Shown in pieces: positions 1 to 64,000 of a DNA stretch of 64,000 bases. The stretch's first letter is position 1. Every line of letters starts with the position of its first letter. Source of the DNA: a virus (Duplodnaviria > Caudoviricetes); the IMG/VR virus record IMGVR_UViG_3300031993_000012, positions 1 to 64,000 of that record; one strand, given 5' to 3'. Made by a program: the position numbers and the translations under genes. A model generated the notes under the pieces. That model was given only the letters and a program-made list of their open reading frames with translations. It did no database searches and was not told the origin of the DNA.

Positions 1-315
1 TAATCCGGATGAATAATTCTCCATACTGGTAAATGATCTTATTTTTGTATATGTTGTACCATTTTCAGATTCATTGATTTTGTTGATTGAACCATTGCAT
101 GCAAATCCAACCAACAAATTATTTGGATCTTCATTGATATATGCCAATTTTGGTAAATCAATGTATAATCGTAAACGTATTATTGGAAAGAATGCATGAT
201 CGTAATCATTTATGATTGATATTGATACAACATCATCATTTGATAATATAATAGTATCTTCAATACCATTATAAATTGATATAGTAAATTCGTATAATGA
301 AGTATATTTAACCAT
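1..315 (-). CDS. Partial ORF (N-terminus only; runs off window start), probable virion/baseplate-region protein
   Basis: Open frame from ATG at 315 to the window edge (MVKYTSLYEF...DYDHAFFPIIRLRLYID...); not in the ORF track; function inferred from neighbourhood only. Confidence 0.55.
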   Translation of the reverse strand, partial: MVKYTSLYEFTISIYNGIEDTIILSNDDVVSISIINDYDHAFFPIIRLRLYIDLPKLAYINEDPNNLLVGFACNGSINKINESENGTTYTKIRSFTSMENYSSGL

Positions 316-376
316 AATTAGACCCCCAGACAAAATTGTAATCTCGCTTATAAAGCGTTATAATAATAAGAAAGAA

Positions 377-1330
377 GTGAATTTTATGATTCAGATTATA
401 CAGGAAACCGCATTACCAAAATTATCTCAGACTTCATTGTATGAGAAATTCAATGAAACCTCCGATATTTCAAACTCCGTTCGTGAAGAACTCAAACACG
501 CAAAATCATATACAGTTCCACCAGAGAAGATTGAAGAAGTCATTGCCATAATGAAGCTCAATGGTGATGCAATTTGCAAGAAAGCAATCGACGCATATAC
601 CAAAGGTGATATCATCATTATTGATAACAAAGAAACATCAAAGATTCCAACATGTTTACCGTACATGGTTGTCGGTCATGATAGTGTGTATAAAGCATTT
701 ATATTTGCAAATACATTCCTTGACGTTATCACATCACCGCAAGAAACACCGAAACTTATGGCAGTATTGGAAGCATCGTATATTGCGTTATGTTTAACCA
801 GAAAACCGAATTCTATCATAATGAATTCACAGCTGATGTTAACTTTGTGTAAGATTTATGTTACAATGGTTTCTGCACCACTGCAACAGAAAATATACAT
901 GAAAGGTGATAACCTGAATAAGGCAATCTTATATTTCATTACATACTTCTATATGTTATTCCGTGATGTAAATGAAATAGATGTAACATCAATTCCATTT
1001 GGTAAAATCATGGATGATAAGATTGATAACAAAGTTGCTGCAGCAATTATAGAAGATGCAAAAACAGTACAAGATCATCGTTTCATGGATTTGATTTCAA
1101 AGATTGTAAAGATTAATTCTGTACGTTATAAAGATCTTCCGTCAATGTATATGTCATATTTCACAACTGTATGTGGTGCTCCGCTCATATTCAGTATTGA
1201 GAATATTTCATACTTATTCCTGTTACTGACCTCTTCAGCATACAAAACTAACATGACTGGATATGGTTTGAATAAGATTATTCAGCTTCAATCCAAGAAG
1301 ATACTGTCGATTATGACAGGTATCGTTTAA
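377..1330 (+). CDS. Hypothetical protein (start may be ATG at 386)
   Basis: 317-aa ORF heading a co-directional structural operon; no motif recognised. Confidence 0.75.
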   Translation: MNFMIQIIQETALPKLSQTSLYEKFNETSDISNSVREELKHAKSYTVPPEKIEEVIAIMKLNGDAICKKAIDAYTKGDIIIIDNKETSKIPTCLPYMVVGHDSVYKAFIFANTFLDVITSPQETPKLMAVLEASYIALCLTRKPNSIIMNSQLMLTLCKIYVTMVSAPLQQKIYMKGDNLNKAILYFITYFYMLFRDVNEIDVTSIPFGKIMDDKIDNKVAAAIIEDAKTVQDHRFMDLISKIVKINSVRYKDLPSMYMSYFTTVCGAPLIFSIENISYLFLLLTSSAYKTNMTGYGLNKIIQLQSKKILSIMTGIV

Positions 1331-1362
1331 TCAATACTATTTCATTTTAGGTGGTGATTAAT

Positions 1363-2922
1363 ATGGCAGATAATGAATGGAAAGACACGGACCGAATATT
1401 ACAACCAACGCGTAGTAAATTTACTGGATATCCACAAACCAATGGAGAACCGTATGCAATGCATGAAACACGTCCATTGACCAAAGGTGACCATACATTA
1501 CGAGAAACCGAACCTTGGAAAAATGGTACGACAGAATATTATATCGATGATGCTGCAAAACATTTTACTCGCGATGTCGGAGATCCGGATTTAGCAAATA
1601 TTCCAGTTACATACGAATACACCGCGGACAATGGTCAAACGTTGGATATTCCAGTATTCTCGGGAGCAACAACCAATATCAATCCATTGAATGATCCGGT
1701 TAAACAGGATATACTGGAAACATCATTAGAAACATACCATGAACGTAATCACGATGGTAAAACATCACCATTACAACCATTTACTCGATCTGACCCGCAG
1801 ATTGCACACAGATCGATTATGTTTACATATAATAGAACAAAAATACCGGTTGCAGATGTAGAGTGGCGGAAGGGATTCCGCCATTTATTTTTCACACGTC
1901 CGGAATGTTATGTTATGTGTAATGATGGTGGAATTCGTTTATGTTCACAAACCGCAAATGACGAAGAGTTTTCTTCCACATATACACGACTCCCACATAT
2001 CGTTCAACAGTTAGCACCGTTCTATATTACGGGTTCATTTGAAGATGAGCAAGGTGCAACGGATGGATTATTAACGAATTGGAATTATTTGTTATCAAAT
2101 CGATCTGATGGATTTAATTCAACCGGAACACAAATGACAATTGTTGAAAATGTTGGTAAATCATACGGAGGTTTCTCAGTAAATCCAGCAGGTTTCGTTT
2201 CATCAAAAGTTGGTGGCACATTCGATGTTACATTCAATGAAACAAAGAATCTTGAATGTTATGAACAATTACGTTTATGGATGATATATATGGATAAAGT
2301 TCATAAAGGTATATTCGCACCATCATTCAATGGATATATGTATGAAAATCATTTCTATGATGCAGGTGTTGTTGTTGGTGCAAATAAGGTATTACATCCG
2401 TATGATCGTGCAATCGATTATGCAGCAACATTGTTTGATATTGTAACAAATGAAGCTGGTACAAAGATATTGTATTGGTGTAAGTATTATGGAATTTATC
2501 CAATATCAGCAACACCGCAATTATCCAATGCGACCAATTCTCCATTGGTTGGTGTTAAAACAAATGCACAATTCCGTTATATGTATAAACTTGAGAATGT
2601 TAATAAATCATTATTGGAGTTTAATTATAATGCAGGAATTGTTGGTAAAACCGGACAACTTACCAAAACGGCAATGGATTCATTACCATTCTTATTATCA
2701 GAATATGATGATAATAAATACATTGGTGCAGCAGGTATGTTTACGGGTTCACCATATATTGTAATGGGTCCAGATTGCCAAACAAATCTGCTGGATAAAA
2801 GCAGAAATCTCACAGTACCATACTTAAGATTCGCAAATTTATTTAACGAATCAATCAATAAAGAAATGAATCGGAATATTGTAAATGATGACACACAACG
2901 TTTACAACCGATCAGTTTATAA
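1363..2922 (+). CDS. Putative virion structural protein (tail-tube-like/baseplate component)
   Basis: Long ORF with FFTRPEC and IDYA...ILYWCKYYGIYP segments resembling tube-fold baseplate proteins of jumbo myophages; GGTGGTGA RBS before ATG 1363. Confidence 0.55.
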   Translation: MADNEWKDTDRILQPTRSKFTGYPQTNGEPYAMHETRPLTKGDHTLRETEPWKNGTTEYYIDDAAKHFTRDVGDPDLANIPVTYEYTADNGQTLDIPVFSGATTNINPLNDPVKQDILETSLETYHERNHDGKTSPLQPFTRSDPQIAHRSIMFTYNRTKIPVADVEWRKGFRHLFFTRPECYVMCNDGGIRLCSQTANDEEFSSTYTRLPHIVQQLAPFYITGSFEDEQGATDGLLTNWNYLLSNRSDGFNSTGTQMTIVENVGKSYGGFSVNPAGFVSSKVGGTFDVTFNETKNLECYEQLRLWMIYMDKVHKGIFAPSFNGYMYENHFYDAGVVVGANKVLHPYDRAIDYAATLFDIVTNEAGTKILYWCKYYGIYPISATPQLSNATNSPLVGVKTNAQFRYMYKLENVNKSLLEFNYNAGIVGKTGQLTKTAMDSLPFLLSEYDDNKYIGAAGMFTGSPYIVMGPDCQTNLLDKSRNLTVPYLRFANLFNESINKEMNRNIVNDDTQRLQPISL

Positions 2923-2940
2923 GAAAGGAAGGTGTTATCA

Positions 2941-5280
2941 ATGGCGGAAAACAAACAGCAATTCATCATTGATGGATTGATGCATGACATCGTAGGTACA
3001 CCACCAGCGTCGTCAAAAGAATATCAAAAAGTATCCAAAGAAGAAATCCAGGATACAATAACCAAAATATTTAAACAATATAATTTGTCAACCAACAACA
3101 GTTTCGTCACCAAGGTTGCACAAATTAAATGGGATGATAAATCACAAACCATTGATATGGATTCAATACCACAACAACTTCAGGACGCTGCATTCTTACC
3201 GGTAAATACAATTGCAGATATTGCATTACGTCAAGATCTCGATCTGGTAATATCACAAATACCAGAATGGTTTACAGCATTACAAATTACACGTGATGCA
3301 ATATGTGAATCTGATGTTGTTACAGGTAGAATGGCACGTAACATAACATTCGATCGTACCAATATGAAAGAACCAGAAATCGAATCCATTATGGAAAAAA
3401 TCAATGAGGTTGAAGAAAGATTAGATCTTGATTCTATTATCAAGAACCATTGTATCTTCAATACACTTCAATATGGTGAAGGATATTTGTATGTCGTTCC
3501 ATATGCAAAAGTATTCCAGGATTTATATAAATTCAAAACCAACGCATCCAAAAAGAAGTTTGGTAAATTATCCGGAAATACAATGTCGAATATGTTCCAG
3601 CTTCAAACTAATACCAACGGATATGGTTACAGTGAAACATTTGAAGTTTCATTAAAAGATGCAATCATCAATGAACATCACGCTGATAAAAAATCTGATT
3701 CTGTATTCACCGAATCAGAAATCATTGAATGTTATCCTTGGTATCATGATACACAATTCACCAATCAGAAACAGATGTCGGATAAACTCGATGAGGATAT
3801 TGCATTTATGGCAGAGAATATCACTTACATCGAACAAGATGTTGCATTACCCGTAATTGATGAAGAACCATACGAAATAGAAGCAGCATATGCGGCACAT
3901 ATGAAAGCATCTCCACAGCATTCACCATTCGTTCAGGAATCAGATATATTCACCGAAGTCAATACTAAGGATGATAACAACGATGGTATACTCAATGAAT
4001 TCCAGAATATCAAAGGTATCTATCTCCGTATACTTCCATCAACGAAACTCATTCCAATTCGTATTGATCGTGAAATAATCGGTTATTATTACATTGCAGA
4101 TATGACCAAAGCTGAACAAGCTGGACAGCGTAAGAACTCCGGACTTTCAGGATATACGTTACGTTCACCATCAGTTGGTTATGATACATTTGCTCCTGAT
4201 CAAATGTTATGTGAAAAATTAGCCACCAAAATCATCAATAACTTCAATCTGAAATTCATGCGTAACAATACATCTCTTCATAAACAAATCGTCTCCATAC
4301 TGATGGGACACAAATTCAACGAAGCCATGTTACGATTTGTTTTTATTCCTGCAGAGCATGTCGTCCAGTTTACTATTAACAAAGATGGTATGAACAAAGG
4401 ACATTCGATGTTGGAGCCAGGATTGGTTACTGCAAGAATGTACATGTTCCTTAAACTGTATTCGTTATTATTCCAGATTAATAACTCTGCTGTTAGAGTG
4501 TATTATCTCCATATGTCTGGAATTGATAATGATTACAGACAATTCGTCCAGCAAACAATCCGTAAGTTTGCAGCACGTCGTATTACGGCGAATGATATAT
4601 TCAATTATCGTTCGTCGATGTATAAAGTATCTGGTGGTTCTGAACTTATAATGCCTATGGGTGCTGGTGATAAAGCACCAATTACATTTGATACGATACA
4701 ACCATCTGAAGCGCCAATCAGTAATGAATTACTTGAACAATTGAAGAATGAATCAATCAATTCAACACCGGTTCCATCGTTAATGGTACAAACCGGCGGA
4801 CAATCGGAAATCGAATTTGCAAAAGAAACTGAGTTGGCGAATACACGTTTCAATACGATGATATCTTCGTATAAGATTGATTTCAACAAAGATAATACCA
4901 AGTTATATCGTATAATAATGAAATGGGAAACTGATATTCCTGATGAAGTTATTGCAACAATGCGTTATGTATTAAGAATGCCGATGGCAAAACAACTTGG
5001 TGTTACTACTGAAATGATACAGAACTTTGATGCAGTTGCTGAAATGAATGTCAAAACATTCCTCACAGCTGAAGAAGCAAAAGCTCCTCAAAACAGTGAA
5101 GGATATTCCGATGTTGTTCGTGAATTCAGAAAGCTTATGTTAGCGGATATGATTCCACAGATTGACATTGACCATTATGAGGAACTCGCAAACAAAGCAC
5201 GTGAAAATGCGGGTAAATTGAAACTCGCAGAAACCAATAAAGCTGAGAATCTTATAGCACAAGACGAAGAAGAAATGTAA
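2941..5280 (+). CDS. Putative portal protein
   Basis: About 780 aa; TLQYGEGYLYV, IGYYYI, RVYY and IEFAKETELANTRF segments match my recollection of T4/jumbo-type portal architecture; AAGGAAGG RBS. Confidence 0.65.
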   Translation: MAENKQQFIIDGLMHDIVGTPPASSKEYQKVSKEEIQDTITKIFKQYNLSTNNSFVTKVAQIKWDDKSQTIDMDSIPQQLQDAAFLPVNTIADIALRQDLDLVISQIPEWFTALQITRDAICESDVVTGRMARNITFDRTNMKEPEIESIMEKINEVEERLDLDSIIKNHCIFNTLQYGEGYLYVVPYAKVFQDLYKFKTNASKKKFGKLSGNTMSNMFQLQTNTNGYGYSETFEVSLKDAIINEHHADKKSDSVFTESEIIECYPWYHDTQFTNQKQMSDKLDEDIAFMAENITYIEQDVALPVIDEEPYEIEAAYAAHMKASPQHSPFVQESDIFTEVNTKDDNNDGILNEFQNIKGIYLRILPSTKLIPIRIDREIIGYYYIADMTKAEQAGQRKNSGLSGYTLRSPSVGYDTFAPDQMLCEKLATKIINNFNLKFMRNNTSLHKQIVSILMGHKFNEAMLRFVFIPAEHVVQFTINKDGMNKGHSMLEPGLVTARMYMFLKLYSLLFQINNSAVRVYYLHMSGIDNDYRQFVQQTIRKFAARRITANDIFNYRSSMYKVSGGSELIMPMGAGDKAPITFDTIQPSEAPISNELLEQLKNESINSTPVPSLMVQTGGQSEIEFAKETELANTRFNTMISSYKIDFNKDNTKLYRIIMKWETDIPDEVIATMRYVLRMPMAKQLGVTTEMIQNFDAVAEMNVKTFLTAEEAKAPQNSEGYSDVVREFRKLMLADMIPQIDIDHYEELANKARENAGKLKLAETNKAENLIAQDEEEM

Positions 5281-5291
5281 GGTGATAATGT

Positions 5292-6737
5292 ATGAAGATA
5301 GAAAAGACTACGACAGGTGTAATCATACATGATCCAACTGATGAAATGAAACGGAAGATATTGAGGTATTTTTCGTTGAATAATCCAACACGTGAATTCT
5401 TTATTTACACCGGTAATGATTCCAAGTTACCATTGTTCGGTGATCACGATACTATTTATATCACATCTGGTATTCTTGGTATTAAAGACGAAGCTCTTCA
5501 GAAGATGCTGAAAGGATATAAAACAATTGAGACATTGACACCTGTATCATTCGAACTCGATATCAAGAACATGAAACCACGATCAAGATTCCAAGAAGAT
5601 TGTATTGGTGCAATGGTGAAATGTACAAAACCGAAATTAGCAGTTGAGGCGAAGGGTGCTTCAGGAAAGACTTTCATGTCGTCATATGCAATTCAACAGC
5701 TTCATCTGAAGCCACTCATCATTACACCTACAGCAAACCTCAAGAATCAATGGATTGAGAACTTTGAGAACTTCGGTATTGAACGCAAAGACATTGCAAC
5801 CAATATTCATGATGGAAAAAATAAAAAGATGACAATTGTTACGATTGCTTCACTTGGTAATGAGCTTCGTAAAGATTGGAAAGCTCTTATGAAATCCATT
5901 GAGGATGCTCGTTACGGTATCAAAGTTATCGATGAAGCTCACTTAGCACTCAAAGCAATTATGAGATTTGATGCTATATGTAATATCAAACACAATTGGT
6001 ATTTGTCTGCAACTCTCGGTCGTAGTAGTATGGAAGAAGATGATATTCTGAATCGTATGTATCTTGATGCAGAACGATTCGTTGGTAATGCGTCATATGA
6101 AGAATACCAAAAAGAATATATTAACATTTATCTTCAGGATATTCATTATTATCCATCAAGAAAGTTATGTGAAGATTATCTTAGATTCGGCACAAAAGGA
6201 TTGATAAAAGCATCATACTATAATATGTTGATGCACTACCAAGACGGAAGACCATTTCTGAGTAATGTAATCAGAATGATTAAGATTGCAAAAAATACCG
6301 AAACATACGATGGACGAATATTGATACTGTTACCGATGTTGGAAATCATTGATACCGTGGTTAGAATAATGAAACGTGATCCGTTCTTTGATGGTGCAAA
6401 GATTGGTGTTATAAACGGAAAGATCCCAATGCGCGATCGTGTACAATCAATGGAATGTGATTACATATTATCAACATCCGCATCTGCGGGAACGGGAGTT
6501 GACTTTAAGAATCTTGGTTGTGTGGTTAATTTTGATCAAGCAGCATCATTGATTATAACAGAACAAATCGTTGTTCGTTTGCGTGACCGTGGAAAAGAAT
6601 GTTGGTATTTTGACATTCGTGATATTGTCAAATATGCACGTTCGTTTGAACATTGGGGACGTAATCGAAGAATGGTATTGAGTTATATTCCTGGAGTACA
6701 TCCGGAGTTGAAAAAATTACCCGATATAAAATGTTAA
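5292..6737 (+). CDS. Superfamily 2 helicase (UvsW/DExH-like)
   Basis: Walker A GASGKT, motif Ia TPTANLKNQW, DEAH, motif III SAT, motif V GTGVD, motif VI variant QIVVRLR. Confidence 0.9.
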   Translation: MKIEKTTTGVIIHDPTDEMKRKILRYFSLNNPTREFFIYTGNDSKLPLFGDHDTIYITSGILGIKDEALQKMLKGYKTIETLTPVSFELDIKNMKPRSRFQEDCIGAMVKCTKPKLAVEAKGASGKTFMSSYAIQQLHLKPLIITPTANLKNQWIENFENFGIERKDIATNIHDGKNKKMTIVTIASLGNELRKDWKALMKSIEDARYGIKVIDEAHLALKAIMRFDAICNIKHNWYLSATLGRSSMEEDDILNRMYLDAERFVGNASYEEYQKEYINIYLQDIHYYPSRKLCEDYLRFGTKGLIKASYYNMLMHYQDGRPFLSNVIRMIKIAKNTETYDGRILILLPMLEIIDTVVRIMKRDPFFDGAKIGVINGKIPMRDRVQSMECDYILSTSASAGTGVDFKNLGCVVNFDQAASLIITEQIVVRLRDRGKECWYFDIRDIVKYARSFEHWGRNRRMVLSYIPGVHPELKKLPDIKC

Positions 6738-6743
6738 ATAAAC

Positions 6744-6776
6744 AAAAAAGAATGCTCCCGTAATGGGAGCATTCTT
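6744..6776. terminator. Intrinsic terminator between convergent genes
   Basis: AAAAAAGAATGCTCCC-gtaat-GGGAGCATTCTT hairpin with an A-tract (U-tract on the minus strand). Confidence 0.75.
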
Positions 6777-6792
6777 AAATCGTTTGGACACA

Positions 6793-7455
6793 TTACTTGG
6801 CGAAATTCTTGTTAATGAATTCGATCAAACCTGCATAATTCGGATCACTGTCGAATCCGATACGACCCATTGAGTCGTAACACAGGAGTATAGTTTCTTC
6901 ATTGACAATATTCTCGTTCGTGAGTATAATTTTGTTTCTATCCGATTTCATCATCCAGTCATCAATGATAACTTTACCCGGGAAATTTATAACATGGTCG
7001 AATGTCATTAAATTAGAAATGAGTTTTGTCATTATGTAATGACTCCACTTCTTACCCATGAGATTCTCGATATTCGGATTACCACTATTTATCGATCGAA
7101 AGAACTGACCGATCTTCTTGTTGTCACCTGTTCTCAGGCTAACGACGCCGTGGTTATCAACGCCGTTGATAAGCGTATCATGCCAACGGAATCTGAAATT
7201 AAGATCATTGCTGTCATTCGTCCACACCTTTATTTCGTCTGTACCCTCGATCATAGCGATTGCTCTGTAGATGGCAACCTCAATCTCCTGGCGGATTTCG
7301 AGCGGGTGCTTCGGTGTCGGCTGTGATGTAGGGGTCTTTGTCTGTGAGGGCTGTGCTTTCGACTGGGTCTGCTTCGGGTTCACTGCATCCTTGGCGTTGT
7401 TTGTGATTTCCTTTACGTTAGAAATGATTGAGTTAATGTTGTTCATGATATCCAT
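6793..7455 (-). CDS. Hypothetical protein (accessory, probably early)
   Basis: 220-aa ORF, AAGGAG RBS, upstream ATATATATTATT promoter-like motif. Confidence 0.75.
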   Translation of the reverse strand: MDIMNNINSIISNVKEITNNAKDAVNPKQTQSKAQPSQTKTPTSQPTPKHPLEIRQEIEVAIYRAIAMIEGTDEIKVWTNDSNDLNFRFRWHDTLINGVDNHGVVSLRTGDNKKIGQFFRSINSGNPNIENLMGKKWSHYIMTKLISNLMTFDHVINFPGKVIIDDWMMKSDRNKIILTNENIVNEETILLCYDSMGRIGFDSDPNYAGLIEFINKNFAK

Positions 7456-7505
7456 ATAATCATGCTCCTTTAAATTATAATGTAATAGATACTCTCATAT
7501 CTATC

Positions 7506-7531
7506 CATAAGAATAATATATATGTAGAATT
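7506..7531 (-). promoter_or_regulatory. Putative phage early promoter motif
   Basis: Minus strand reads ATTCTACATATATATTATTCTTAT, matching a motif repeated upstream of about 13 genes in the window. Confidence 0.6.
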
Positions 7532-7562
7532 TCAAAAAAAATAGCAAAAAAGGAAGCGCTCG

Positions 7563-7838
7563 TTATGAGCGCTTTTTCTGTAATTCCCGAACTCTCTCAA
7601 GTTCAGTTGGGTCCCATTCAAAATTCATCCCGTATACCGCATATATGTTTGCGGTATTGAAAATCGTGTTTCCTTCATTTTCAAGATTGATACCATCATT
7701 CTTGATACTACGTCCGTTCAACCATATATCATATATGGCATTATTTATATTTGTAAAAATACGATATTGATTTTCAGTAGTACTGAAACAATATTCGCGG
7801 TTTAGATTATACCAAACATTGTTATTACTTTTTATCAT
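7563..7838 (-). CDS. Hypothetical protein (cassette cargo)
   Basis: 91-aa ORF with AAAGGAGG RBS; terminator hairpin overlaps its stop. Confidence 0.7.
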   Translation of the reverse strand: MIKSNNNVWYNLNREYCFSTTENQYRIFTNINNAIYDIWLNGRSIKNDGINLENEGNTIFNTANIYAVYGMNFEWDPTELERVRELQKKRS

Positions 7839-7854
7839 AAATCATTCCTCCTTT

Positions 7855-7973
7855 CGGAATTATGTTTAATTTTAATGCCCGATATTATAATCCTCCCTCG
7901 GGCACGGGTCTTTGATGAATACCGCCTGGACATTAACGCTATTATTATACACCCGCGTTGAGATGGGTGTTTT
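7855..7973 (-). repeat. Intercistronic repeat elements shared with 17890-17960 and 60387-60432
   Basis: AAAACACCCATCTCAACGCGGGTGTATAATAATAGCGT is identical at 60387-60424; AAAGACCC.TGYCCGAGGGAGG(G)ATTATAATATCGGGCA is near-identical at 17918-17955. Confidence 0.85.
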
Positions 7974-8030
7974 TAGATTATATCAGTCCCAGCAATGCTT
8001 TTGCCAGGAAGTGTATTAAGCGTGGAACCA

Positions 8031-8657
8031 TTAAAGCTCCACCACTTTTCTGATATATTCCTTGACATCTTCAGGGATATTGATTGTGCTGAGGAATTCC
8101 TCGAAGTCCTCAGGACGAATGTCGTCCTCGAACTTCGCGTTTCCGCTTCTTACGGTAATGAAGCATCTCTGCTTCATGCCGTATACATGAATGTATACGA
8201 CACCGTATGTGGCTCCATTAACGGAAACAGAGTCACCAAGAAGACCCTTTTCTCCTTCCCAGCGATACTGATCTACATCTGTCTGCTTCATACTCTTAGG
8301 CACGGGTATTGCTCTCCATGCCTTTGTGAGATTGAATTTCGGCTGACCACCACTCCAACTGGAAGTTGGGAGTTCAGGTTTTTTAGTCTTTTCCTTGACT
8401 TTGATCTCACAGAAATCTGTAATGGGTTCGGGCTTAACCTCTACAGGCTCTTCCTTAACCTTAACCTCGATTTCCGGCTTATTGTTGTTGAATCTCTCGG
8501 CTATGTTGCCGATGATTTCAACAAGGCTGTTGAAATTGCCACCGCTTGTGGCAATCTCTTGGGCTGAAGCCTCTGATGTGATTTCCAGTCCTTTGAGCTC
8601 TACAGGCTGGTCATCAATTGTGAATGCGAGTGAATCAAGTTTAAATGTTGTTTTCAT
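8031..8657 (-). CDS. Hypothetical protein (cassette cargo), start MKTTFK
   Basis: GAGGT RBS precedes ATG 8657; the upstream MYAGPRG extension belongs to a repeated leader. Confidence 0.75.
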   Translation of the reverse strand: MKTTFKLDSLAFTIDDQPVELKGLEITSEASAQEIATSGGNFNSLVEIIGNIAERFNNNKPEIEVKVKEEPVEVKPEPITDFCEIKVKEKTKKPELPTSSWSGGQPKFNLTKAWRAIPVPKSMKQTDVDQYRWEGEKGLLGDSVSVNGATYGVVYIHVYGMKQRCFITVRSGNAKFEDDIRPEDFEEFLSTINIPEDVKEYIRKVVEL

Positions 8658-8795
8658 AATAATACCTCTGGGACCTGCATACATAATTTGCAGGCTGATT
8701 GACGAGATCACTTGCGCCCTGAAATGAATAATATTTGAGTGAAGATCGAATATATTTTATTCTTTCTTCATATTAATAATATATATATGGAATCT
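8658..8795 (-). repeat. Conserved promoter + structured leader cassette, copy A
   Basis: About 135 nt, highly similar to 60558-60694 and clearly related to 17373-17501 and 59845-59989. Confidence 0.9.
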
Positions 8796-8913
8796 TAATA
8801 TTCTCGATATAATTATATCCAGATGAATACTGAAATTGTAATTAGATATACTACTATAGTATATCTACAGAAGTAGACAATTTTTATTCTTAAGAAAGAA
8901 CGGTGATTATATT

Positions 8914-10701
8914 ATGGCTAATGACAAGCTCGATGAGCTGCTCCGTAGACATGCAGTAGCAGACGACATCAAAACACCAGAAACCAATGATTTCAAAGAA
9001 ACACCAATTCCAGAACCCACAATCTCAACTGAACCAGATACGGATCAGCTCGATCCATCGTACGATATCGATTATGGTGACAATGATTTAGAGGATGAGA
9101 TCAAAGCCGAAGAGGATGCACGTCAGAAGGAACGTGAAGCATTATATGCTCAGGCAGAAAAGCAGAATATCCCGAATGCATTCCAGGCTCCTGATGAGAA
9201 AGATGAACAGTATAATCGTGAAGCGATTGGATTTCAATCGGAGAAGCTCGCGGTTGTCGCACAAATGGTCAACAGAGTTGTTGCTAAACATCATATCATA
9301 TCTGGCGAAATTCCGGATGTAAGAAAGTTACCCGGTGGCGGAGTTGTTCAGAAGATGCATATCATGGGTGACCTCATTGATATATATCACAATTCCGGTG
9401 AAAAGATTACACCTGAATTCGAAGATCTGATACTGTCAAACTGGATTCTTCCGAATGGTAAAACTGCAAAAGAAGAAATTGCAGAAAAGGGTTCAATTGG
9501 TTCCACAGCAAATCAGCCGGTTGCTAATGATACCACATCATCAATACCAACATCAGCTCCTCTTCAGATCAATGTTGATGTACAGCCGAATACACCGGTA
9601 ACAATCAATGTTGACGAATCAATTACAGCTAATATCGATAATATAAAAGAAATCGATGTACTCGTAAAAGAAGTAACAACTCTTGAGATGGAGAAAGCTG
9701 TAATTGTAAACAATTCTGATGAACCCGGCGTAATTACTCAGTATGATACAGGTATAAATGATCAGCCTGTAACATTACCACGTTCTGCATATAGATGTTC
9801 AGAAGGAGCAATCAACTGGTTTGATTTCGTAAAACTTACATCATCTCCGTCCAGCGGTAATATGGCTGATAATGAACTTCGTAAATGGAGTATCATTTAT
9901 AAACATATGAAGAATGTATCAATTGGAGCTTTTTCAGATTTCAATGATTTCTTGAAGAAAACCAAGTATGCAGACAGAGAACTTCTTATGTGGTCATTGT
10001 TGGTTGCAACTGCTGACCCTGAAGAAGATATCGTAATCACATGTGGTAATCCGGATTGTGGCGAGGATAACACATACAAATATGCGCCTTCAAAGATTAT
10101 ACACTTTGATGAATCATTACTGCCGAAATACTACAAGGCTGTACACGATGCTTCAGTTGGTCCGGAGGCAATAAAGTTATGGAATGATAAATCCAATACA
10201 AGAAAGCTTTATACACTCCCTAGCAAACGTGTAACTGTGGAACTTGAAGATCCTTCTGTATATGATTACATTTATTACAAACTCCCGATTATCAACAATT
10301 TGTATCAGCGTTATCGTCCCGGTCATAACTTCGGTGAAAATACACGTGAACTTCAGAACGAAGACATGGTTGAATTCCAGCTGTTATTATCAATGGCACT
10401 TTCAATCTCAGCCGTAATCATTCATAAAGATGGTAAAGATTATCGTTTCGATAAATGGGAGCGTATCGAAGAAGTAATTACTACAGCATTAGACAATACT
10501 GATTCTGGTGTATTGATTAAGCTGACTCAGGTTGTTGCCGAGAAGAATGATTGCTTTGCATTCTATCTGGAAGATATCACTTGTCCGAAGTGTGGTCGTC
10601 ACAGCAAACGTATTCCGATAAATGATATCTCAGAGACACTGCTTTCCCAATTATCTCAACGGCTGAACAATATAGATATCAACTTGACAGACATGGAATA
10701 G
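8914..10701 (+). CDS. Putative baseplate hub assembly protein (T4 gp26/gp51-like C-terminal half)
   Basis: Two Cys pairs (CGNPDC, CPKC) about 175 aa apart with DRELLMWSLLVAT between; acidic low-complexity N-terminus. Confidence 0.55.
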   Translation: MANDKLDELLRRHAVADDIKTPETNDFKETPIPEPTISTEPDTDQLDPSYDIDYGDNDLEDEIKAEEDARQKEREALYAQAEKQNIPNAFQAPDEKDEQYNREAIGFQSEKLAVVAQMVNRVVAKHHIISGEIPDVRKLPGGGVVQKMHIMGDLIDIYHNSGEKITPEFEDLILSNWILPNGKTAKEEIAEKGSIGSTANQPVANDTTSSIPTSAPLQINVDVQPNTPVTINVDESITANIDNIKEIDVLVKEVTTLEMEKAVIVNNSDEPGVITQYDTGINDQPVTLPRSAYRCSEGAINWFDFVKLTSSPSSGNMADNELRKWSIIYKHMKNVSIGAFSDFNDFLKKTKYADRELLMWSLLVATADPEEDIVITCGNPDCGEDNTYKYAPSKIIHFDESLLPKYYKAVHDASVGPEAIKLWNDKSNTRKLYTLPSKRVTVELEDPSVYDYIYYKLPIINNLYQRYRPGHNFGENTRELQNEDMVEFQLLLSMALSISAVIIHKDGKDYRFDKWERIEEVITTALDNTDSGVLIKLTQVVAEKNDCFAFYLEDITCPKCGRHSKRIPINDISETLLSQLSQRLNNIDINLTDME

Positions 10702-10703
10702 AG

Positions 10704-10898
10704 TTGATAAACTATGCTCAACTATTGAAGAATATTATTCCAATAGGAGTACTTATGGAAATGCCACTACCATTCGTACATCGCCTACGAGACTTACGAA
10801 TTGAGCAATTAGAGGCACAACGAAAGGAACAAGAAAACGAATCAACACCAAGTATCGATGCTGATACTTTAGCAGAAGCATTAGAAGACGGCATGTGA
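10704..10898 (+). CDS. Small protein, possible baseplate-hub assembly partner
   Basis: 64-aa ORF directly after the hub gene; LMEMP motif typical of small hub/tail chaperone partners. Confidence 0.5.
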   Translation: MINYAQLLKNIIPIGVLMEMPLPFVHRLRDLRIEQLEAQRKEQENESTPSIDADTLAEALEDGM

Positions 10899-10918
10899 TC
10901 ATCATCGAGGTGATTACT

Positions 10919-11062
10919 ATGTATGCAACTTTAAATGATTTCATTTTCATCATAATAAATAATAACGGATTGAGATACGTGGCTAACAACTACGACTCAA
11001 TCCGTGAAGATTATTATGCACAAAAAGAATCAAACGATAAGGATGTAAATAAATATGTTTAA
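10919..11062 (+). CDS. Small 47-aa ORF (MYATLNDF...), or N-terminal part of the next gene
   Basis: GAGGTGA RBS and open frame to TAA at 11060-11062, overlapping the next ATG; below the ORF-track cutoff. Confidence 0.45.
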   Translation: MYATLNDFIFIIINNNGLRYVANNYDSIREDYYAQKESNDKDVNKYV

Positions 11063-11906
11063 TATCAATAGAAGTAAGATTGTTGATTTCAATCAGATAT
11101 TCAACAATCATCGTTATTTTGTAAATAGAATGAATATATACCTGCTGAATATTCAGCTCATTGGAAATGGTTATCGACACATGGATCAAGAAACATACAA
11201 TACATGTTTCCGTAATGCATTATCTGCAATTGAACTCAACAGTGATCCAATTGAATCAATCGTACCATATTCTGATGTCGATACGGATGGTTTTGAAAAC
11301 GATCGTTCGTTCTATTTGAATTATGAAACTGAAGAGGCAAAAGCAATTGTTGAAAAGATTGATGCTGATGTAATGCGCGATACATTATTACCCGGCAGCG
11401 ATTTAGCAGCTAAATTTGCCAATGAAGAAGTTTCATTGAAAGATCTCGTGGATGATGTATATTTACATTATCTGGTAACCAAGTATTGGGAGCAAGTTAA
11501 TGCATTACGTTTCCAAGCATATTCCAATCTCACACCACTGATTGAATATACCGTTGAATTGGTTAATGAGAAAACATTGAAGAATTACATGGTATCACGA
11601 CGTGAGAATATCGAAAAGTATGAAATGAAATGCCGTGATATTATATGTAATTATGAAATGTCAATCGTATGTCGAACATTTAACAATGAAGAATTGTTAT
11701 CCAAGTTCGACATCAAAACATTTGATCTTCAAAAGTTAATGATATCATTGGCAACTAATTTAACGGTAAAAACCGATATCTATATTATACTCGGAATATA
11801 TGGTGCAATATCATTTGCTTCAGTTGAACTCAGTAAATCTAAGATAGATAAACTTTCACCATGTGTGGATTTCGTACGAATGATTTCTGAATACATGAAT
11901 AAATAA
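11055..11906 (+). CDS. Hypothetical protein
   Basis: 283-aa ORF followed by a GCGGGGGAA-ta-TTCCCCCGC hairpin. Confidence 0.75.
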   Translation: MFNINRSKIVDFNQIFNNHRYFVNRMNIYLLNIQLIGNGYRHMDQETYNTCFRNALSAIELNSDPIESIVPYSDVDTDGFENDRSFYLNYETEEAKAIVEKIDADVMRDTLLPGSDLAAKFANEEVSLKDLVDDVYLHYLVTKYWEQVNALRFQAYSNLTPLIEYTVELVNEKTLKNYMVSRRENIEKYEMKCRDIICNYEMSIVCRTFNNEELLSKFDIKTFDLQKLMISLATNLTVKTDIYIILGIYGAISFASVELSKSKIDKLSPCVDFVRMISEYMNK

Positions 11907-11932
11907 TTAATGCGGGGGAATATTCCCCCGCT

Positions 11933-12001
11933 ATATTTATATCATTATTTTGTACAACGAGACAACTGCTTTGTACACTTATGTCAGAAGGAGGATTAAT
12001 A
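11933..12001 (+). promoter_or_regulatory. Promoter + hairpin leader shared by the two RNAP beta-half genes (copy 1)
   Basis: ATATTTATATCATT...TGTACAA...TTGTACACTTA..TCAGAAGGAGG, closely matching 28170-28240. Confidence 0.75.
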
Positions 12002-14350
12002 ATGTTAAAACCAAAACAACTTAATCATGCTGATATTAAACGTCGTGATACGGTTCGCCGTGTTATGAACAAAAGCTCTGATATCAGAATGAAAATGGAG
12101 TCTGTCAACAAGTACAGTTTATGTGGTGTATCCGGTTTAGGTTTTCCGGGTAAAATATCACCGGTTCGTAGTTTGATGTTTTCCAAGCATGCTTCTCAAC
12201 GTGTCGTTCTAGACCACGGAGAATTTCCACGTATATTCACCGGTGCAGAAGATGCATACGGCAAACGTTCATCATTCTTTGTAACCGCAAAGAATAATCT
12301 CGTGTTAGAACGTAAATTCGTTAAATTTCCAAACACACCATATTCATCGGTACTGTATATTTTCCGAGATACAGTTACCAATAAATATGTTTGTCATTTA
12401 GCAGAAGCGGTTCATTGGAATGTTGAGAAATACGGATTCCAAAACATCGATATGATTAAAAACAATTACGATGTATCAGATACCATTCCGAAGGGTACGG
12501 TTATATCAAAAACCACATCATATGATGAAAACAATCATTACTGCGCAGGAGCAAATTTACGAATATTATATACAACATTACATGATCTAACCGAGGATGC
12601 AATTATATTATCCGAATCAGCATGTAAGAAGTTAGAATATTCAATGGTTGATAAAGTAACCGTTGATATCAGTGAGAAAATGTTCATGCTGAATAATTAC
12701 GGAACCTTAGAGAATTATAAAGCATTTCCAGATATTGGTGAAGAAATCCAGTCAGGTATTTTATGTTCATTAAGAGAAATCTCCGCGTTATCCAGTAAAT
12801 CCGAAGCAATGATTCCACATATCAATGATGTCAATTATTATACCAATGGAATCATTACTGATATTGATATCTATAGCAATTGTCCCGATCTTCAGGATAA
12901 ACAGCTTGCATATTATCATAATTGCGTAATGAATTGGTATACCGAAATATATTCGTATGTATCAACAATAATCAATCATGTTGATCAGGATGATACTAAA
13001 TTACTTGATATTTATCATAAAGCCAAGAAGTATCTGATGACACAAGCAAAATGGAGTACCAAAGAAAAGCTCCCGTATATTCAGGTCGTATTTAAAATAC
13101 TCCAGAAAAAGAAGATACGCAAAGGTCAGAAGATTACTGGTCGTTATGGAAACAAATCCGTTGTATCATTAATACTTCCAGATCGTTGTATGCCAAAGGA
13201 TGAATTCGGTAGACCAGTTGATATGTTGGCAAATGGATTTGCTCCTACCAATAGAATCATTGGATTTGCATTATATGAAGGAACGATTACATTTCAAATG
13301 GAATGTATTCATAATTATATACTTGATCCAAAGAATAATCTTTCGCGTGATGAAGCCGTTCAATTGGTAATTGATTACATGAGTTTATTCAATCACGATT
13401 GGGCAAATAGCATCAAACGTAAATATCAATATAATCCACAAGCAACATATGATGATATTCGCAAGAATGGATTATATATGTTAATGCCACCATTCCAACC
13501 AGAAAACGTTCGTGATGCAACAATCGAAGCATATGACAGATGGGAAGAAGTTGCTGAAGACGGAACCAATGCAGCATCCGCAAAATGGGAACGTTCAATC
13601 TTCCATAAGTACACAATCAAAACCAAACTCCGTCATCGTTGGATTGAACAGAAACGTGAACGTCATGCAATTGGTTATCAGTATACATGGGTTCTTAAAC
13701 AGGAAGCTTCTAAGAATATGACTGCAGTTGCAACTGGACGTACTACATTATACGATTTACCAATTAAAACATCCAACTATAAGAATCGTAAAATACAATA
13801 CTCTGACAATGCAATCAAGTTTGGTGAGTATGATACGTACGGATTCCTTCAGGTAGTTGATGTTGAAATGTTTGGTAAGATGACAACATATTATCGTGGT
13901 TCTCAGTATGAAGAGAATTCATTACTCATGTCACATCTGAATGATATTGGTATTCCCGAAGGTGCAGTTAATCAGTTCCCACAACTTGATTGTTTCAAAG
14001 CGTATCTGAAGGCAATTGGAATTAAATTGGAGAATGATTTCACTGTTAATTCAATTAATGCTGTTGATAAAGAAGAAACATTCGAGATTGGAAATCATTC
14101 TGTTAAGATATCTGGTTCATATCTCAGAACATTACTTGTCATATACTCATACTATATTCAATATAAGAATTGGTTGAAAGCAAATAACAATGGTTGTGAA
14201 GAAGCAACTGTTGATATGAATACATTTGTCGATAATATGTTGAATCGTACAGATTTATTCCATTTCAAGAATGAATCATATATACGTGAAGCATTCATGC
14301 ATTTCTTCGAAAAGTTCCGTATACTTGACGAAGAGAAGTTCTTAAAGTAA
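12002..14350 (+). CDS. rpoB: Multisubunit RNA polymerase beta subunit, C-terminal half (probably non-virion RNAP)
   Basis: EDAIILSES, GQKITGRYGNKSVVS, LKQ, KFGEYD correspond to beta motifs EDS/A, GDKxxxRHGNKG, LxH and RFGEME; AGGAGG RBS before ATG 12002. Confidence 0.92.
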   Translation: MLKPKQLNHADIKRRDTVRRVMNKSSDIRMKMESVNKYSLCGVSGLGFPGKISPVRSLMFSKHASQRVVLDHGEFPRIFTGAEDAYGKRSSFFVTAKNNLVLERKFVKFPNTPYSSVLYIFRDTVTNKYVCHLAEAVHWNVEKYGFQNIDMIKNNYDVSDTIPKGTVISKTTSYDENNHYCAGANLRILYTTLHDLTEDAIILSESACKKLEYSMVDKVTVDISEKMFMLNNYGTLENYKAFPDIGEEIQSGILCSLREISALSSKSEAMIPHINDVNYYTNGIITDIDIYSNCPDLQDKQLAYYHNCVMNWYTEIYSYVSTIINHVDQDDTKLLDIYHKAKKYLMTQAKWSTKEKLPYIQVVFKILQKKKIRKGQKITGRYGNKSVVSLILPDRCMPKDEFGRPVDMLANGFAPTNRIIGFALYEGTITFQMECIHNYILDPKNNLSRDEAVQLVIDYMSLFNHDWANSIKRKYQYNPQATYDDIRKNGLYMLMPPFQPENVRDATIEAYDRWEEVAEDGTNAASAKWERSIFHKYTIKTKLRHRWIEQKRERHAIGYQYTWVLKQEASKNMTAVATGRTTLYDLPIKTSNYKNRKIQYSDNAIKFGEYDTYGFLQVVDVEMFGKMTTYYRGSQYEENSLLMSHLNDIGIPEGAVNQFPQLDCFKAYLKAIGIKLENDFTVNSINAVDKEETFEIGNHSVKISGSYLRTLLVIYSYYIQYKNWLKANNNGCEEATVDMNTFVDNMLNRTDLFHFKNESYIREAFMHFFEKFRILDEEKFLK

Positions 14351-14617
14351 ACACATAATCATAGAGGGGGATATCCCCCTCTATATATGTAATTTTTTCT
14401 ATGCTGAGAGGGGGATATATCGATAATTTCCTAGAATTTTAATATTCCACATATATATCATTTGTATGTTATAAGAATATATGACGTTTATGAAACCCAT
14501 TTAAATGATGTATAAAATATGAGGGGAATTCGATAAATGTATTATTCTTTAACATAGTACGAGAAGGACAACTCGAATAAACCAGTCTGTTGACATTCAG
14601 ACAAGAAGGAGATAAAA

Positions 14618-15031
14618 ATGTTAGACGTATTAGATTGGATCCTGATTGGCGGCACTGCCGCAAATACCGTGGCAAACGTTGTTGAGGGTGTTACTCTCGG
14701 CAAACACGGCAAACAGCTCAAGGAACTTGAAGGTTCCGCAAACACAGCTGCTGCAGCATATAACGCAGCAAAGGAAGCTGAGATGAATGCTGCTAAAGCA
14801 AACCAGCATTGCGATTGGCTCCACACGGAGTTAGACAAACAGAAAATCCTCCCCGAGAAGCCAAAGAGTGAAGGTGAGATCATGTCCGATTTCATGAAGA
14901 ACTTCACAAATTACATCAAGGCTTCAACTCCGGAAGTTCCAAAGCAGCCAGATCCGCAGAGCAAAATGATAGCCGATGCGGTAGCTGTCGGTGTTGCAGA
15001 AGCAATGAAAAATTTCAACCAGGGAAAATGA
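14618..15031 (+). CDS. Hypothetical protein with hydrophobic N-terminus (accessory)
   Basis: 137-aa ORF, AAGGAG RBS, promoter-like motif at about 14443-14463, several hairpins downstream. Confidence 0.7.
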   Translation: MLDVLDWILIGGTAANTVANVVEGVTLGKHGKQLKELEGSANTAAAAYNAAKEAEMNAAKANQHCDWLHTELDKQKILPEKPKSEGEIMSDFMKNFTNYIKASTPEVPKQPDPQSKMIADAVAVGVAEAMKNFNQGK

Positions 15032-15171
15032 TCCCGCCACTGGATATCAGTAGGGATTCCAGTGGTAAGGCATTCTGGACCAAAGCTCAACTAGCGGCTT
15101 TGGTCCAATCCTACAACGCTGACAAAAATTAAATATGAAGGGGGAGCATATCGCTCCCCAACTTCTTTTTT

Positions 15172-17316
15172 TTAGAATTGATTTACATCTACAAAGAATT
15201 GTAAATCTGCAGCACGACGTTTTACAGCATATGGATCAACCGGGTCTAACGTAACACCAGCATATTGTTCACGTGTGTAACCCATATCATCAATCACACC
15301 ATTCATTTTATTTGCTGCTGCGATATCTTTAAGTATTTGATCTTCCGGACCATTTGTACCGTATGGAATCATGTTATTAACAATATCTTCTTTTTGTTTC
15401 ATCTCATATTCTTTCATTGCTTTCTGTGAAGAATCGAATTTACACATCTTGATATTAATACCGAATCTTTGGAGATCCTTACCATAGAACAATACAAATG
15501 TTGTATGTAAATATGACATAACACAGTCATCATGTGCTCCAGGTTCAGCAGCAATCTTTCCATTCTTATAGATTGTAAGTGAATTCAAATCTTGTACTAA
15601 AAATGGAGTATTGATTTTATCACGATGATCACGAACCAATGTTTTCAATAGTGTCATCATTTCAGTACGAACCGTCGGAGATACATTTGTTCCAATGTAT
15701 TGACGACCGATTGCTTTTTCTTGTAATGATGTTTGTAATGGATCTAATATAGTGGCATTCTTTGATATATCCAATCTGGGATCATGATAAACACGTCCGA
15801 TGAGACTACCTTCCTGGAAGAAGTCCATTATTGGTTTGCCGACACCATTTGCTTCAGGACAGAATAATGCACGTGGTAACATTCTCGCAAGCTCGGTGAT
15901 TACACGCATTAAATCAAATGGTCCCATGTATGGAGATTTACATTCTGCAACGATTTGAAGTGTATATGGATGAACAATTGTGATTGCGGTATTATCACCA
16001 CCGGTACCGGCTGCGATATCAATACCAATCAAATATGGAATATCGATATCGAAGTATTGATAATCCGACATTAAATCAACATTATGAACTTCATGTTTGA
16101 ATATGTATAGAATGTATTTATTAATCAACAACACTTCATAATCATGCTTAACCATATGATCATTGATAAAATCAATATCTTCTTGACGAAACAATACTTG
16201 ATCTCCAGTTCTCGTTCTTTGTAATAAGATACCTAACCGATACTCGTCCATTTTACCTGTACGAACTGCGAGTTCATATTGTTCACGTAACCATTCTTCA
16301 CTCTTTCGGAGTTGTTTATAATCAAATTCGATATATACAGCAGTGATCGGTTCACCATTATTACCGTTTTCCGAACCAGCAGTTCCTTCAAATAAATCAG
16401 TTAACTGATCATCCGATAAATCATAAAATCGTTCTGAGAATCGTGGTGTTGCATCAATCATACGTTTACTGGCTTTTCCAGCAGCAGTATCTGGATTACC
16501 AGGGGTTGATGTATATAGTATGCATGTACGACCATTGTTTTCACGTGCGATAGTACGCGCAGATACCATCGCAGGACCAGCACCTTCGACAACGTTATTT
16601 ATATAAGGAATATATTCCCACTCATCGATGAATGCAATATAGATTGTATCACCACGAAGCAAGTCTCTTGCTTTATCAGGAGAATCCGATGATGCTTTAA
16701 CGGCAATAGTTGTTCCATGAGCTTCGTATTTCAATGATTTCAATCCAGGAAGTTTACGCCAATTGATCCATGGGTTGGCCCATTTGGGTCCAACCTCAAT
16801 ATAGTCTCTTAACATGCCAGCATTACGTACTGCTTCGGAATCTTTTATATGTAAAAATGGAATGTTGATATTATGTTGATCATATATAAATGAATGTTGC
16901 ATTAATGATATTGCGGTAGTTGTTTTATATGTTTGACGAGGTTGACATAATTCAACATCGATTGAATGTATATAACACCATATGGTTGCATGTGACGCAC
17001 GATGTAAATAGAATTGATAAGGTTTTGGTGCACCCTTTGCGGGTACACGTGCAATTTGTCTCATGTAAAACCAAACATTATTTTTTGCTTCTAATACAAG
17101 ATAACCGATTTGTTCCGGTGTTAATTCTTCACTATATGGATCAAGATCTTGAACTCCGAACTGTGGGTATTTAACTTCCAAACATTGATACCAACGTTTA
17201 ATTCCTAAATCTTTTAATTCTCGGGCAGTTTCGAGAAAAGATAAATTCGTTGTTCCGAAATCGTAATATCCTTTCTTATTTGTAATCGGATCAACAATCT
17301 CAACTATTTTACTCAT
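15172..17316 (-). CDS. terL: Terminase large subunit
   Basis: Walker A PRQTYKTT, Walker B IAFIDEW, coupling motif TSTP, nuclease motifs IGIDIAAG and HDDCVMS; AAAGGAG RBS before MSKIVE. Confidence 0.93.
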   Translation of the reverse strand: MSKIVEIVDPITNKKGYYDFGTTNLSFLETARELKDLGIKRWYQCLEVKYPQFGVQDLDPYSEELTPEQIGYLVLEAKNNVWFYMRQIARVPAKGAPKPYQFYLHRASHATIWCYIHSIDVELCQPRQTYKTTTAISLMQHSFIYDQHNINIPFLHIKDSEAVRNAGMLRDYIEVGPKWANPWINWRKLPGLKSLKYEAHGTTIAVKASSDSPDKARDLLRGDTIYIAFIDEWEYIPYINNVVEGAGPAMVSARTIARENNGRTCILYTSTPGNPDTAAGKASKRMIDATPRFSERFYDLSDDQLTDLFEGTAGSENGNNGEPITAVYIEFDYKQLRKSEEWLREQYELAVRTGKMDEYRLGILLQRTRTGDQVLFRQEDIDFINDHMVKHDYEVLLINKYILYIFKHEVHNVDLMSDYQYFDIDIPYLIGIDIAAGTGGDNTAITIVHPYTLQIVAECKSPYMGPFDLMRVITELARMLPRALFCPEANGVGKPIMDFFQEGSLIGRVYHDPRLDISKNATILDPLQTSLQEKAIGRQYIGTNVSPTVRTEMMTLLKTLVRDHRDKINTPFLVQDLNSLTIYKNGKIAAEPGAHDDCVMSYLHTTFVLFYGKDLQRFGINIKMCKFDSSQKAMKEYEMKQKEDIVNNMIPYGTNGPEDQILKDIAAANKMNGVIDDMGYTREQYAGVTLDPVDPYAVKRRAADLQFFVDVNQF

Positions 17317-17372
17317 ATATGGAAACTCCTTTCGTGTTGGGATTTTAAAAGTTGGTTTGCTAACATTTTCAG

Positions 17373-17501
17373 ATTCTATATATATATTATTAATATGAAG
17401 AAAGAATAAAATATATTCATTCTTCAATCATATTATTCATTCTTAATTACTGGCGCAAGTGACGTAGGTCAGTCAGCCCATTGGGTCCAGGAGGTATTAT
17501 T
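17373..17501 (+). repeat. Conserved promoter + structured leader cassette, copy B
   Basis: TATATATTATTAATATGAAGAAAGAATAAAATATATTC...GGCGCAAGTGA...GGTCCAGGAGGT shared with copies A, C, D. Confidence 0.85.
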
Positions 17502-17870
17502 ATGGCAAACACAAATTTCATCATCGACACTAACTCAATATACGGAACAAACAGCATCATCAAGAGATTAGACACCCTTATCAGGGAAGACATCTTCCCA
17601 AGAAACGCTTGGGACACACCCAAGCAGAATATCAACGGTAACGGTGAGATTACCGTTGATTGGAAAATCGACGCAGTTTCTGGACTCAAAGTTATCCGCT
17701 TCTCAGTGGATCATGAGAGAAAGGTGGAACTCTCATTCTTCAACGGGAAGGAATTCAAGATTTTTGATCCAAAGTCTGATTACGCTGGATTATCTTGGCT
17801 GGTACGTCAGCAGATGTCAGCCTTCAGAGATTTCTTCACCGGTTATCTTAAGAGGGTTGAAACAAACTGA
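17502..17870 (+). CDS. Hypothetical protein (cassette cargo), start MANTNF
   Basis: AGGAGGT RBS before ATG 17502. Confidence 0.75.
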   Translation: MANTNFIIDTNSIYGTNSIIKRLDTLIREDIFPRNAWDTPKQNINGNGEITVDWKIDAVSGLKVIRFSVDHERKVELSFFNGKEFKIFDPKSDYAGLSWLVRQQMSAFRDFFTGYLKRVETN

Positions 17871-17994
17871 TCAATCCTCAATAAGATAGTCTCTAATGTG
17901 TCCGGCAAGTATTGTTTAAAGACCCCTGTCCGAGGGAGGATTATAATATCGGGCAGTATACGTATAAAATATTATTTAATTCTCGGAAAGGAGA

Positions 17995-18447
17995 ATGATT
18001 ATGGACATTATCAAAATAATTGAAATGCTCGCAAATATCGATGAAATGACATTTTCTGTCCCGGTATTCATGAGAGCCGAAGAGCTTATGATCGGATGCA
18101 CTGATAAATACGGTAATACGGTTGCTGTATATGAGGACCCAGTCGATTACAGAAAGTCACACATAGTGTTCTCACGTGACCACAGACTCGTGGCTCATTA
18201 CATAGTGAATGAAGAGTTGGCAACCATCGTTATCAACGAAGATGAAACACTCTTCGCTCTATGGACCAGCATGACTGGTCTTATCACAGACGTGGTCAAT
18301 CTCCTGGAAAAGGAAAAGTATTATGTCATAAACAAACCCACGCCTATCGTGCCTCTAGAGGCGGAGGTGATGGAACTCCTGAAAGAAATAATAAAAGCAA
18401 ATATCGAGAACTGCAAAAACGTGGTGCATCTCGATGAACTAGAATAA
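17995..18447 (+). CDS. Hypothetical protein (cassette cargo; start may be 18001)
   Basis: 150-aa ORF, AAAGGAG RBS, followed by a terminator at about 18458-18485. Confidence 0.75.
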   Translation: MIMDIIKIIEMLANIDEMTFSVPVFMRAEELMIGCTDKYGNTVAVYEDPVDYRKSHIVFSRDHRLVAHYIVNEELATIVINEDETLFALWTSMTGLITDVVNLLEKEKYYVINKPTPIVPLEAEVMELLKEIIKANIENCKNVVHLDELE

Positions 18448-18527
18448 TTTATATAACAGCCCGTGTAACAACGGGCTTCTTTTTTGTTTTCTATATGTAT
18501 ATTATTCAATTGAAAGGAGGTAATCAT

Positions 18528-19229
18528 ATGATTGATTACGAAAAATTATTAACTTATAACACAGACATTTCATACGCATTCCATGGTAAAATTACCGAGT
18601 GTGATATCCGAGAAGCATCACTGCAAATTGCCGACAGATTCCATTATCTTCCGGATGATGTAATCGATGAACTGAAACTGTTATCCAAGAAAGATCGTGT
18701 TGTTCGTGTTGGTAATATCCAAAAGGATAATCCACATTTCTCCGAACAGTATTATTCCAAGCTCCGAGAAATCCGTCGACATTTCATTTCAACCAATAAA
18801 CTCACGGATGAAAATGTTTTATCATTACATTCAGATGCATTATTCATCAATTCCAAGAAACGACTCAAAATGGTTATCGATGATATTGAATTCAAATCCA
18901 AACATCGTTGGACATCATATATTCGGTATAATTCAATTGAGATGTTTTATAATGACGATGATGGTTCGATTGTTTACAAAGGAATCACGGATAAATTACT
19001 CCAACTTCATACGATTGGATTATGTCGACATATACTCAAAGTATTCCAAATGATTGAGAATAATGATGATCGTATATTCCATTATTTATCTGATTATCAA
19101 TCCAAATATTTACAGCATCAATTGAACGATAATTGTTACATTCCATTTGGACGAGTAAATGGAGATGAATTCACAGAGAATTTGAAACTACTATCATACT
19201 TAACTCAGATTGCCATAAAGGAGTGTTAA
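18528..19229 (+). CDS. Hypothetical protein, possible divergent family-B polymerase palm-like domain
   Basis: ITECDIREAS (motif A-like), LSLHSDALFI (motif C-like) and a YKGI segment; weak match. Confidence 0.4.
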   Translation: MIDYEKLLTYNTDISYAFHGKITECDIREASLQIADRFHYLPDDVIDELKLLSKKDRVVRVGNIQKDNPHFSEQYYSKLREIRRHFISTNKLTDENVLSLHSDALFINSKKRLKMVIDDIEFKSKHRWTSYIRYNSIEMFYNDDDGSIVYKGITDKLLQLHTIGLCRHILKVFQMIENNDDRIFHYLSDYQSKYLQHQLNDNCYIPFGRVNGDEFTENLKLLSYLTQIAIKEC

Positions 19230-19232
19230 TAT

Positions 19233-19877
19233 ATGGACGTATTCGAAATCGTGGTTCCATATTTATCATCTGAAAATAAAAAGACGATGTTAACAACCAC
19301 GGTATATGCAACAACTCGTGAAGATGTATCAATGTTTATCCGTCAACATAATATCAAAGTATATGATGTCAACGTTAAACAAGTTGATTCGATTAAAGAA
19401 AGTATCAATGAAGCAGATACAATTGGAAAGATATTATTCAGATCCAATTTTAACTATGATGATTATATCATATATACAACCGAAAACATATTACGTGAAG
19501 CGGTTGATTATATTGGTGAAAAGTTAGCGGAAGTATCAATGTTTGGTGATGCGATATTACGAACGGATATACCAATCATTGATATCATTAATCGATTAAT
19601 CGAACAATTAAAACATGCTGCGATATTGGATTACTGTTTACTCGAATCCAGTGAACTCAGTACCGAAGAAGCGCAATCACATATCAAAACATTTTCAAAT
19701 AAAGCACATGATGTGTTAGAGGATTATCCATCAGAATCGGATATGTTATACGATTACATATACGAATCATTACATAATGCATCGTATATGTGGTTATGCG
19801 GCAAAGCCGAAGCAATAACCATTGAAGGATATGTGGAATATATTGCATCATGGTTAACAGATAGAGTGGAGGAATAA
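19233..19877 (+). CDS. Hypothetical protein
   Basis: 214-aa ORF with AAGGAG RBS. Confidence 0.75.
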   Translation: MDVFEIVVPYLSSENKKTMLTTTVYATTREDVSMFIRQHNIKVYDVNVKQVDSIKESINEADTIGKILFRSNFNYDDYIIYTTENILREAVDYIGEKLAEVSMFGDAILRTDIPIIDIINRLIEQLKHAAILDYCLLESSELSTEEAQSHIKTFSNKAHDVLEDYPSESDMLYDYIYESLHNASYMWLCGKAEAITIEGYVEYIASWLTDRVEE

Positions 19878-19879
19878 CA

Positions 19880-20287
19880 ATGGCAAAACAATTATCAGCA
19901 TCGGAAACGATATTATCGCATCTTCCGAAAAAGAACTTCAAATACAAAGTAATTATCAAAGATGATGATTTTCGTAAAGAATTAATCGAATCGAATTTTG
20001 ATAATAATCTTTTGGATACTATTAAGAATGATGCACTCGTAAATACCGGATATAATAATACCGATTTTAATTCATATGATCGTTCATCAGTTGCCAAAGC
20101 AAAACAACCAACAATCATTGACAAAGACAAAGGCATTGTTGTATCCAAACAACTCATTACAAAAACCGATAAGAAGTTATTGAAAGTCGATATCAAATCT
20201 TTCTATTACGAAGATAATCCGTATGTGATGATAAAATTTGTATATGAGAAATTCGATATCGTCGAAGTATTCTTATTGGTAAACTAA
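19880..20287 (+). CDS. Hypothetical protein
   Basis: 135-aa ORF with GGAGG RBS. Confidence 0.75.
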   Translation: MAKQLSASETILSHLPKKNFKYKVIIKDDDFRKELIESNFDNNLLDTIKNDALVNTGYNNTDFNSYDRSSVAKAKQPTIIDKDKGIVVSKQLITKTDKKLLKVDIKSFYYEDNPYVMIKFVYEKFDIVEVFLLVN

Positions 20288-20335
20288 TAACAAATATAAA
20301 GCAGGCGGGGATATCCCCGCCCGCAATATATTTTT

Positions 20336-21460
20336 TTACTGTCCAACAGTTGTGGTTGTTGATACAGTGTTTGTGACATAAGGATTGTTAATCGGTGTTG
20401 TTTCAGTTGCGGAGTTATAGATTCTTGAGTGATCAGAAGTATCGATAACTTTCTCACCAGGCATTTCTCTCTGAATACCTTCGTACGAGGACGAGAATAC
20501 AGGAGCATTGCCAAGACCACTCTGAACAGCATCCAGTGAAGGACGTTTGCCGCCATTGAACATAGCCGAGTTGATATCGCCATATGCACTGTCGCTTGTG
20601 GAGCTGAAGAATGCATCGCCAGCACCAGGGTTGAAGTTCATGCTGTTTCCGAAAACGGCAAACTGACGAACGTATCTTGCAGCCAAGTCATTTACGTATG
20701 TAGACTGAACGTACTGGCAGTTGAATACAAGCTGGAGCTGTTCAATCTGTGACTGACCTGTTGCGTTTGAGTTAAAGATTGTATTACCAACCTTTGCCTG
20801 AGGAACACAACCGAGAGCCATTACTGCACCATCAACACGAGCACCAGAACGGTCCAGTGCGATGATGAGGAATTCTGCAACCTCCCATGCCGGAGATGGT
20901 TCCAGTGCAGAAGCATTCGCACCTGTGTTAGGAGCGAATATACGCTGAGGTGTCTGAGACTGTTTATCTACAGAACCTGCAACCAGACCATGGTATGTTG
21001 TCAAACCGGTAATCGGGTCAGCAATACCATCAATCCACATGTTATGGAAATTAGCCATAGGACGACCAACGAGTTCGGGAACTGTGATTGTCAATGTCTG
21101 ATTCTGGTTTGCGCTCTGAGTTGTCGGGAAGTTGATTGTTCTACCAGAGAAACCACCCTGGAGAGTTGCCGGTGTAAGTGTCGAATCACCGATCTGGCAT
21201 GTGATACCAAGATTGTAGTACTCGATTACTTTCTTATATGTAGCGAATTCCTTGTTGGTAAATGCACTACCAGTTGCACCAGCAAAGTAATGCATCAGGA
21301 AGTAAGGTCCACGATACATTACTGCAATCAGTCTGTTGTTTGTAAGCGGGTTGAGAGAACGAAGTGTATGTACGTCAGGTGTGAGACCACCGAGTACACC
21401 AGTATACTGGGACAGATCACCTGTATATTCTCTGATGCCACTTTGTAAGCTAATCGGCAT
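20336..21460 (-). CDS. Putative tail tube protein
   Basis: Directly downstream of the sheath gene; HNMWIDGIADPITGLTTYHG segment typical of jumbo-phage tube proteins; strongly biased codon usage. Confidence 0.7.
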   Translation of the reverse strand: MPISLQSGIREYTGDLSQYTGVLGGLTPDVHTLRSLNPLTNNRLIAVMYRGPYFLMHYFAGATGSAFTNKEFATYKKVIEYYNLGITCQIGDSTLTPATLQGGFSGRTINFPTTQSANQNQTLTITVPELVGRPMANFHNMWIDGIADPITGLTTYHGLVAGSVDKQSQTPQRIFAPNTGANASALEPSPAWEVAEFLIIALDRSGARVDGAVMALGCVPQAKVGNTIFNSNATGQSQIEQLQLVFNCQYVQSTYVNDLAARYVRQFAVFGNSMNFNPGAGDAFFSSTSDSAYGDINSAMFNGGKRPSLDAVQSGLGNAPVFSSSYEGIQREMPGEKVIDTSDHSRIYNSATETTPINNPYVTNTVSTTTTVGQ

Positions 21461-21477
21461 AAAGTGTCACTCCTTTC

Positions 21478-24400
21478 TTATGATCTACGGCGCTGTACAT
21501 CAACGATGATCGGAACACGGAGGATCAGACCACGGAATACAACCTTAACACGACAAATTACAATGTCGCCGCCGTCTGTATTGAGTCCACGCTCGAACTG
21601 AATATCGAGTTCATCTACAAGAGAACCAACCCAGTTTGCGAACATTGTATCACACTCAGACTTAAGTGTCTTAAGAACTGAGTCATCAGAATATCTGTAG
21701 AGATACTCTTCAACCTTATTCTTCAACAGATAGCAGAGCTGTGAAAGTGTACGCATATTGGATTCCTGAACGAGGTCAGAAGTCTCTTCGTTGTAGAATG
21801 TTCTCTGAGTAGCACGCTTGAGATATCCGTTTGAATCTGGGAGCCAGATATTTGCAGAGTGACCCCAAACACGTGCACGCTCTTCCCAGTTGTTTGAATC
21901 GATATCTGGGAATACCGATACATACTCTGTAGGAGCGATTGTTGTGAAGTTTCCAGTAAATGGAACGTTGATTGTTTCATTCTTACAGTGTCTGATGAGG
22001 TTATCAACAGAACGCTTTACGAATGTATATGTGTAACCATCAGGTGTTGTAATACCACCGAGATCCCATGATGCATTCGGATTGTCGAATCTTGTATCGA
22101 AAGACTTCTCCAGTGCAGCAGCAACTTCGCCGTCAGTAATACAAGCATCGAAGAGTACCTGGAATCCTGAACCAGGACCAATTGGTCTCTTATCTTCGGG
22201 AATACCGTCGTATACACGCTCGATCATAAGATCATACATAGACTGCTTAACATCGATATCCTCAGGCTCAAGATCATCAATGATATCCGGATTATAAAGG
22301 ATTCTATCCTTTTCATCATCACTGAAGTTAACCGAACCGTTGATCCAGTCAGAAACTGAATGCTGTACAGGTGTGAGGAATGATGCACCAACAACGGTGT
22401 TATATGCTGCATCAAAGAGGAACTTTGCAGGTGTTCTGACAGTTGACTTGATTGACGGATCAATCTGACCACGGAATGCCTGTACAAGCAATGCTGCATA
22501 CTTATACTTGAATACAATCTCATCGATAGTATCATCATCAAGGAATCCAGCACTACCTTCACTGAGTACAACACCACCGTATGTTGAAGACAGGTTCTCA
22601 CCGTATGTAGGTGAATAGTAATCATCAGGAATCTTTACACCGTCAGTGGAGATTCTGTACAGTGAACCGATGATATTACCAACAACATAACGCTCAATCT
22701 CAACAGGTGATGCAGATGGAGTAACATTATAAGGTGCATTATCATCAGCAGTAATAGTAACCTTGATGTATTCGTTTGTATGATCCTCAGCAGTTCTTGT
22801 AAGGTATATAGCATTGCTGATAAGTTTTGTAGGTGTAGTTGAAGCATTACCAGGGATAGGTGTAACTTCCGTTGCACTACCATCGGCTCCGACACCTGTT
22901 ACGGTGAACTGTACATTCGGATCTGCTTCACCTTTACTGTAGTAAGTACCAGCAGCCCATGTAGGAGCGGCATCGCCTGTAACAGCAACATACTGTTTGG
23001 ATGAAGTATCGAATGTGAAATATGCTTTATAGTTTGTATCCCAATCAGTCGGTTTAGCTGTAGTGAGTGCATATTCTGTTGGTCTGAAGTATGTGTTAGG
23101 ACTCCATTCAGGAGCACTTTCACCAGCAGGCACAGCGGTATAGTCGCCGGTCGATGTCTTATATTCGTAATATCTTGTGTATTTCGTAGACCAGTCAGCA
23201 GGAGCTGTTTCAGATGTTACCTGAGTATATGCACCGTTTGTCATGACAACGTCACCAAGATTGAATCTGTGGCTACTTGCTGTAACTGTAGCTTTAGTGA
23301 TACTCCACTTAGTAATATCAGCTTCATTATATGCTATAATATCATAGCTCTGACCGATAAGATCAGTGGTGGTACCTGCTGAAGTAGGAACATTACCAAA
23401 CTTCAATGTGTTGTCATTGATATTGATTCTGTTAGCAGGGAATTCGGTTTCTGCTGTAACTTTATAGCCGTTAATGTAAACCTTACCGTCATAGATATCG
23501 ATAACTGGATATCCTACTACAGACTTACGCTTTTCAAGTACCCAGTTAGGCGCTGGCATAGGTGAAGGTGTAGGTTCAGCATGCTGAGCAGTACTGTCAC
23601 ATACAGCAACGATATTGTCCATACCGCTCTTTCTGTTGTAAGGAATAGCAGATATAACCTGAGAAGCAGTATAAGCTGTGCTAGCTGTACCCTCATCTTT
23701 TCTATAGAGAGTGAAGCTGGAAGCACTTGACTCAGAAGAATTAATTACAGCATAGATATCATCGACAACAATGTTATCAGCAGCCAACTGAGCATCAGTA
23801 GGTGTTGTGCTGTAAACCTTCTTGATAGATTTAGATGTATCATTAGCCTGACCACCAACATTAATACCGTTTACAGCAACGTCACCAGCCTTTGCAAGCG
23901 GATAAACTTTGTCGAAAGGTACTGCTGTAATAGCCTGAGTATACTGGTTGATACCGCTGATGAATACAAGTCTCGGGTTGGAATACTTTGATCCAGTAGC
24001 TGTAAGATATACATCACCAACATATACAGAGCAACCATTACGAGTTACACCATATGCAGCGTTGAGCATTTTATCCTCAAGAACTGCCGGATCAACACCT
24101 TCCTGGCCTGAATCGGTAGATACAGTAAGCAGACAGTTGCTTGAAGGAAGTTTCGGAATGCTAGGATCTTCAGCATCTACCTGATAGAAAGGCAGATTTG
24201 TATCAAGACCACCGCTGTGGATATATTTACCGGTAATGATATCGAATGTATTGACATTGAGTGTCTTGAATGTGTTGTTAACGAATGTATCATCATCGTA
24301 TCTACCGCTGTCAATGACTTCCTGATAGTGGTCCTTATACTTGTTGAAGATTTCAACAACAGCCTTTTCATTGATGAAAGGCTTGAGTACAGACGCACCC

Positions 24401-25173
24401 CTAGTACGCTCATTTACTGTGGTATTTACAGTTGAAACAGTCGAATCAGGATTATCGATATTTACGAGAGTTGCAACGAATTCCTCGATAACATTTGAAT
24501 TACGAGTATCGATTGTACCGAAGCTGTATCTGATGTTTGTAGGTCTACGACCCTGAGCAACAGTGTCGATAGCCATTCTCATGTTGTTGTATACTCCACC
24601 ACGACCAGCAGAAACAACAACAGCGAATACACGCTTAGTCCAACCATCAGCACTTGCTCCATCCTTGGAATACTGGTTAATCAGAGCCTGAGCCAGTCTT
24701 TCAGGATTCTTGAAGTTAGAGAGTACTGAGCCGAGAGGAGCTTCGTAATCAGTTTCAAACTTTACATGGAATATAGGCTCGTTACCAGTCTCGCCAGCAT
24801 CCCATTTATATGAAACGAATATTGTTACGAAAGCATAGGTTGCATCATCAGGTGTTACACGAAGAATCTGTACAGGTGAACCCTGGGATATCAGTGATAC
24901 CGGGTAGTCAACAACCTGTCCATACTTCTCGCGGTCTGCCATAGTGATATTGTTGAGGCCGTAACATACACGGGGGACAGTTGTATCCTGAAGTCTGATA
25001 ATCTTTCTGTCTTCACCCATCGGAAAAGCACCAACAACAAGTGTTGCAAACAATGACGGATCGTCTGCATATACGGCAGGTACTGTACCATCGTATGCAC
25101 TATTGTCTATGATATGAGTCATTACATGCGGAAATGGATATTTCATTCCATATTTTGCATCAATCATATTCAT
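21478..25173 (-). CDS. Contractile tail sheath protein with large internal insertion
   Basis: ILRVTPDDATYA, AGRGGVYN, FLFDAAY, SDLVQESNMRTL and a C-terminal VKVVFRGLILRVPIIVDV strand; 1231 aa. Confidence 0.8.
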   Translation of the reverse strand: MNMIDAKYGMKYPFPHVMTHIIDNSAYDGTVPAVYADDPSLFATLVVGAFPMGEDRKIIRLQDTTVPRVCYGLNNITMADREKYGQVVDYPVSLISQGSPVQILRVTPDDATYAFVTIFVSYKWDAGETGNEPIFHVKFETDYEAPLGSVLSNFKNPERLAQALINQYSKDGASADGWTKRVFAVVVSAGRGGVYNNMRMAIDTVAQGRRPTNIRYSFGTIDTRNSNVIEEFVATLVNIDNPDSTVSTVNTTVNERTRGASVLKPFINEKAVVEIFNKYKDHYQEVIDSGRYDDDTFVNNTFKTLNVNTFDIITGKYIHSGGLDTNLPFYQVDAEDPSIPKLPSSNCLLTVSTDSGQEGVDPAVLEDKMLNAAYGVTRNGCSVYVGDVYLTATGSKYSNPRLVFISGINQYTQAITAVPFDKVYPLAKAGDVAVNGINVGGQANDTSKSIKKVYSTTPTDAQLAADNIVVDDIYAVINSSESSASSFTLYRKDEGTASTAYTASQVISAIPYNRKSGMDNIVAVCDSTAQHAEPTPSPMPAPNWVLEKRKSVVGYPVIDIYDGKVYINGYKVTAETEFPANRININDNTLKFGNVPTSAGTTTDLIGQSYDIIAYNEADITKWSITKATVTASSHRFNLGDVVMTNGAYTQVTSETAPADWSTKYTRYYEYKTSTGDYTAVPAGESAPEWSPNTYFRPTEYALTTAKPTDWDTNYKAYFTFDTSSKQYVAVTGDAAPTWAAGTYYSKGEADPNVQFTVTGVGADGSATEVTPIPGNASTTPTKLISNAIYLTRTAEDHTNEYIKVTITADDNAPYNVTPSASPVEIERYVVGNIIGSLYRISTDGVKIPDDYYSPTYGENLSSTYGGVVLSEGSAGFLDDDTIDEIVFKYKYAALLVQAFRGQIDPSIKSTVRTPAKFLFDAAYNTVVGASFLTPVQHSVSDWINGSVNFSDDEKDRILYNPDIIDDLEPEDIDVKQSMYDLMIERVYDGIPEDKRPIGPGSGFQVLFDACITDGEVAAALEKSFDTRFDNPNASWDLGGITTPDGYTYTFVKRSVDNLIRHCKNETINVPFTGNFTTIAPTEYVSVFPDIDSNNWEERARVWGHSANIWLPDSNGYLKRATQRTFYNEETSDLVQESNMRTLSQLCYLLKNKVEEYLYRYSDDSVLKTLKSECDTMFANWVGSLVDELDIQFERGLNTDGGDIVICRVKVVFRGLILRVPIIVDVQRRRS

Positions 25174-25355
25174 ACTTTTTCATTTCCTTTCATAGAAATT
25201 TATCTGTACTAATCATATGAATCGCAAATATAATTTATACAAATATAAGTTGACCAGTATTATCAACGTAAGAATCGCATTACATCGTAAAGCTGGTGCT
25301 TATTGATTCGTTGATATATATAATGTATAGGCGGGGATTAACCCCGCCATTTGCA

Positions 25356-26282
25356 TTATATTATTTCATCTCCGAGTTTCTTTATTTTATAAGAACGATC
25401 GAATTCATCGATTGCGGTACCAGCTTCGATATCAACAGATTTAATTTTTGCATTTGGTAAACCAGTTGGATTAGAAACCATTTGGTCATTTGCATCGAAC
25501 TGTGCAAACTTAACATCATTTGAATTATCACCAACAACAACGAATGTTTGAACACCATTGCGTTCATTCTGTATATTAGCATTTGGTGATATAATGGAAT
25601 CGAGTAAATTAGCAGCATCAGAAACATTTGCCGGTGTATATTCCTGAGGAGCCATTGTTTCCATCGGTACTGCATTTGCGGCATAAATGGAATCCAATAC
25701 TTCAGTACCAAATCCAGTTGCACTGGTTTTAGTTTCACCATTATTACCACCACCAAGTGAACCAACACCAGTTGTGGATTGTTGTTTGATTTTCAAATCT
25801 GCGATGTGTTTCTTAATGTTGATTTGTTTTTCATTAATAGAAACGATTGCATTACGTGCAGCTGTAATAGCTTGCATACTTTCGATATCTTCTTCAGTAA
25901 CACCAAATTTATTTTTATCTGTCAAAGATTCAAGGGTTTTCTTTTCGAATACTTTCAGAATCTTTGCTTGGTCTGCGGCTAACGCGCGCAATGCATTGAT
26001 ATCAGAATTGAATATTTTATTTGGATCAACTCGATCTGATAATGGTGGTAAATAACTCTCATCATTCATTGTACGTAACATTGGAGATCCAGATTCCCAA
26101 TGCGATGATGCATACGGCATCGTCATGTAATTATTGAGATGATAGTATGTTGGTTCCATTTTTAAAGTATCATACATACCTTGGAAACCACTGATTGGTT
26201 GCGGAGTTTCAGGTACTGATGTTGGTGAAGGTTCATTTGTACCGTACTGCTCCATACATTTAAACATATCAAATAGTGCCAT
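25356..26282 (-). CDS. Hypothetical protein with coiled-coil region, start MALFDM
   Basis: GAGGAG RBS before ATG 26282. Confidence 0.7.
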   Translation of the reverse strand: MALFDMFKCMEQYGTNEPSPTSVPETPQPISGFQGMYDTLKMEPTYYHLNNYMTMPYASSHWESGSPMLRTMNDESYLPPLSDRVDPNKIFNSDINALRALAADQAKILKVFEKKTLESLTDKNKFGVTEEDIESMQAITAARNAIVSINEKQINIKKHIADLKIKQQSTTGVGSLGGGNNGETKTSATGFGTEVLDSIYAANAVPMETMAPQEYTPANVSDAANLLDSIISPNANIQNERNGVQTFVVVGDNSNDVKFAQFDANDQMVSNPTGLPNAKIKSVDIEAGTAIDEFDRSYKIKKLGDEII

Positions 26283-26284
26283 CT

Positions 26285-26587
26285 TTATTTCTCCTCGATA
26301 GTATTCATCCAACGTTGAATACAATGATAACAATCGCATGTTTCATCATCGTTGAATGTACATTTAGGTTTTGCACCAAGTAATGATAATATACAATAAC
26401 GATTGTCATCATGATACTTGGTGAGATTGTCATTCATAGTTATTAAAATATCACATATGTTATATTTGTTCAATGATATGTAATGTTTCAAACCATTCTC
26501 CATTTTGAATAATGGTCGTTGTTGCATCTGTTTCTTTGGTAATGATTTAGGTTGATACTTTTTTAATATATCTGGAATACCAAACAT
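26285..26587 (-). CDS. Hypothetical Cys-containing protein
   Basis: 100-aa ORF with AAGGAG RBS, C-terminal C..CDCYHC cluster. Confidence 0.65.
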   Translation of the reverse strand: MFGIPDILKKYQPKSLPKKQMQQRPLFKMENGLKHYISLNKYNICDILITMNDNLTKYHDDNRYCILSLLGAKPKCTFNDDETCDCYHCIQRWMNTIEEK

Positions 26588-26601
26588 ATCAGATCATCTC
26601 C

Positions 26602-28104
26602 TTAAAGCTTCGTCAACGTGTATAATGCCGACGTGAATTCAAGTCCAGTTGAAAAAATTCCTGTACCTTGTAAACGAGTGTTAGATATTTTTGCCAACAT
26701 TATTCTTTCAGCTTCTTCATTTGCTTCATCCGTCATTAATCCACAACTCTTGACGGTGTCTCCATCGTAGTCACCCAGCCATTTTGGTAAGTTACTATTG
26801 GATGGAGTGAGTGTGTCTTTGAAGAATGTAGCAACACGATAATGATCCATATCAGGATCGACTATCGGATAGTATGGAAAATGTTCGTTATTGAATGTAA
26901 TATCCATTGTTCGGTTTGTCGATAATACAACAACATGTGTGAAGAATGCACCCAAATAATTACCAATCGGATATCGTACGGCGTAACACATACGTTTTGC
27001 ATCAACGATACCATGTTTTGCCGCAATGTAAATCACATCGGTTAATGTTAATGGGCGTGTAATGGTTTCTTGTTTTTTATTGTCATATAATGTAATTGTG
27101 ATTGGTTTTTGATGTTCAGGATCCAAATACAGTATACGGAAACGAGCACCATAATTTTCACGGTATACATCCAACATATCCGCTATAGCACGTTCATCAT
27201 ACATGTTTGCTAACATCGCACCGTTTACTTCTTCGGGATTATTATGAATGGCTTTGATGTTATTTACCGAAAGAAACTCTTTGATTTGGAATCTTAATAT
27301 AGGATTGAATAATGTACACAATGTATGGAGTGGATAACCCGTCTCATATACTCCAATAAAAGGTTCGTCATCTTTGTATGTTGGAGCGGAAATAACGTTT
27401 CTTGCTGTCCATACTGCTGTCTTTGCCAATAGATTCTTTTGGAGAAATCCATTTTTGGTTCCAAGATATTTTTGAATATAAGTATACAATTCAACGATTG
27501 CATCTTGGAGTTTATTATGTACTTGAGCAGCAGTGGTGGTTACACGTGCCGTAATTGATTTGTATCCTAAAATTTTCATATAAATAGAATTGATTTCGGA
27601 TTTAACAGCACGACCATTCCTCATACCGATTGGACGGAAGTTTGGTGGAAGCACCAATAATTTATTGATGAATATTAAATCTCTCGGACATTTAGTCAAT
27701 ATATCGATATTATCATCACTACGGGTTTTCAATGTTTTCTTGATATCGATATCATTCCATATCTTATACAAATCAACCATACCAGAATATTGACCATCTG
27801 GAGATTCGGTTAATACTCCTTTGATTAAATCATATCTGGCTAAACCATACGCACATTTTCTAATAACACCACCAGAACGTGCAATGATTGTTTTTGCAAC
27901 CATTGGATTGAATACTCTGATTGGGAGTTTGATATAACCACATCTGTACCAACGTTCATTTGGAGTGGTACCAAATATTTCTTCTGAGAATAATCCCGCA
28001 GGATTATAAACATTTTGTGATCTGTAAATAACCGAAGAAGTTACCTCTTTTAAATCATTAATTTTAATATCTTCTTCTATATTATATAAACCTTGCACTT
28101 TCAT
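26602..28104 (-). CDS. rpoC: RNA polymerase beta' subunit, N-terminal/catalytic part (probably virion RNAP)
   Basis: GLFSEEIFG, GYIKL, LLVLPPNFRP, ARNVIS, RYP and catalytic GDYDGD (NADFDGD equivalent); co-oriented with the tail genes. Confidence 0.92.
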   Translation of the reverse strand: MKVQGLYNIEEDIKINDLKEVTSSVIYRSQNVYNPAGLFSEEIFGTTPNERWYRCGYIKLPIRVFNPMVAKTIIARSGGVIRKCAYGLARYDLIKGVLTESPDGQYSGMVDLYKIWNDIDIKKTLKTRSDDNIDILTKCPRDLIFINKLLVLPPNFRPIGMRNGRAVKSEINSIYMKILGYKSITARVTTTAAQVHNKLQDAIVELYTYIQKYLGTKNGFLQKNLLAKTAVWTARNVISAPTYKDDEPFIGVYETGYPLHTLCTLFNPILRFQIKEFLSVNNIKAIHNNPEEVNGAMLANMYDERAIADMLDVYRENYGARFRILYLDPEHQKPITITLYDNKKQETITRPLTLTDVIYIAAKHGIVDAKRMCYAVRYPIGNYLGAFFTHVVVLSTNRTMDITFNNEHFPYYPIVDPDMDHYRVATFFKDTLTPSNSNLPKWLGDYDGDTVKSCGLMTDEANEEAERIMLAKISNTRLQGTGIFSTGLEFTSALYTLTKL

Positions 28105-28169
28105 TTATATTCATTCCTTTCATGAATGGATTTTTACGAACGAGTTTTTCCAATTATATTTTCGAAACA

Positions 28170-28240
28170 ATATTTATATCATTTTTTTGTACAAGGAACC
28201 AACATCTTTGTACACTTAAATCAGAAGGAGGTTATTAAAA
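28170..28240 (+). promoter_or_regulatory. Promoter + hairpin leader shared by the two RNAP beta-half genes (copy 2)
   Basis: Closely matches 11933-12001. Confidence 0.75.
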
Positions 28241-30324
28241 ATGATTGATTACATTTTTGATGATGACGAGAATCCAATGAATAACGTGACCATTAATCTT
28301 GGTACTGATAGACCATTATATCAGTACGTGATTAAAGCGTTAAAATCATTGGAGATTATCCAATTAATGAGATTGAATCCGATTAAGGATGCTCCAAAGG
28401 ATAGTTATCCATTTCTCATTGTTGGTAATTTCAAATGGAACCCACATCCGGATCCATCTGAACTACAAACACGTCGTCGTGAAACTGGTACTAAGATTCA
28501 AACTAAAAGCATTGCCGATATCCGAGTCGGTTTGTTGGATTTTGATATCGTATGGGGAGCACGTGACAAAAACAAATTCTTGGAGAAACATATCGATCAT
28601 AATACATTATTGATTCCGATTGCTGATGATCAAGGTCGATATTTACTTGATAATGAATTGTATACAGAATATCAGTTGGTAGATAAATTTCTGTATCCAT
28701 CCGGTGCAAATTCTGTAACGTTGAAATCGTTACTTCCGATTGTGGTTCGTCGTTCAGAACATGATTTGATATCAATGGATGGTTTTGTTGTTACATGTAC
28801 GAAAGTAATGGATGTAATGATATTCAAAACATACGAATCAATCATTACATGTTTCATGCACATAACATCACCATTATCATTCCTTGGTGTATTTCCGGTT
28901 GTTCAATATACGGATAAAATCATTGATGATAAAAATGATTTCGAATATTTCCAACCAATTAAAGAACGTCCAATTTATATCAAAGCGTATCGTAAAGGTT
29001 TGGAACAATTTGAATATGTTCGTTCGATTGTATATATGCTCGTACAGGTAATCAAAGAATATGAACCACAAAATATTGATGAAGTACGAGATCCATCATG
29101 GTGGGTATATCAGTTATCATATTATCCGAATAATGAAATCGAACATCGTGGTGCATGTAATGTAATGCATGTTGCACGAATGTTGGATTCAATATCAGCA
29201 TGGGAACTTCCAATCCCAGAATGTGACAAACGTAATATGGTTTCATTATTGAGATATGTATTACAAACGGAATTCACTGATGTTAATATATATTCATTCG
29301 AAAATAAACGTATCCGTTTGAATGAAGTAATATCAACAATTGTTACTGCGAAAGTATCGGATAATTTGAAACGTTTATTCCGTTATGGTATATTGGCAAA
29401 AACAAAAGATTCGGAAGCAAGTATGAAATTCTCACCGAATCTAATTATATCCAAAATACATTCATTGGGAACGATCCATACAACGGATTTCACAAATGAT
29501 ATGGATTATTACCAGTCACTTAAAGTCACGCGCAAAGGTCAATTAGCGGCCTGACACTTCATATATGCGGGAACGTCTTGGGTGGTGACAATAATTCCAA
29601 GAGGCGACTCATAGTTTACGAACAGAATATGAGCGTTGGGTAAAGCTTTAACTACCAAATGTCGAATGGTAATGCTGACGACTTCCGAAAGGTATGGTAA
29701 TAAGGTTAAAGATATATCCTCAATCCGCACGCAAGGGATGATGCAAAATCATCGTCATTTCAGCGTCAACGACTATCTCAGAAATGGGAGTACACTCATA
29801 AGCTAATGATGAGTGGATACGAAGTGCATATGATTGTCGGGATGATAAGCATATGAAGATATAGTCTGCTCTTCAGGGAAATCCTGAAGAAGTTCATAAA
29901 AGAACTGCATGATTTTGCGAATCATGTGAACACAAGGCCTAATGCATTAGGAAGAACCGACCAGCATAAAGTTGGTTTCGGCCATAAACAACTTAACCCG
30001 TCACAGATTGGAGTAATAGATCTGTATGAATCCGTAAAGGATGTTGGACAGACATGTATGCTTTCACCATATGCTGATCTCACAATCCTTCAGGAATATG
30101 ACAGAAATAAATATCCAAATATTAAATACGATTTATTTAAATTCATCCAAGACGAATTCAGAGATTATTCAGCAATATATTTCAATTGTGAAACCATTGA
30201 AGAATACAATGATATTCTGGATAAACTTTGTTACGAATCAACTATCACACTTGACTATTATATACCAAATCTCATCAACAATGGTCTTGGTGGATTTATA
30301 ATGAATAGTAAAGGTGGTTTCTAA
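28241..30324 (+). CDS. rpoB: RNA polymerase beta subunit, N-terminal half, spliced: join(28241..29539,29938..30324), 561 aa
   Basis: NKRIRLNE motif; joining the exons restores TRKG|PNALG (GPGGL equivalent) followed by LNPSQIGVID (VHxSHYGRIC equivalent). Confidence 0.85.
29540..29937 (+). ncRNA. Group I self-splicing intron (398 nt, no internal ORF)
   Basis: 5' exon ends in U and intron ends in G; P1 AGGU/C pairs with GGCCU (U-G at the splice site); P10 AUUAG pairs with exon CUAAU; P AUGCGGGAA, Q AAUCCGCA, R CAACGACUA, S AAGAUAUAGUC. Confidence 0.93.
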
Positions 30325-30882
30325 ATGAAACGTATTAACTACACACTTGCATACGGTAGTATCAATAAGGATTTACGACTCGATTTCATCTATTCACTTG
30401 ATGAAGATCCTGAAAGTAAATACAAAACAATTACCAAAAAGCCGGAATCTACAACAACATACATCAGACCAAATTACGCAATGTCGATTTCAGAAGGATT
30501 CGAAAAACCGCGTATGTTCATTCCTGGAACACATGTACGGTTATTCTTCGATATGTTAGCGAGAACCGTTAAAGCAGTATCAGAAAAGTTAAATGTATTA
30601 TTTCCGAAAATCGGTAATCCTGAGTTTGACATCAGTGAAACAGCTCTACAAGAATTCACAATCAAAGATGCTGTTTCGGTTATTGGTTATACTGCGCTTC
30701 CATGTGTTTATGTCACTCCAGACAATGAGTGTAAACCAGCAATACGTATAACCAATACCAAAGGTGAATTTATCAGGTTACCATTGACTGATGCGATTGT
30801 ATTATCAAAAACATATGAACATATGGATATTGATGTATTGAGTTTTACAATACTTAATATGATGAAAGCATCTAGAATTTAA
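30325..30882 (+). CDS. Hypothetical protein
   Basis: 185-aa ORF starting immediately after the beta-N stop. Confidence 0.75.
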   Translation: MKRINYTLAYGSINKDLRLDFIYSLDEDPESKYKTITKKPESTTTYIRPNYAMSISEGFEKPRMFIPGTHVRLFFDMLARTVKAVSEKLNVLFPKIGNPEFDISETALQEFTIKDAVSVIGYTALPCVYVTPDNECKPAIRITNTKGEFIRLPLTDAIVLSKTYEHMDIDVLSFTILNMMKASRI

Positions 30883-30885
30883 TAA

Positions 30886-31170
30886 TTCTATATTTATATA
30901 ATTCTTATGGATATAGGTATATACCATATCAAATGGATTCGATTATCAATATCAGAATTCAGAAATCTGTATCGAATCCATTATCCCTCCATGGTAGTTG
31001 GTCATGCTGTGGAAGGATAAATAAAACAGTGGGACCTTGAGTAGTCCGGGGCGAATGTGGATGAAATTGGAATCCCGAATCGGTTGGTATGCTGTCCAAC
31101 CACTCACAATTTTCATCATATCAACCCGGGGTGTCTCCCGGGTTGGTAAATCTTTTTATGAGGAGGAAAA
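30886..31170 (+). ncRNA. Promoter followed by a highly structured leader or ncRNA of about 250 nt
   Basis: TTCTATATTTATATAATTCTTATG motif (same as 47269); stems ATGGATTCGAT/ATCGAATCCAT, GATGAAATTG/CAATTTTCATC, GGTTGG/CCAACC, CAACCCGGG/CCCGGGTTG. Confidence 0.4.
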
Positions 31171-31173
31171 TAT

Positions 31174-31410
31174 ATGACAGCAAAAGAACGTGTCGAGATG
31201 GGTCAACATTCACTGGAAGCATTCCATCATGCACGAGAATTAGAAAAACAGATCCAAGAATACAAAGAAGCCCCGCTCAAATATGAACGTTCGCATCCGG
31301 AATTTGATATTGATGAGGCCATTCGTTTGTATCATGAATTCATGGATGAGTTCGATAAATCATTTAAAACATTACAGGAGGATTTTGCAAATGAAGATAA
31401 ACCCACATAA
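31174..31410 (+). CDS. Hypothetical protein
   Basis: 78 aa, GAGGAGG RBS. Confidence 0.7.
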   Translation: MTAKERVEMGQHSLEAFHHARELEKQIQEYKEAPLKYERSHPEFDIDEAIRLYHEFMDEFDKSFKTLQEDFANEDKPT

Positions 31411-31654
31411 AATTTATATATCTGATCCTCACCGACTTAATGGTGAAGATGTCGGTTATCAGAAACTGATACATGTGTACAACCGCCAGGAAATGGCGGA
31501 TAGATTAGAGTTGCTATTTGCAACTAAACATGAAATCGAATTTGCTTCATCACATCGTGGGTTAACCAATTACGATGTTGAAAAATTCACGTCAGCCACA
31601 ACAGAGATAGAATCAATTCTGTCAGAATTATTACGTGATTTCAGGGAGGAATAG
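31391..31654 (+). CDS. Hypothetical protein, start MKINPH
   Basis: AGGAGG RBS before ATG 31391. Confidence 0.65.
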   Translation: MKINPHKIYISDPHRLNGEDVGYQKLIHVYNRQEMADRLELLFATKHEIEFASSHRGLTNYDVEKFTSATTEIESILSELLRDFREE

Positions 31655-31656
31655 TT

Positions 31657-32469
31657 ATGTCATTGCCAGTCTTAAGAAAAAAGAAGAACAAAGTGTTTGT
31701 ATCCCAACCAATGCAGCATGCAACTGCTGAACAAGTGCACAAAGAACGTGATGGAATAATGAATAAATTAAAGCAGGTGTATCCTGAACATGAGTTCGAA
31801 TTAATCGAGCAGTATCATGTTGCAGAACCTGCTGACTGGAAGGATAAATCACCACGTGAACTCAGATGGGCACGTTTAGCACGTTCCATTGATATGATGT
31901 CAAAAGCAGATGTTATTGTTTTTGCAGAGTCATTCATGGAAACATTCGCCGCCGGTTGTCAGGCTGAACATACAGTCGCAATGGCATACAAGACTGAATA
32001 TGATGATGGTGAATATCATGTTATTCACGCCAGTGAACTTAACAGATATATCAAAAATAATGGTTTGAATCCGTTACAAAAGAACATCAATAATTGTATT
32101 GATGCTGACATAAAAGATTTCATCGACTATTATGAAGAATTAATAGCCATTATAAGAAGATACATGCCGGTTGATGAACCGACTGCTGCAAATGATACCG
32201 AAAATGAATGGTATGTGGAATTCGTTCACTTACCATATTACATGTGTTCATCACTATCTAAATCATGTTTAATTGATGATGAGGATTATGATAACGGCGA
32301 ATTCTTCAAATTTGTATTTGAATATGGATATAACGAAATGTCAAGGATTGTAATCAAATCATACAATAATGGTGAGACTAAGGGCCTCAAAGTTGATGAA
32401 TACACAGTATCACCTGGCACAACAGTACCCATCGCTATATTCGAAGCACTTCGTGAGGCGTGTGAATAA
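31657..32469 (+). CDS. DUF4406/nucleoside 2-deoxyribosyltransferase-like domain protein
   Basis: KVFVSQPM...SIDMMSKADVIVF...GCQAEHTVA pattern in the N-terminal 120 aa. Confidence 0.65.
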   Translation: MSLPVLRKKKNKVFVSQPMQHATAEQVHKERDGIMNKLKQVYPEHEFELIEQYHVAEPADWKDKSPRELRWARLARSIDMMSKADVIVFAESFMETFAAGCQAEHTVAMAYKTEYDDGEYHVIHASELNRYIKNNGLNPLQKNINNCIDADIKDFIDYYEELIAIIRRYMPVDEPTAANDTENEWYVEFVHLPYYMCSSLSKSCLIDDEDYDNGEFFKFVFEYGYNEMSRIVIKSYNNGETKGLKVDEYTVSPGTTVPIAIFEALREACE

Positions 32470-32855
32470 TGTTAGTTAAACACGCTATCATGTTGGCAGA
32501 TTTTTCGCCAGACTATACACCATCTCAATTCCGAGAAAAGATTCTTGGAACAAACGCCACAGATGTTTACATTGGATTTACATCAATGGCTGATTTATTA
32601 CAACGCAAACGACCAAAGGCAACATTAAAATGTATCGAAGAAATTGATAGATTTTACATTGCAACAATAGATATTCCAAAGAGGTATATCAAATTATACA
32701 ATAAATTCAAAGAAGAAAAACCCGTATTATATATCCATCCGGTGTATCGTGCATCGGATGGAATTATATACCGTCATCCCGATCAATATTGGGTCGAGAT
32801 GTGGTTAATGAACGGATTCTATGTTGATGAACCATTTAAAGGAGGTGAAAGTTGA
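32469..32855 (+). CDS. Hypothetical protein
   Basis: 128 aa, translationally coupled (TAATG). Confidence 0.7.
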   Translation: MLVKHAIMLADFSPDYTPSQFREKILGTNATDVYIGFTSMADLLQRKRPKATLKCIEEIDRFYIATIDIPKRYIKLYNKFKEEKPVLYIHPVYRASDGIIYRHPDQYWVEMWLMNGFYVDEPFKGGES

Positions 32856-33094
32856 TGTACACCATTGAGGTATCATGGGGTGAGAAACGTGAATGCGTTT
32901 TTAATCCTATACAGGAAGAAACAATCTGGGGAGTGATTCTCAGATTGCAAACATTGTGGAATGCTAATACATCCACATTAAATTTCTCCACAAAGATAAT
33001 GGAGAATGATAAAATTATTTATGATGGACCTCTCAATCAGTTTGTGATTGATGGTTTCCGTTATGATGTCATTAAGGAGATGATGAAAAAATGA
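32852..33094 (+). CDS. Hypothetical protein
   Basis: 80 aa, AAGGAGGTG RBS. Confidence 0.7.
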   Translation: MMYTIEVSWGEKRECVFNPIQEETIWGVILRLQTLWNANTSTLNFSTKIMENDKIIYDGPLNQFVIDGFRYDVIKEMMKK

Positions 33095-35031
33095 ATAAGC
33101 TTGAAGTATTAACAATCGTAAAAGATTGGATACATGATTTGTCATATATTAATATGGAGACCGATGTTGAACATATTATGGATACTGATGGAGATACATT
33201 TAAAGTATATTATATTTCATCAGAATTCATAATTTCGATTACGTGGCTCGCACACAGTGAGTCTATCACCATTCTTATCAATCACCAATTTATCGCATCC
33301 ATTGAAAATAATGGTGAAATAGTTTATGATGAATCATACTACGAAGAAAAGCTTAAACCATTGGTTCAGTTTGATATTCGTTCTCTGATCAGCAGACTGA
33401 AACACCCACCGACGAAAGAATTCAAAGCATTCTGTAAAGGTGTTGAAGAATGGTTATCCCATTTGAATAATTCAACATTCAAATGGTATTGGTATTCTCC
33501 AACAGTGAATTCAATCGGTAAATGTTATAAAGTTAATGTTGGACCATTCGAGCGTTTATTCCATATCGAAAACTGTGATGGTGGAATTATACTGGATATC
33601 AATTATAATCAGACAATCAAATATATCGATGGTTTGGTAACAGTATTGCCTAAATCAGTAATTAAACCATTTACGTTTGAAGAAATATCACATTTACGTG
33701 ATACGATATTTTCCAGCATGCATAATGAGGAAAACAATCTCAAAATTATACGTATTGAGGAAATATTAAAACAGTGGTTATCGGATATGTCAATGACATA
33801 TACACGTAATGGTGAACATGCATATATTGCATGTATAACACAGCGTGGTTTACACCCATCTACGCACGCTCATATCGGCGTTAGTGTTCATGAGCAGAAT
33901 CCATGTATTTGGTTGTACAACACAACCAACCGCATTATTACATTCGATCCGGATAATAATTGGGAACCGGATATGTTAACTACATATTCTAATCATTATC
34001 CATTCTCTCATACTAATCTTACGAAACTCATGGCAATGTATGTTAAAGAATTTTGTGGTATTGATTATGAATTCCGCAATACAATATTTAATACAATTGA
34101 GCAGTTTTTAAAACGCAGATATCATGGGAGAATTGCGTTATCAAAAAACAATATCAAACATGTTAGATGGAATTTCCGTGGTAAAATCTTTGAATTCGTT
34201 TGGGTTCATGACAGATGGAGAGTATCTACTACCAATTTAGGTGTACACGTTCGAATCTCTGATATTTATCCATCTGGTGATATCAATATGGGTTCATGTA
34301 TAGGCTCAGAAGAAAAAGGTCTTATCAATGAAATCCGTGAAGCCATTAAACCAGTACCGGATTCCACGGATGAAGATTTACTGGAATCTATCAGTAAAGA
34401 ATACAGAACAATCACTGATGTACTGACTGATGATTTCAAGAAGAAAGTCAAGGAACGTAATACTGTAATTAATTCCAGTGATATTAATAATGTCATTAAC
34501 GTTATTAATGCTGGTGACATCCAGGAATTTCCTAGTAAAATTGAAGTTGCTGAGTCTATATTCCATCATAGACCTATAGATGAAATCAGAAAAGAGTTCA
34601 ATGATGCAGTTCATTCAATTAAACCGGAAACACTCTGGTTTGATTCAATGACTGATGTTATTGAAAATATTAAAAAGCAGGAGGAAAAAGAAATGCTTAT
34701 TGACGAAACATTGGCTGTTAAAATTGTTAAACAGCGGGGAGGTATGTATATACCGGAAATCAAACACGTACTCTTTAATGAGACAAAGCTTGTTACTACC
34801 GTAATATTTACGGATGGTGACAGAGTCACATCCAAATGCTGTGATGAAAATGTATTCGATCCCGAAATGGGATTCGCAATGTGCATCATGAAGAAGCTTT
34901 ATGGTAATCGCACACGTTTCCAGAAGGAAATCAAGAAATATCACAACGCAGGTATTCATCGGAATATCAAAATCGCAGAAAAAGCAGCGCGTAAAGAAAA
35001 AGAAAAAGAAGAAAACGACGCTGAAATATAA
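33091..35031 (+). CDS. Multidomain hypothetical protein
   Basis: 646 aa; C-terminal IKHVLFN...TTVIFTDG...KC...FDPEMGFAMCIMKK domain seen in many Firmicute phage proteins. Confidence 0.75.
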   Translation: MNKLEVLTIVKDWIHDLSYINMETDVEHIMDTDGDTFKVYYISSEFIISITWLAHSESITILINHQFIASIENNGEIVYDESYYEEKLKPLVQFDIRSLISRLKHPPTKEFKAFCKGVEEWLSHLNNSTFKWYWYSPTVNSIGKCYKVNVGPFERLFHIENCDGGIILDINYNQTIKYIDGLVTVLPKSVIKPFTFEEISHLRDTIFSSMHNEENNLKIIRIEEILKQWLSDMSMTYTRNGEHAYIACITQRGLHPSTHAHIGVSVHEQNPCIWLYNTTNRIITFDPDNNWEPDMLTTYSNHYPFSHTNLTKLMAMYVKEFCGIDYEFRNTIFNTIEQFLKRRYHGRIALSKNNIKHVRWNFRGKIFEFVWVHDRWRVSTTNLGVHVRISDIYPSGDINMGSCIGSEEKGLINEIREAIKPVPDSTDEDLLESISKEYRTITDVLTDDFKKKVKERNTVINSSDINNVINVINAGDIQEFPSKIEVAESIFHHRPIDEIRKEFNDAVHSIKPETLWFDSMTDVIENIKKQEEKEMLIDETLAVKIVKQRGGMYIPEIKHVLFNETKLVTTVIFTDGDRVTSKCCDENVFDPEMGFAMCIMKKLYGNRTRFQKEIKKYHNAGIHRNIKIAEKAARKEKEKEENDAEI

Positions 35032-35116
35032 AAAGGCAAAAGAAGTAACATATAATTACATCAATTAGAGATTGACGAACCTGTCAACTGAATGTTCAAT
35101 GTATAATTGATGACAT

Positions 35117-35199
35117 TACCGTTTGGCGACATACACAATCACTCATGTCGTTTCGATGAGTGTCAGACAGCAATCAATGTGTATGTTCGCCGACGGGTA
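35117..35199 (+). ncRNA. Structured RNA: long closing stem enclosing hairpin + ACAGCAAT
   Basis: TTGGCGA-CATACACA pairs with TGTGTATG-t-TCGCCGA; inner CACTCAT/ATGAGTG hairpin; ACAGCAATC at 35167. Confidence 0.55.
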
Positions 35200-35204
35200 T
35201 TTGT

Positions 35205-35285
35205 GGATGTGTGGCGGAATGGCAGACGCGCTGGTCTCAAGTACCAGTTCCGAAAGGAGTGAGGTTTCGAGTACCTCCACATCTA
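35205..35285 (+). tRNA. tRNA-Leu(CAA)
   Basis: Acceptor GGATGTG/CACATCT, anticodon arm CTGGT-CTCAAGT-ACCAG, long variable arm, T-loop TTCGAGT, A73. Confidence 0.9.
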
Positions 35286-35393
35286 TTACTGGGGTTACGT
35301 TTATATTACGGCTTCTGACTTTGCGGTTCATTGCGTAACTCCAGATCACCCCTAAAACCCGGGTAGCCTTTGCGTATCTACCCGGGCAAAAAA

Positions 35394-35507
35394 CGACGGA
35401 TAACTCAGTAGGTAGAGTACGTAAAGGAATCTAGATTTAGATTCGTACAGCAATCAGCTTGCATTCTAAGCACGGTGTCGTAGGTTCGAGTCCTACTCCG
35501 TCGACCA
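35394..35507 (+). tRNA. tRNA-Arg(TCT) interrupted by a 38-nt insertion (35423-35460) in the anticodon stem
   Basis: Perfect acceptor CGACGGA/TCCGTCG-A-CCA, D and T arms; removing the insert gives CGTGC-ATTCTAA-GCACG. Confidence 0.75.
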
Positions 35508-35508
35508 A

Positions 35509-35608
35509 TGGTCATGATGGGTAATTCCCCATCTTGTATTTAAGATGGTAACAGCAATCATCGGTGAATAAATGACGTTCGAATCGTAAATATTATTCAT
35601 CATGACCA
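35509..35608 (+). ncRNA. tRNA-like RNA with long terminal stem, hairpin + ACAGCAAT and a T-loop
   Basis: TGGTCATGATGGGTAAT pairs with ATTATTCATCATGACCA; CCATCTT/AAGATGG hairpin; ACG-TTCGAAT-CGT. Confidence 0.6.
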
Positions 35609-35614
35609 ATCTAT

Positions 35615-35722
35615 GCGGATATTAGCTCAATTGGATAGAGCGTACGGCCATAAGGAATCTAGATTTAGATTCGTACAGCAATAACACCATAAGGTTATCA
35701 GTTCGAATCTGATATATCCGCG
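35615..35722 (+). tRNA. tRNA-like gene whose anticodon loop is replaced by the hairpin+ACAGCA insert; anticodon unassignable
   Basis: 8-bp acceptor GCGGATAT/ATATCCGC, D arm GCTC-AATTGGATA-GAGC (A20, Arg-like), T arm ATCAG-TTCGAAT-CTGAT. Confidence 0.65.
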
Positions 35723-35731
35723 AATCAAACC

Positions 35732-35830
35732 CATTAGCCGCATAGTTTAGAATAGGTTAAAACGCTGAATATAATCTGAGCATACTAGGACTATTCGGAA
35801 AAGGTTGTTCGAATCGACCTGGGGTTAATG
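35732..35830 (+). tRNA. Degenerate tRNA-like element with 20-nt anticodon loop
   Basis: D arm GTTT-AGAATAGGTTA-AAAC, CTGAATA/TATTCGG stem, T-loop GTTCGAATC, terminal CATTAGCC/GGTTAATG pairing. Confidence 0.5.
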
Positions 35831-35843
35831 AGTTTAATCATAT

Positions 35844-35955
35844 GAAGGTGTTAGTTTAGTTGGTTAAAACGCGTTAAGGAATCTAGTGATAGATTCGTAC
35901 AGCATATTATTTGCATATGGCGCACGAGACACATGTTCAAATCATGTACACCTTC
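35844..35955 (+). tRNA. tRNA-His-like (ATG anticodon) interrupted by a 38-nt insertion (35875-35912)
   Basis: G-1:C73 pair, acceptor AAGGTGT/ACACCTT; removing the insert gives CGTGC-ATATGGC-GCACG. Confidence 0.7.
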
Positions 35956-35963
35956 TTCCAGAT

Positions 35964-36570
35964 GTGACATTAGCGCAGTCGGTAGCGCATTCGCTTTAAA
36001 GGAGAAATAATATGGAATTATCAACACATGCTAAAGGAGTTGTAACAGAATTAGCTGTACAACAAGCATTCATTAAACATGGATTCGGCGTATCAGTCCC
36101 AGTGTTACCCACTTCTAGATATGACATGATTGCTGATATTGATAGCAATTTATTCAAAGTCCAAATTAAAACAGCTAAGAAACTTCCAAATTCAGATGCC
36201 TTTATGATCAGAACGAAATCAACTAGAACACATCGATACGGTGTATCCGTTGTTAAATATACAGCGGATGAAATTGATATGTTTGCTACATGTTATAATG
36301 GTGATGTCTATGTTGTTCCACAATATTTAGCACAAGGAACTGAATTCATTTTTAGAAATTCATCAGCGAGTAACCAGAAAGTTGGTATTCATTTTGCATC
36401 TGATTTTAAGTTGGATAATGTTGTTGAAAAATGGAGAAATCAATCATTATCATTCAACAATAACCAACTTTATTTGAATAATAATGTATTATGATTATAT
36501 GATATTATTCAAATATAATAATTATCCTTTAAAGCGTGGGTCGTGGATTCGAGTTCCACATGTCACACCA
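35964..36570 (+). tRNA. tRNA split in the anticodon loop by an ORF-containing insertion of about 530 nt (halves 35964-36000 and 36528-36570)
   Basis: Acceptor GTGACAT/ATGTCAC-A-CCA, D arm GCGC-AGTCGGTA-GCGC, T arm GTGGA-TTCGAGT-TCCAC. Confidence 0.75.
36012..36494 (+). CDS. PD-(D/E)XK endonuclease, I-Ssp6803I-like homing endonuclease family
   Basis: KGVVTEL...G..VSVP...RYDMIAD....KVQIKT...Y...EIDMFA signature; AAAGGAG RBS inside the tRNA insertion. Confidence 0.88.
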   Translation: MELSTHAKGVVTELAVQQAFIKHGFGVSVPVLPTSRYDMIADIDSNLFKVQIKTAKKLPNSDAFMIRTKSTRTHRYGVSVVKYTADEIDMFATCYNGDVYVVPQYLAQGTEFIFRNSSASNQKVGIHFASDFKLDNVVEKWRNQSLSFNNNQLYLNNNVL

Positions 36571-36782
36571 TTGCGGTCTTCAGACAGCCGCAACAATTCC
36601 TAATCACGGCTGGCACTTATACATCCCTTCGTGTCAGCCACATATGTAACCAATGAGCTTGTCCATCTCAGAGGTTGCACCTCAATTGACAGCGATATCC
36701 ACGCCGCTGTTACATATCCTTTCATTTACGGCAGCTCCTTCGGGAGCTGCTGTAGTACCATTTATCTTTAGGAGGAATTTTT

Positions 36783-37523
36783 ATGTTACCCGAAATAATC
36801 AATTATGCTGATGAGAAAACTCACGAATTTCGTAAATCCATTGTCAGTGGTAAACCAAAAACAATATTGGTTATACATGATGATGACAGATCGAAATATC
36901 TTGGATTGTTTGCTATGTTAAGCGGCAATAAATGTGAGATAATAAACAATTCAACCGCAATGTATCATATATCCCACGACGTTATATTTGACGATGGTAT
37001 ATCAATTGATGATATTACATTCAATATATTTGATAAAGGTAATCTTTCTGAAACTCATGTCAGAATGGTAAAAATGCCAGATGATATATTAAATGAAACC
37101 ATCAGAGATATTGCATTAGGTAAAATAACCGAAGCTCCATTAGTAGTAAGCTTGTTGACGATGTATGAAAAATGTAATGGTACGGAATATATGACCAAAG
37201 TATACACAGATGTCAGATGCGATGATAAAACTGTCGATTTATATCATGATAATCATTATAATGTCACATCAAATTCAGAGAGAATCAAATCTACGGATCC
37301 TTATGATCAGATGGAAACAGCCATGATATTTAAAAACTATTTATCATATGGATTGACTGTGTGGTATATATTCCAAAAGGTCATTGGTGATGATGAATTA
37401 AAACAGTTCGTCACCAAATGCAAATGTAAACACAAATATTGTGGTAAAGAAATAACTGTTACTAAATATTCAATAGCATGTCAGAAATTGATACTTCATT
37501 TGGCTGAACGTATGAAAAAATAA
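36783..37523 (+). CDS. Hypothetical protein
   Basis: 246 aa, AGGAGG RBS. Confidence 0.75.
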   Translation: MLPEIINYADEKTHEFRKSIVSGKPKTILVIHDDDRSKYLGLFAMLSGNKCEIINNSTAMYHISHDVIFDDGISIDDITFNIFDKGNLSETHVRMVKMPDDILNETIRDIALGKITEAPLVVSLLTMYEKCNGTEYMTKVYTDVRCDDKTVDLYHDNHYNVTSNSERIKSTDPYDQMETAMIFKNYLSYGLTVWYIFQKVIGDDELKQFVTKCKCKHKYCGKEITVTKYSIACQKLILHLAERMKK

Positions 37524-37602
37524 TATGATATCCCCAGATAATTCTGGGGATATATTTTTTGTGTAATATGAACATTAGAGTATAAAAACATTACATGAAT
37601 GA

Positions 37603-37677
37603 TTCCGTATCGCCAAGGGGTTAAGGCAGATGTCTTTGAAGCATCTATCGCTCGTTCGATCCGAGCTACGGAAACCA
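37603..37677 (+). tRNA. tRNA-Gln(TTG)
   Basis: Acceptor TTCCGTA/TACGGAA-A-CCA, anticodon arm GATGT-CTTTGAA-GCATC, T-loop TTCGATC. Confidence 0.9.
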
Positions 37678-37919
37678 AAGGAAGTTTACTTCCAAACAGA
37701 TGTGAGGTTCACGTTTTCACATTTGTCTCCTTAACTTTTAGCCATGTGGATACTAGTTGCCACCTTCTCTGGTATCCACGCGCTTCTTTTGTTCTATATC
37801 CTACTTCTAATTTTAGCCCGGGTTATTCCCGGGCATCTATTTTTTTCAAATTCCATATTTATATTATTTAATTGGATTCTATGAACGTAGAATCAAAAAT
37901 ATATCGGAGGTATAAAAAT

Positions 37920-37994
37920 ATGTTTGCAAAATTAATCGAATTCATTAGAGGTATCGTATCATTCCTGAGCGGAATGTTATTTGCCATCAGATAA
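37920..37994 (+). CDS. 24-aa amphipathic/hydrophobic peptide MFAKLIEFIRGIVSFLSGMLFAIR
   Basis: GGAGGT RBS, first ORF after the promoter motif at about 37850; stop overlaps the next RBS. Confidence 0.5.
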   Translation: MFAKLIEFIRGIVSFLSGMLFAIR

Positions 37995-38007
37995 GGAGGA
38001 ACATAAA

Positions 38008-38748
38008 ATGGAAATATTATTAGATAACAAAAGTATCGCTGAAAAGATTGCATATGTAGATGCAGTGGAGCGCGTTGCATTGTGTAGTAATCAGTATGTA
38101 TATACTGCATTTCATAATGTAATTGTCACCGATAATGTTGAATTTGATGTAGATTTCTACATAGGAGATCCACGAGAGGTAGATTGGGATTATACTCAGC
38201 TCGATGAAGAAACCGTTAGATTTAAATTCGACGAATCTGACATTAAACTTCTTAAGGAATGCCATAATAGTAAAGAGCTTAATCAGGTGGTTCACAAAAT
38301 TCTTATATCGTGTATCGAGAAGCTTAACAAAGAACTGAGTGATCTAATCGGTGCTGGATATGTTGATTTTCAAACAATGATCTACTATAATAACTATACG
38401 AATGTAATCAGAAGCTGGAAGAATCTTAGAATTGATTCAGGGTGGCAAATCAAAAAACCTAACAATTATGGTGCAACAGATAGCGTTAAACAGGGTGACT
38501 CTGATTGGGGTGTACTCCAATTTATATGGGGAACTGCTGTTTATAAATTTGGAGATTATGGTACATCTCCTAGAGTCGGATGGATAGATATCAAAGAACA
38601 TCCAGAATTCTATGAATGGATAGATGCTGTATGTTTCGATGACATCAGTAATAACATATCCGTGAAGACAAAAGAATTGACTAATGAATTCAGAAAGGTG
38701 GTGAAGAATATTGGGGCCGTCAGTCCTGAAGACAATCGTGCAACTTGA
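38008..38748 (+). CDS. Hypothetical protein, start MEILLD
   Basis: AAGGAGG RBS. Confidence 0.75.
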   Translation: MEILLDNKSIAEKIAYVDAVERVALCSNQYVYTAFHNVIVTDNVEFDVDFYIGDPREVDWDYTQLDEETVRFKFDESDIKLLKECHNSKELNQVVHKILISCIEKLNKELSDLIGAGYVDFQTMIYYNNYTNVIRSWKNLRIDSGWQIKKPNNYGATDSVKQGDSDWGVLQFIWGTAVYKFGDYGTSPRVGWIDIKEHPEFYEWIDAVCFDDISNNISVKTKELTNEFRKVVKNIGAVSPEDNRAT

Positions 38749-38844
38749 TGTTCGATCAACTATTGATATGATTGTTGTCGCATTTTGTATGCTGATGATT
38801 ATCCGGTATGGTCAATATCGGAAGAAGAAAAGGAGTAAAAAGTA

Positions 38845-39306
38845 ATGGAAGACAAAATATATATTCATTATGGATCAGATCATTTTGACCCAGAATTATT
38901 TAAAGAAGCGGAATATGAATCTGAGTTCGATTTTAAACCCTATAAAGGTGGATTATGGGCATCAGAGGACACGGATGATGAGTCATATCATTCTTGGCGA
39001 GAATGGTGTGAAATAGAATGTTTTGAACTTTATAGGTTAGAAACATCTTTCCGTTTCAAACTTGCGGAACATCAGAAACCATTCGTAGTTAAAGATGATT
39101 CTATTATTGAAACTAAATATTGTGGTTATTGCAACCCATACAATATTCATCGATTTTCTCGGTTACATCTGAATTTAGATGAACTCAAACGTGATGGATA
39201 TACTCATATTGAGTTTCATAAAAATTCATGGACACACTGGGCTTTCTATAGCTGGGATTGCGATTGTATATTAATATTGGACCCAACGGTAATAGTCCCA
39301 GTGTGA
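38845..39306 (+). CDS. Conserved-type phage hypothetical protein (possible ART-like fold)
   Basis: IHYGS...KP.KGGLWAS...W.EWC...WDCDCIL pattern; fold assignment speculative. Confidence 0.65.
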   Translation: MEDKIYIHYGSDHFDPELFKEAEYESEFDFKPYKGGLWASEDTDDESYHSWREWCEIECFELYRLETSFRFKLAEHQKPFVVKDDSIIETKYCGYCNPYNIHRFSRLHLNLDELKRDGYTHIEFHKNSWTHWAFYSWDCDCILILDPTVIVPV

Positions 39307-39322
39307 ATCGAGGTGATGAAGA

Positions 39323-39589
39323 ATGATTATAAATGACATGACAGTCATACCAAAGAAAGATAAAGAAACCGAGTATGACGTTGTTAAGGGACACAAACGG
39401 ACGATAACAATTAAACGACACAACATCGGATTACAATTCGAAGCGGAATTGACATTTGATGAATATTATTGGGTATTCGGTGATCGAAGACCTGAGAAAT
39501 TCAATCTGGCATTCGAATCCGCATTGTATGAATTTATCCGAGAAGAGTTCAAGGAGGACGAAGATGAACAAGTTAAAAATCACGGGTAG
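39323..39589 (+). CDS. Hypothetical protein
   Basis: 88 aa, GAGGTGA RBS. Confidence 0.7.
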   Translation: MIINDMTVIPKKDKETEYDVVKGHKRTITIKRHNIGLQFEAELTFDEYYWVFGDRRPEKFNLAFESALYEFIREEFKEDEDEQVKNHG

Positions 39590-39860
39590 TACACCCCTGA
39601 ATTGCACCGGTCTCGTAACAGGAGACTATTACATCATTGATGATGGACATAAAAAGATCGGTCAATTAATATCGGCTACGATTTTGAATATTATATTCAG
39701 AATATATGTTTCGGATAACGTAGTCGTATATGATGAACTGAGAATCCCAACAATTGATTTGATTGACAGTTCTACGATAATCACACACATCGGTGATAAT
39801 TTACCGGTGAATGAGTTGGCTGAAATCCTTTGTGATATACCGAAGGATGAAATGATGTAA
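39564..39860 (+). CDS. Hypothetical protein, start MNKLKI
   Basis: AAGGAGG RBS before ATG 39564. Confidence 0.65.
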   Translation: MNKLKITGSTPLNCTGLVTGDYYIIDDGHKKIGQLISATILNIIFRIYVSDNVVVYDELRIPTIDLIDSSTIITHIGDNLPVNELAEILCDIPKDEMM

Positions 39861-39861
39861 C

Positions 39862-40161
39862 ATGAAACTGTACAATGATTCATCAAACAACAAACAAATC
39901 GCAATCAAAGATATCATATACATGATAACGCAATTGGATAAATTTATCCAATTATATGACAAATGTATATACGAAACTGACGATGAACAACGTCGTGCAA
40001 TTACTAAACTGGAAGACATTGTTCATCTGTTCAAAAAACGCGACTTCGAATATTTGTTCGAAGATAAAATCAATCTGATTGATTGGGATACAACAACATC
40101 AAAATTCACTCCAGATGAAATAAAAGCATGGAGAGAATTCTTCAAAAAGAATCCGTATTGA
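39862..40161 (+). CDS. Hypothetical protein
   Basis: 99 aa in a tightly packed operon. Confidence 0.7.
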   Translation: MKLYNDSSNNKQIAIKDIIYMITQLDKFIQLYDKCIYETDDEQRRAITKLEDIVHLFKKRDFEYLFEDKINLIDWDTTTSKFTPDEIKAWREFFKKNPY

Positions 40162-40176
40162 AAGGAATGATAAACA

Positions 40177-41073
40177 TTGGATATCACACAATTTAAACCA
40201 TTCGTAATCGAGAAGCTACTATTGTCGTTGGTCAGACGACATCAGATTCGTTCGGTTACAAACACAGATACTCGTTTTGATATAGAAACGGAGAACCATA
40301 TAATTCATGGTTATTCGTATGAAGCACATGGTCTCCAATGTTTATCAATATCAATTGAACGAAATAAAGTTGAAGAATATTTAATAAAACTATATTACTC
40401 TGAACAAACGAAATATCACGAAATGATGAAACAACATTTATCGACATTCGATGCTGATGTGTTATCACCTTTGAACAATGTATTTGATGATTGGGATCAT
40501 GGTCGACTGGCTGTGATCTCATTCGGTCATCGTGATTCTGTTGCAAATTTATTTCGTTATAAAATTGCTGTCAGTCAACAAAACAAGTTAATGATTGCTC
40601 GATCCAAAAGTGGATTTTCATATGCATTCTTAGATTCCGATATGAAATCATTTATTGAGAATCGTGATCTAGGAATTACGACGAATATCATATTAAGGAG
40701 ACTTGATAATTTGGAATTTAAATCGTTGACTTCCGAAATGCCATTTGGTCCAGCGTTAGAGTTATTTGAAGACGCTATCAAAACTCCACTTGAAAAACCA
40801 CCTATACATTACAATATCATCACAATCAATTCGCGACCACCATATATTATGAAATCTCCTACGAGAAATGTATGGATTGTTGTATTAGAAATCGACGAAA
40901 AACATTCTAAATGTCGATCTGGTTATATTGATAATGAACCAGATCCATATGCAATATCGTGGAATGTATATAATATACGAACTACGAAGATATACTACTA
41001 TAAAGAATTACGTCGATATCAAATAATGCGTGGAAATGATTGTGTGGATATCACACATCTAATACGTGAATAA
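40177..41073 (+). CDS. Hypothetical protein
   Basis: 298 aa, TTG start with AAAGGA RBS; followed by ACACCCGGG-ttaa-CCCGGGTGT hairpin. Confidence 0.7.
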   Translation: MDITQFKPFVIEKLLLSLVRRHQIRSVTNTDTRFDIETENHIIHGYSYEAHGLQCLSISIERNKVEEYLIKLYYSEQTKYHEMMKQHLSTFDADVLSPLNNVFDDWDHGRLAVISFGHRDSVANLFRYKIAVSQQNKLMIARSKSGFSYAFLDSDMKSFIENRDLGITTNIILRRLDNLEFKSLTSEMPFGPALELFEDAIKTPLEKPPIHYNIITINSRPPYIMKSPTRNVWIVVLEIDEKHSKCRSGYIDNEPDPYAISWNVYNIRTTKIYYYKELRRYQIMRGNDCVDITHLIRE

Positions 41074-41136
41074 TAATTATAACACCCGGGTTTAACCCGG
41101 GTGTATATAAACTTTTACTGTGAAAGGAATAATATA

Positions 41137-41520
41137 ATGGAAACCGTAAACATACCTTGGACACAAGAGGAAATCAATCTCAGATATTTGGATTTATTCA
41201 TTGAATGTTTGAATAAACCGATGGACAAGTTATTTGTGAATAATCGTTTACAAGTATCATTACCAAGTAAATATGTCCAATTCGATCCAGCACACGGTGC
41301 TTGTATCAAATATAATAATCTGATCAGAGGTCACGTCGACAAGGATTTTATAATTCAAGTCACAGATGTCATTAATGATGATTTACTTGAATACATGTCT
41401 GAAGAACGTTTGATGCTTATAAAAGAAAAGTATAGACGTTTCAGAAGAAAGTACATTCTTGAAACACGTGCTGATCTATTGTATGAGAAAATGAAACAGG
41501 AGCCTGAGGAAGATGAGTAA
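41137..41520 (+). CDS. Hypothetical protein, start METVNI
   Basis: AAAGGA RBS. Confidence 0.7.
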   Translation: METVNIPWTQEEINLRYLDLFIECLNKPMDKLFVNNRLQVSLPSKYVQFDPAHGACIKYNNLIRGHVDKDFIIQVTDVINDDLLEYMSEERLMLIKEKYRRFRRKYILETRADLLYEKMKQEPEEDE

Positions 41521-41992
41521 ACTGAAAGAACTCAATAAAATACAACCATACATGACAACAAACTGTCAATTGGTATTCTCCAATAAATTCAACCCACTTG
41601 AGGTGTATGATATGCTCTTCAATGATGAAACTCTGAGAGCGTTATTTGAATCTCGTTGGGTATTATGTAGAATCGGAGAGTATCCAATGTCAAGATATGA
41701 CTACGATAGATTCATTACAAAGTTCTCTAGTCCCTGTGTAATGATGGATACAATCATTGAAATGGATCACACATATCAGGGCAACATTACAGTCCCAACA
41801 CAATACGAACCGATGTTCAGAAGTCTTGAACACCCGGTGATTCACCCGGTGGTTATAAGTAATACAGAGTCCATGACTGGATTCCGTATTGCATACTTCG
41901 TAGTATATGATAAATCTGAACTGATTTCTACCAACATCTATTCAGGTAAATGGTGGGACTATGGAAGGGATGATAAGAATGAAACTCGATAA
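41513..41992 (+). CDS. Hypothetical protein
   Basis: 159 aa, overlapping start with GAGGA RBS. Confidence 0.7.
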   Translation: MSKLKELNKIQPYMTTNCQLVFSNKFNPLEVYDMLFNDETLRALFESRWVLCRIGEYPMSRYDYDRFITKFSSPCVMMDTIIEMDHTYQGNITVPTQYEPMFRSLEHPVIHPVVISNTESMTGFRIAYFVVYDKSELISTNIYSGKWWDYGRDDKNETR

Positions 41993-42032
41993 AGGCTGGT
42001 ATTAGATGATATAATTTAGGAGGTATCCCAAT

Positions 42033-42476
42033 ATGAGTATGGACAAGATCCAAGAAGTACTTCATTCAGAATTCGACATCAAAACGCATAAAGAAACTTT
42101 CACTAACTATTTGGAAGTAATAATAGACGAAGAAGGAAGAATCATGTATGCCGTTCCATCACATATGGAAAGACTCATTAAAGTGTATATGGAACGATAT
42201 AATGTGACCCGTAAAGAAATCGTAAATAAACTTACATATGACGCACCATGTGAATATGGATTAGACCTATCCGCTTATCTGTGTGATAAGCTTCATTGTA
42301 TTTGTGTATGGTTTGATAGTTACAGAGGAAAACCTAATCAAATACAACTCAACAAATTGAAGACATTACGTCTGTCTGGTATATATCATGGTCCAGTCCA
42401 TGATATATATGAAGAAGAACAAAAGAAAATGAAAACATTAATAAATGAATTAAAAGAGTTTGCTAAGGAGGTATAA
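42033..42476 (+). CDS. Hypothetical protein
   Basis: 147 aa, AGGAGGT RBS, YLEVII...YAVPSH segment. Confidence 0.75.
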   Translation: MSMDKIQEVLHSEFDIKTHKETFTNYLEVIIDEEGRIMYAVPSHMERLIKVYMERYNVTRKEIVNKLTYDAPCEYGLDLSAYLCDKLHCICVWFDSYRGKPNQIQLNKLKTLRLSGIYHGPVHDIYEEEQKKMKTLINELKEFAKEV

Positions 42477-42477
42477 T

Positions 42478-42957
42478 ATGAATAAAAGGTTCAGAAAGAA
42501 GTGTAGGAAAGCAGCGAAGATTCATAAGAATATCTTCTATGCCTATAACCTGGCGCGCAAGCTCAATCAGCAGTGTAGTGGTTGTTCGTCAGATTACCAT
42601 CACTTCAGAAAGACCAATCTGAAACGTTGTCTAACATACCATAAGTGGTGTATAAAGCATAACAAGAAGCTGTCTGATATGTACTATAGTATTCAGACAA
42701 GAAACAAAAGAAAATATTCTCCAGAGTTCGTGTTTAATGCCTTGAAGGATTTCAAAAAGGGTCATCTAGTAGATGATATTTCTCATCCCGTTTCAAGTAG
42801 AGAAAACATTGAATATGCTCAATCTTGCGTGTTGGATTTTAGAATAACACCACGTTTCGAAATAAACGACGATGGTTCAATGAAACTTACATCGTTTGGA
42901 TTAGTTAAGGAGGATTTACATGAATCAACGACAAAAGAAAAAGCAGACAAATCGTAA
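42478..42957 (+). CDS. Basic hypothetical protein, start MNKRFRKK
   Basis: AAGGAGGT RBS. Confidence 0.7.
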   Translation: MNKRFRKKCRKAAKIHKNIFYAYNLARKLNQQCSGCSSDYHHFRKTNLKRCLTYHKWCIKHNKKLSDMYYSIQTRNKRKYSPEFVFNALKDFKKGHLVDDISHPVSSRENIEYAQSCVLDFRITPRFEINDDGSMKLTSFGLVKEDLHESTTKEKADKS

Positions 42958-43231
42958 ACCGTTCAACAAAGTTCATTCAGCCGTACGTTATGAGATAGCT
43001 ATCTACATAGAGAAGAGAGCAATCAAAGCTGGAATTGAACCTAACAAGAGAGCCATCTGGAGTTATACCAGATGGCTTGCTCATAACCTGTCAGAAGATG
43101 ACTGGTATAAAACAACATTAATCGCTTGCGGTGTACCGCGTGGTGTATTCACAAAATCTTTATGGGATATGAACGATGAAGAGATTGAATTCCTTGAAGC
43201 GCTTGGTGTTTATAAAGCTAAGGAGGATTAA
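42920..43231 (+). CDS. Hypothetical protein with basic N-terminus
   Basis: AAGGAGG RBS. Confidence 0.7.
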   Translation: MNQRQKKKQTNRKPFNKVHSAVRYEIAIYIEKRAIKAGIEPNKRAIWSYTRWLAHNLSEDDWYKTTLIACGVPRGVFTKSLWDMNDEEIEFLEALGVYKAKED

Positions 43232-43233
43232 TT

Positions 43234-43446
43234 ATGGACCATGATTCCCAAGAGAACGAAATCATTGAAGTCAAAATACCAGGTAAGATCCTGAATATAA
43301 CTATCACAAAGAATGACTTTGGTTTAGCAGATGTTCTTATAAAAGATTTGACAAAAGACGAAATGGTTGTACTTATGGATCACATCTGTGAGTTATTCAA
43401 TGTCAGCGATGCCAATTTTTCAATAGAAAATAAAGAGGAGGATTAA
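43234..43446 (+). CDS. Hypothetical protein
   Basis: 70 aa, AAGGAGG RBS. Confidence 0.7.
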   Translation: MDHDSQENEIIEVKIPGKILNITITKNDFGLADVLIKDLTKDEMVVLMDHICELFNVSDANFSIENKEED

Positions 43447-43448
43447 TT

Positions 43449-43745
43449 ATGAGAGGCAAATGGTTTAGAAAGAAGAAGAAAGCTCTTAGAAAGAACTATG
43501 AAGCTTTCGTTAAGAATCGCACAAGACTTTACGATTACACCAAGGGATGTTCCAAGGTGATCTATTCAACAAAGGGTGAATATAAATTCGATTCAATGTC
43601 TTACAAGAAAGCACTTAACTACCATAAGAGAACAGTGATCATTCCGCAGGCTAGAAAAGAACTGGCAGAATTCATCGAACGTGGTCGTATGTTCTATGGT
43701 AGAAGATATAATTTCAAATTAGAAAAGGAGCATTTGTACTTATGA
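43449..43745 (+). CDS. Basic hypothetical protein
   Basis: 98 aa, GAGGAGG RBS. Confidence 0.7.
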   Translation: MRGKWFRKKKKALRKNYEAFVKNRTRLYDYTKGCSKVIYSTKGEYKFDSMSYKKALNYHKRTVIIPQARKELAEFIERGRMFYGRRYNFKLEKEHLYL

Positions 43746-44539
43746 ACGATATCAAAGAACCAGACATAATCAAACAGTATGTTTGTATCGCAGAGAACAC
43801 AGATATGCATATCATGAAAGTGCTTGAAATCACAGGAGACCTTGATATAGCTAAAAGAGTGTGTATGGCTCACATATATGAAGTAGCTGAAAGGGAGAAA
43901 GATCCTGACTTAAAGGTCGAGAGCACAATGTGGAAGGAAGAGCTTGCAGGAATAACAATAACGTATCAACTCCGTGGTGAGAAGACCGATTCCACTGTAT
44001 ACAAAGTGAGAATCCTGTTCTTCGAAAGAGATTGGAACGAGATAATGAAGAGACGGAAACAGCTCACTGAGGTTACCGACACTCCGATTGTTACAGCATC
44101 TCAGGAACCTTCCAATCAGCCTCTGAAGAAGGCTCTCGATGAGATCAAAGATTACAAGAATCTTATTGGTCCTCCATCACATCCTCAAAATGAATATATG
44201 GAGTACAACTTCAAATATCTTTCAACTAAGCAGAATGGTGACAAATTGATCCCAGTTCTCAATATGAATGCATTCAAGTGGGGATTTCCCTACATGATAA
44301 TGACTAACATGTCGCCGTGCATAGATGGCAGATGCATATACACAGATGATGTTGTTGTAACATATGGAATTGCAGCATGCTTATCTAAAGATGACACCAC
44401 GGTCATATTCATATCAACTTATGATGAACTTGGAGACACAATGTTCGGTTGTATAAGAGAAATCAGAGTGAACGTAAAAGATCTTTGCAGTCGTGTAAAG
44501 ATTAAATGCGTAGGTATGATAGAAGGAGGAGTATTATGA
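43742..44539 (+). CDS. Hypothetical protein
   Basis: 265 aa, ATGA overlap with the previous gene. Confidence 0.7.
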   Translation: MNDIKEPDIIKQYVCIAENTDMHIMKVLEITGDLDIAKRVCMAHIYEVAEREKDPDLKVESTMWKEELAGITITYQLRGEKTDSTVYKVRILFFERDWNEIMKRRKQLTEVTDTPIVTASQEPSNQPLKKALDEIKDYKNLIGPPSHPQNEYMEYNFKYLSTKQNGDKLIPVLNMNAFKWGFPYMIMTNMSPCIDGRCIYTDDVVVTYGIAACLSKDDTTVIFISTYDELGDTMFGCIREIRVNVKDLCSRVKIKCVGMIEGGVL

Positions 44540-45297
44540 ATGATACAATCGTTAGAGACAAGAAGGTTATCTTTATGCGTGAGTATTGTCCTACTGAAGA
44601 GAGTTGTTTTAGCAGTAACGACATACTCACATTCATCTACAATTTGAGAGATAATGCTCAAGCTAACATCAATGAACGAATCGGTGTTGCACATGGTAAT
44701 ATTAAATATCATCGTTATATAGTAACGAATATGATATTCTATTTCGGATTTAAAATCATCGTAACAAACGATCTCATCAGTTGTCTTGATACAATGACGG
44801 ATTACGTGTTGGATTCATCCGAGATGCAATTCGCTATTGTATTTGATATGGATAAAGATGAAGTTTTATCAAATCCAAGAATCCACGCGTGTACACCAAC
44901 GGAAATACCGATGAAACGGATTTCATTCGATGGAACATTTGGAATCGTCGAAAGCTCGTATCCTGATGGATACGAAATGGTTGATACCGACAGCGAACTG
45001 TTACTTATATTTGATGAGCAATCTGATAAGATGTTCAAATATGATCAACTGTATTGGGTAACAATAAAGAATCCTCGTGAGAAAGAGTTCTTCGATGGTA
45101 AGTTCATTACAGATCACAATGTTGAATCGGTTACAAAATTAATCGAAAAACTCAACAAGGAAATTATACGCTGTAAAGCATGTGGAAAATATTTCATTTT
45201 CCGTGACAAAGAAAGAGAATGGTATGATGATCGTGGTTTTAAATATCCTCGTCGTTGTAAAACATGCTCTAATATCAACAAACATGTGAATTATTAA
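44536..45297 (+). CDS. Protein with C-terminal zinc ribbon (zf-trcl-like)
   Basis: CKACGKYFIF...E.EWY..RGF..PRRCKTC; AAGGAGG RBS. Confidence 0.7.
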   Translation: MNDTIVRDKKVIFMREYCPTEESCFSSNDILTFIYNLRDNAQANINERIGVAHGNIKYHRYIVTNMIFYFGFKIIVTNDLISCLDTMTDYVLDSSEMQFAIVFDMDKDEVLSNPRIHACTPTEIPMKRISFDGTFGIVESSYPDGYEMVDTDSELLLIFDEQSDKMFKYDQLYWVTIKNPREKEFFDGKFITDHNVESVTKLIEKLNKEIIRCKACGKYFIFRDKEREWYDDRGFKYPRRCKTCSNINKHVNY

Positions 45298-45381
45298 AAT
45301 GACGCGCCCCATTTCGGTTCGCGTCACGTATTCATGATGATAGAATAATAAGTGTTGATCTTTGTAAGGAGGAAAATTAAT

Positions 45382-45696
45382 GTGATAACACCCGGGTCAA
45401 TATACTTCAATTGTTTAGGAGGAATACACATTGCAATACCTTTCAAAGAAGATTCTGGTGTTGTATTATTCATCATGTCGGATGTTTTAAATGATGAAGT
45501 TTATTTCACAACAGACGCTGATGAATTCATTGAAAGATATACATTGTATCAGGTATTCAATAAACCAAACAATGGAGAAGCATTTGATGAATTGGTTAAT
45601 AAAACCAAAGATAGGTATGATAAAATGAGGAGGAAATTAATTATGTCTGAAAATAATAGAATAGAATCAAAAACATATTGTGGTATAAACGAATAA
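45382..45696 (+). CDS. Hypothetical protein (GTG start)
   Basis: AAGGAGG RBS upstream; start position uncertain. Confidence 0.6.
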   Translation: MITPGSIYFNCLGGIHIAIPFKEDSGVVLFIMSDVLNDEVYFTTDADEFIERYTLYQVFNKPNNGEAFDELVNKTKDRYDKMRRKLIMSENNRIESKTYCGINE

Positions 45697-45711
45697 TGAA
45701 AAAGGAGAATT

Positions 45712-46257
45712 ATGATGAATAACTTAACGATGAGAAATGATAAACTGCTCCAGAAGCGTTTCGATACGCTTAGAGCAGAAGCATATAAAAAATACGCCAA
45801 TGACCCAGAGATGGCAAAACTTGTAGCGGGTTCTTTATCAACAACCGCATTAGTCCTTGCTGGTATCTGGGTGGAGTTCCATGAACAGTTTAAATACGAC
45901 TCTTCATGGATTATGAACACTATGGGTAAATTGATGCCATTCATAAAATCATTTTCTAATGAACGTTTGAATGCGATCGCATTGGAGGATTTACCGAATG
46001 ATGTAATAACATTATTCGTCATACCCGAAAATAATAGAATCGAAGTGATCATTGGTACAACATCGGTTGCTAAGATAAAAGTAATTGATTCAGTTATTCG
46101 TGTCAACTTTAATAAAGAAAAGAAATTTGAATTATCTGCGTTCGTAGAAGAACATGTTACAGCAGCACTCGCAAAAGTCGATCATTTGACGCAACTGACT
46201 GAGGATGCGATTAATAAAATGATCAATGGCGAATCTGATGATGAGATAAACGAATAA
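45712..46257 (+). CDS. Hypothetical protein
   Basis: 181 aa, AAGGAG RBS, followed by TATTATCCCCGG-gatat-CCCGGGGATAATA hairpin. Confidence 0.75.
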   Translation: MMNNLTMRNDKLLQKRFDTLRAEAYKKYANDPEMAKLVAGSLSTTALVLAGIWVEFHEQFKYDSSWIMNTMGKLMPFIKSFSNERLNAIALEDLPNDVITLFVIPENNRIEVIIGTTSVAKIKVIDSVIRVNFNKEKKFELSAFVEEHVTAALAKVDHLTQLTEDAINKMINGESDDEINE

Positions 46258-46389
46258 AAGGTATATTATCCCCGGGATATCCCGGGGATAATACATATAA
46301 TTTTGGGTGTAATTCTATTACAGTAGAATTGGTCGACCCCCAGTGTATATTAATATTCCGGTCAAGTTTAATTGATTGGAGATGATACC

Positions 46390-46548
46390 ATGGATCAACA
46401 TTCACATGTTGTTATTCCGAAAAATCCATCCGGATTCATGAATAATATCATGAAATGGTATAATGAACATCCTACCGTTCATATACCGAAAAAGAATGAA
46501 CCGACAATAATACCGCTCGGTTCAAGTGTTGGTTTCATCAAAAACTAA
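46390..46548 (+). CDS. Small 52-aa hypothetical protein
   Basis: GGAGA RBS, open frame MDQHSHVVIP...GFIKN; below the ORF-track cutoff. Confidence 0.4.
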   Translation: MDQHSHVVIPKNPSGFMNNIMKWYNEHPTVHIPKKNEPTIIPLGSSVGFIKN

Positions 46549-46616
46549 CATAACATCCATACACAAAAACATTCTCGATCCCGGAATATTAATATTACAC
46601 ATATTGTATGTAATGA

Positions 46617-46931
46617 TTAACCATTTAATTCGATACCGAATACATGTTGTACATATTTAACGTAACAATCCACATACATCAAATCATTAGCTTTGTCGTA
46701 TGTTACTTCGTAATACTTACCGTCTTGAAGATTTGTAGAAATCATTGCTTTCTGATTTCCTAAAATATATGAGTGTGTAACTTCATATACGTCATCAATA
46801 CTGAGTTTAACTTCATCAGTTGGATCTAATTGTTGACGTACAATATCAAGTACAGCTTGTCTTGCAGTAGCAATGAACTCGGTACTACCAAGAAATGGTT
46901 TATTGATCTTAATTATGTTATTCATTTTCAT
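46617..46931 (-). CDS. DUF6275-like phage protein
   Basis: LGNQKAMIST...DGKYYEVTYD....MYVDCYVK pattern. Confidence 0.7.
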   Translation of the reverse strand: MKMNNIIKINKPFLGSTEFIATARQAVLDIVRQQLDPTDEVKLSIDDVYEVTHSYILGNQKAMISTNLQDGKYYEVTYDKANDLMYVDCYVKYVQHVFGIELNG

Positions 46932-47205
46932 TCACCCCATGTTTTACACGATCTGCTTGTTCAGCATATTTTGCGTCATTGAATCTACTAAGGTCGCCTG
47001 CTAAATAGCCCGTCACGCGGCGTATACGAACAAATGGAACTGAATGTTTATGAACTTCCAGTTTTGCATATCCTTTAGAATCAAATGATATTATCAATGT
47101 ATCAATGATTTCATCAGGATATTTCTTCGTTACGTAATCAACGTATGCTTGTTTCTCGGCCTCGGATATTTCGGTGATATCACCGTGCTTGAATATGATG
47201 TTCAT
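46918..47205 (-). CDS. Small stand-alone NrdD C-terminal (glycyl radical) domain protein
   Basis: RIRRVTGYL....RFNDAKYAE..DRVKH is the class III RNR glycyl-radical loop and C-terminus; only 95 aa; AAGGAGG RBS. Confidence 0.8.
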   Translation of the reverse strand: MNIIFKHGDITEISEAEKQAYVDYVTKKYPDEIIDTLIISFDSKGYAKLEVHKHSVPFVRIRRVTGYLAGDLSRFNDAKYAEQADRVKHGVNENE

Positions 47206-47267
47206 ACAGAACCCTCCTTGATAATATAATTATATTAAACCATTGTACAATTATCTAGAATTCTTAA

Positions 47268-47295
47268 ATTCTATATTTATATAATTCTTATGTAT
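47268..47295 (+). promoter_or_regulatory. Putative early promoter driving the Cas7-like gene
   Basis: ATTCTATATTTATATAATTCTTATG identical to 30886-30910. Confidence 0.65.
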
Positions 47296-47396
47296 AATAG
47301 GAAAGTAACACTTTCTATTATCATATAATATCAATCTTTACGGGTTGTTCCCAGTGTATCTGTACAGATATGCGAATAACAAGAAAGGAGTACGTT

Positions 47397-48176
47397 ATGG
47401 CACGTACAAAGAAAACAACAGTAGAGGAAGCAACTGAGGAGAAGGTTGCATTCCAGCCCAAGAAGACAGTGAAGCTGTTCTTCTTCACAGAAATCCTTGG
47501 AAGCTGCCCCGCAGACAAGGAGATCTACTCAAAGTACATCGCAAAGAATCGTCTTGATGCACCAACCATTCAGGACGAACTCCAGATGGTACCTGAGGAA
47601 GAAGTTATCGAGCAGGGAACCACTTGCTTCCTGGTGAGGACCCACGGAAAGGATAAGGGTAAGCCCTGTCTGGCAGCGTATACAATTCTCGGTTTCATGA
47701 AAGAGAAGACCAAGTATCTCCGTCAGGAACCCGGTAATGGATTTGACAAATTCACCAACTACAAGTCCAAAATCGATGGTAATTTCAACATTGATAAACC
47801 GTTCATTACATTACATCTTCCCGAAGGAGAAGAAATGGGTATCTGTCAGAGACCTCTCAGGGCCGAGACTGCGCAGGGTCCGAGAGTAGCACTCGCTTCC
47901 AGCCTCACATGCCCTCCCGGTACAACCTGCGAATTCGAGCTCTATATCAATAACAAGGAGTTCAATAAGTACGCAATCGGTTGTCTCCGTAAAGGTTTCC
48001 TCAGTGGAACCGGTCAGTGGCGTTCTTCTCAGCAGAAAGGCAGATTCCTGTTTGAAATCTATGATGCTGATGATACTTATATTGACGGTAATACCAAAGA
48101 ACATGTAGGTTGTCTTTCAACTGATGCCAACTGGGAAGAAATGTGGAGCGACTTCCTCGACGAATATCGTCTGTAA
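47397..48176 (+). CDS. Stand-alone Cas7/RAMP-superfamily-like protein
   Basis: N-terminal strand + ILGS, PCLAAYTILGFMKE (P.I...S.KG..R equivalent), CPPGTTCEFEL strand, Gly-rich loop GTGQWRSSQQKGRF; AAAGGAG RBS. Confidence 0.75.
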   Translation: MARTKKTTVEEATEEKVAFQPKKTVKLFFFTEILGSCPADKEIYSKYIAKNRLDAPTIQDELQMVPEEEVIEQGTTCFLVRTHGKDKGKPCLAAYTILGFMKEKTKYLRQEPGNGFDKFTNYKSKIDGNFNIDKPFITLHLPEGEEMGICQRPLRAETAQGPRVALASSLTCPPGTTCEFELYINNKEFNKYAIGCLRKGFLSGTGQWRSSQQKGRFLFEIYDADDTYIDGNTKEHVGCLSTDANWEEMWSDFLDEYRL

Positions 48177-48190
48177 TACCTAATACCAAT

Positions 48191-48220
48191 AATGAGCGCG
48201 GATAAAACCGCGCTCATTTT
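48191..48220 (+). terminator. Hairpin between the Cas7-like gene and array 1 (terminator or processing site)
   Basis: AATGAGCGCGG-ataaaa-CCGCGCTCATT followed by a short T-run. Confidence 0.6.
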
Positions 48221-48249
48221 GTATGCTGACTGAAACCAGTACTGTTTTA

Positions 48250-49252
48250 AGTGTAAAGTAAAGTCGAGTTAGGTTCAGTATTGGTTCAGTGGAGTTAAGT
48301 CTAGTCATGTACAGGTGTTGTGGAGCGGCGCTGTGTTTGGGTGATGCAAAGCGAAGTCTTGCTTAGGTATAGTACGGTATTGTCCCGTATGGGTATGATA
48401 ATGTTCCGCAAAGCACAGTGAGCTTTTGTAACGGTAAAGCTGAGTATTGCAGCGTTGAGGTATAGTCAAGTATGGTTGTGTGCTGTATAGGTCGGGCGAA
48501 GTTTCGTTCTGTATAGTGACGGTATAGTTATGAAGCGTAGCGTAGAGGTATGGCACGGTTACGCGCTGTACAGGCATAGTATGGTATCGTTATGTCATGG
48601 CACTGCATTGTGGTGTCTGGCATTGGCAATGCAAAGTAACGCGAAGCATTGGTGCAGTGAGGTGTTGTTCTGTGAAGGCATCATTATGAATCGTATTGTA
48701 ATGTGTGGATTTAGCTCGGTCTAGTTTTGTCCGGTGACGGCGTAGTAATGTTAGGCGAGGCGATGCAAAGGTGTCGTGCAGTGAAGCACCGTTTAGGCAT
48801 GGTAAAGCATAGCTTTGTTTAGGTGCGGCTGAGTCTGGTCCGGTTTTGTGAAGGTGCAGCAGGGTTCCGTGGTGCACTGTGGCGTAGAGTATCGGTATAG
48901 TCACGTAAGGTTTGGTATAGGCATGGTGTAGTAAAGCATAGTTGTGGTATAGCTATGCATCGTAAGGTTTGTATTGGTATAGTGTAGTCCTGTAACGCTG
49001 AGCACTGGTGTAGCGAGGTATTGCTCTGTCGAGTGGTGGTAAAGCATGACAAGGTAATGTTGAGTAGAGGTGAAGTGAAGTCTTGCGGGGTTTTGCTGTG
49101 GTACTGTGATGCGACCTATTGCTTTGTATTGGTACAGCTCAGCACTGTAATGTCGTGTCAGGTTCAGGTACAGTTTAGCCAAGTGAGGTGGAGTATAGTA
49201 TAGGTATAGATATGTACAGTCAAATGCTGTCAAGGTTAAGCTGAGTAAAGTC
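48250..49252 (+). repeat. Pentamer-periodic NGY-NN array 1 (putative non-coding guide RNA array)
   Basis: Parses as AGT-AA AGT-CG AGT-TA GGT-TC AGT-AT TGGT-TC AGT-GG..., about 1 kb, G/T-rich, no exact repeat units. Confidence 0.9.
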
Positions 49253-49294
49253 TACTTCTGTAATGAGTAAAATATAACGAAAGGAGTCTTATCC

Positions 49295-49696
49295 ATGAAA
49301 GATAAGAAAATCAAGAAAGTTTTGAAGTCGATTCAAAACGGAGAAATCTCAGCCAAACAACTGAAAGAAATCCTTGCTGAAAACCCCGAACTCAAAGACA
49401 TCATTGACTTAGTGAATCCTGAAGTCACATGGAAGAAACATCCAATGTATCCGTTCGTGGAAACATCGAGCAATGGTCAGATTAAAGTTTCTGGTGAACT
49501 TGTAAAGCCACGGGTATGGGATGGCTTGTTGAAAGTAACGCTGCAGTATGGCAAGAAACGGTTATACGCAGCGTTACTCATATTACAATGCTGGGAACCA
49601 TGTCCGGGTAAATTAACCGACTATACTGTCGGTTACATTGACGATAACGTCAATAACCTAAAGCCGTCTAATCTATATTGGAAGGCCAAAAAATAA
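49295..49696 (+). CDS. NUMOD4/HNH-like protein, catalytic His residues apparently lost
   Basis: WKKHPMYP.VETSSNGQIK (NUMOD4-like); LYAALLILQCW replaces VHRLVA..F; VGYIDDNVNNL..SNLYW replaces V.HIDG.K.NN..NL.W; AAAGGAG RBS. Confidence 0.75.
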   Translation: MKDKKIKKVLKSIQNGEISAKQLKEILAENPELKDIIDLVNPEVTWKKHPMYPFVETSSNGQIKVSGELVKPRVWDGLLKVTLQYGKKRLYAALLILQCWEPCPGKLTDYTVGYIDDNVNNLKPSNLYWKAKK

Positions 49697-49707
49697 ACGA
49701 CAGTTTA

Positions 49708-51010
49708 TGTGTAAAGTAAAGTGTGGTTCTGTCGTGTTTTGGCATAGCAATGTGTGATATCGTTTCGTATTGGTAAAGCAGAGCATAGTGTAATGCTGTG
49801 AAGGTATGGTAGGGTAAAGTAACGCAAAGGTATCGCGTTGTTCAGTGATGTGACGGTTTGGTAGGGTAATGTAGTGTGTAGCTATGGCATAGCGATGTTC
49901 TGTGAAGTGCGGTCGCGTATTGGTATCGTAAAGTATTGCGGTGTCGCGTAGAGGTTTAGCTTGGTGCTGTATAGTACTGGTGGAGCATAGTTAGGCACAG
50001 CTGGTCTTTGTTTTGTGCTGGTATGGTATGGCGTAGTATAGTCTGCAACGGTGTAGCAAAGTAGCGCGGTGTTCAGGTATAGTGATGATAGTTTTGTTCT
50101 GTATCGGTAAAGTGCTGTATTGCTGGGTAATGGTATTGTATTGTCGCATATTGTCTTGTGAGGGTGAAGGGCAGTATTGTCGCGTAGAGTAGCGGCAAAG
50201 CATAGTGATGTCGCGCAGCGTCATGGTAAAGTCAAGTGATGCTATATGGTGTCAGGTGATGGTAATGTGGGGCAATGTGTAGTATAGTAGAGGCGAAGTC
50301 TAGCGATGCTAGGTTCTGGTGTAGTATAGTACCGGAACGTCTAGTATTGGTACAGTGGAGTACAGCGTTACGAAGTGCTGGTACTGTTAAGTGATGTGTA
50401 GTGTCGGTATGGTAATCCGTAGTGTAGTAGAGGTAATGTGGGGTGTGGCACTGTATAGGTGTGGTGTAGTGTTGTATCGTAATGTCAGGTAATGGCAACG
50501 TAGTACATGGCAATGGTTCAGTGTAGTGCCGCATAGTCACGTAGAGGTTTAGTCTGGTGCCGCATGGTCAGGTTGCGGTTTAGCCTAGTTTCGCTTAGTC
50601 CAGGTAATGTTAAGTCTAGTGTAGTTTTGGTTCAGTGATGTGTGAAGTAATGGTATAGCAATGTCTGGTACTGGTATGGTATAGTCACGTGAAGTGTCGG
50701 TTTGGCGGAGTAAGGTTTAGCTCAGTGATGGCGTGGTAGAGTAAAGCGCGGCACATCGTCGTAATGGCGTAGTCTCGTATAGTATAGTAAAGGTAAAGTG
50801 AAGTATAGTGCTGTAATGTGCCGGTGAGGCAAAGCAAGGTCCCGCTTGGTATTGGTTTGGTGCAGTCAAGTTATGTCACGGTAACGCAGTACATAGTAAT
50901 GTATGGTACAGGCTCAGTTCAGTAGAGCTATGTTTTGGCGAAGCGGGGTATTGTCAAGCGTAGTATGGGTTTCGCAGGGTCCTGTTATGCATTGTGTCGG
51001 TGCTGTGTGA
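49708..51010 (+). repeat. Pentamer-periodic NGY-NN array 2 (putative non-coding guide RNA array)
   Basis: Same grammar as array 1, about 1.3 kb; begins with the same GTGTAAAGTAAAGT. Confidence 0.9.
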
Positions 51011-51033
51011 CAGCATTAAAAACCTACACACTT

Positions 51034-51076
51034 AAAAAAAGAATATTCCCGGGTCGCTCCCGGGTATTCTTTTTTT
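51034..51076. terminator. Bidirectional intrinsic terminator closing the array locus
   Basis: AAAAAAAGAATAT-t-CCCGGG-tcgct-CCCGGG-TATTCTTTTTTT. Confidence 0.8.
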
Positions 51077-51115
51077 GTTCACGATTTGATAATTTATACG
51101 AAAGGAGTTGTTTTT

Positions 51116-51928
51116 ATGGCAACTGTATTACAACCAGACCGAGTTGTTACATGTAACGGAGTCAAGGTAAATCAATATTTTCTGACCGTGAACAATCCAT
51201 TTCATATTGATATGCCTACATCGGAAATGAATAAAGTCATTGGTGTAACAATTCACAATACCGATTGGATATCTGTTATCCAAGGTAGTACACCCGCAGA
51301 GCAATATACACGTGCAACCGTCAATGGTAATATGAATGATGTCCGTGTTCATTATTATGTTGATGATAAATGTGCATGGCAAAATTTACCATTGAATCGT
51401 GCAGGATGGCATGCTGCTGATGGTAAAGGTGATGGTAACAGAAAGACAATCGCTATTGAATGCATCATGTCACCAAATTACAATGGTATCGATCAAGCAT
51501 CAGAATTAAACTGTGCACGTTTGGCTGCGTATTTACTCCATGAATACAAACTCGATATCAATCATTTGTATACACATACACATTGGTTGAATGTTAAAAA
51601 TGGTAAACGTGGTGATGTTGATTTTTTGAATACGGATCCCAGCCCCGAGAAACGGTGCCCTTTGTATATTCTTCCACATTGGAATGAATTCAAAGAAAAA
51701 GTTCATGATTATTTGAATGAACTGAACAATGGTAATGAAATCAATCATACAAATGATATGATATATTTGAAACAAGGAACTCCGATATATCCGAACGCGG
51801 GTGTGAATACCAGAATGAGTGGAATAATAAAAACATCATGCAAATATACAATCGTTGAAAGACGTACTGCATATGGTATAACATGGGGTAGATTAAAATC
51901 AAATAAAGGATGGGTTAAATTGAAATAA
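51116..51928 (+). CDS. Endolysin, N-acetylmuramoyl-L-alanine amidase (Amidase_2, XlyA/CwlA-like) with C-terminal SH3-like domain
   Basis: VTIHNT, VHYYVDD, GWHAADG, IAIEC, H..W...KRCP zinc ligands; C-terminal YTIVE....WGRLKS..GWV. Confidence 0.88.
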   Translation: MATVLQPDRVVTCNGVKVNQYFLTVNNPFHIDMPTSEMNKVIGVTIHNTDWISVIQGSTPAEQYTRATVNGNMNDVRVHYYVDDKCAWQNLPLNRAGWHAADGKGDGNRKTIAIECIMSPNYNGIDQASELNCARLAAYLLHEYKLDINHLYTHTHWLNVKNGKRGDVDFLNTDPSPEKRCPLYILPHWNEFKEKVHDYLNELNNGNEINHTNDMIYLKQGTPIYPNAGVNTRMSGIIKTSCKYTIVERRTAYGITWGRLKSNKGWVKLK

Positions 51929-51960
51929 TGAATGCGGGGGTATCACCCCCGCTCATTATA

Positions 51961-54168
51961 TTATACTTGTGAATATCCGAATTTACGATTCATCCATGTG
52001 TTTGCACCAGCCATGATTGAATCACCAATATTGTCAAATGTATGTCGTAATGCGGACGATGTTAATGCGAGTTTCGTTACTAAACGAACTGCGGGATTTA
52101 CACGATATTTATCACAACCACACATCTGTGCGATATAATCAAACATTGTATTGTTATTCAAGAATGTTGATATTTCGTTCATCGGTGATGTCATTAATAC
52201 GTGTTGCAAATCTGTAACTGTAATTTGTACATCTATTGCTAACGGATAACCATTGATGGAAACATCTGTTTGTCCGGGGTTCTTTGTTACTGATAATGAT
52301 GTGATCATTCCTAAACGGGTTCCCCATAATCCAGGAACGTTTGCTTGAATGATTGGTGGAAATGCGTATGCAGCCGCGTTGTTTTTTGATAAACGTGGTA
52401 ATGCCATACCCATTAAATAGAATAATGGAACCAATACATTTACTAAATATGAATACGGGTCTCCCGATGGTGATACCAAATGTGTTGTAAATGATACAGT
52501 TTGTTGTGATGTTGATGATTGGAATATCTGTGGATATATAGTATGATCACCAGTAAATGATTTCGTAAAACCACCGACGATTGCTGCAGTAAAACGTCCA
52601 ATACCACCACCGAGTGTACTCATTACCGCTTCAGCAGCATTTGTTCCTTTCTGTGCGAGATTGATAATAATATCATCTGCTTTAGTGGTAGAAGCATTTG
52701 TAAGAAATGCGATTTCATTACCGAATGATTGACCTTGATTCATGATACCAAATAATTGTGAATCACCAACATTGTTTGTATATGTTTCATTGAATGAATT
52801 TGGGTCTACCATTAATGATACATATTGAGATGTATCTCCTTCGATGTTGTCTCGTTGAGTAACTGCCCCTAATCCATCAGTTGGTGTAATGTAACGATAA
52901 TTACTCCAAACATCATCGCCTTTATCAGAAACATTTGCATTCATTCCGATTGGGAATAATTGTTCACCGATTCTAACTGGTGCTTTCTGTAATCCGAGCA
53001 TTATTACTGCAGTATTAATCATCATCTTAACATTGTTGATGTATGTGTACCAATCCGCTTCGAAAGTGTAGAATGGTTGTTGAACTGATAATGATGTCAA
53101 TAATGATGCTGTTATACCAGCCGCTCCACCAAGTATGGAATCACCAATCGAATCTATCATCTGACGTGTTTCACCGGTTATGTTTGCAACTTCAACATCT
53201 GCATCAACGCCTTCTAATCCTAACTCGGATGCTTTGGCCATTGTGAAATCATCACCATCATCACCAATTTCAATACTGAAAGCATCAAACGCTGCTTCTT
53301 GATTAACAACCTTTTCCATTACTGTGGTTTCTGATAAACCCGGAACAGATGTATCATCTTTACCATAAATATCATATGTATTTAATGCTTTCAGATAATT
53401 CTTTGTTTGGTTGAGTATTCCCCATAAAGAACCGACACCACCGGTGAATCGTGCACGTCCAACGAAGAAATTGCATATTGGTGCATCTTGTAATATTTTT
53501 TGTAAATAATAATCACCGACTGGACCATAGTGTGAATCGTCATATGCTGATAATAATCTCATATCACACATATTGGTTAATTGCGGTGGTGCACCGAATA
53601 AACGTGGTGAATATAATTTCAATAATGGATTTGATTGTGTTGGTGCGGATGACGATGATGAATATGATTGTTGTATACCCGCAGTTGGTATATAATAATT
53701 ATTTGATGTATTTCCGGTGATTTGATCTGTTAATAATTGCTGTGCTTCATTGGAAACTTCTTCTTGTGTTTTTGTTGCAGTTTGACCTTCTTCGTATTTA
53801 CCAACGGCATTCCGATACGTCTTATACAGTAAAGTCGTATCATCATTACTACCGATGATTCTGGCATATGCAGCTGGATTAGAAGTTTTCAAATCATCCA
53901 ATGATCGAAGTGTAACCATGGTTTCTGAATCGCCTAATCGGTCAATTAAATCATTGATTGGTTTGTTTTGTAATGCACCTTCGTAACCTTGACCTTCGAC
54001 TAATTGTGAACGTAAATCTTCACTCATTAAATCGATGATGGTTTGTGCTCTATCAGGTTGATCTGCTTCAATTGCTGCATCTATTAAGTCTGTACCGGTT
54101 TCGGTTAATCCCATATTAAACAACATTTCACGTCGTTCTTCGGGTGTCGGATTATCATATAATGACAT
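51961..54168 (-). CDS. Putative virion baseplate/tail structural protein
   Basis: FGAPPQ, IYPQIFQSS, GMITSLSVTK, GYPLAIDVQITVTDL tube/hub-like C-terminus; AAAGGAG RBS. Confidence 0.55.
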   Translation of the reverse strand: MSLYDNPTPEERREMLFNMGLTETGTDLIDAAIEADQPDRAQTIIDLMSEDLRSQLVEGQGYEGALQNKPINDLIDRLGDSETMVTLRSLDDLKTSNPAAYARIIGSNDDTTLLYKTYRNAVGKYEEGQTATKTQEEVSNEAQQLLTDQITGNTSNNYYIPTAGIQQSYSSSSSAPTQSNPLLKLYSPRLFGAPPQLTNMCDMRLLSAYDDSHYGPVGDYYLQKILQDAPICNFFVGRARFTGGVGSLWGILNQTKNYLKALNTYDIYGKDDTSVPGLSETTVMEKVVNQEAAFDAFSIEIGDDGDDFTMAKASELGLEGVDADVEVANITGETRQMIDSIGDSILGGAAGITASLLTSLSVQQPFYTFEADWYTYINNVKMMINTAVIMLGLQKAPVRIGEQLFPIGMNANVSDKGDDVWSNYRYITPTDGLGAVTQRDNIEGDTSQYVSLMVDPNSFNETYTNNVGDSQLFGIMNQGQSFGNEIAFLTNASTTKADDIIINLAQKGTNAAEAVMSTLGGGIGRFTAAIVGGFTKSFTGDHTIYPQIFQSSTSQQTVSFTTHLVSPSGDPYSYLVNVLVPLFYLMGMALPRLSKNNAAAYAFPPIIQANVPGLWGTRLGMITSLSVTKNPGQTDVSINGYPLAIDVQITVTDLQHVLMTSPMNEISTFLNNNTMFDYIAQMCGCDKYRVNPAVRLVTKLALTSSALRHTFDNIGDSIMAGANTWMNRKFGYSQV

Positions 54169-54290
54169 AAACATTCTCCTTTCAAGTTGAGATTACTTTT
54201 GGGTTGACCAAACATATTTGTATTTCATATTTATATCATTAAAATGTAACAGTCAGGTACTGTTCATTATTTCAGAAAGGAAGCGTGTTT

Positions 54291-56660
54291 ATGAGTAAAA
54301 TCCAAACATTTAAAGACGATGAAATGTACATCAAAACTTCTGATATTGATGCAATTCAACGTCGTCCATCAATGTACATCAGCCAGGTTGGTCTTGGAGG
54401 TGCAGGTCAAATATGTCGAGAGTTGATTGATAATTCTCGTGATGAGTGTATCAAAAAAGATTCTCCCGGTGATGAGATATACATTGAAATCGATGACAAA
54501 CATCTATTTGTCAAAGATAATGGTCGTGGTATCGCAACTGATTTATTACAGAAAGTATATGAAACCAATCAGGCTGGTTCGAGTATGTTAAGAGCTGGTG
54601 GTGAAACTGTTGGTGAAAATGGTTCTGGTACCGCATTGGCAACTGCACTCAGTGGAACATTGATTGTCACAACCACCAGACCACAAGAAAAGAAAAAGCT
54701 CACACTCGAATATCACGATGGTAAATTAGCCGATAAGAAATTAGAAAAATATACCGGCAATGAACATGGACTCAGTAACTATTTCGAACCATCTAAGTTT
54801 TATCTGGGAACAAACAAAATTCCTGTTGATGATTTAGCAGAATGGATTCGTGATTTTGATTATACTATTAACAATGAATACAAAATCATTTATAAGATAA
54901 GAAACAAAGAATACAAAGTTGAACATAAACCGTTAAAGAAATATATCCAATTACACTGCACGGACGCAAATGCATTCTCAACATTCCCAATGGAATTCAG
55001 TTGTAAAGGAAAACTTGATGAAGATTTTCAGGGTAAAACATATCATCGTACATTTAATGTTGATGCTGTGTTGGTTTATGCACATCCGGAATATACCGAT
55101 GATTTGATATGTCAATCATGGATGAATAAAATAAATACAATTCAACACGGTTCACATCTGAGTGGTGTACTCAAAGGATATCAAATGTTTATAACCGAAA
55201 AATGTATCAAACGCAATAAGAAGTTAGAAGATGAAGATCTCCGTAAAGATATTATCAATCATCTTCATATTGTTGTAAACGCCCGTTGTAATCTCGCACA
55301 TATGTTCTCTGGTCAGACCAAGTACAATTGTATTTCTCCAGATTTGGAAAAAGCAATCATTGATGCTACATATGAATCATTGAATAAGAATGTTACAAAA
55401 GAAATCGTTGATCAGTTTGTTGATATGGTTATCGGTAATCATCGTGCACGTGTTGCGGGTGAACAATCCAGAAATATCAATAAAGCCGTCAAGGATGATA
55501 AAAAATGGGTTCAACCAAAATGTTTCATTCCGTGTTCAAATGTCAAGTGTGAATTTCCACGTGAACTGTATATGGTTGAAGGTAATTCAGCAGGTGGTGG
55601 TTTACGTGCGGCACGAGATGCACGTTTTCAAGCAATATTCCAAGCTCGTGGTAAAACATTATCCGTTTGGAGCAAAGCGATAGAAGAAGTGTTAAAATCC
55701 CAAGTATGGAGAGATTTCATAAAATGTTTAGGTTGTGGTATTGGTCCAACATTCAACATGAAGAAACTCAAATATGATAAAATTATTATTGCAACTGATG
55801 CTGATATAGATGGTTTCCAAATCAGAGTATTAGATGTATCATTGTTTGTAATGTTTTATCCGGAAATCATCCAAGCTGGTAAATTGTATATTGCAGAACC
55901 ACCACTGTATCGTCTTGAACAAGGTAAGAAACATTTCTATGTTGCAACTCAGAATGAATACATTGATGTATGTATCAAATCAATTGGTGATATTAAGATT
56001 GAATTCCCCGAAAGACCAAAACATCAAATCACCGCAACAACATTTGTTCATCTTACATTCAATTATTTATCGGATCTCAGAGATGCAAGTATCACTAGAA
56101 ATGTCAATCCTCAGTTCTTAGAATACATTGCATGGGGAATTGCAAATAATGGAGGTGACATCAATAAGTTTATCAAGAACATAACCAAGTGGCAGAAACA
56201 ACTCGCAGATGTATATCCTGAGTTAGGTTATGATGATAAAACCCATCAGATTACAAATGTAATTGATTACCATGATCAACTGGTTGTATTAGATGAATAT
56301 TTGGTTGAATCAATCAAATCCATAATTGATACAATAATGATTTATGGTGTAATGATTACATATACATCGAAGAAACTCGGTACATCGGTAACAAATACGT
56401 TGTCAAATTTCTATGCTGATATGGAGAAATATTATCCGACAATCAAGAACCGTTACAAAGGTTTAGGTTCGTCGCCAGCAATTATATCCAAAGAAGTTAT
56501 CATGGATCCGAAGACACGTAGAATTATTCGTCTTACGATGAATGATGCATTAATTATGCAACAGATGGGTGTTTTGTTGGCAAAGGATAAAGATTCTTTG
56601 TTAGCACGTAAAGATCTCATCAGTAGTTTCCACTTTACAAAGAATGACATAGATAATTAA
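54291..56660 (+). CDS. gyrB: Type IIA topoisomerase / DNA gyrase subunit B
   Basis: RRPSMYI, ELIDNSRDE, DNGRGI, VEGNSAGG, RGK, TDADIDG, PPLY, RYKGLG. Confidence 0.93.
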   Translation: MSKIQTFKDDEMYIKTSDIDAIQRRPSMYISQVGLGGAGQICRELIDNSRDECIKKDSPGDEIYIEIDDKHLFVKDNGRGIATDLLQKVYETNQAGSSMLRAGGETVGENGSGTALATALSGTLIVTTTRPQEKKKLTLEYHDGKLADKKLEKYTGNEHGLSNYFEPSKFYLGTNKIPVDDLAEWIRDFDYTINNEYKIIYKIRNKEYKVEHKPLKKYIQLHCTDANAFSTFPMEFSCKGKLDEDFQGKTYHRTFNVDAVLVYAHPEYTDDLICQSWMNKINTIQHGSHLSGVLKGYQMFITEKCIKRNKKLEDEDLRKDIINHLHIVVNARCNLAHMFSGQTKYNCISPDLEKAIIDATYESLNKNVTKEIVDQFVDMVIGNHRARVAGEQSRNINKAVKDDKKWVQPKCFIPCSNVKCEFPRELYMVEGNSAGGGLRAARDARFQAIFQARGKTLSVWSKAIEEVLKSQVWRDFIKCLGCGIGPTFNMKKLKYDKIIIATDADIDGFQIRVLDVSLFVMFYPEIIQAGKLYIAEPPLYRLEQGKKHFYVATQNEYIDVCIKSIGDIKIEFPERPKHQITATTFVHLTFNYLSDLRDASITRNVNPQFLEYIAWGIANNGGDINKFIKNITKWQKQLADVYPELGYDDKTHQITNVIDYHDQLVVLDEYLVESIKSIIDTIMIYGVMITYTSKKLGTSVTNTLSNFYADMEKYYPTIKNRYKGLGSSPAIISKEVIMDPKTRRIIRLTMNDALIMQQMGVLLAKDKDSLLARKDLISSFHFTKNDIDN

Positions 56661-56677
56661 AGAAGGGATGGATTAGT

Positions 56678-58726
56678 ATGTTCAATTATAATATCGATAC
56701 CGAGGTTAATGAATCAGAGTTCGATGACCTCAGAGAGATGGATGAAATAACCGACGTCGATCAGTTATTGGAGTTAATTGGTGTGCCTGTGATTATCAAC
56801 AGGCACATTTCCGACATTGAAACATTCATGAGAAGAGTTGTGGATATTGCAGTAATGTGTTGGAGTAATGATGATGGAAATGGCGATACACTTGAGCATA
56901 CTAGAATCAATTTTAAAGTATCCGCTGAAAGTGTTGTTACATATTCATTACCATTGAACGCATTCATGTTCTTTCTCATATTCATCAATCCGATAATCAA
57001 ATACGTTGAAGACATCAAGATTGAAGATTTCATATTTGAACCACCATTGATTGAGAAAGAAACGATTGCGATTATCAATCGTATCATGAGAGTATTACAA
57101 CAGTTCATGCATCCAATGTCTGAGATATACGAAGTAATCGCAAATGTTCTGTTATATATGTCTGAGCTTAACAGAATATTTGGTCAAGCATGTATCCAAA
57201 TATTTACGACTGAAAATCTGTTTCTTGACCATTACAGAGAATCTGCAATCATTCGTGATATCAATAATACTGTATATCCACGTAACATGCAGACTGCAGA
57301 TATTGTTGAAGAAAACAGTAAACGTTTCATATTGTTACGTGATGAAATGATTAAACGTGGAAATCCGTTATTCATAGATGATCGTTTCACACGTATACTC
57401 AAACAGAAACAGATTGAAGAATTGTTCATTCATTTCGGTCAGATACCAGATGGACGTAATATTGTCAATGTTCAAATGAATGGTAATGGATTCAACGATG
57501 GATACAAGGATCCGGAAGTAATTTATGCGGCAGCAATTGCAGCACGTGTTCCGGATTTGATGAATGCTGACTATATGGGCGTGGTTGGATACTTTGCACG
57601 AAACTTGTGGATTCTCACATACGGAACAATATCCAAGAAAGTAAACGATTGTGGTTCAAAGAATCCGATTCCAATTGTGATTGATGAATCCGCACTCAAG
57701 ATGTTCGATGGACGTTATTATTATAAAAATAAACACGATGGAATTCGTCGTGTGTTCCATAAAACAGATACGCATCTTTTAGGTCAACAGCTCTGGTTCC
57801 GTTCACCATGTACATGTAATCTGAACAATGATGTTTGTCATATATGTTATGGTAATGCAGCATTGCGTGTCAAAGATTTCAACGGTGGATTTGTATGTAC
57901 AACACAATTCATGACAGGACCAATCAATCAGAATGTTTTATCAGCAAAACATTTATTGAAAGCAAATGCGGAACTCATTGTATTTACCAATAATCTGGAT
58001 AAATATTTCGAAATGGATTCCTGTCAACTTTCCGTCAAAGAAGATGTTAAGAAGTTTGATATATTCATTCGTGAAGATTATATGGATGACATCACCGAGA
58101 AATTCGAAATGTTTATTGGTAAGAATATGGAACCAATCACCATTACAAATTACGCAAATATCAATATCAGCAAAACCGTATTATCCAAAGCAAAGATTAT
58201 ATCAATCGACGATGTTAATTATTATCGTATCAATTCATCAAAGGTTGAAGATGATCTGTGTACACTGACTCCAATCAATAAAATGATGACAGAGAAATAC
58301 CTGAAGATGATGCATCTGTTAGATAATAACATTGTTAAATATGATAATGTATCTGACGTTGTTACAGAGCTTTATCATTTACTTGATGGAACAATACCGT
58401 TATTATCAACACATGGAGAAATCATCATTGGTTGTTTACTCCGTAATCATGAGAATCCAATGCGTCGTCCGAATTGGTTGAATTATGATGAACCGTATCA
58501 GATGGTACGTGTTAAAACCGCATTGTCGAATACGGATTCATTCACAGAAGCAGTTGCATCTGAACAAACAAATCATCATCTTCGTCATGCTGTATTCGAT
58601 CGTCGTAATACAATCAATAAAATCGGTGCACGCTCATTCATTGACTTCTTATTCGGTTATACCAGAAAAGATATGACAGAAAAAGAACTTGCAGAAACAA
58701 TGAAAAGCAACGGTTGGATATTATAA
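56678..58726 (+). CDS. rpoC: RNA polymerase beta' subunit, C-terminal part (probably non-virion RNAP)
   Basis: Bridge helix GYFARNL, DCGS, Zn site RSPCTC....VCHICYG, trigger loop QNVLSAKH, HGEIII. Confidence 0.88.
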   Translation: MFNYNIDTEVNESEFDDLREMDEITDVDQLLELIGVPVIINRHISDIETFMRRVVDIAVMCWSNDDGNGDTLEHTRINFKVSAESVVTYSLPLNAFMFFLIFINPIIKYVEDIKIEDFIFEPPLIEKETIAIINRIMRVLQQFMHPMSEIYEVIANVLLYMSELNRIFGQACIQIFTTENLFLDHYRESAIIRDINNTVYPRNMQTADIVEENSKRFILLRDEMIKRGNPLFIDDRFTRILKQKQIEELFIHFGQIPDGRNIVNVQMNGNGFNDGYKDPEVIYAAAIAARVPDLMNADYMGVVGYFARNLWILTYGTISKKVNDCGSKNPIPIVIDESALKMFDGRYYYKNKHDGIRRVFHKTDTHLLGQQLWFRSPCTCNLNNDVCHICYGNAALRVKDFNGGFVCTTQFMTGPINQNVLSAKHLLKANAELIVFTNNLDKYFEMDSCQLSVKEDVKKFDIFIREDYMDDITEKFEMFIGKNMEPITITNYANINISKTVLSKAKIISIDDVNYYRINSSKVEDDLCTLTPINKMMTEKYLKMMHLLDNNIVKYDNVSDVVTELYHLLDGTIPLLSTHGEIIIGCLLRNHENPMRRPNWLNYDEPYQMVRVKTALSNTDSFTEAVASEQTNHHLRHAVFDRRNTINKIGARSFIDFLFGYTRKDMTEKELAETMKSNGWIL

Positions 58727-58732
58727 GGAGGG

Positions 58733-59794
58733 ATGATTATGTATACACCAAAGAATTATCCTTCCGGTAGATTATCCGGAATGGTTAAACCAAAATATCT
58801 CATCATCAAAAGTTTACTTGGTGAAGATTATGATACATCACATGGAGTTGATATCTATATTGATCTCAACACATTCATTACCGCAATGATTTCATCAAGA
58901 AATTATTTGTCAGCATTACCGTTTAACGAAGACGCTCAAGCAGATATAGTTGCATCATTCATTCATATTGCATTGCATTGGAAGAACTTTTCTCGTCAAT
59001 GGGATGATGCAAAGATATTCTTGATAATGAATGATTATGAGAATCCGTTATGTTGTGAACAGAAATCATTGAAATCATACTTACATCCATACAAGGATAA
59101 AATCAATTCCAGTATGTATGATAATTTTCGTTACTATCTCACAGAAGCGGTTAATATCACACAAAAAGTATTTCAGTTCATTCCGAATATGTATCTGATT
59201 AAATGTAAAGATTTCGATTCATTAGTATTTCCAACGGTACTCAAAGGATATGAATTGAATAACAGAAAACGTATAATCGTTACTGGTAATAATCTCTTTA
59301 CAGGATATATGTTTGAACCGAACTGTCGTGTGATATATTCCAAATGTCGTCATACTGGAATATCACAAGTATACGATCCAATCATGATTGCCAAAAGCAT
59401 ATCAAAGATTGATGACGATGCAATCGATATATTCATCAAGAATAAAGTATTCTATAATATGTTGAATATAATTGTCGGTGACTTCGATCGTGGTATCCTT
59501 GGAATGACTGGATTGGGTATTACCAGAATCGCAACTGAGATTGCACGTAATTACGAAAAAGGTATTATACCGAATGATCCTAAAAGTATTGAATCATTGT
59601 TGAGTGTGGTTGATGCTAATTATCATTCGTATATAAAACAATCATATCCATTGGTGGATTTAAAAACACATGGAAACATGGTTAAACAATCATCAATTGA
59701 AACAATCAAATCCGAACAGATGATTGATAATATCGACATCGATGGTTTGAGAGAATTCTCAATCGATGGTGTAAACTTACTTGAACTGATATAA
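58733..59794 (+). CDS. Putative 5'-3' exonuclease / FEN-like (T4 RNase H-like) protein
   Basis: IYIDLN N-terminal strand, IVGDFDRGILGMTGLG helix-turn-helix-like motif; some acidic ligands look degenerate. Confidence 0.5.
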   Translation: MIMYTPKNYPSGRLSGMVKPKYLIIKSLLGEDYDTSHGVDIYIDLNTFITAMISSRNYLSALPFNEDAQADIVASFIHIALHWKNFSRQWDDAKIFLIMNDYENPLCCEQKSLKSYLHPYKDKINSSMYDNFRYYLTEAVNITQKVFQFIPNMYLIKCKDFDSLVFPTVLKGYELNNRKRIIVTGNNLFTGYMFEPNCRVIYSKCRHTGISQVYDPIMIAKSISKIDDDAIDIFIKNKVFYNMLNIIVGDFDRGILGMTGLGITRIATEIARNYEKGIIPNDPKSIESLLSVVDANYHSYIKQSYPLVDLKTHGNMVKQSSIETIKSEQMIDNIDIDGLREFSIDGVNLLELI

Positions 59795-59798
59795 TGAT

Positions 59799-59831
59799 AA
59801 TACCCCGGGAAATCCCGGGGTATTCTTTTTT
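59799..59831 (+). terminator. Intrinsic terminator
   Basis: AATACCCCGGG-aaat-CCCGGGGTATT-CTTTTTT. Confidence 0.8.
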
Positions 59832-59844
59832 CTAGAAAATGGAA

Positions 59845-59989
59845 ATTCCATATATATATTATTAATATGAAGAAAGAGTAAATAATATACTCAATCTTCA
59901 GTCAAATTAATCAAAACTTTTAACTGGGGTAACTGGTCTAGTCAACTAACCTGCAACAAATTATGTATGCAGGTCCAGGAGGTAAACTT
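59845..59989 (+). repeat. Conserved promoter + structured leader cassette, copy C
   Basis: Same layout as copies A, B, D, with a compensatory GAGTA/TACTC stem. Confidence 0.85.
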
Positions 59990-60388
59990 ATGGCAACCAA
60001 TGAAATCATCAATAATATTCTAGACAGACATGCTTGGCATGTTGGAGAAGAACATAAGTATTTCTTAGGTAACGATATCGTCTATGATTATTGGGAGGGT
60101 GATTATGAGATCCTCCCGAAGGATGATGAACCCTCTATCATTGGAATAGGGGTATCAATCTGGGATGAAGATCATGAGACTAATTTTTACGTAATTATCA
60201 CAGATGATGGTTCGCTGTATTATTACAGTGGAACAATCCGTCAAAAAGAACACATTCGTGATATTATAGTCAATAAAAAATCATCATCTTACACAAAGAT
60301 TTGTGTTCATGAGTACGCCGACGAAATCGGTTGGTCTCTTAAAGATATAATTGATTTCGCGGCACTTAGATGCCAGCTGTTCGAATAA
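59990..60388 (+). CDS. Hypothetical protein (cassette cargo), start MATNEI
   Basis: AGGAGGT RBS. Confidence 0.75.
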   Translation: MATNEIINNILDRHAWHVGEEHKYFLGNDIVYDYWEGDYEILPKDDEPSIIGIGVSIWDEDHETNFYVIITDDGSLYYYSGTIRQKEHIRDIIVNKKSSSYTKICVHEYADEIGWSLKDIIDFAALRCQLFE

Positions 60389-60478
60389 AACACCCATCTC
60401 AACGCGGGTGTATAATAATAGCGTAATGTCCAAAAAGTGACCAAACGAATAAAAGAAGCCCCCATAATGGGAGCTTCT

Positions 60479-60545
60479 TTTTTCTTGTTTAGAAATCGAA
60501 ATCATCTCCACCACCGGTACGGGAAATCCCGGGGTATTCTTTTTT
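60479..60545 (+). repeat. Chimeric junction: copy of 61114-61154 fused to copy of 59806-59831
   Basis: 41-nt and 26-nt exact matches abutting at 60519/60520. Confidence 0.9.
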
Positions 60546-60557
60546 GCTATAATATTA

Positions 60558-60694
60558 ATATTCTACATATATATTATTAATATGAAGAAAGAATAAAATA
60601 TATTCGATCTTCAATCAAATCAATTCTTTTCAGGGCGTAAGTAGCCTAGTCAGCTAGCCTGCAAATTATGTATGCAGGTCCCAGAGGTACATTT
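60558..60694 (+). repeat. Conserved promoter + structured leader cassette, copy D
   Basis: Highly similar to copy A (8658-8795, minus strand). Confidence 0.9.
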
Positions 60695-61087
60695 ATGAGA
60701 AGACATAGTGTAAGAGCCGATGAGGCAATAGTTAGAATGTTTCATCCAGAAAACCTTTTAAAGGTGTCATACCATGGTGACAGCATCCCTCACCTTTGTA
60801 TAGAAGTCAACGCTGATTATGAGCGCTGTCTCACAATAGCAAAGTTGTGGGACACATTCCACCTGGTGCGTGTAATGCGCACTAACACGGGGCGTGACAT
60901 TGTAGAGGAGTCCCGCCCTGTAACATCAGGTATAAAGCCGAGCAGCCTGTATCTCTCGGGTTATGCGTTAGAAAATTATGACTCGATGATAGAGATAATG
61001 GATGGAATAAACCATCCGGAGTCACATCCCGAAATCAACCTCTTCTTTGACGAGGTCGAGGCATACATCAGAGAGAACGAAGAATGA
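60695..61087 (+). CDS. Hypothetical protein (cassette cargo), start MRRHSV
   Basis: GAGGT RBS; followed by ATGCTCCCC-attac-GGGGAGCAT-TTTT terminator. Confidence 0.75.
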   Translation: MRRHSVRADEAIVRMFHPENLLKVSYHGDSIPHLCIEVNADYERCLTIAKLWDTFHLVRVMRTNTGRDIVEESRPVTSGIKPSSLYLSGYALENYDSMIEIMDGINHPESHPEINLFFDEVEAYIRENEE

Positions 61088-61123
61088 TTTAATGCTCCCC
61101 ATTACGGGGAGCATTTTTCTTGT

Positions 61124-62173
61124 TTAGAAATCGAAATCATCTCCACCACCGGTAGATGCACCGTCAGATGTATTGGTTGTATCAGAGCCAGTATCATCTG
61201 ATGTGGTGGATGTTGTGGTCATTGGTTTTGTTGGTTCATTCGATGTTGATGGTTTGTTAGAAGATTTCTTTTTTCTATCCTTAGCTTCTTCAGCAGCACG
61301 TGAATCGTAATGATCAATCTGTGCTTTCAGATTATTCATCTTGATATTATACTTCTCGATGTTCTTCTTGTACTTAGATTCGATCTTACGTTTACGGTCA
61401 CTTTCAGGTATTCTCAGATAGTCAGCGTATGCTTCTTTAGTTGCTTCATATAATGAAGCAATTTCTTCATACTTCTCAATCTTTCTATCATACGAACGCA
61501 TCAGTATTGCATTGAAGAATGATATCGGATTGATTTCTTTTGCACTTCTGAATATCTTTGGAATTACTCCTAAAGCTTTAACTGCAATTCCAGCCACTGC
61601 ATCAATTGCTGTATTGACACCTTCTTCGAAATACTCACTGAGATCTTCGTGGAATGTTGCATATTCAGTATATGTTGCACGAATGTATTCATCGATCTTC
61701 TTATCCAGATCATCGTTAAATGTTCTGATAAACCAACTCATATCATTCTTTCTGGAAATCTTATCTGGTTTATATACCAGACCTTTTTCAGTTGCTTCTG
61801 TTGATGCATAAATACGTGCAAGCTCACCAACCAGTACACGATATGCAACAGTAAACAATGCTGTGAATAAACTGTTACGTTCATCAGGTTTATTCAAATA
61901 TGCAAGTACCATCTGAGGGAAGATTGGACGATGCAATGTGAGGAACATCGTTTTGATATCCTTTGCATCTGTCGCAGGATACTTTTTCAATGTTGATAAA
62001 TCTGCAATCTGTTTATCAATGAATTTGTACATCGGAACTTTTCTGATGTCACCTTTACATTTGAATTCATCACTACTTTTATTAGAATATATCTCACCTA
62101 ATACTTTCATGATATTCTGCATATCATCTAACTCTTGAGCAGATGGTTTGCGTTTAAAAATACTCATACCCAT
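61124..62173 (-). CDS. Hypothetical protein, probably virion-associated
   Basis: 349 aa, coiled coil and Ser/Thr-rich tail, AAAGGAG RBS. Confidence 0.7.
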   Translation of the reverse strand: MGMSIFKRKPSAQELDDMQNIMKVLGEIYSNKSSDEFKCKGDIRKVPMYKFIDKQIADLSTLKKYPATDAKDIKTMFLTLHRPIFPQMVLAYLNKPDERNSLFTALFTVAYRVLVGELARIYASTEATEKGLVYKPDKISRKNDMSWFIRTFNDDLDKKIDEYIRATYTEYATFHEDLSEYFEEGVNTAIDAVAGIAVKALGVIPKIFRSAKEINPISFFNAILMRSYDRKIEKYEEIASLYEATKEAYADYLRIPESDRKRKIESKYKKNIEKYNIKMNNLKAQIDHYDSRAAEEAKDRKKKSSNKPSTSNEPTKPMTTTSTTSDDTGSDTTNTSDGASTGGGDDFDF

Positions 62174-62188
62174 TTTACACTCCTTTCA

Positions 62189-63994
62189 TCAACCGAGTAA
62201 CTTAAAGATGTCACGTGTCTTAGAACCAGCAGTTGACAATTCAGCAAGCTGTTTATTGACGGATGCAAGTGAATGAACCTCATAATCATCATGGTTATCC
62301 GGAAGGAGAATCTTAATGGATTCAGCATCAGTATCGATTACAACCATGGAGATGAGGAAGAGTTCCTTGCAGAGTTTAGCAGCAGTACGACCATTCAACA
62401 GATCGATTCCAGTCTTTGCCTTGACATTAATAACATCGCCAGCAGAAATTATGAGTGATGCGTTTGGAATTACACCAAAATCGAAATCATCTTCGATCTG
62501 TGATTTAACAACACTCCATGTGATGTTCTTACCTTTGATTGCTGCCTTTGTGGGAGCATCTCCAGTCATATGTGCGAGCTCGTACAAACGACGATACCAT
62601 TTACGTTTAGGATCACGTGAATCAACTGCGGTTTGTTTCTTCTGTTTAACCTTGAATACAATATCACGGAAGAACTTAAGCTCACCTGCACGCCACTTGG
62701 CTTTACGTGCAATCTTATTCATTTCCTTAAGAGGATATTCTGCAACATCCGGAAGTATATCAGCATCAATAACACGATTGAATGTTTTAACGCCGATTAC
62801 ATAATTGACTGGTTTTGAAAGCGTTCCGTCCTGAGCTTTAACATGATATGAAACATTCATCATGAGTGGTTTCATTGTATTGAGTTTCTTAAGTTTGGAT
62901 TCATCAAGAATCTCAGGTGCTTTAGGAGCATACTTCCATTTACGCTCCTTCTCTGCTTCTTTTAAATCTTCGGCACGTTCTTTCTCGCGTTGTTTATCAA
63001 GATGACGTTCACGAACCTGAGTATGCTGGAACTTCTTACGTTCTAATTCATCACGTTTTGCTTGTGCCTTTTCATCACGTTCGTCTTTATATTGCTGATA
63101 ACCAAATTTCGCAAGAGCCAGATTATACTCACGATTACTGTCATCGATTTGTTTCTGAAGTTTTCTAAGCTTTTCGATTTCGTCTCCTCGTTTTTTCGCA
63201 TCGTTGAGTTCGTTTTCTGCTTCTTTTATAGTAGCCTTATATTCATCCAGTGCTTTCTTTTCGACACTACGTTTCTCAGCTTCTTCAGCACGTTTGTCAG
63301 CTTCAACCGCGTGTTTCATTGCACCTTCAGCTCGTTTATACTGTCTAGTACTTTCTTTTTTAAAGTACGCTGTTGTATCATTAGCATCTTTCAGTTCATC
63401 ATTAAGATCTTTGATATGTTCTCCAGCCTTTTTAAGTTTTTCGGTAAGTCTTTCAATTTCATAATCTTTAGCATCTTGAGCGTCTTCTTGGAAGTAATGA
63501 TCAAACTCAGACAATGGTTGTTTGTTGTATTGTTCAACAATCACACGACCATCAGCATCTTCGATACTCATAATACTGAATTCCAATGAGTCACCATTTT
63601 CCATAACGATTTCATTATGTACAGCATCATGAGCATAATCCATATCAGTATATTCAACATATCTGTTGGTATCTGATTGATATGCAGCAAATGGTGTTCT
63701 GTTCTTAACCAATGATTCATCAACAATTGGATTCAAACTTAATGCACTCTGAAGATATGATGCATATACTTGTTCGAGTAACGATGAAGTTGCAGTTGCA
63801 TAATCCAACTGAACAGATGATGAAATAAATACAGGGAATTCAAACAGATTTCCCTTGGCTGCGGCTATGATTGATTTACTATGAGCACGATATGGCTCTG
63901 ATGCACCATAGACTTTTTTACCAGTTTCTAAAGCACGACCATATTCACGCATACCAGTATCGTACGCTTTAGCGGCGGTATCTTTAATAGCCAT
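62189..63994 (-). CDS. Putative virion structural protein with long charged coiled-coil insert
   Basis: 601 aa; FEFPVFISS N-terminal domain, central E/K-rich helix, KWRAGELKFFRD C-terminal domain. Confidence 0.65.
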   Translation of the reverse strand: MAIKDTAAKAYDTGMREYGRALETGKKVYGASEPYRAHSKSIIAAAKGNLFEFPVFISSSVQLDYATATSSLLEQVYASYLQSALSLNPIVDESLVKNRTPFAAYQSDTNRYVEYTDMDYAHDAVHNEIVMENGDSLEFSIMSIEDADGRVIVEQYNKQPLSEFDHYFQEDAQDAKDYEIERLTEKLKKAGEHIKDLNDELKDANDTTAYFKKESTRQYKRAEGAMKHAVEADKRAEEAEKRSVEKKALDEYKATIKEAENELNDAKKRGDEIEKLRKLQKQIDDSNREYNLALAKFGYQQYKDERDEKAQAKRDELERKKFQHTQVRERHLDKQREKERAEDLKEAEKERKWKYAPKAPEILDESKLKKLNTMKPLMMNVSYHVKAQDGTLSKPVNYVIGVKTFNRVIDADILPDVAEYPLKEMNKIARKAKWRAGELKFFRDIVFKVKQKKQTAVDSRDPKRKWYRRLYELAHMTGDAPTKAAIKGKNITWSVVKSQIEDDFDFGVIPNASLIISAGDVINVKAKTGIDLLNGRTAAKLCKELFLISMVVIDTDAESIKILLPDNHDDYEVHSLASVNKQLAELSTAGSKTRDIFKLLG

Positions 63995-64000
63995 TAAAAT

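Follow-up and report, generated by a model that had tools for sequence, protein, structure and literature searches.

A probable VIPR locus with tail-less, staggered arrays of five-letter repeats in a phage genome

Two arrays of five-nucleotide repeats lie downstream of, and on the same strand as, a minimal Cas7-like RAMP gene in a 182,215-bp phage genome. Gene and arrays together very probably make up a VIPR (Viral Interference Programmable Repeat) system, in which the gene encodes Vipr, the arrays encode vrRNAs, and the units into which the arrays are divided are most likely short guides. The locus belongs to a kind already known, among which it is a large example, and represents no new system. 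It lies in the stretch of 64,000 nucleotides that was analysed, here called the window, and its features are listed in Table 1.

The available text of the VIPR preprint (bioRxiv 10.64898/2026.04.26.720920, also PMC13142463) describes a phage-borne, CRISPR-related silencing system, found mostly on phages, in which vrRNAs made of tandem 5-nt repeats, with fixed GGY alternating with variable NN, silence rival elements by gapped RNA–DNA pairing. The same text gives NNNGG, YNNNG and NNNNG as alternative repeats. In one sentence and the legend to fig. S18 it also describes a staggered vrRNA array, outside the architectures confirmed by sRNA-seq, in which each guide lies 1 nt out of step with the one before it and begins at the point marked by that guide's end; individual processed vrRNAs are named in the legend. 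For the type II system of Escherichia phage SUSP1, the 2026 preprints describe one Vipr protomer per 5-nt repeat, with the fixed letters sequestered and the variable letters presented for pairing with double-stranded DNA; this pairing follows a gapped code and silences transcription of rival mobile elements. In SUSP1, H17 and D177 recognise G1, R138 and W178 recognise G2, and Y3 is recognised by R179 from the following protomer; a turn of the Vipr helix takes six protomers in the free state and five with DNA bound, and a natural six-unit guide has an 18-bp footprint.

Several VIPR traits were found at our locus: a small single-domain RAMP, homologous to Vipr, that has both the thumb hairpin and the glycine-rich loop, an adjacent 5-nt G/Y array, a phage genome (182 kb) as carrier, and neither CRISPR repeats nor other cas genes. 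Traits particular to the type II system are missing, as there is no strict GGYNN (G1 is free), there are no structured 3′ tails, and the units comprise 5–7 repeats. CRISPR-Cas traits are missing as well; there are no repeat-spacer arrays of 23–50 nt, and the lone RAMP is vipr itself. The repeat xGYNN, with G2 and Y3 as its sole fixed letters (the YNNNG type of the preprint), and the apparently tail-less layout fit the staggered arrays of fig. S18 as its legend words them.

Five-letter repeats and hexamer punctuation

The arrays are non-coding, rich in G and T and poor in C (33% G, 31% T, 23% A and 13% C over positions 48251–51010), with an ORF of 133 codons between them. Dynamic programming was used to split both into tokens with GY at the end; the base ahead of GY was left unscored. 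This gave 441 tokens: 362 pentamers (NNNGY), 75 hexamers, three heptamers and one tetramer. Position 4 of the pentamers was G in 95% and position 5 was T or C in 97%, while the other three positions had 1.87–1.89 bits each. Autocorrelation of GY gave maxima at 5, 26, 31, 57 and 62 nt, those at 26 and 31 nt being as high as that at 5 nt, and the Fourier spectrum of the arrays peaked at 5.15–5.2 nt. Outside the two arrays, no periodic signal was found elsewhere in the genome. The two-level five-letter grammar is real, and the observation made in the preliminary description is confirmed.

Because the Fourier peak lies near half a helical turn, it could be supposed that the signal acts on double-stranded DNA, a 5.17-bp period corresponding to half a helical repeat of 10.3 bp and serving to phase a DNA-coating or centromere-like protein. 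We regard this as highly improbable, since strand asymmetry is extreme (33% G against 13% C), the motif was on the vipr strand in every case, + strand terminators stand on either side of the arrays, their partner is a RAMP of the RNA-binding type, and the published VIPR mechanism already explains the 5-nt period. DNA helical phasing was set aside given the VIPR literature, as were a TRAP-like ring-binding RNA, a minus-strand Rho loading site and arrays of primase sites.

The second level of the grammar is carried by the hexamers. All but one of them (74/75) read NNNGGY, compared with a G before GY in 66 of the 362 pentamers (18%; Fisher p = 4e-43). Between successive hexamers there were four pentamers in 29 cases, five in 29, six in seven, seven in three, three in three, and ten and eleven in one case each. 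A spacing of four or five pentamers thus accounted for 58 of 73 cases, for which the binomial tail under a geometric null of equal slip rate was 9e-35. As the spacing is so peaked, the unit lengths, mostly 26 and 31 nt and then 36 and 41 nt, are real. Two seemingly long units, of 56 and 61 nt, each re-parse as two units with a 4-mer before the hexamer. No two units were identical; identity between units at the variable positions averaged 0.30, with a maximum of 0.61. Units begin with a semi-conserved GGY-A-W-R-GY, and the A-W-R bias in the first repeat after GGY recurs in three lineages with mutually unalignable arrays, from which it follows that units have a defined, polar start. The preliminary description had held that the register slips by +1 almost always at NGGY, that units are mostly 26, 31 or 36 nt long and that no two are the same, and had proposed tabulating unit lengths and per-position entropy. 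The counts above are that tabulation, and all three statements stand, with 41 nt to be added to the list of lengths.

The Vipr protein and comparison with known systems

The vipr reading frame is open from 47370, but the ATG at 47397 has an AAGGAG 7 nt upstream, and MARTKK is how homologues begin. The product had no Pfam or PHROG match, and its homologues number more than 370. An AF2 model (pLDDT 86, pTM 0.81) has a beta-alpha-beta core, a long beta-hairpin at residues 157–181 and a G-loop at 211–225. The best 50 Foldseek rows for this model were all CRISPR RAMPs, mostly of the Cas7 family (Csm3, Cas7-11 and type VII Cas7), the best with E = 3.7e-6; a profile search of the PDB gave a weak match to Cas7/Csm4. 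The protein has the RAMP fold. When the family profile was compared with SUSP1 Vipr by hhalign, E was 9e-5 over the full length of the latter (residues 1–192 of 195), with a probability of 59% against this single sequence and with the thumb region left without automatic alignment. Relative to SUSP1 Vipr, the protein has N- and C-terminal extensions.

The alignment brings the residues that read the fixed letters into register. The G-loop GVGDWRPRFGRF was aligned by hhalign to GTGQWRSSQQKGRF of SUSP1 Vipr. Of the G2 readers, W178 corresponds to W217 in 60 of 60 members of this clade, and R138 to R161 in 60/60, the latter placed by a shared RP[I/L] motif; the Y3 reader R179 corresponds to R218 in 52/60. 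The residues that read G1 are replaced: H17 by A, S or C at position 46, and D177 by Q216 (59/60). The alignment suggests that this Vipr clade has kept the readers of G2 and Y3 and lost those of G1. Such a change matches the arrays, in which G2 is present in 95% of repeats and Y3 in 97%, with G1 in only 18–20%.

With the type II VIPR of SUSP1 (Vipr YP_009199429.1, vrRNA1-4 and vap1; cryo-EM in 10.64898/2026.04.26.720927) the locus has in common a homologous Vipr, the G-loop [D/Q]WR...GRF and thumb motif RP[I/L], G2 and Y3 as fixed letters of 5-nt repeats, and arrays on the vipr strand. SUSP1 differs in having strict GGYNN repeats, 9–16 per vrRNA, a pseudoknot tail of about 40–60 nt, a repeated upstream element and no hexamers, whereas our locus has xGYNN repeats, no tails, 5–7 repeats per unit, about 79 units and no conserved vap gene. 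The features in common with the staggered YNNNG VIPR, as far as the legend of the preprint describes it (10.64898/2026.04.26.720920), are a lone Vipr RAMP gene, a long same-strand intergenic 5-nt array with two letters fixed and the rest variable, a 1-nt offset between guides, and carriage by a phage. Beyond what that legend holds, the present clade provides the GG rule (74/75), the distribution of unit lengths, unit-wise indels, the A-W-R bias and spread across the clade. Non-canonical VIPR repeats WGT/NN and TGH/NN, found by entropy periodicity (bioRxiv 10.64898/2026.10.21.760802), are also similar in that, according to the available text, the first letter of the trinucleotide is degenerate and a Vipr-like fold lies nearby; the clusters have motifs repeating 10 times, and in that text hexamer punctuation goes unmentioned. 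The Cas7 proteins of class 1 CRISPR (types I and III) share the RAMP fold with thumb and G-loop, one protomer per fixed segment of RNA, and periodic base flipping. A 6-nt period, contiguous spacers, repeat-spacer arrays, Cas6/Cas5 capping and Cas1-Cas2 acquisition belong to class 1 CRISPR only, and none of them was found at the locus.

Relatives, unit turnover and the guide reading

Linkage of vipr to a same-strand array was found in relatives with 95% (L004), 59% (L005–L007) and 41% (L008–L010) protein identity, the last of which have a different neighbourhood, among tail-fibre genes. The linkage was also found at about 40% identity in L015 (a Saccharibacteria chromosome), L016 and L013 (a prophage-like contig); L014 stands outside this count. 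Every relative whose sequence was read and which has an intergenic gap after the gene carries an array with a 5.15–5.2-nt period and GG-hexamer punctuation. A high-threshold periodicity scan of L012–L016 using G only returned nothing and missed even the known SUSP1 arrays, and reading of the sequence took its place. GGY was present in 80/81 hexamers of L004, 49/56 of L005, 62/65 of L008, 34/36 of L009, 16/16 of L015 and 8/8 of L016. The modal unit length varied with lineage, being 26 nt in L005, 26 and 31 nt in the window, and 31 and 36 nt in L008. No relatives of Vipr were confirmed in IMG/VR, and a blastn search with the arrays gave no match among 50,697 phage records. Three genomes selected through their endolysins (L001–L003) were rejected as kin of the locus, being unrelated phages that lack arrays.

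Comparison of the window with its 95% relative, of the kind that the preliminary description had proposed, revealed gain and loss of whole units. Five clean indels, of 31, 31, 31, 62 and 52 nt, distinguish the two, and each can be placed so as to begin just ahead of a GGT within 0–9 nt of alignment sliding. Single pentamers (5 nt) had also been gained or lost. Indels out of step with the unit boundaries were to have refuted the earlier proposal, and on this point the result speaks in its favour. Unit-sized indels at GGT support the unit as an evolving module, which would also make it the probable guide.

A single duplication of G alone yields NNNGGY, and the hexamers might be neutral G duplications made by polymerase slippage in a decaying, functionless pentamer satellite. 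To this we give an almost negligible probability: the extra G was unchanged in 46 of 46 aligned hexamers, the slip is nearly always +1 (75 hexamers against one tetramer), hexamer spacing is sharply peaked at four to five pentamers (tail 9e-35), and the punctuation rule holds at 40–59% protein identity between arrays that cannot be aligned.

That the hexamers mark the boundaries of guides, with dozens of short guides stored at the locus, had been proposed in the preliminary description. This part of it is largely in keeping with the Vipr gene and the unit-wise indels at GGT, and with the 2026 literature; what it had failed to do was to name the known system. Under the boundary reading, an extra G every 5–7 repeats would complete a full GGY and shift the frame by +1, and each unit of 26, 31 or 36 nt would most likely be one short guide of 5–7 repeats, about one turn of the Vipr helix. 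The window would then hold about 70–80 different guides, and the extra G would probably mark a processing site or a junction between successive protomer filaments. The analysis shows the grammar, the fold, the lasting link of gene and array and the turnover of units; we infer that the arrays are transcribed and processed at GG, that Vipr protomers bind the RNA and that DNA is silenced.

A VIPR array could also be built without such boundaries, the kilobase RNA forming one or a few long filaments, as an unprocessed multi-guide polymer or as longer guides that run on through the hexamers, with the extra G, about once per helical turn, serving as compensation of register or turn or as a flexible hinge. 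The spacing of hexamers by 5–6 repeats equals the published six or five protomers per turn, neither tails nor ribozymes occur between units, and short units are poor in information, as such an arrangement would have it. We nevertheless think it quite unlikely. SUSP1 filaments accommodate 12 strict 5-nt repeats over two turns with no extra base, and unit lengths from 26 to 41 nt do not suit a requirement fixed by geometry. Indels of whole units can be aligned so that they fall exactly at GG, units have a polar, semi-conserved start, and the legend in the VIPR preprint (10.64898/2026.04.26.720920) is worded in terms of individual processed vrRNAs.

Taking the units as guides, those of 5–6 repeats have 10–12 informative letters under the published NN rule, and their specificity is marginal. 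A speculative reading, on balance rather unlikely, is that the letter x1, freed by the loss of the G1 readers, serves as a third guide base. Each unit of 5–6 repeats would then have 15–18 target letters, possibly contiguous, and one-turn mini-filaments of 5–6 protomers, delimited by the extra G, would be cut out of, or act within, a kilobase transcript with about 80 guides. If this were true, both the pairing code and the ruler of guide length would differ from those of the type II system. With about 79 units, the locus would be a convenient test case for the delimiting of tail-less vrRNAs and for the part played by x1 in target reading, and together with its relatives it offers a quantitative description of the staggered type: its near-invariant G, the gain and loss of units, their polar start and the changes in Vipr.

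Searches for targets were made with 265 units under five pairing rules, by exact match against the phage's own genome and the loci gathered for comparison. No excess over shuffled guides was obtained; all of the three NN rules came out slightly above a null in which positional composition was not preserved, and at 10–12 informative letters per unit such searches have no statistical power. One guide of eight repeats (16 letters, NN plus one skip) gave 14 matches in IMG/VR, about the number expected by chance, in unrelated contigs of 39–69% GC; two of the 14 fell in a common Ser/Gly-rich protein motif on non-gut contigs. These matches appeared to prefer the wobble phase because the first letters of the pattern are purine-rich. 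Two contiguous (NNN) readings of guides gave 0 matches in IMG/VR.

Map of the locus

Table 1. Features of the locus, with positions in the window
Feature	Coordinates	Strand	Remarks
vipr gene	47397..48176	+	minimal Cas7-like RAMP, 259 aa; directly upstream of arrays
Predicted terminator hairpin after vipr	48191..48218	+	intrinsic; -21.1 kcal/mol, z = -7.1
Array-start 14-mer GTGTAAAGTAAAGT, copy 1	48251..48264	+	
Putative vrRNA array 1	48251..49255	+	192 tokens, 33 parsed segments; mostly 26 nt (15) and 31 nt (10)
NUMOD4/HNH-like ORF between arrays	49295..49696	+	133 aa; strong ribosome-binding site
Array-start 14-mer GTGTAAAGTAAAGT, copy 2	49709..49722	+	
Putative vrRNA array 2	49709..51010	+	249 tokens, 46 parsed segments; mostly 31 nt (18) and 26 nt (14)
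Predicted terminator closing array transcript	51033..51077	+	stem with A- and T-runs on flanks

Array 1 begins 75 nt past the vipr stop codon. The predicted terminator in this interval separates vipr from the putative array transcript, and in L004 its hairpin has paired changes on both arms that preserve the stem. The terminator beyond array 2 is probably bidirectional, and about 40 nt there are conserved in L005. With these strong terminators on either side and none recognised next to the ORF between the arrays, a single transcript probably runs through array 1, the ORF and array 2. Neither a repeated 3′ tail nor a pseudoknot or ribozyme was found between units, the arrays being continuous; the one VIPR type with a biochemical characterisation does have such tails. 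Rfam at gathering thresholds returned just three tRNAs in the window and no CRISPR match, and no CRISPR-like repeats were found there.

The two arrays begin with the same 14-mer, GTGTAAAGTAAAGT, as had been noticed earlier, and it occurs nowhere else in the genome; about 10 nt upstream of the two copies are similar too. The sequence is kept in the 95% relative, L004, and is missing from L005 and L008 (59% and 41% identity). It is therefore no general handle, and the earlier proposal of a leader or nucleation handle does not hold in that general sense; GTGTAAAGTAAAGT may instead serve, within this lineage, as a start element or as one close to the promoter.

The ORF between the arrays matched phrog_959 (HNH endonuclease) at 6.7e-11 and had no Pfam match. 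By eye on the unaligned translation, the usual catalytic His positions are occupied by A and Y. The ORF is present in L004 and absent from L005 and L008–L010; in L005 there is an unrelated ORF of 93 aa that matches nothing in Pfam, and in L008–L010 there is none. The product may be a homing endonuclease that has degenerated or else an accessory protein of the vap type confined to this lineage; Vap proteins with HNH domains are mentioned in the available text of the VIPR preprint (bioRxiv 10.64898/2026.04.26.720920). The neighbours of the locus are genes for an endolysin, a virion protein, topoisomerase II and a DUF6275 protein. Within array 2, a 31-nt unit has undergone a local duplication at 50515–50621.

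Unit starts and the GG mark

In the arrays of the window and of two relatives, L005 and L008 (Vipr identity 59% and 41%), the composition of the first repeat after the unit-delimiting GGY hexamer was non-random. With repeats written as xGYNN (Y, T or C), N4 was A in 57-68% with C nearly absent, N5 was T/A with G nearly absent, and x1 was A/G in all three lineages, and this bias was common to them although the arrays were otherwise unalignable. Its presence in three lineages with unalignable arrays points to a handle-like unit start, and a GGY-A-W-R-GY handle (W, A or T; R, A or G) seems, from the sequences compared, to open every unit. Two apparently long units each split into two on re-parsing; in both, a 4-nt token stood immediately 5' of the hexamer (TTGT|ATTGGT and CTGC|AACGGT), so the GG mark survives a 1-nt loss.

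Positions of the features discussed
Feature	Window or genome	Relatives	Remarks
Arrays compared for unit start	48251-51010	L005 9135-10480; L008 8900-10960
Arrays behind identical Vipr		L008 8855-11005; L009 8855-10176
Apparently long units	about 48920-48980; about 50020-50075		61 and 56 nt
NUMOD4/HNH-like ORF	49295-49696		between the two arrays
Terminator hairpin	48191-48218	L004 about 8810-8837	3' of vipr
95-aa ORF	46918-47205		- strand; PF13597 match
Short GY runs	23545; genome 104878, 107823, 121293 (- strand), beyond window		outside arrays

Array turnover

The phages carrying L008 and L009 encode identical Vipr proteins, yet their arrays measure 2.1 kb and 1.3 kb, with an 827-nt block found only in L008 and a segment near the start replaced. 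Judged from this pair, array turnover is far faster than change in the vipr gene.

Short GY runs distant from the arrays contained 7-8 GY each at 5/6-nt spacing; they could be chance occurrences or solo guide units.

Neighboring ORFs and the vipr terminator

The NUMOD4/HNH-like ORF, kept only in the 95% relative (L004), has other residues at the usual His positions of its predicted product. As it lies between the arrays with a terminator on neither side, it probably shares one transcript with them.

Between the window and L004, the stem of the vipr terminator hairpin was maintained by paired changes in both arms (GAGCGCGG...CCGCGCTC versus GGGCGCGG...CCGCGCCC).

The sole match of the 95-aa ORF was the C-terminal end of NrdD (anaerobic ribonucleotide reductase; E 3e-5, under the Pfam cut-off), which is the glycyl-radical region of that enzyme; the ORF product could serve as a small "spare part" of the glycyl-radical type. 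A comparable 93-aa gene lies close to the L005 array.
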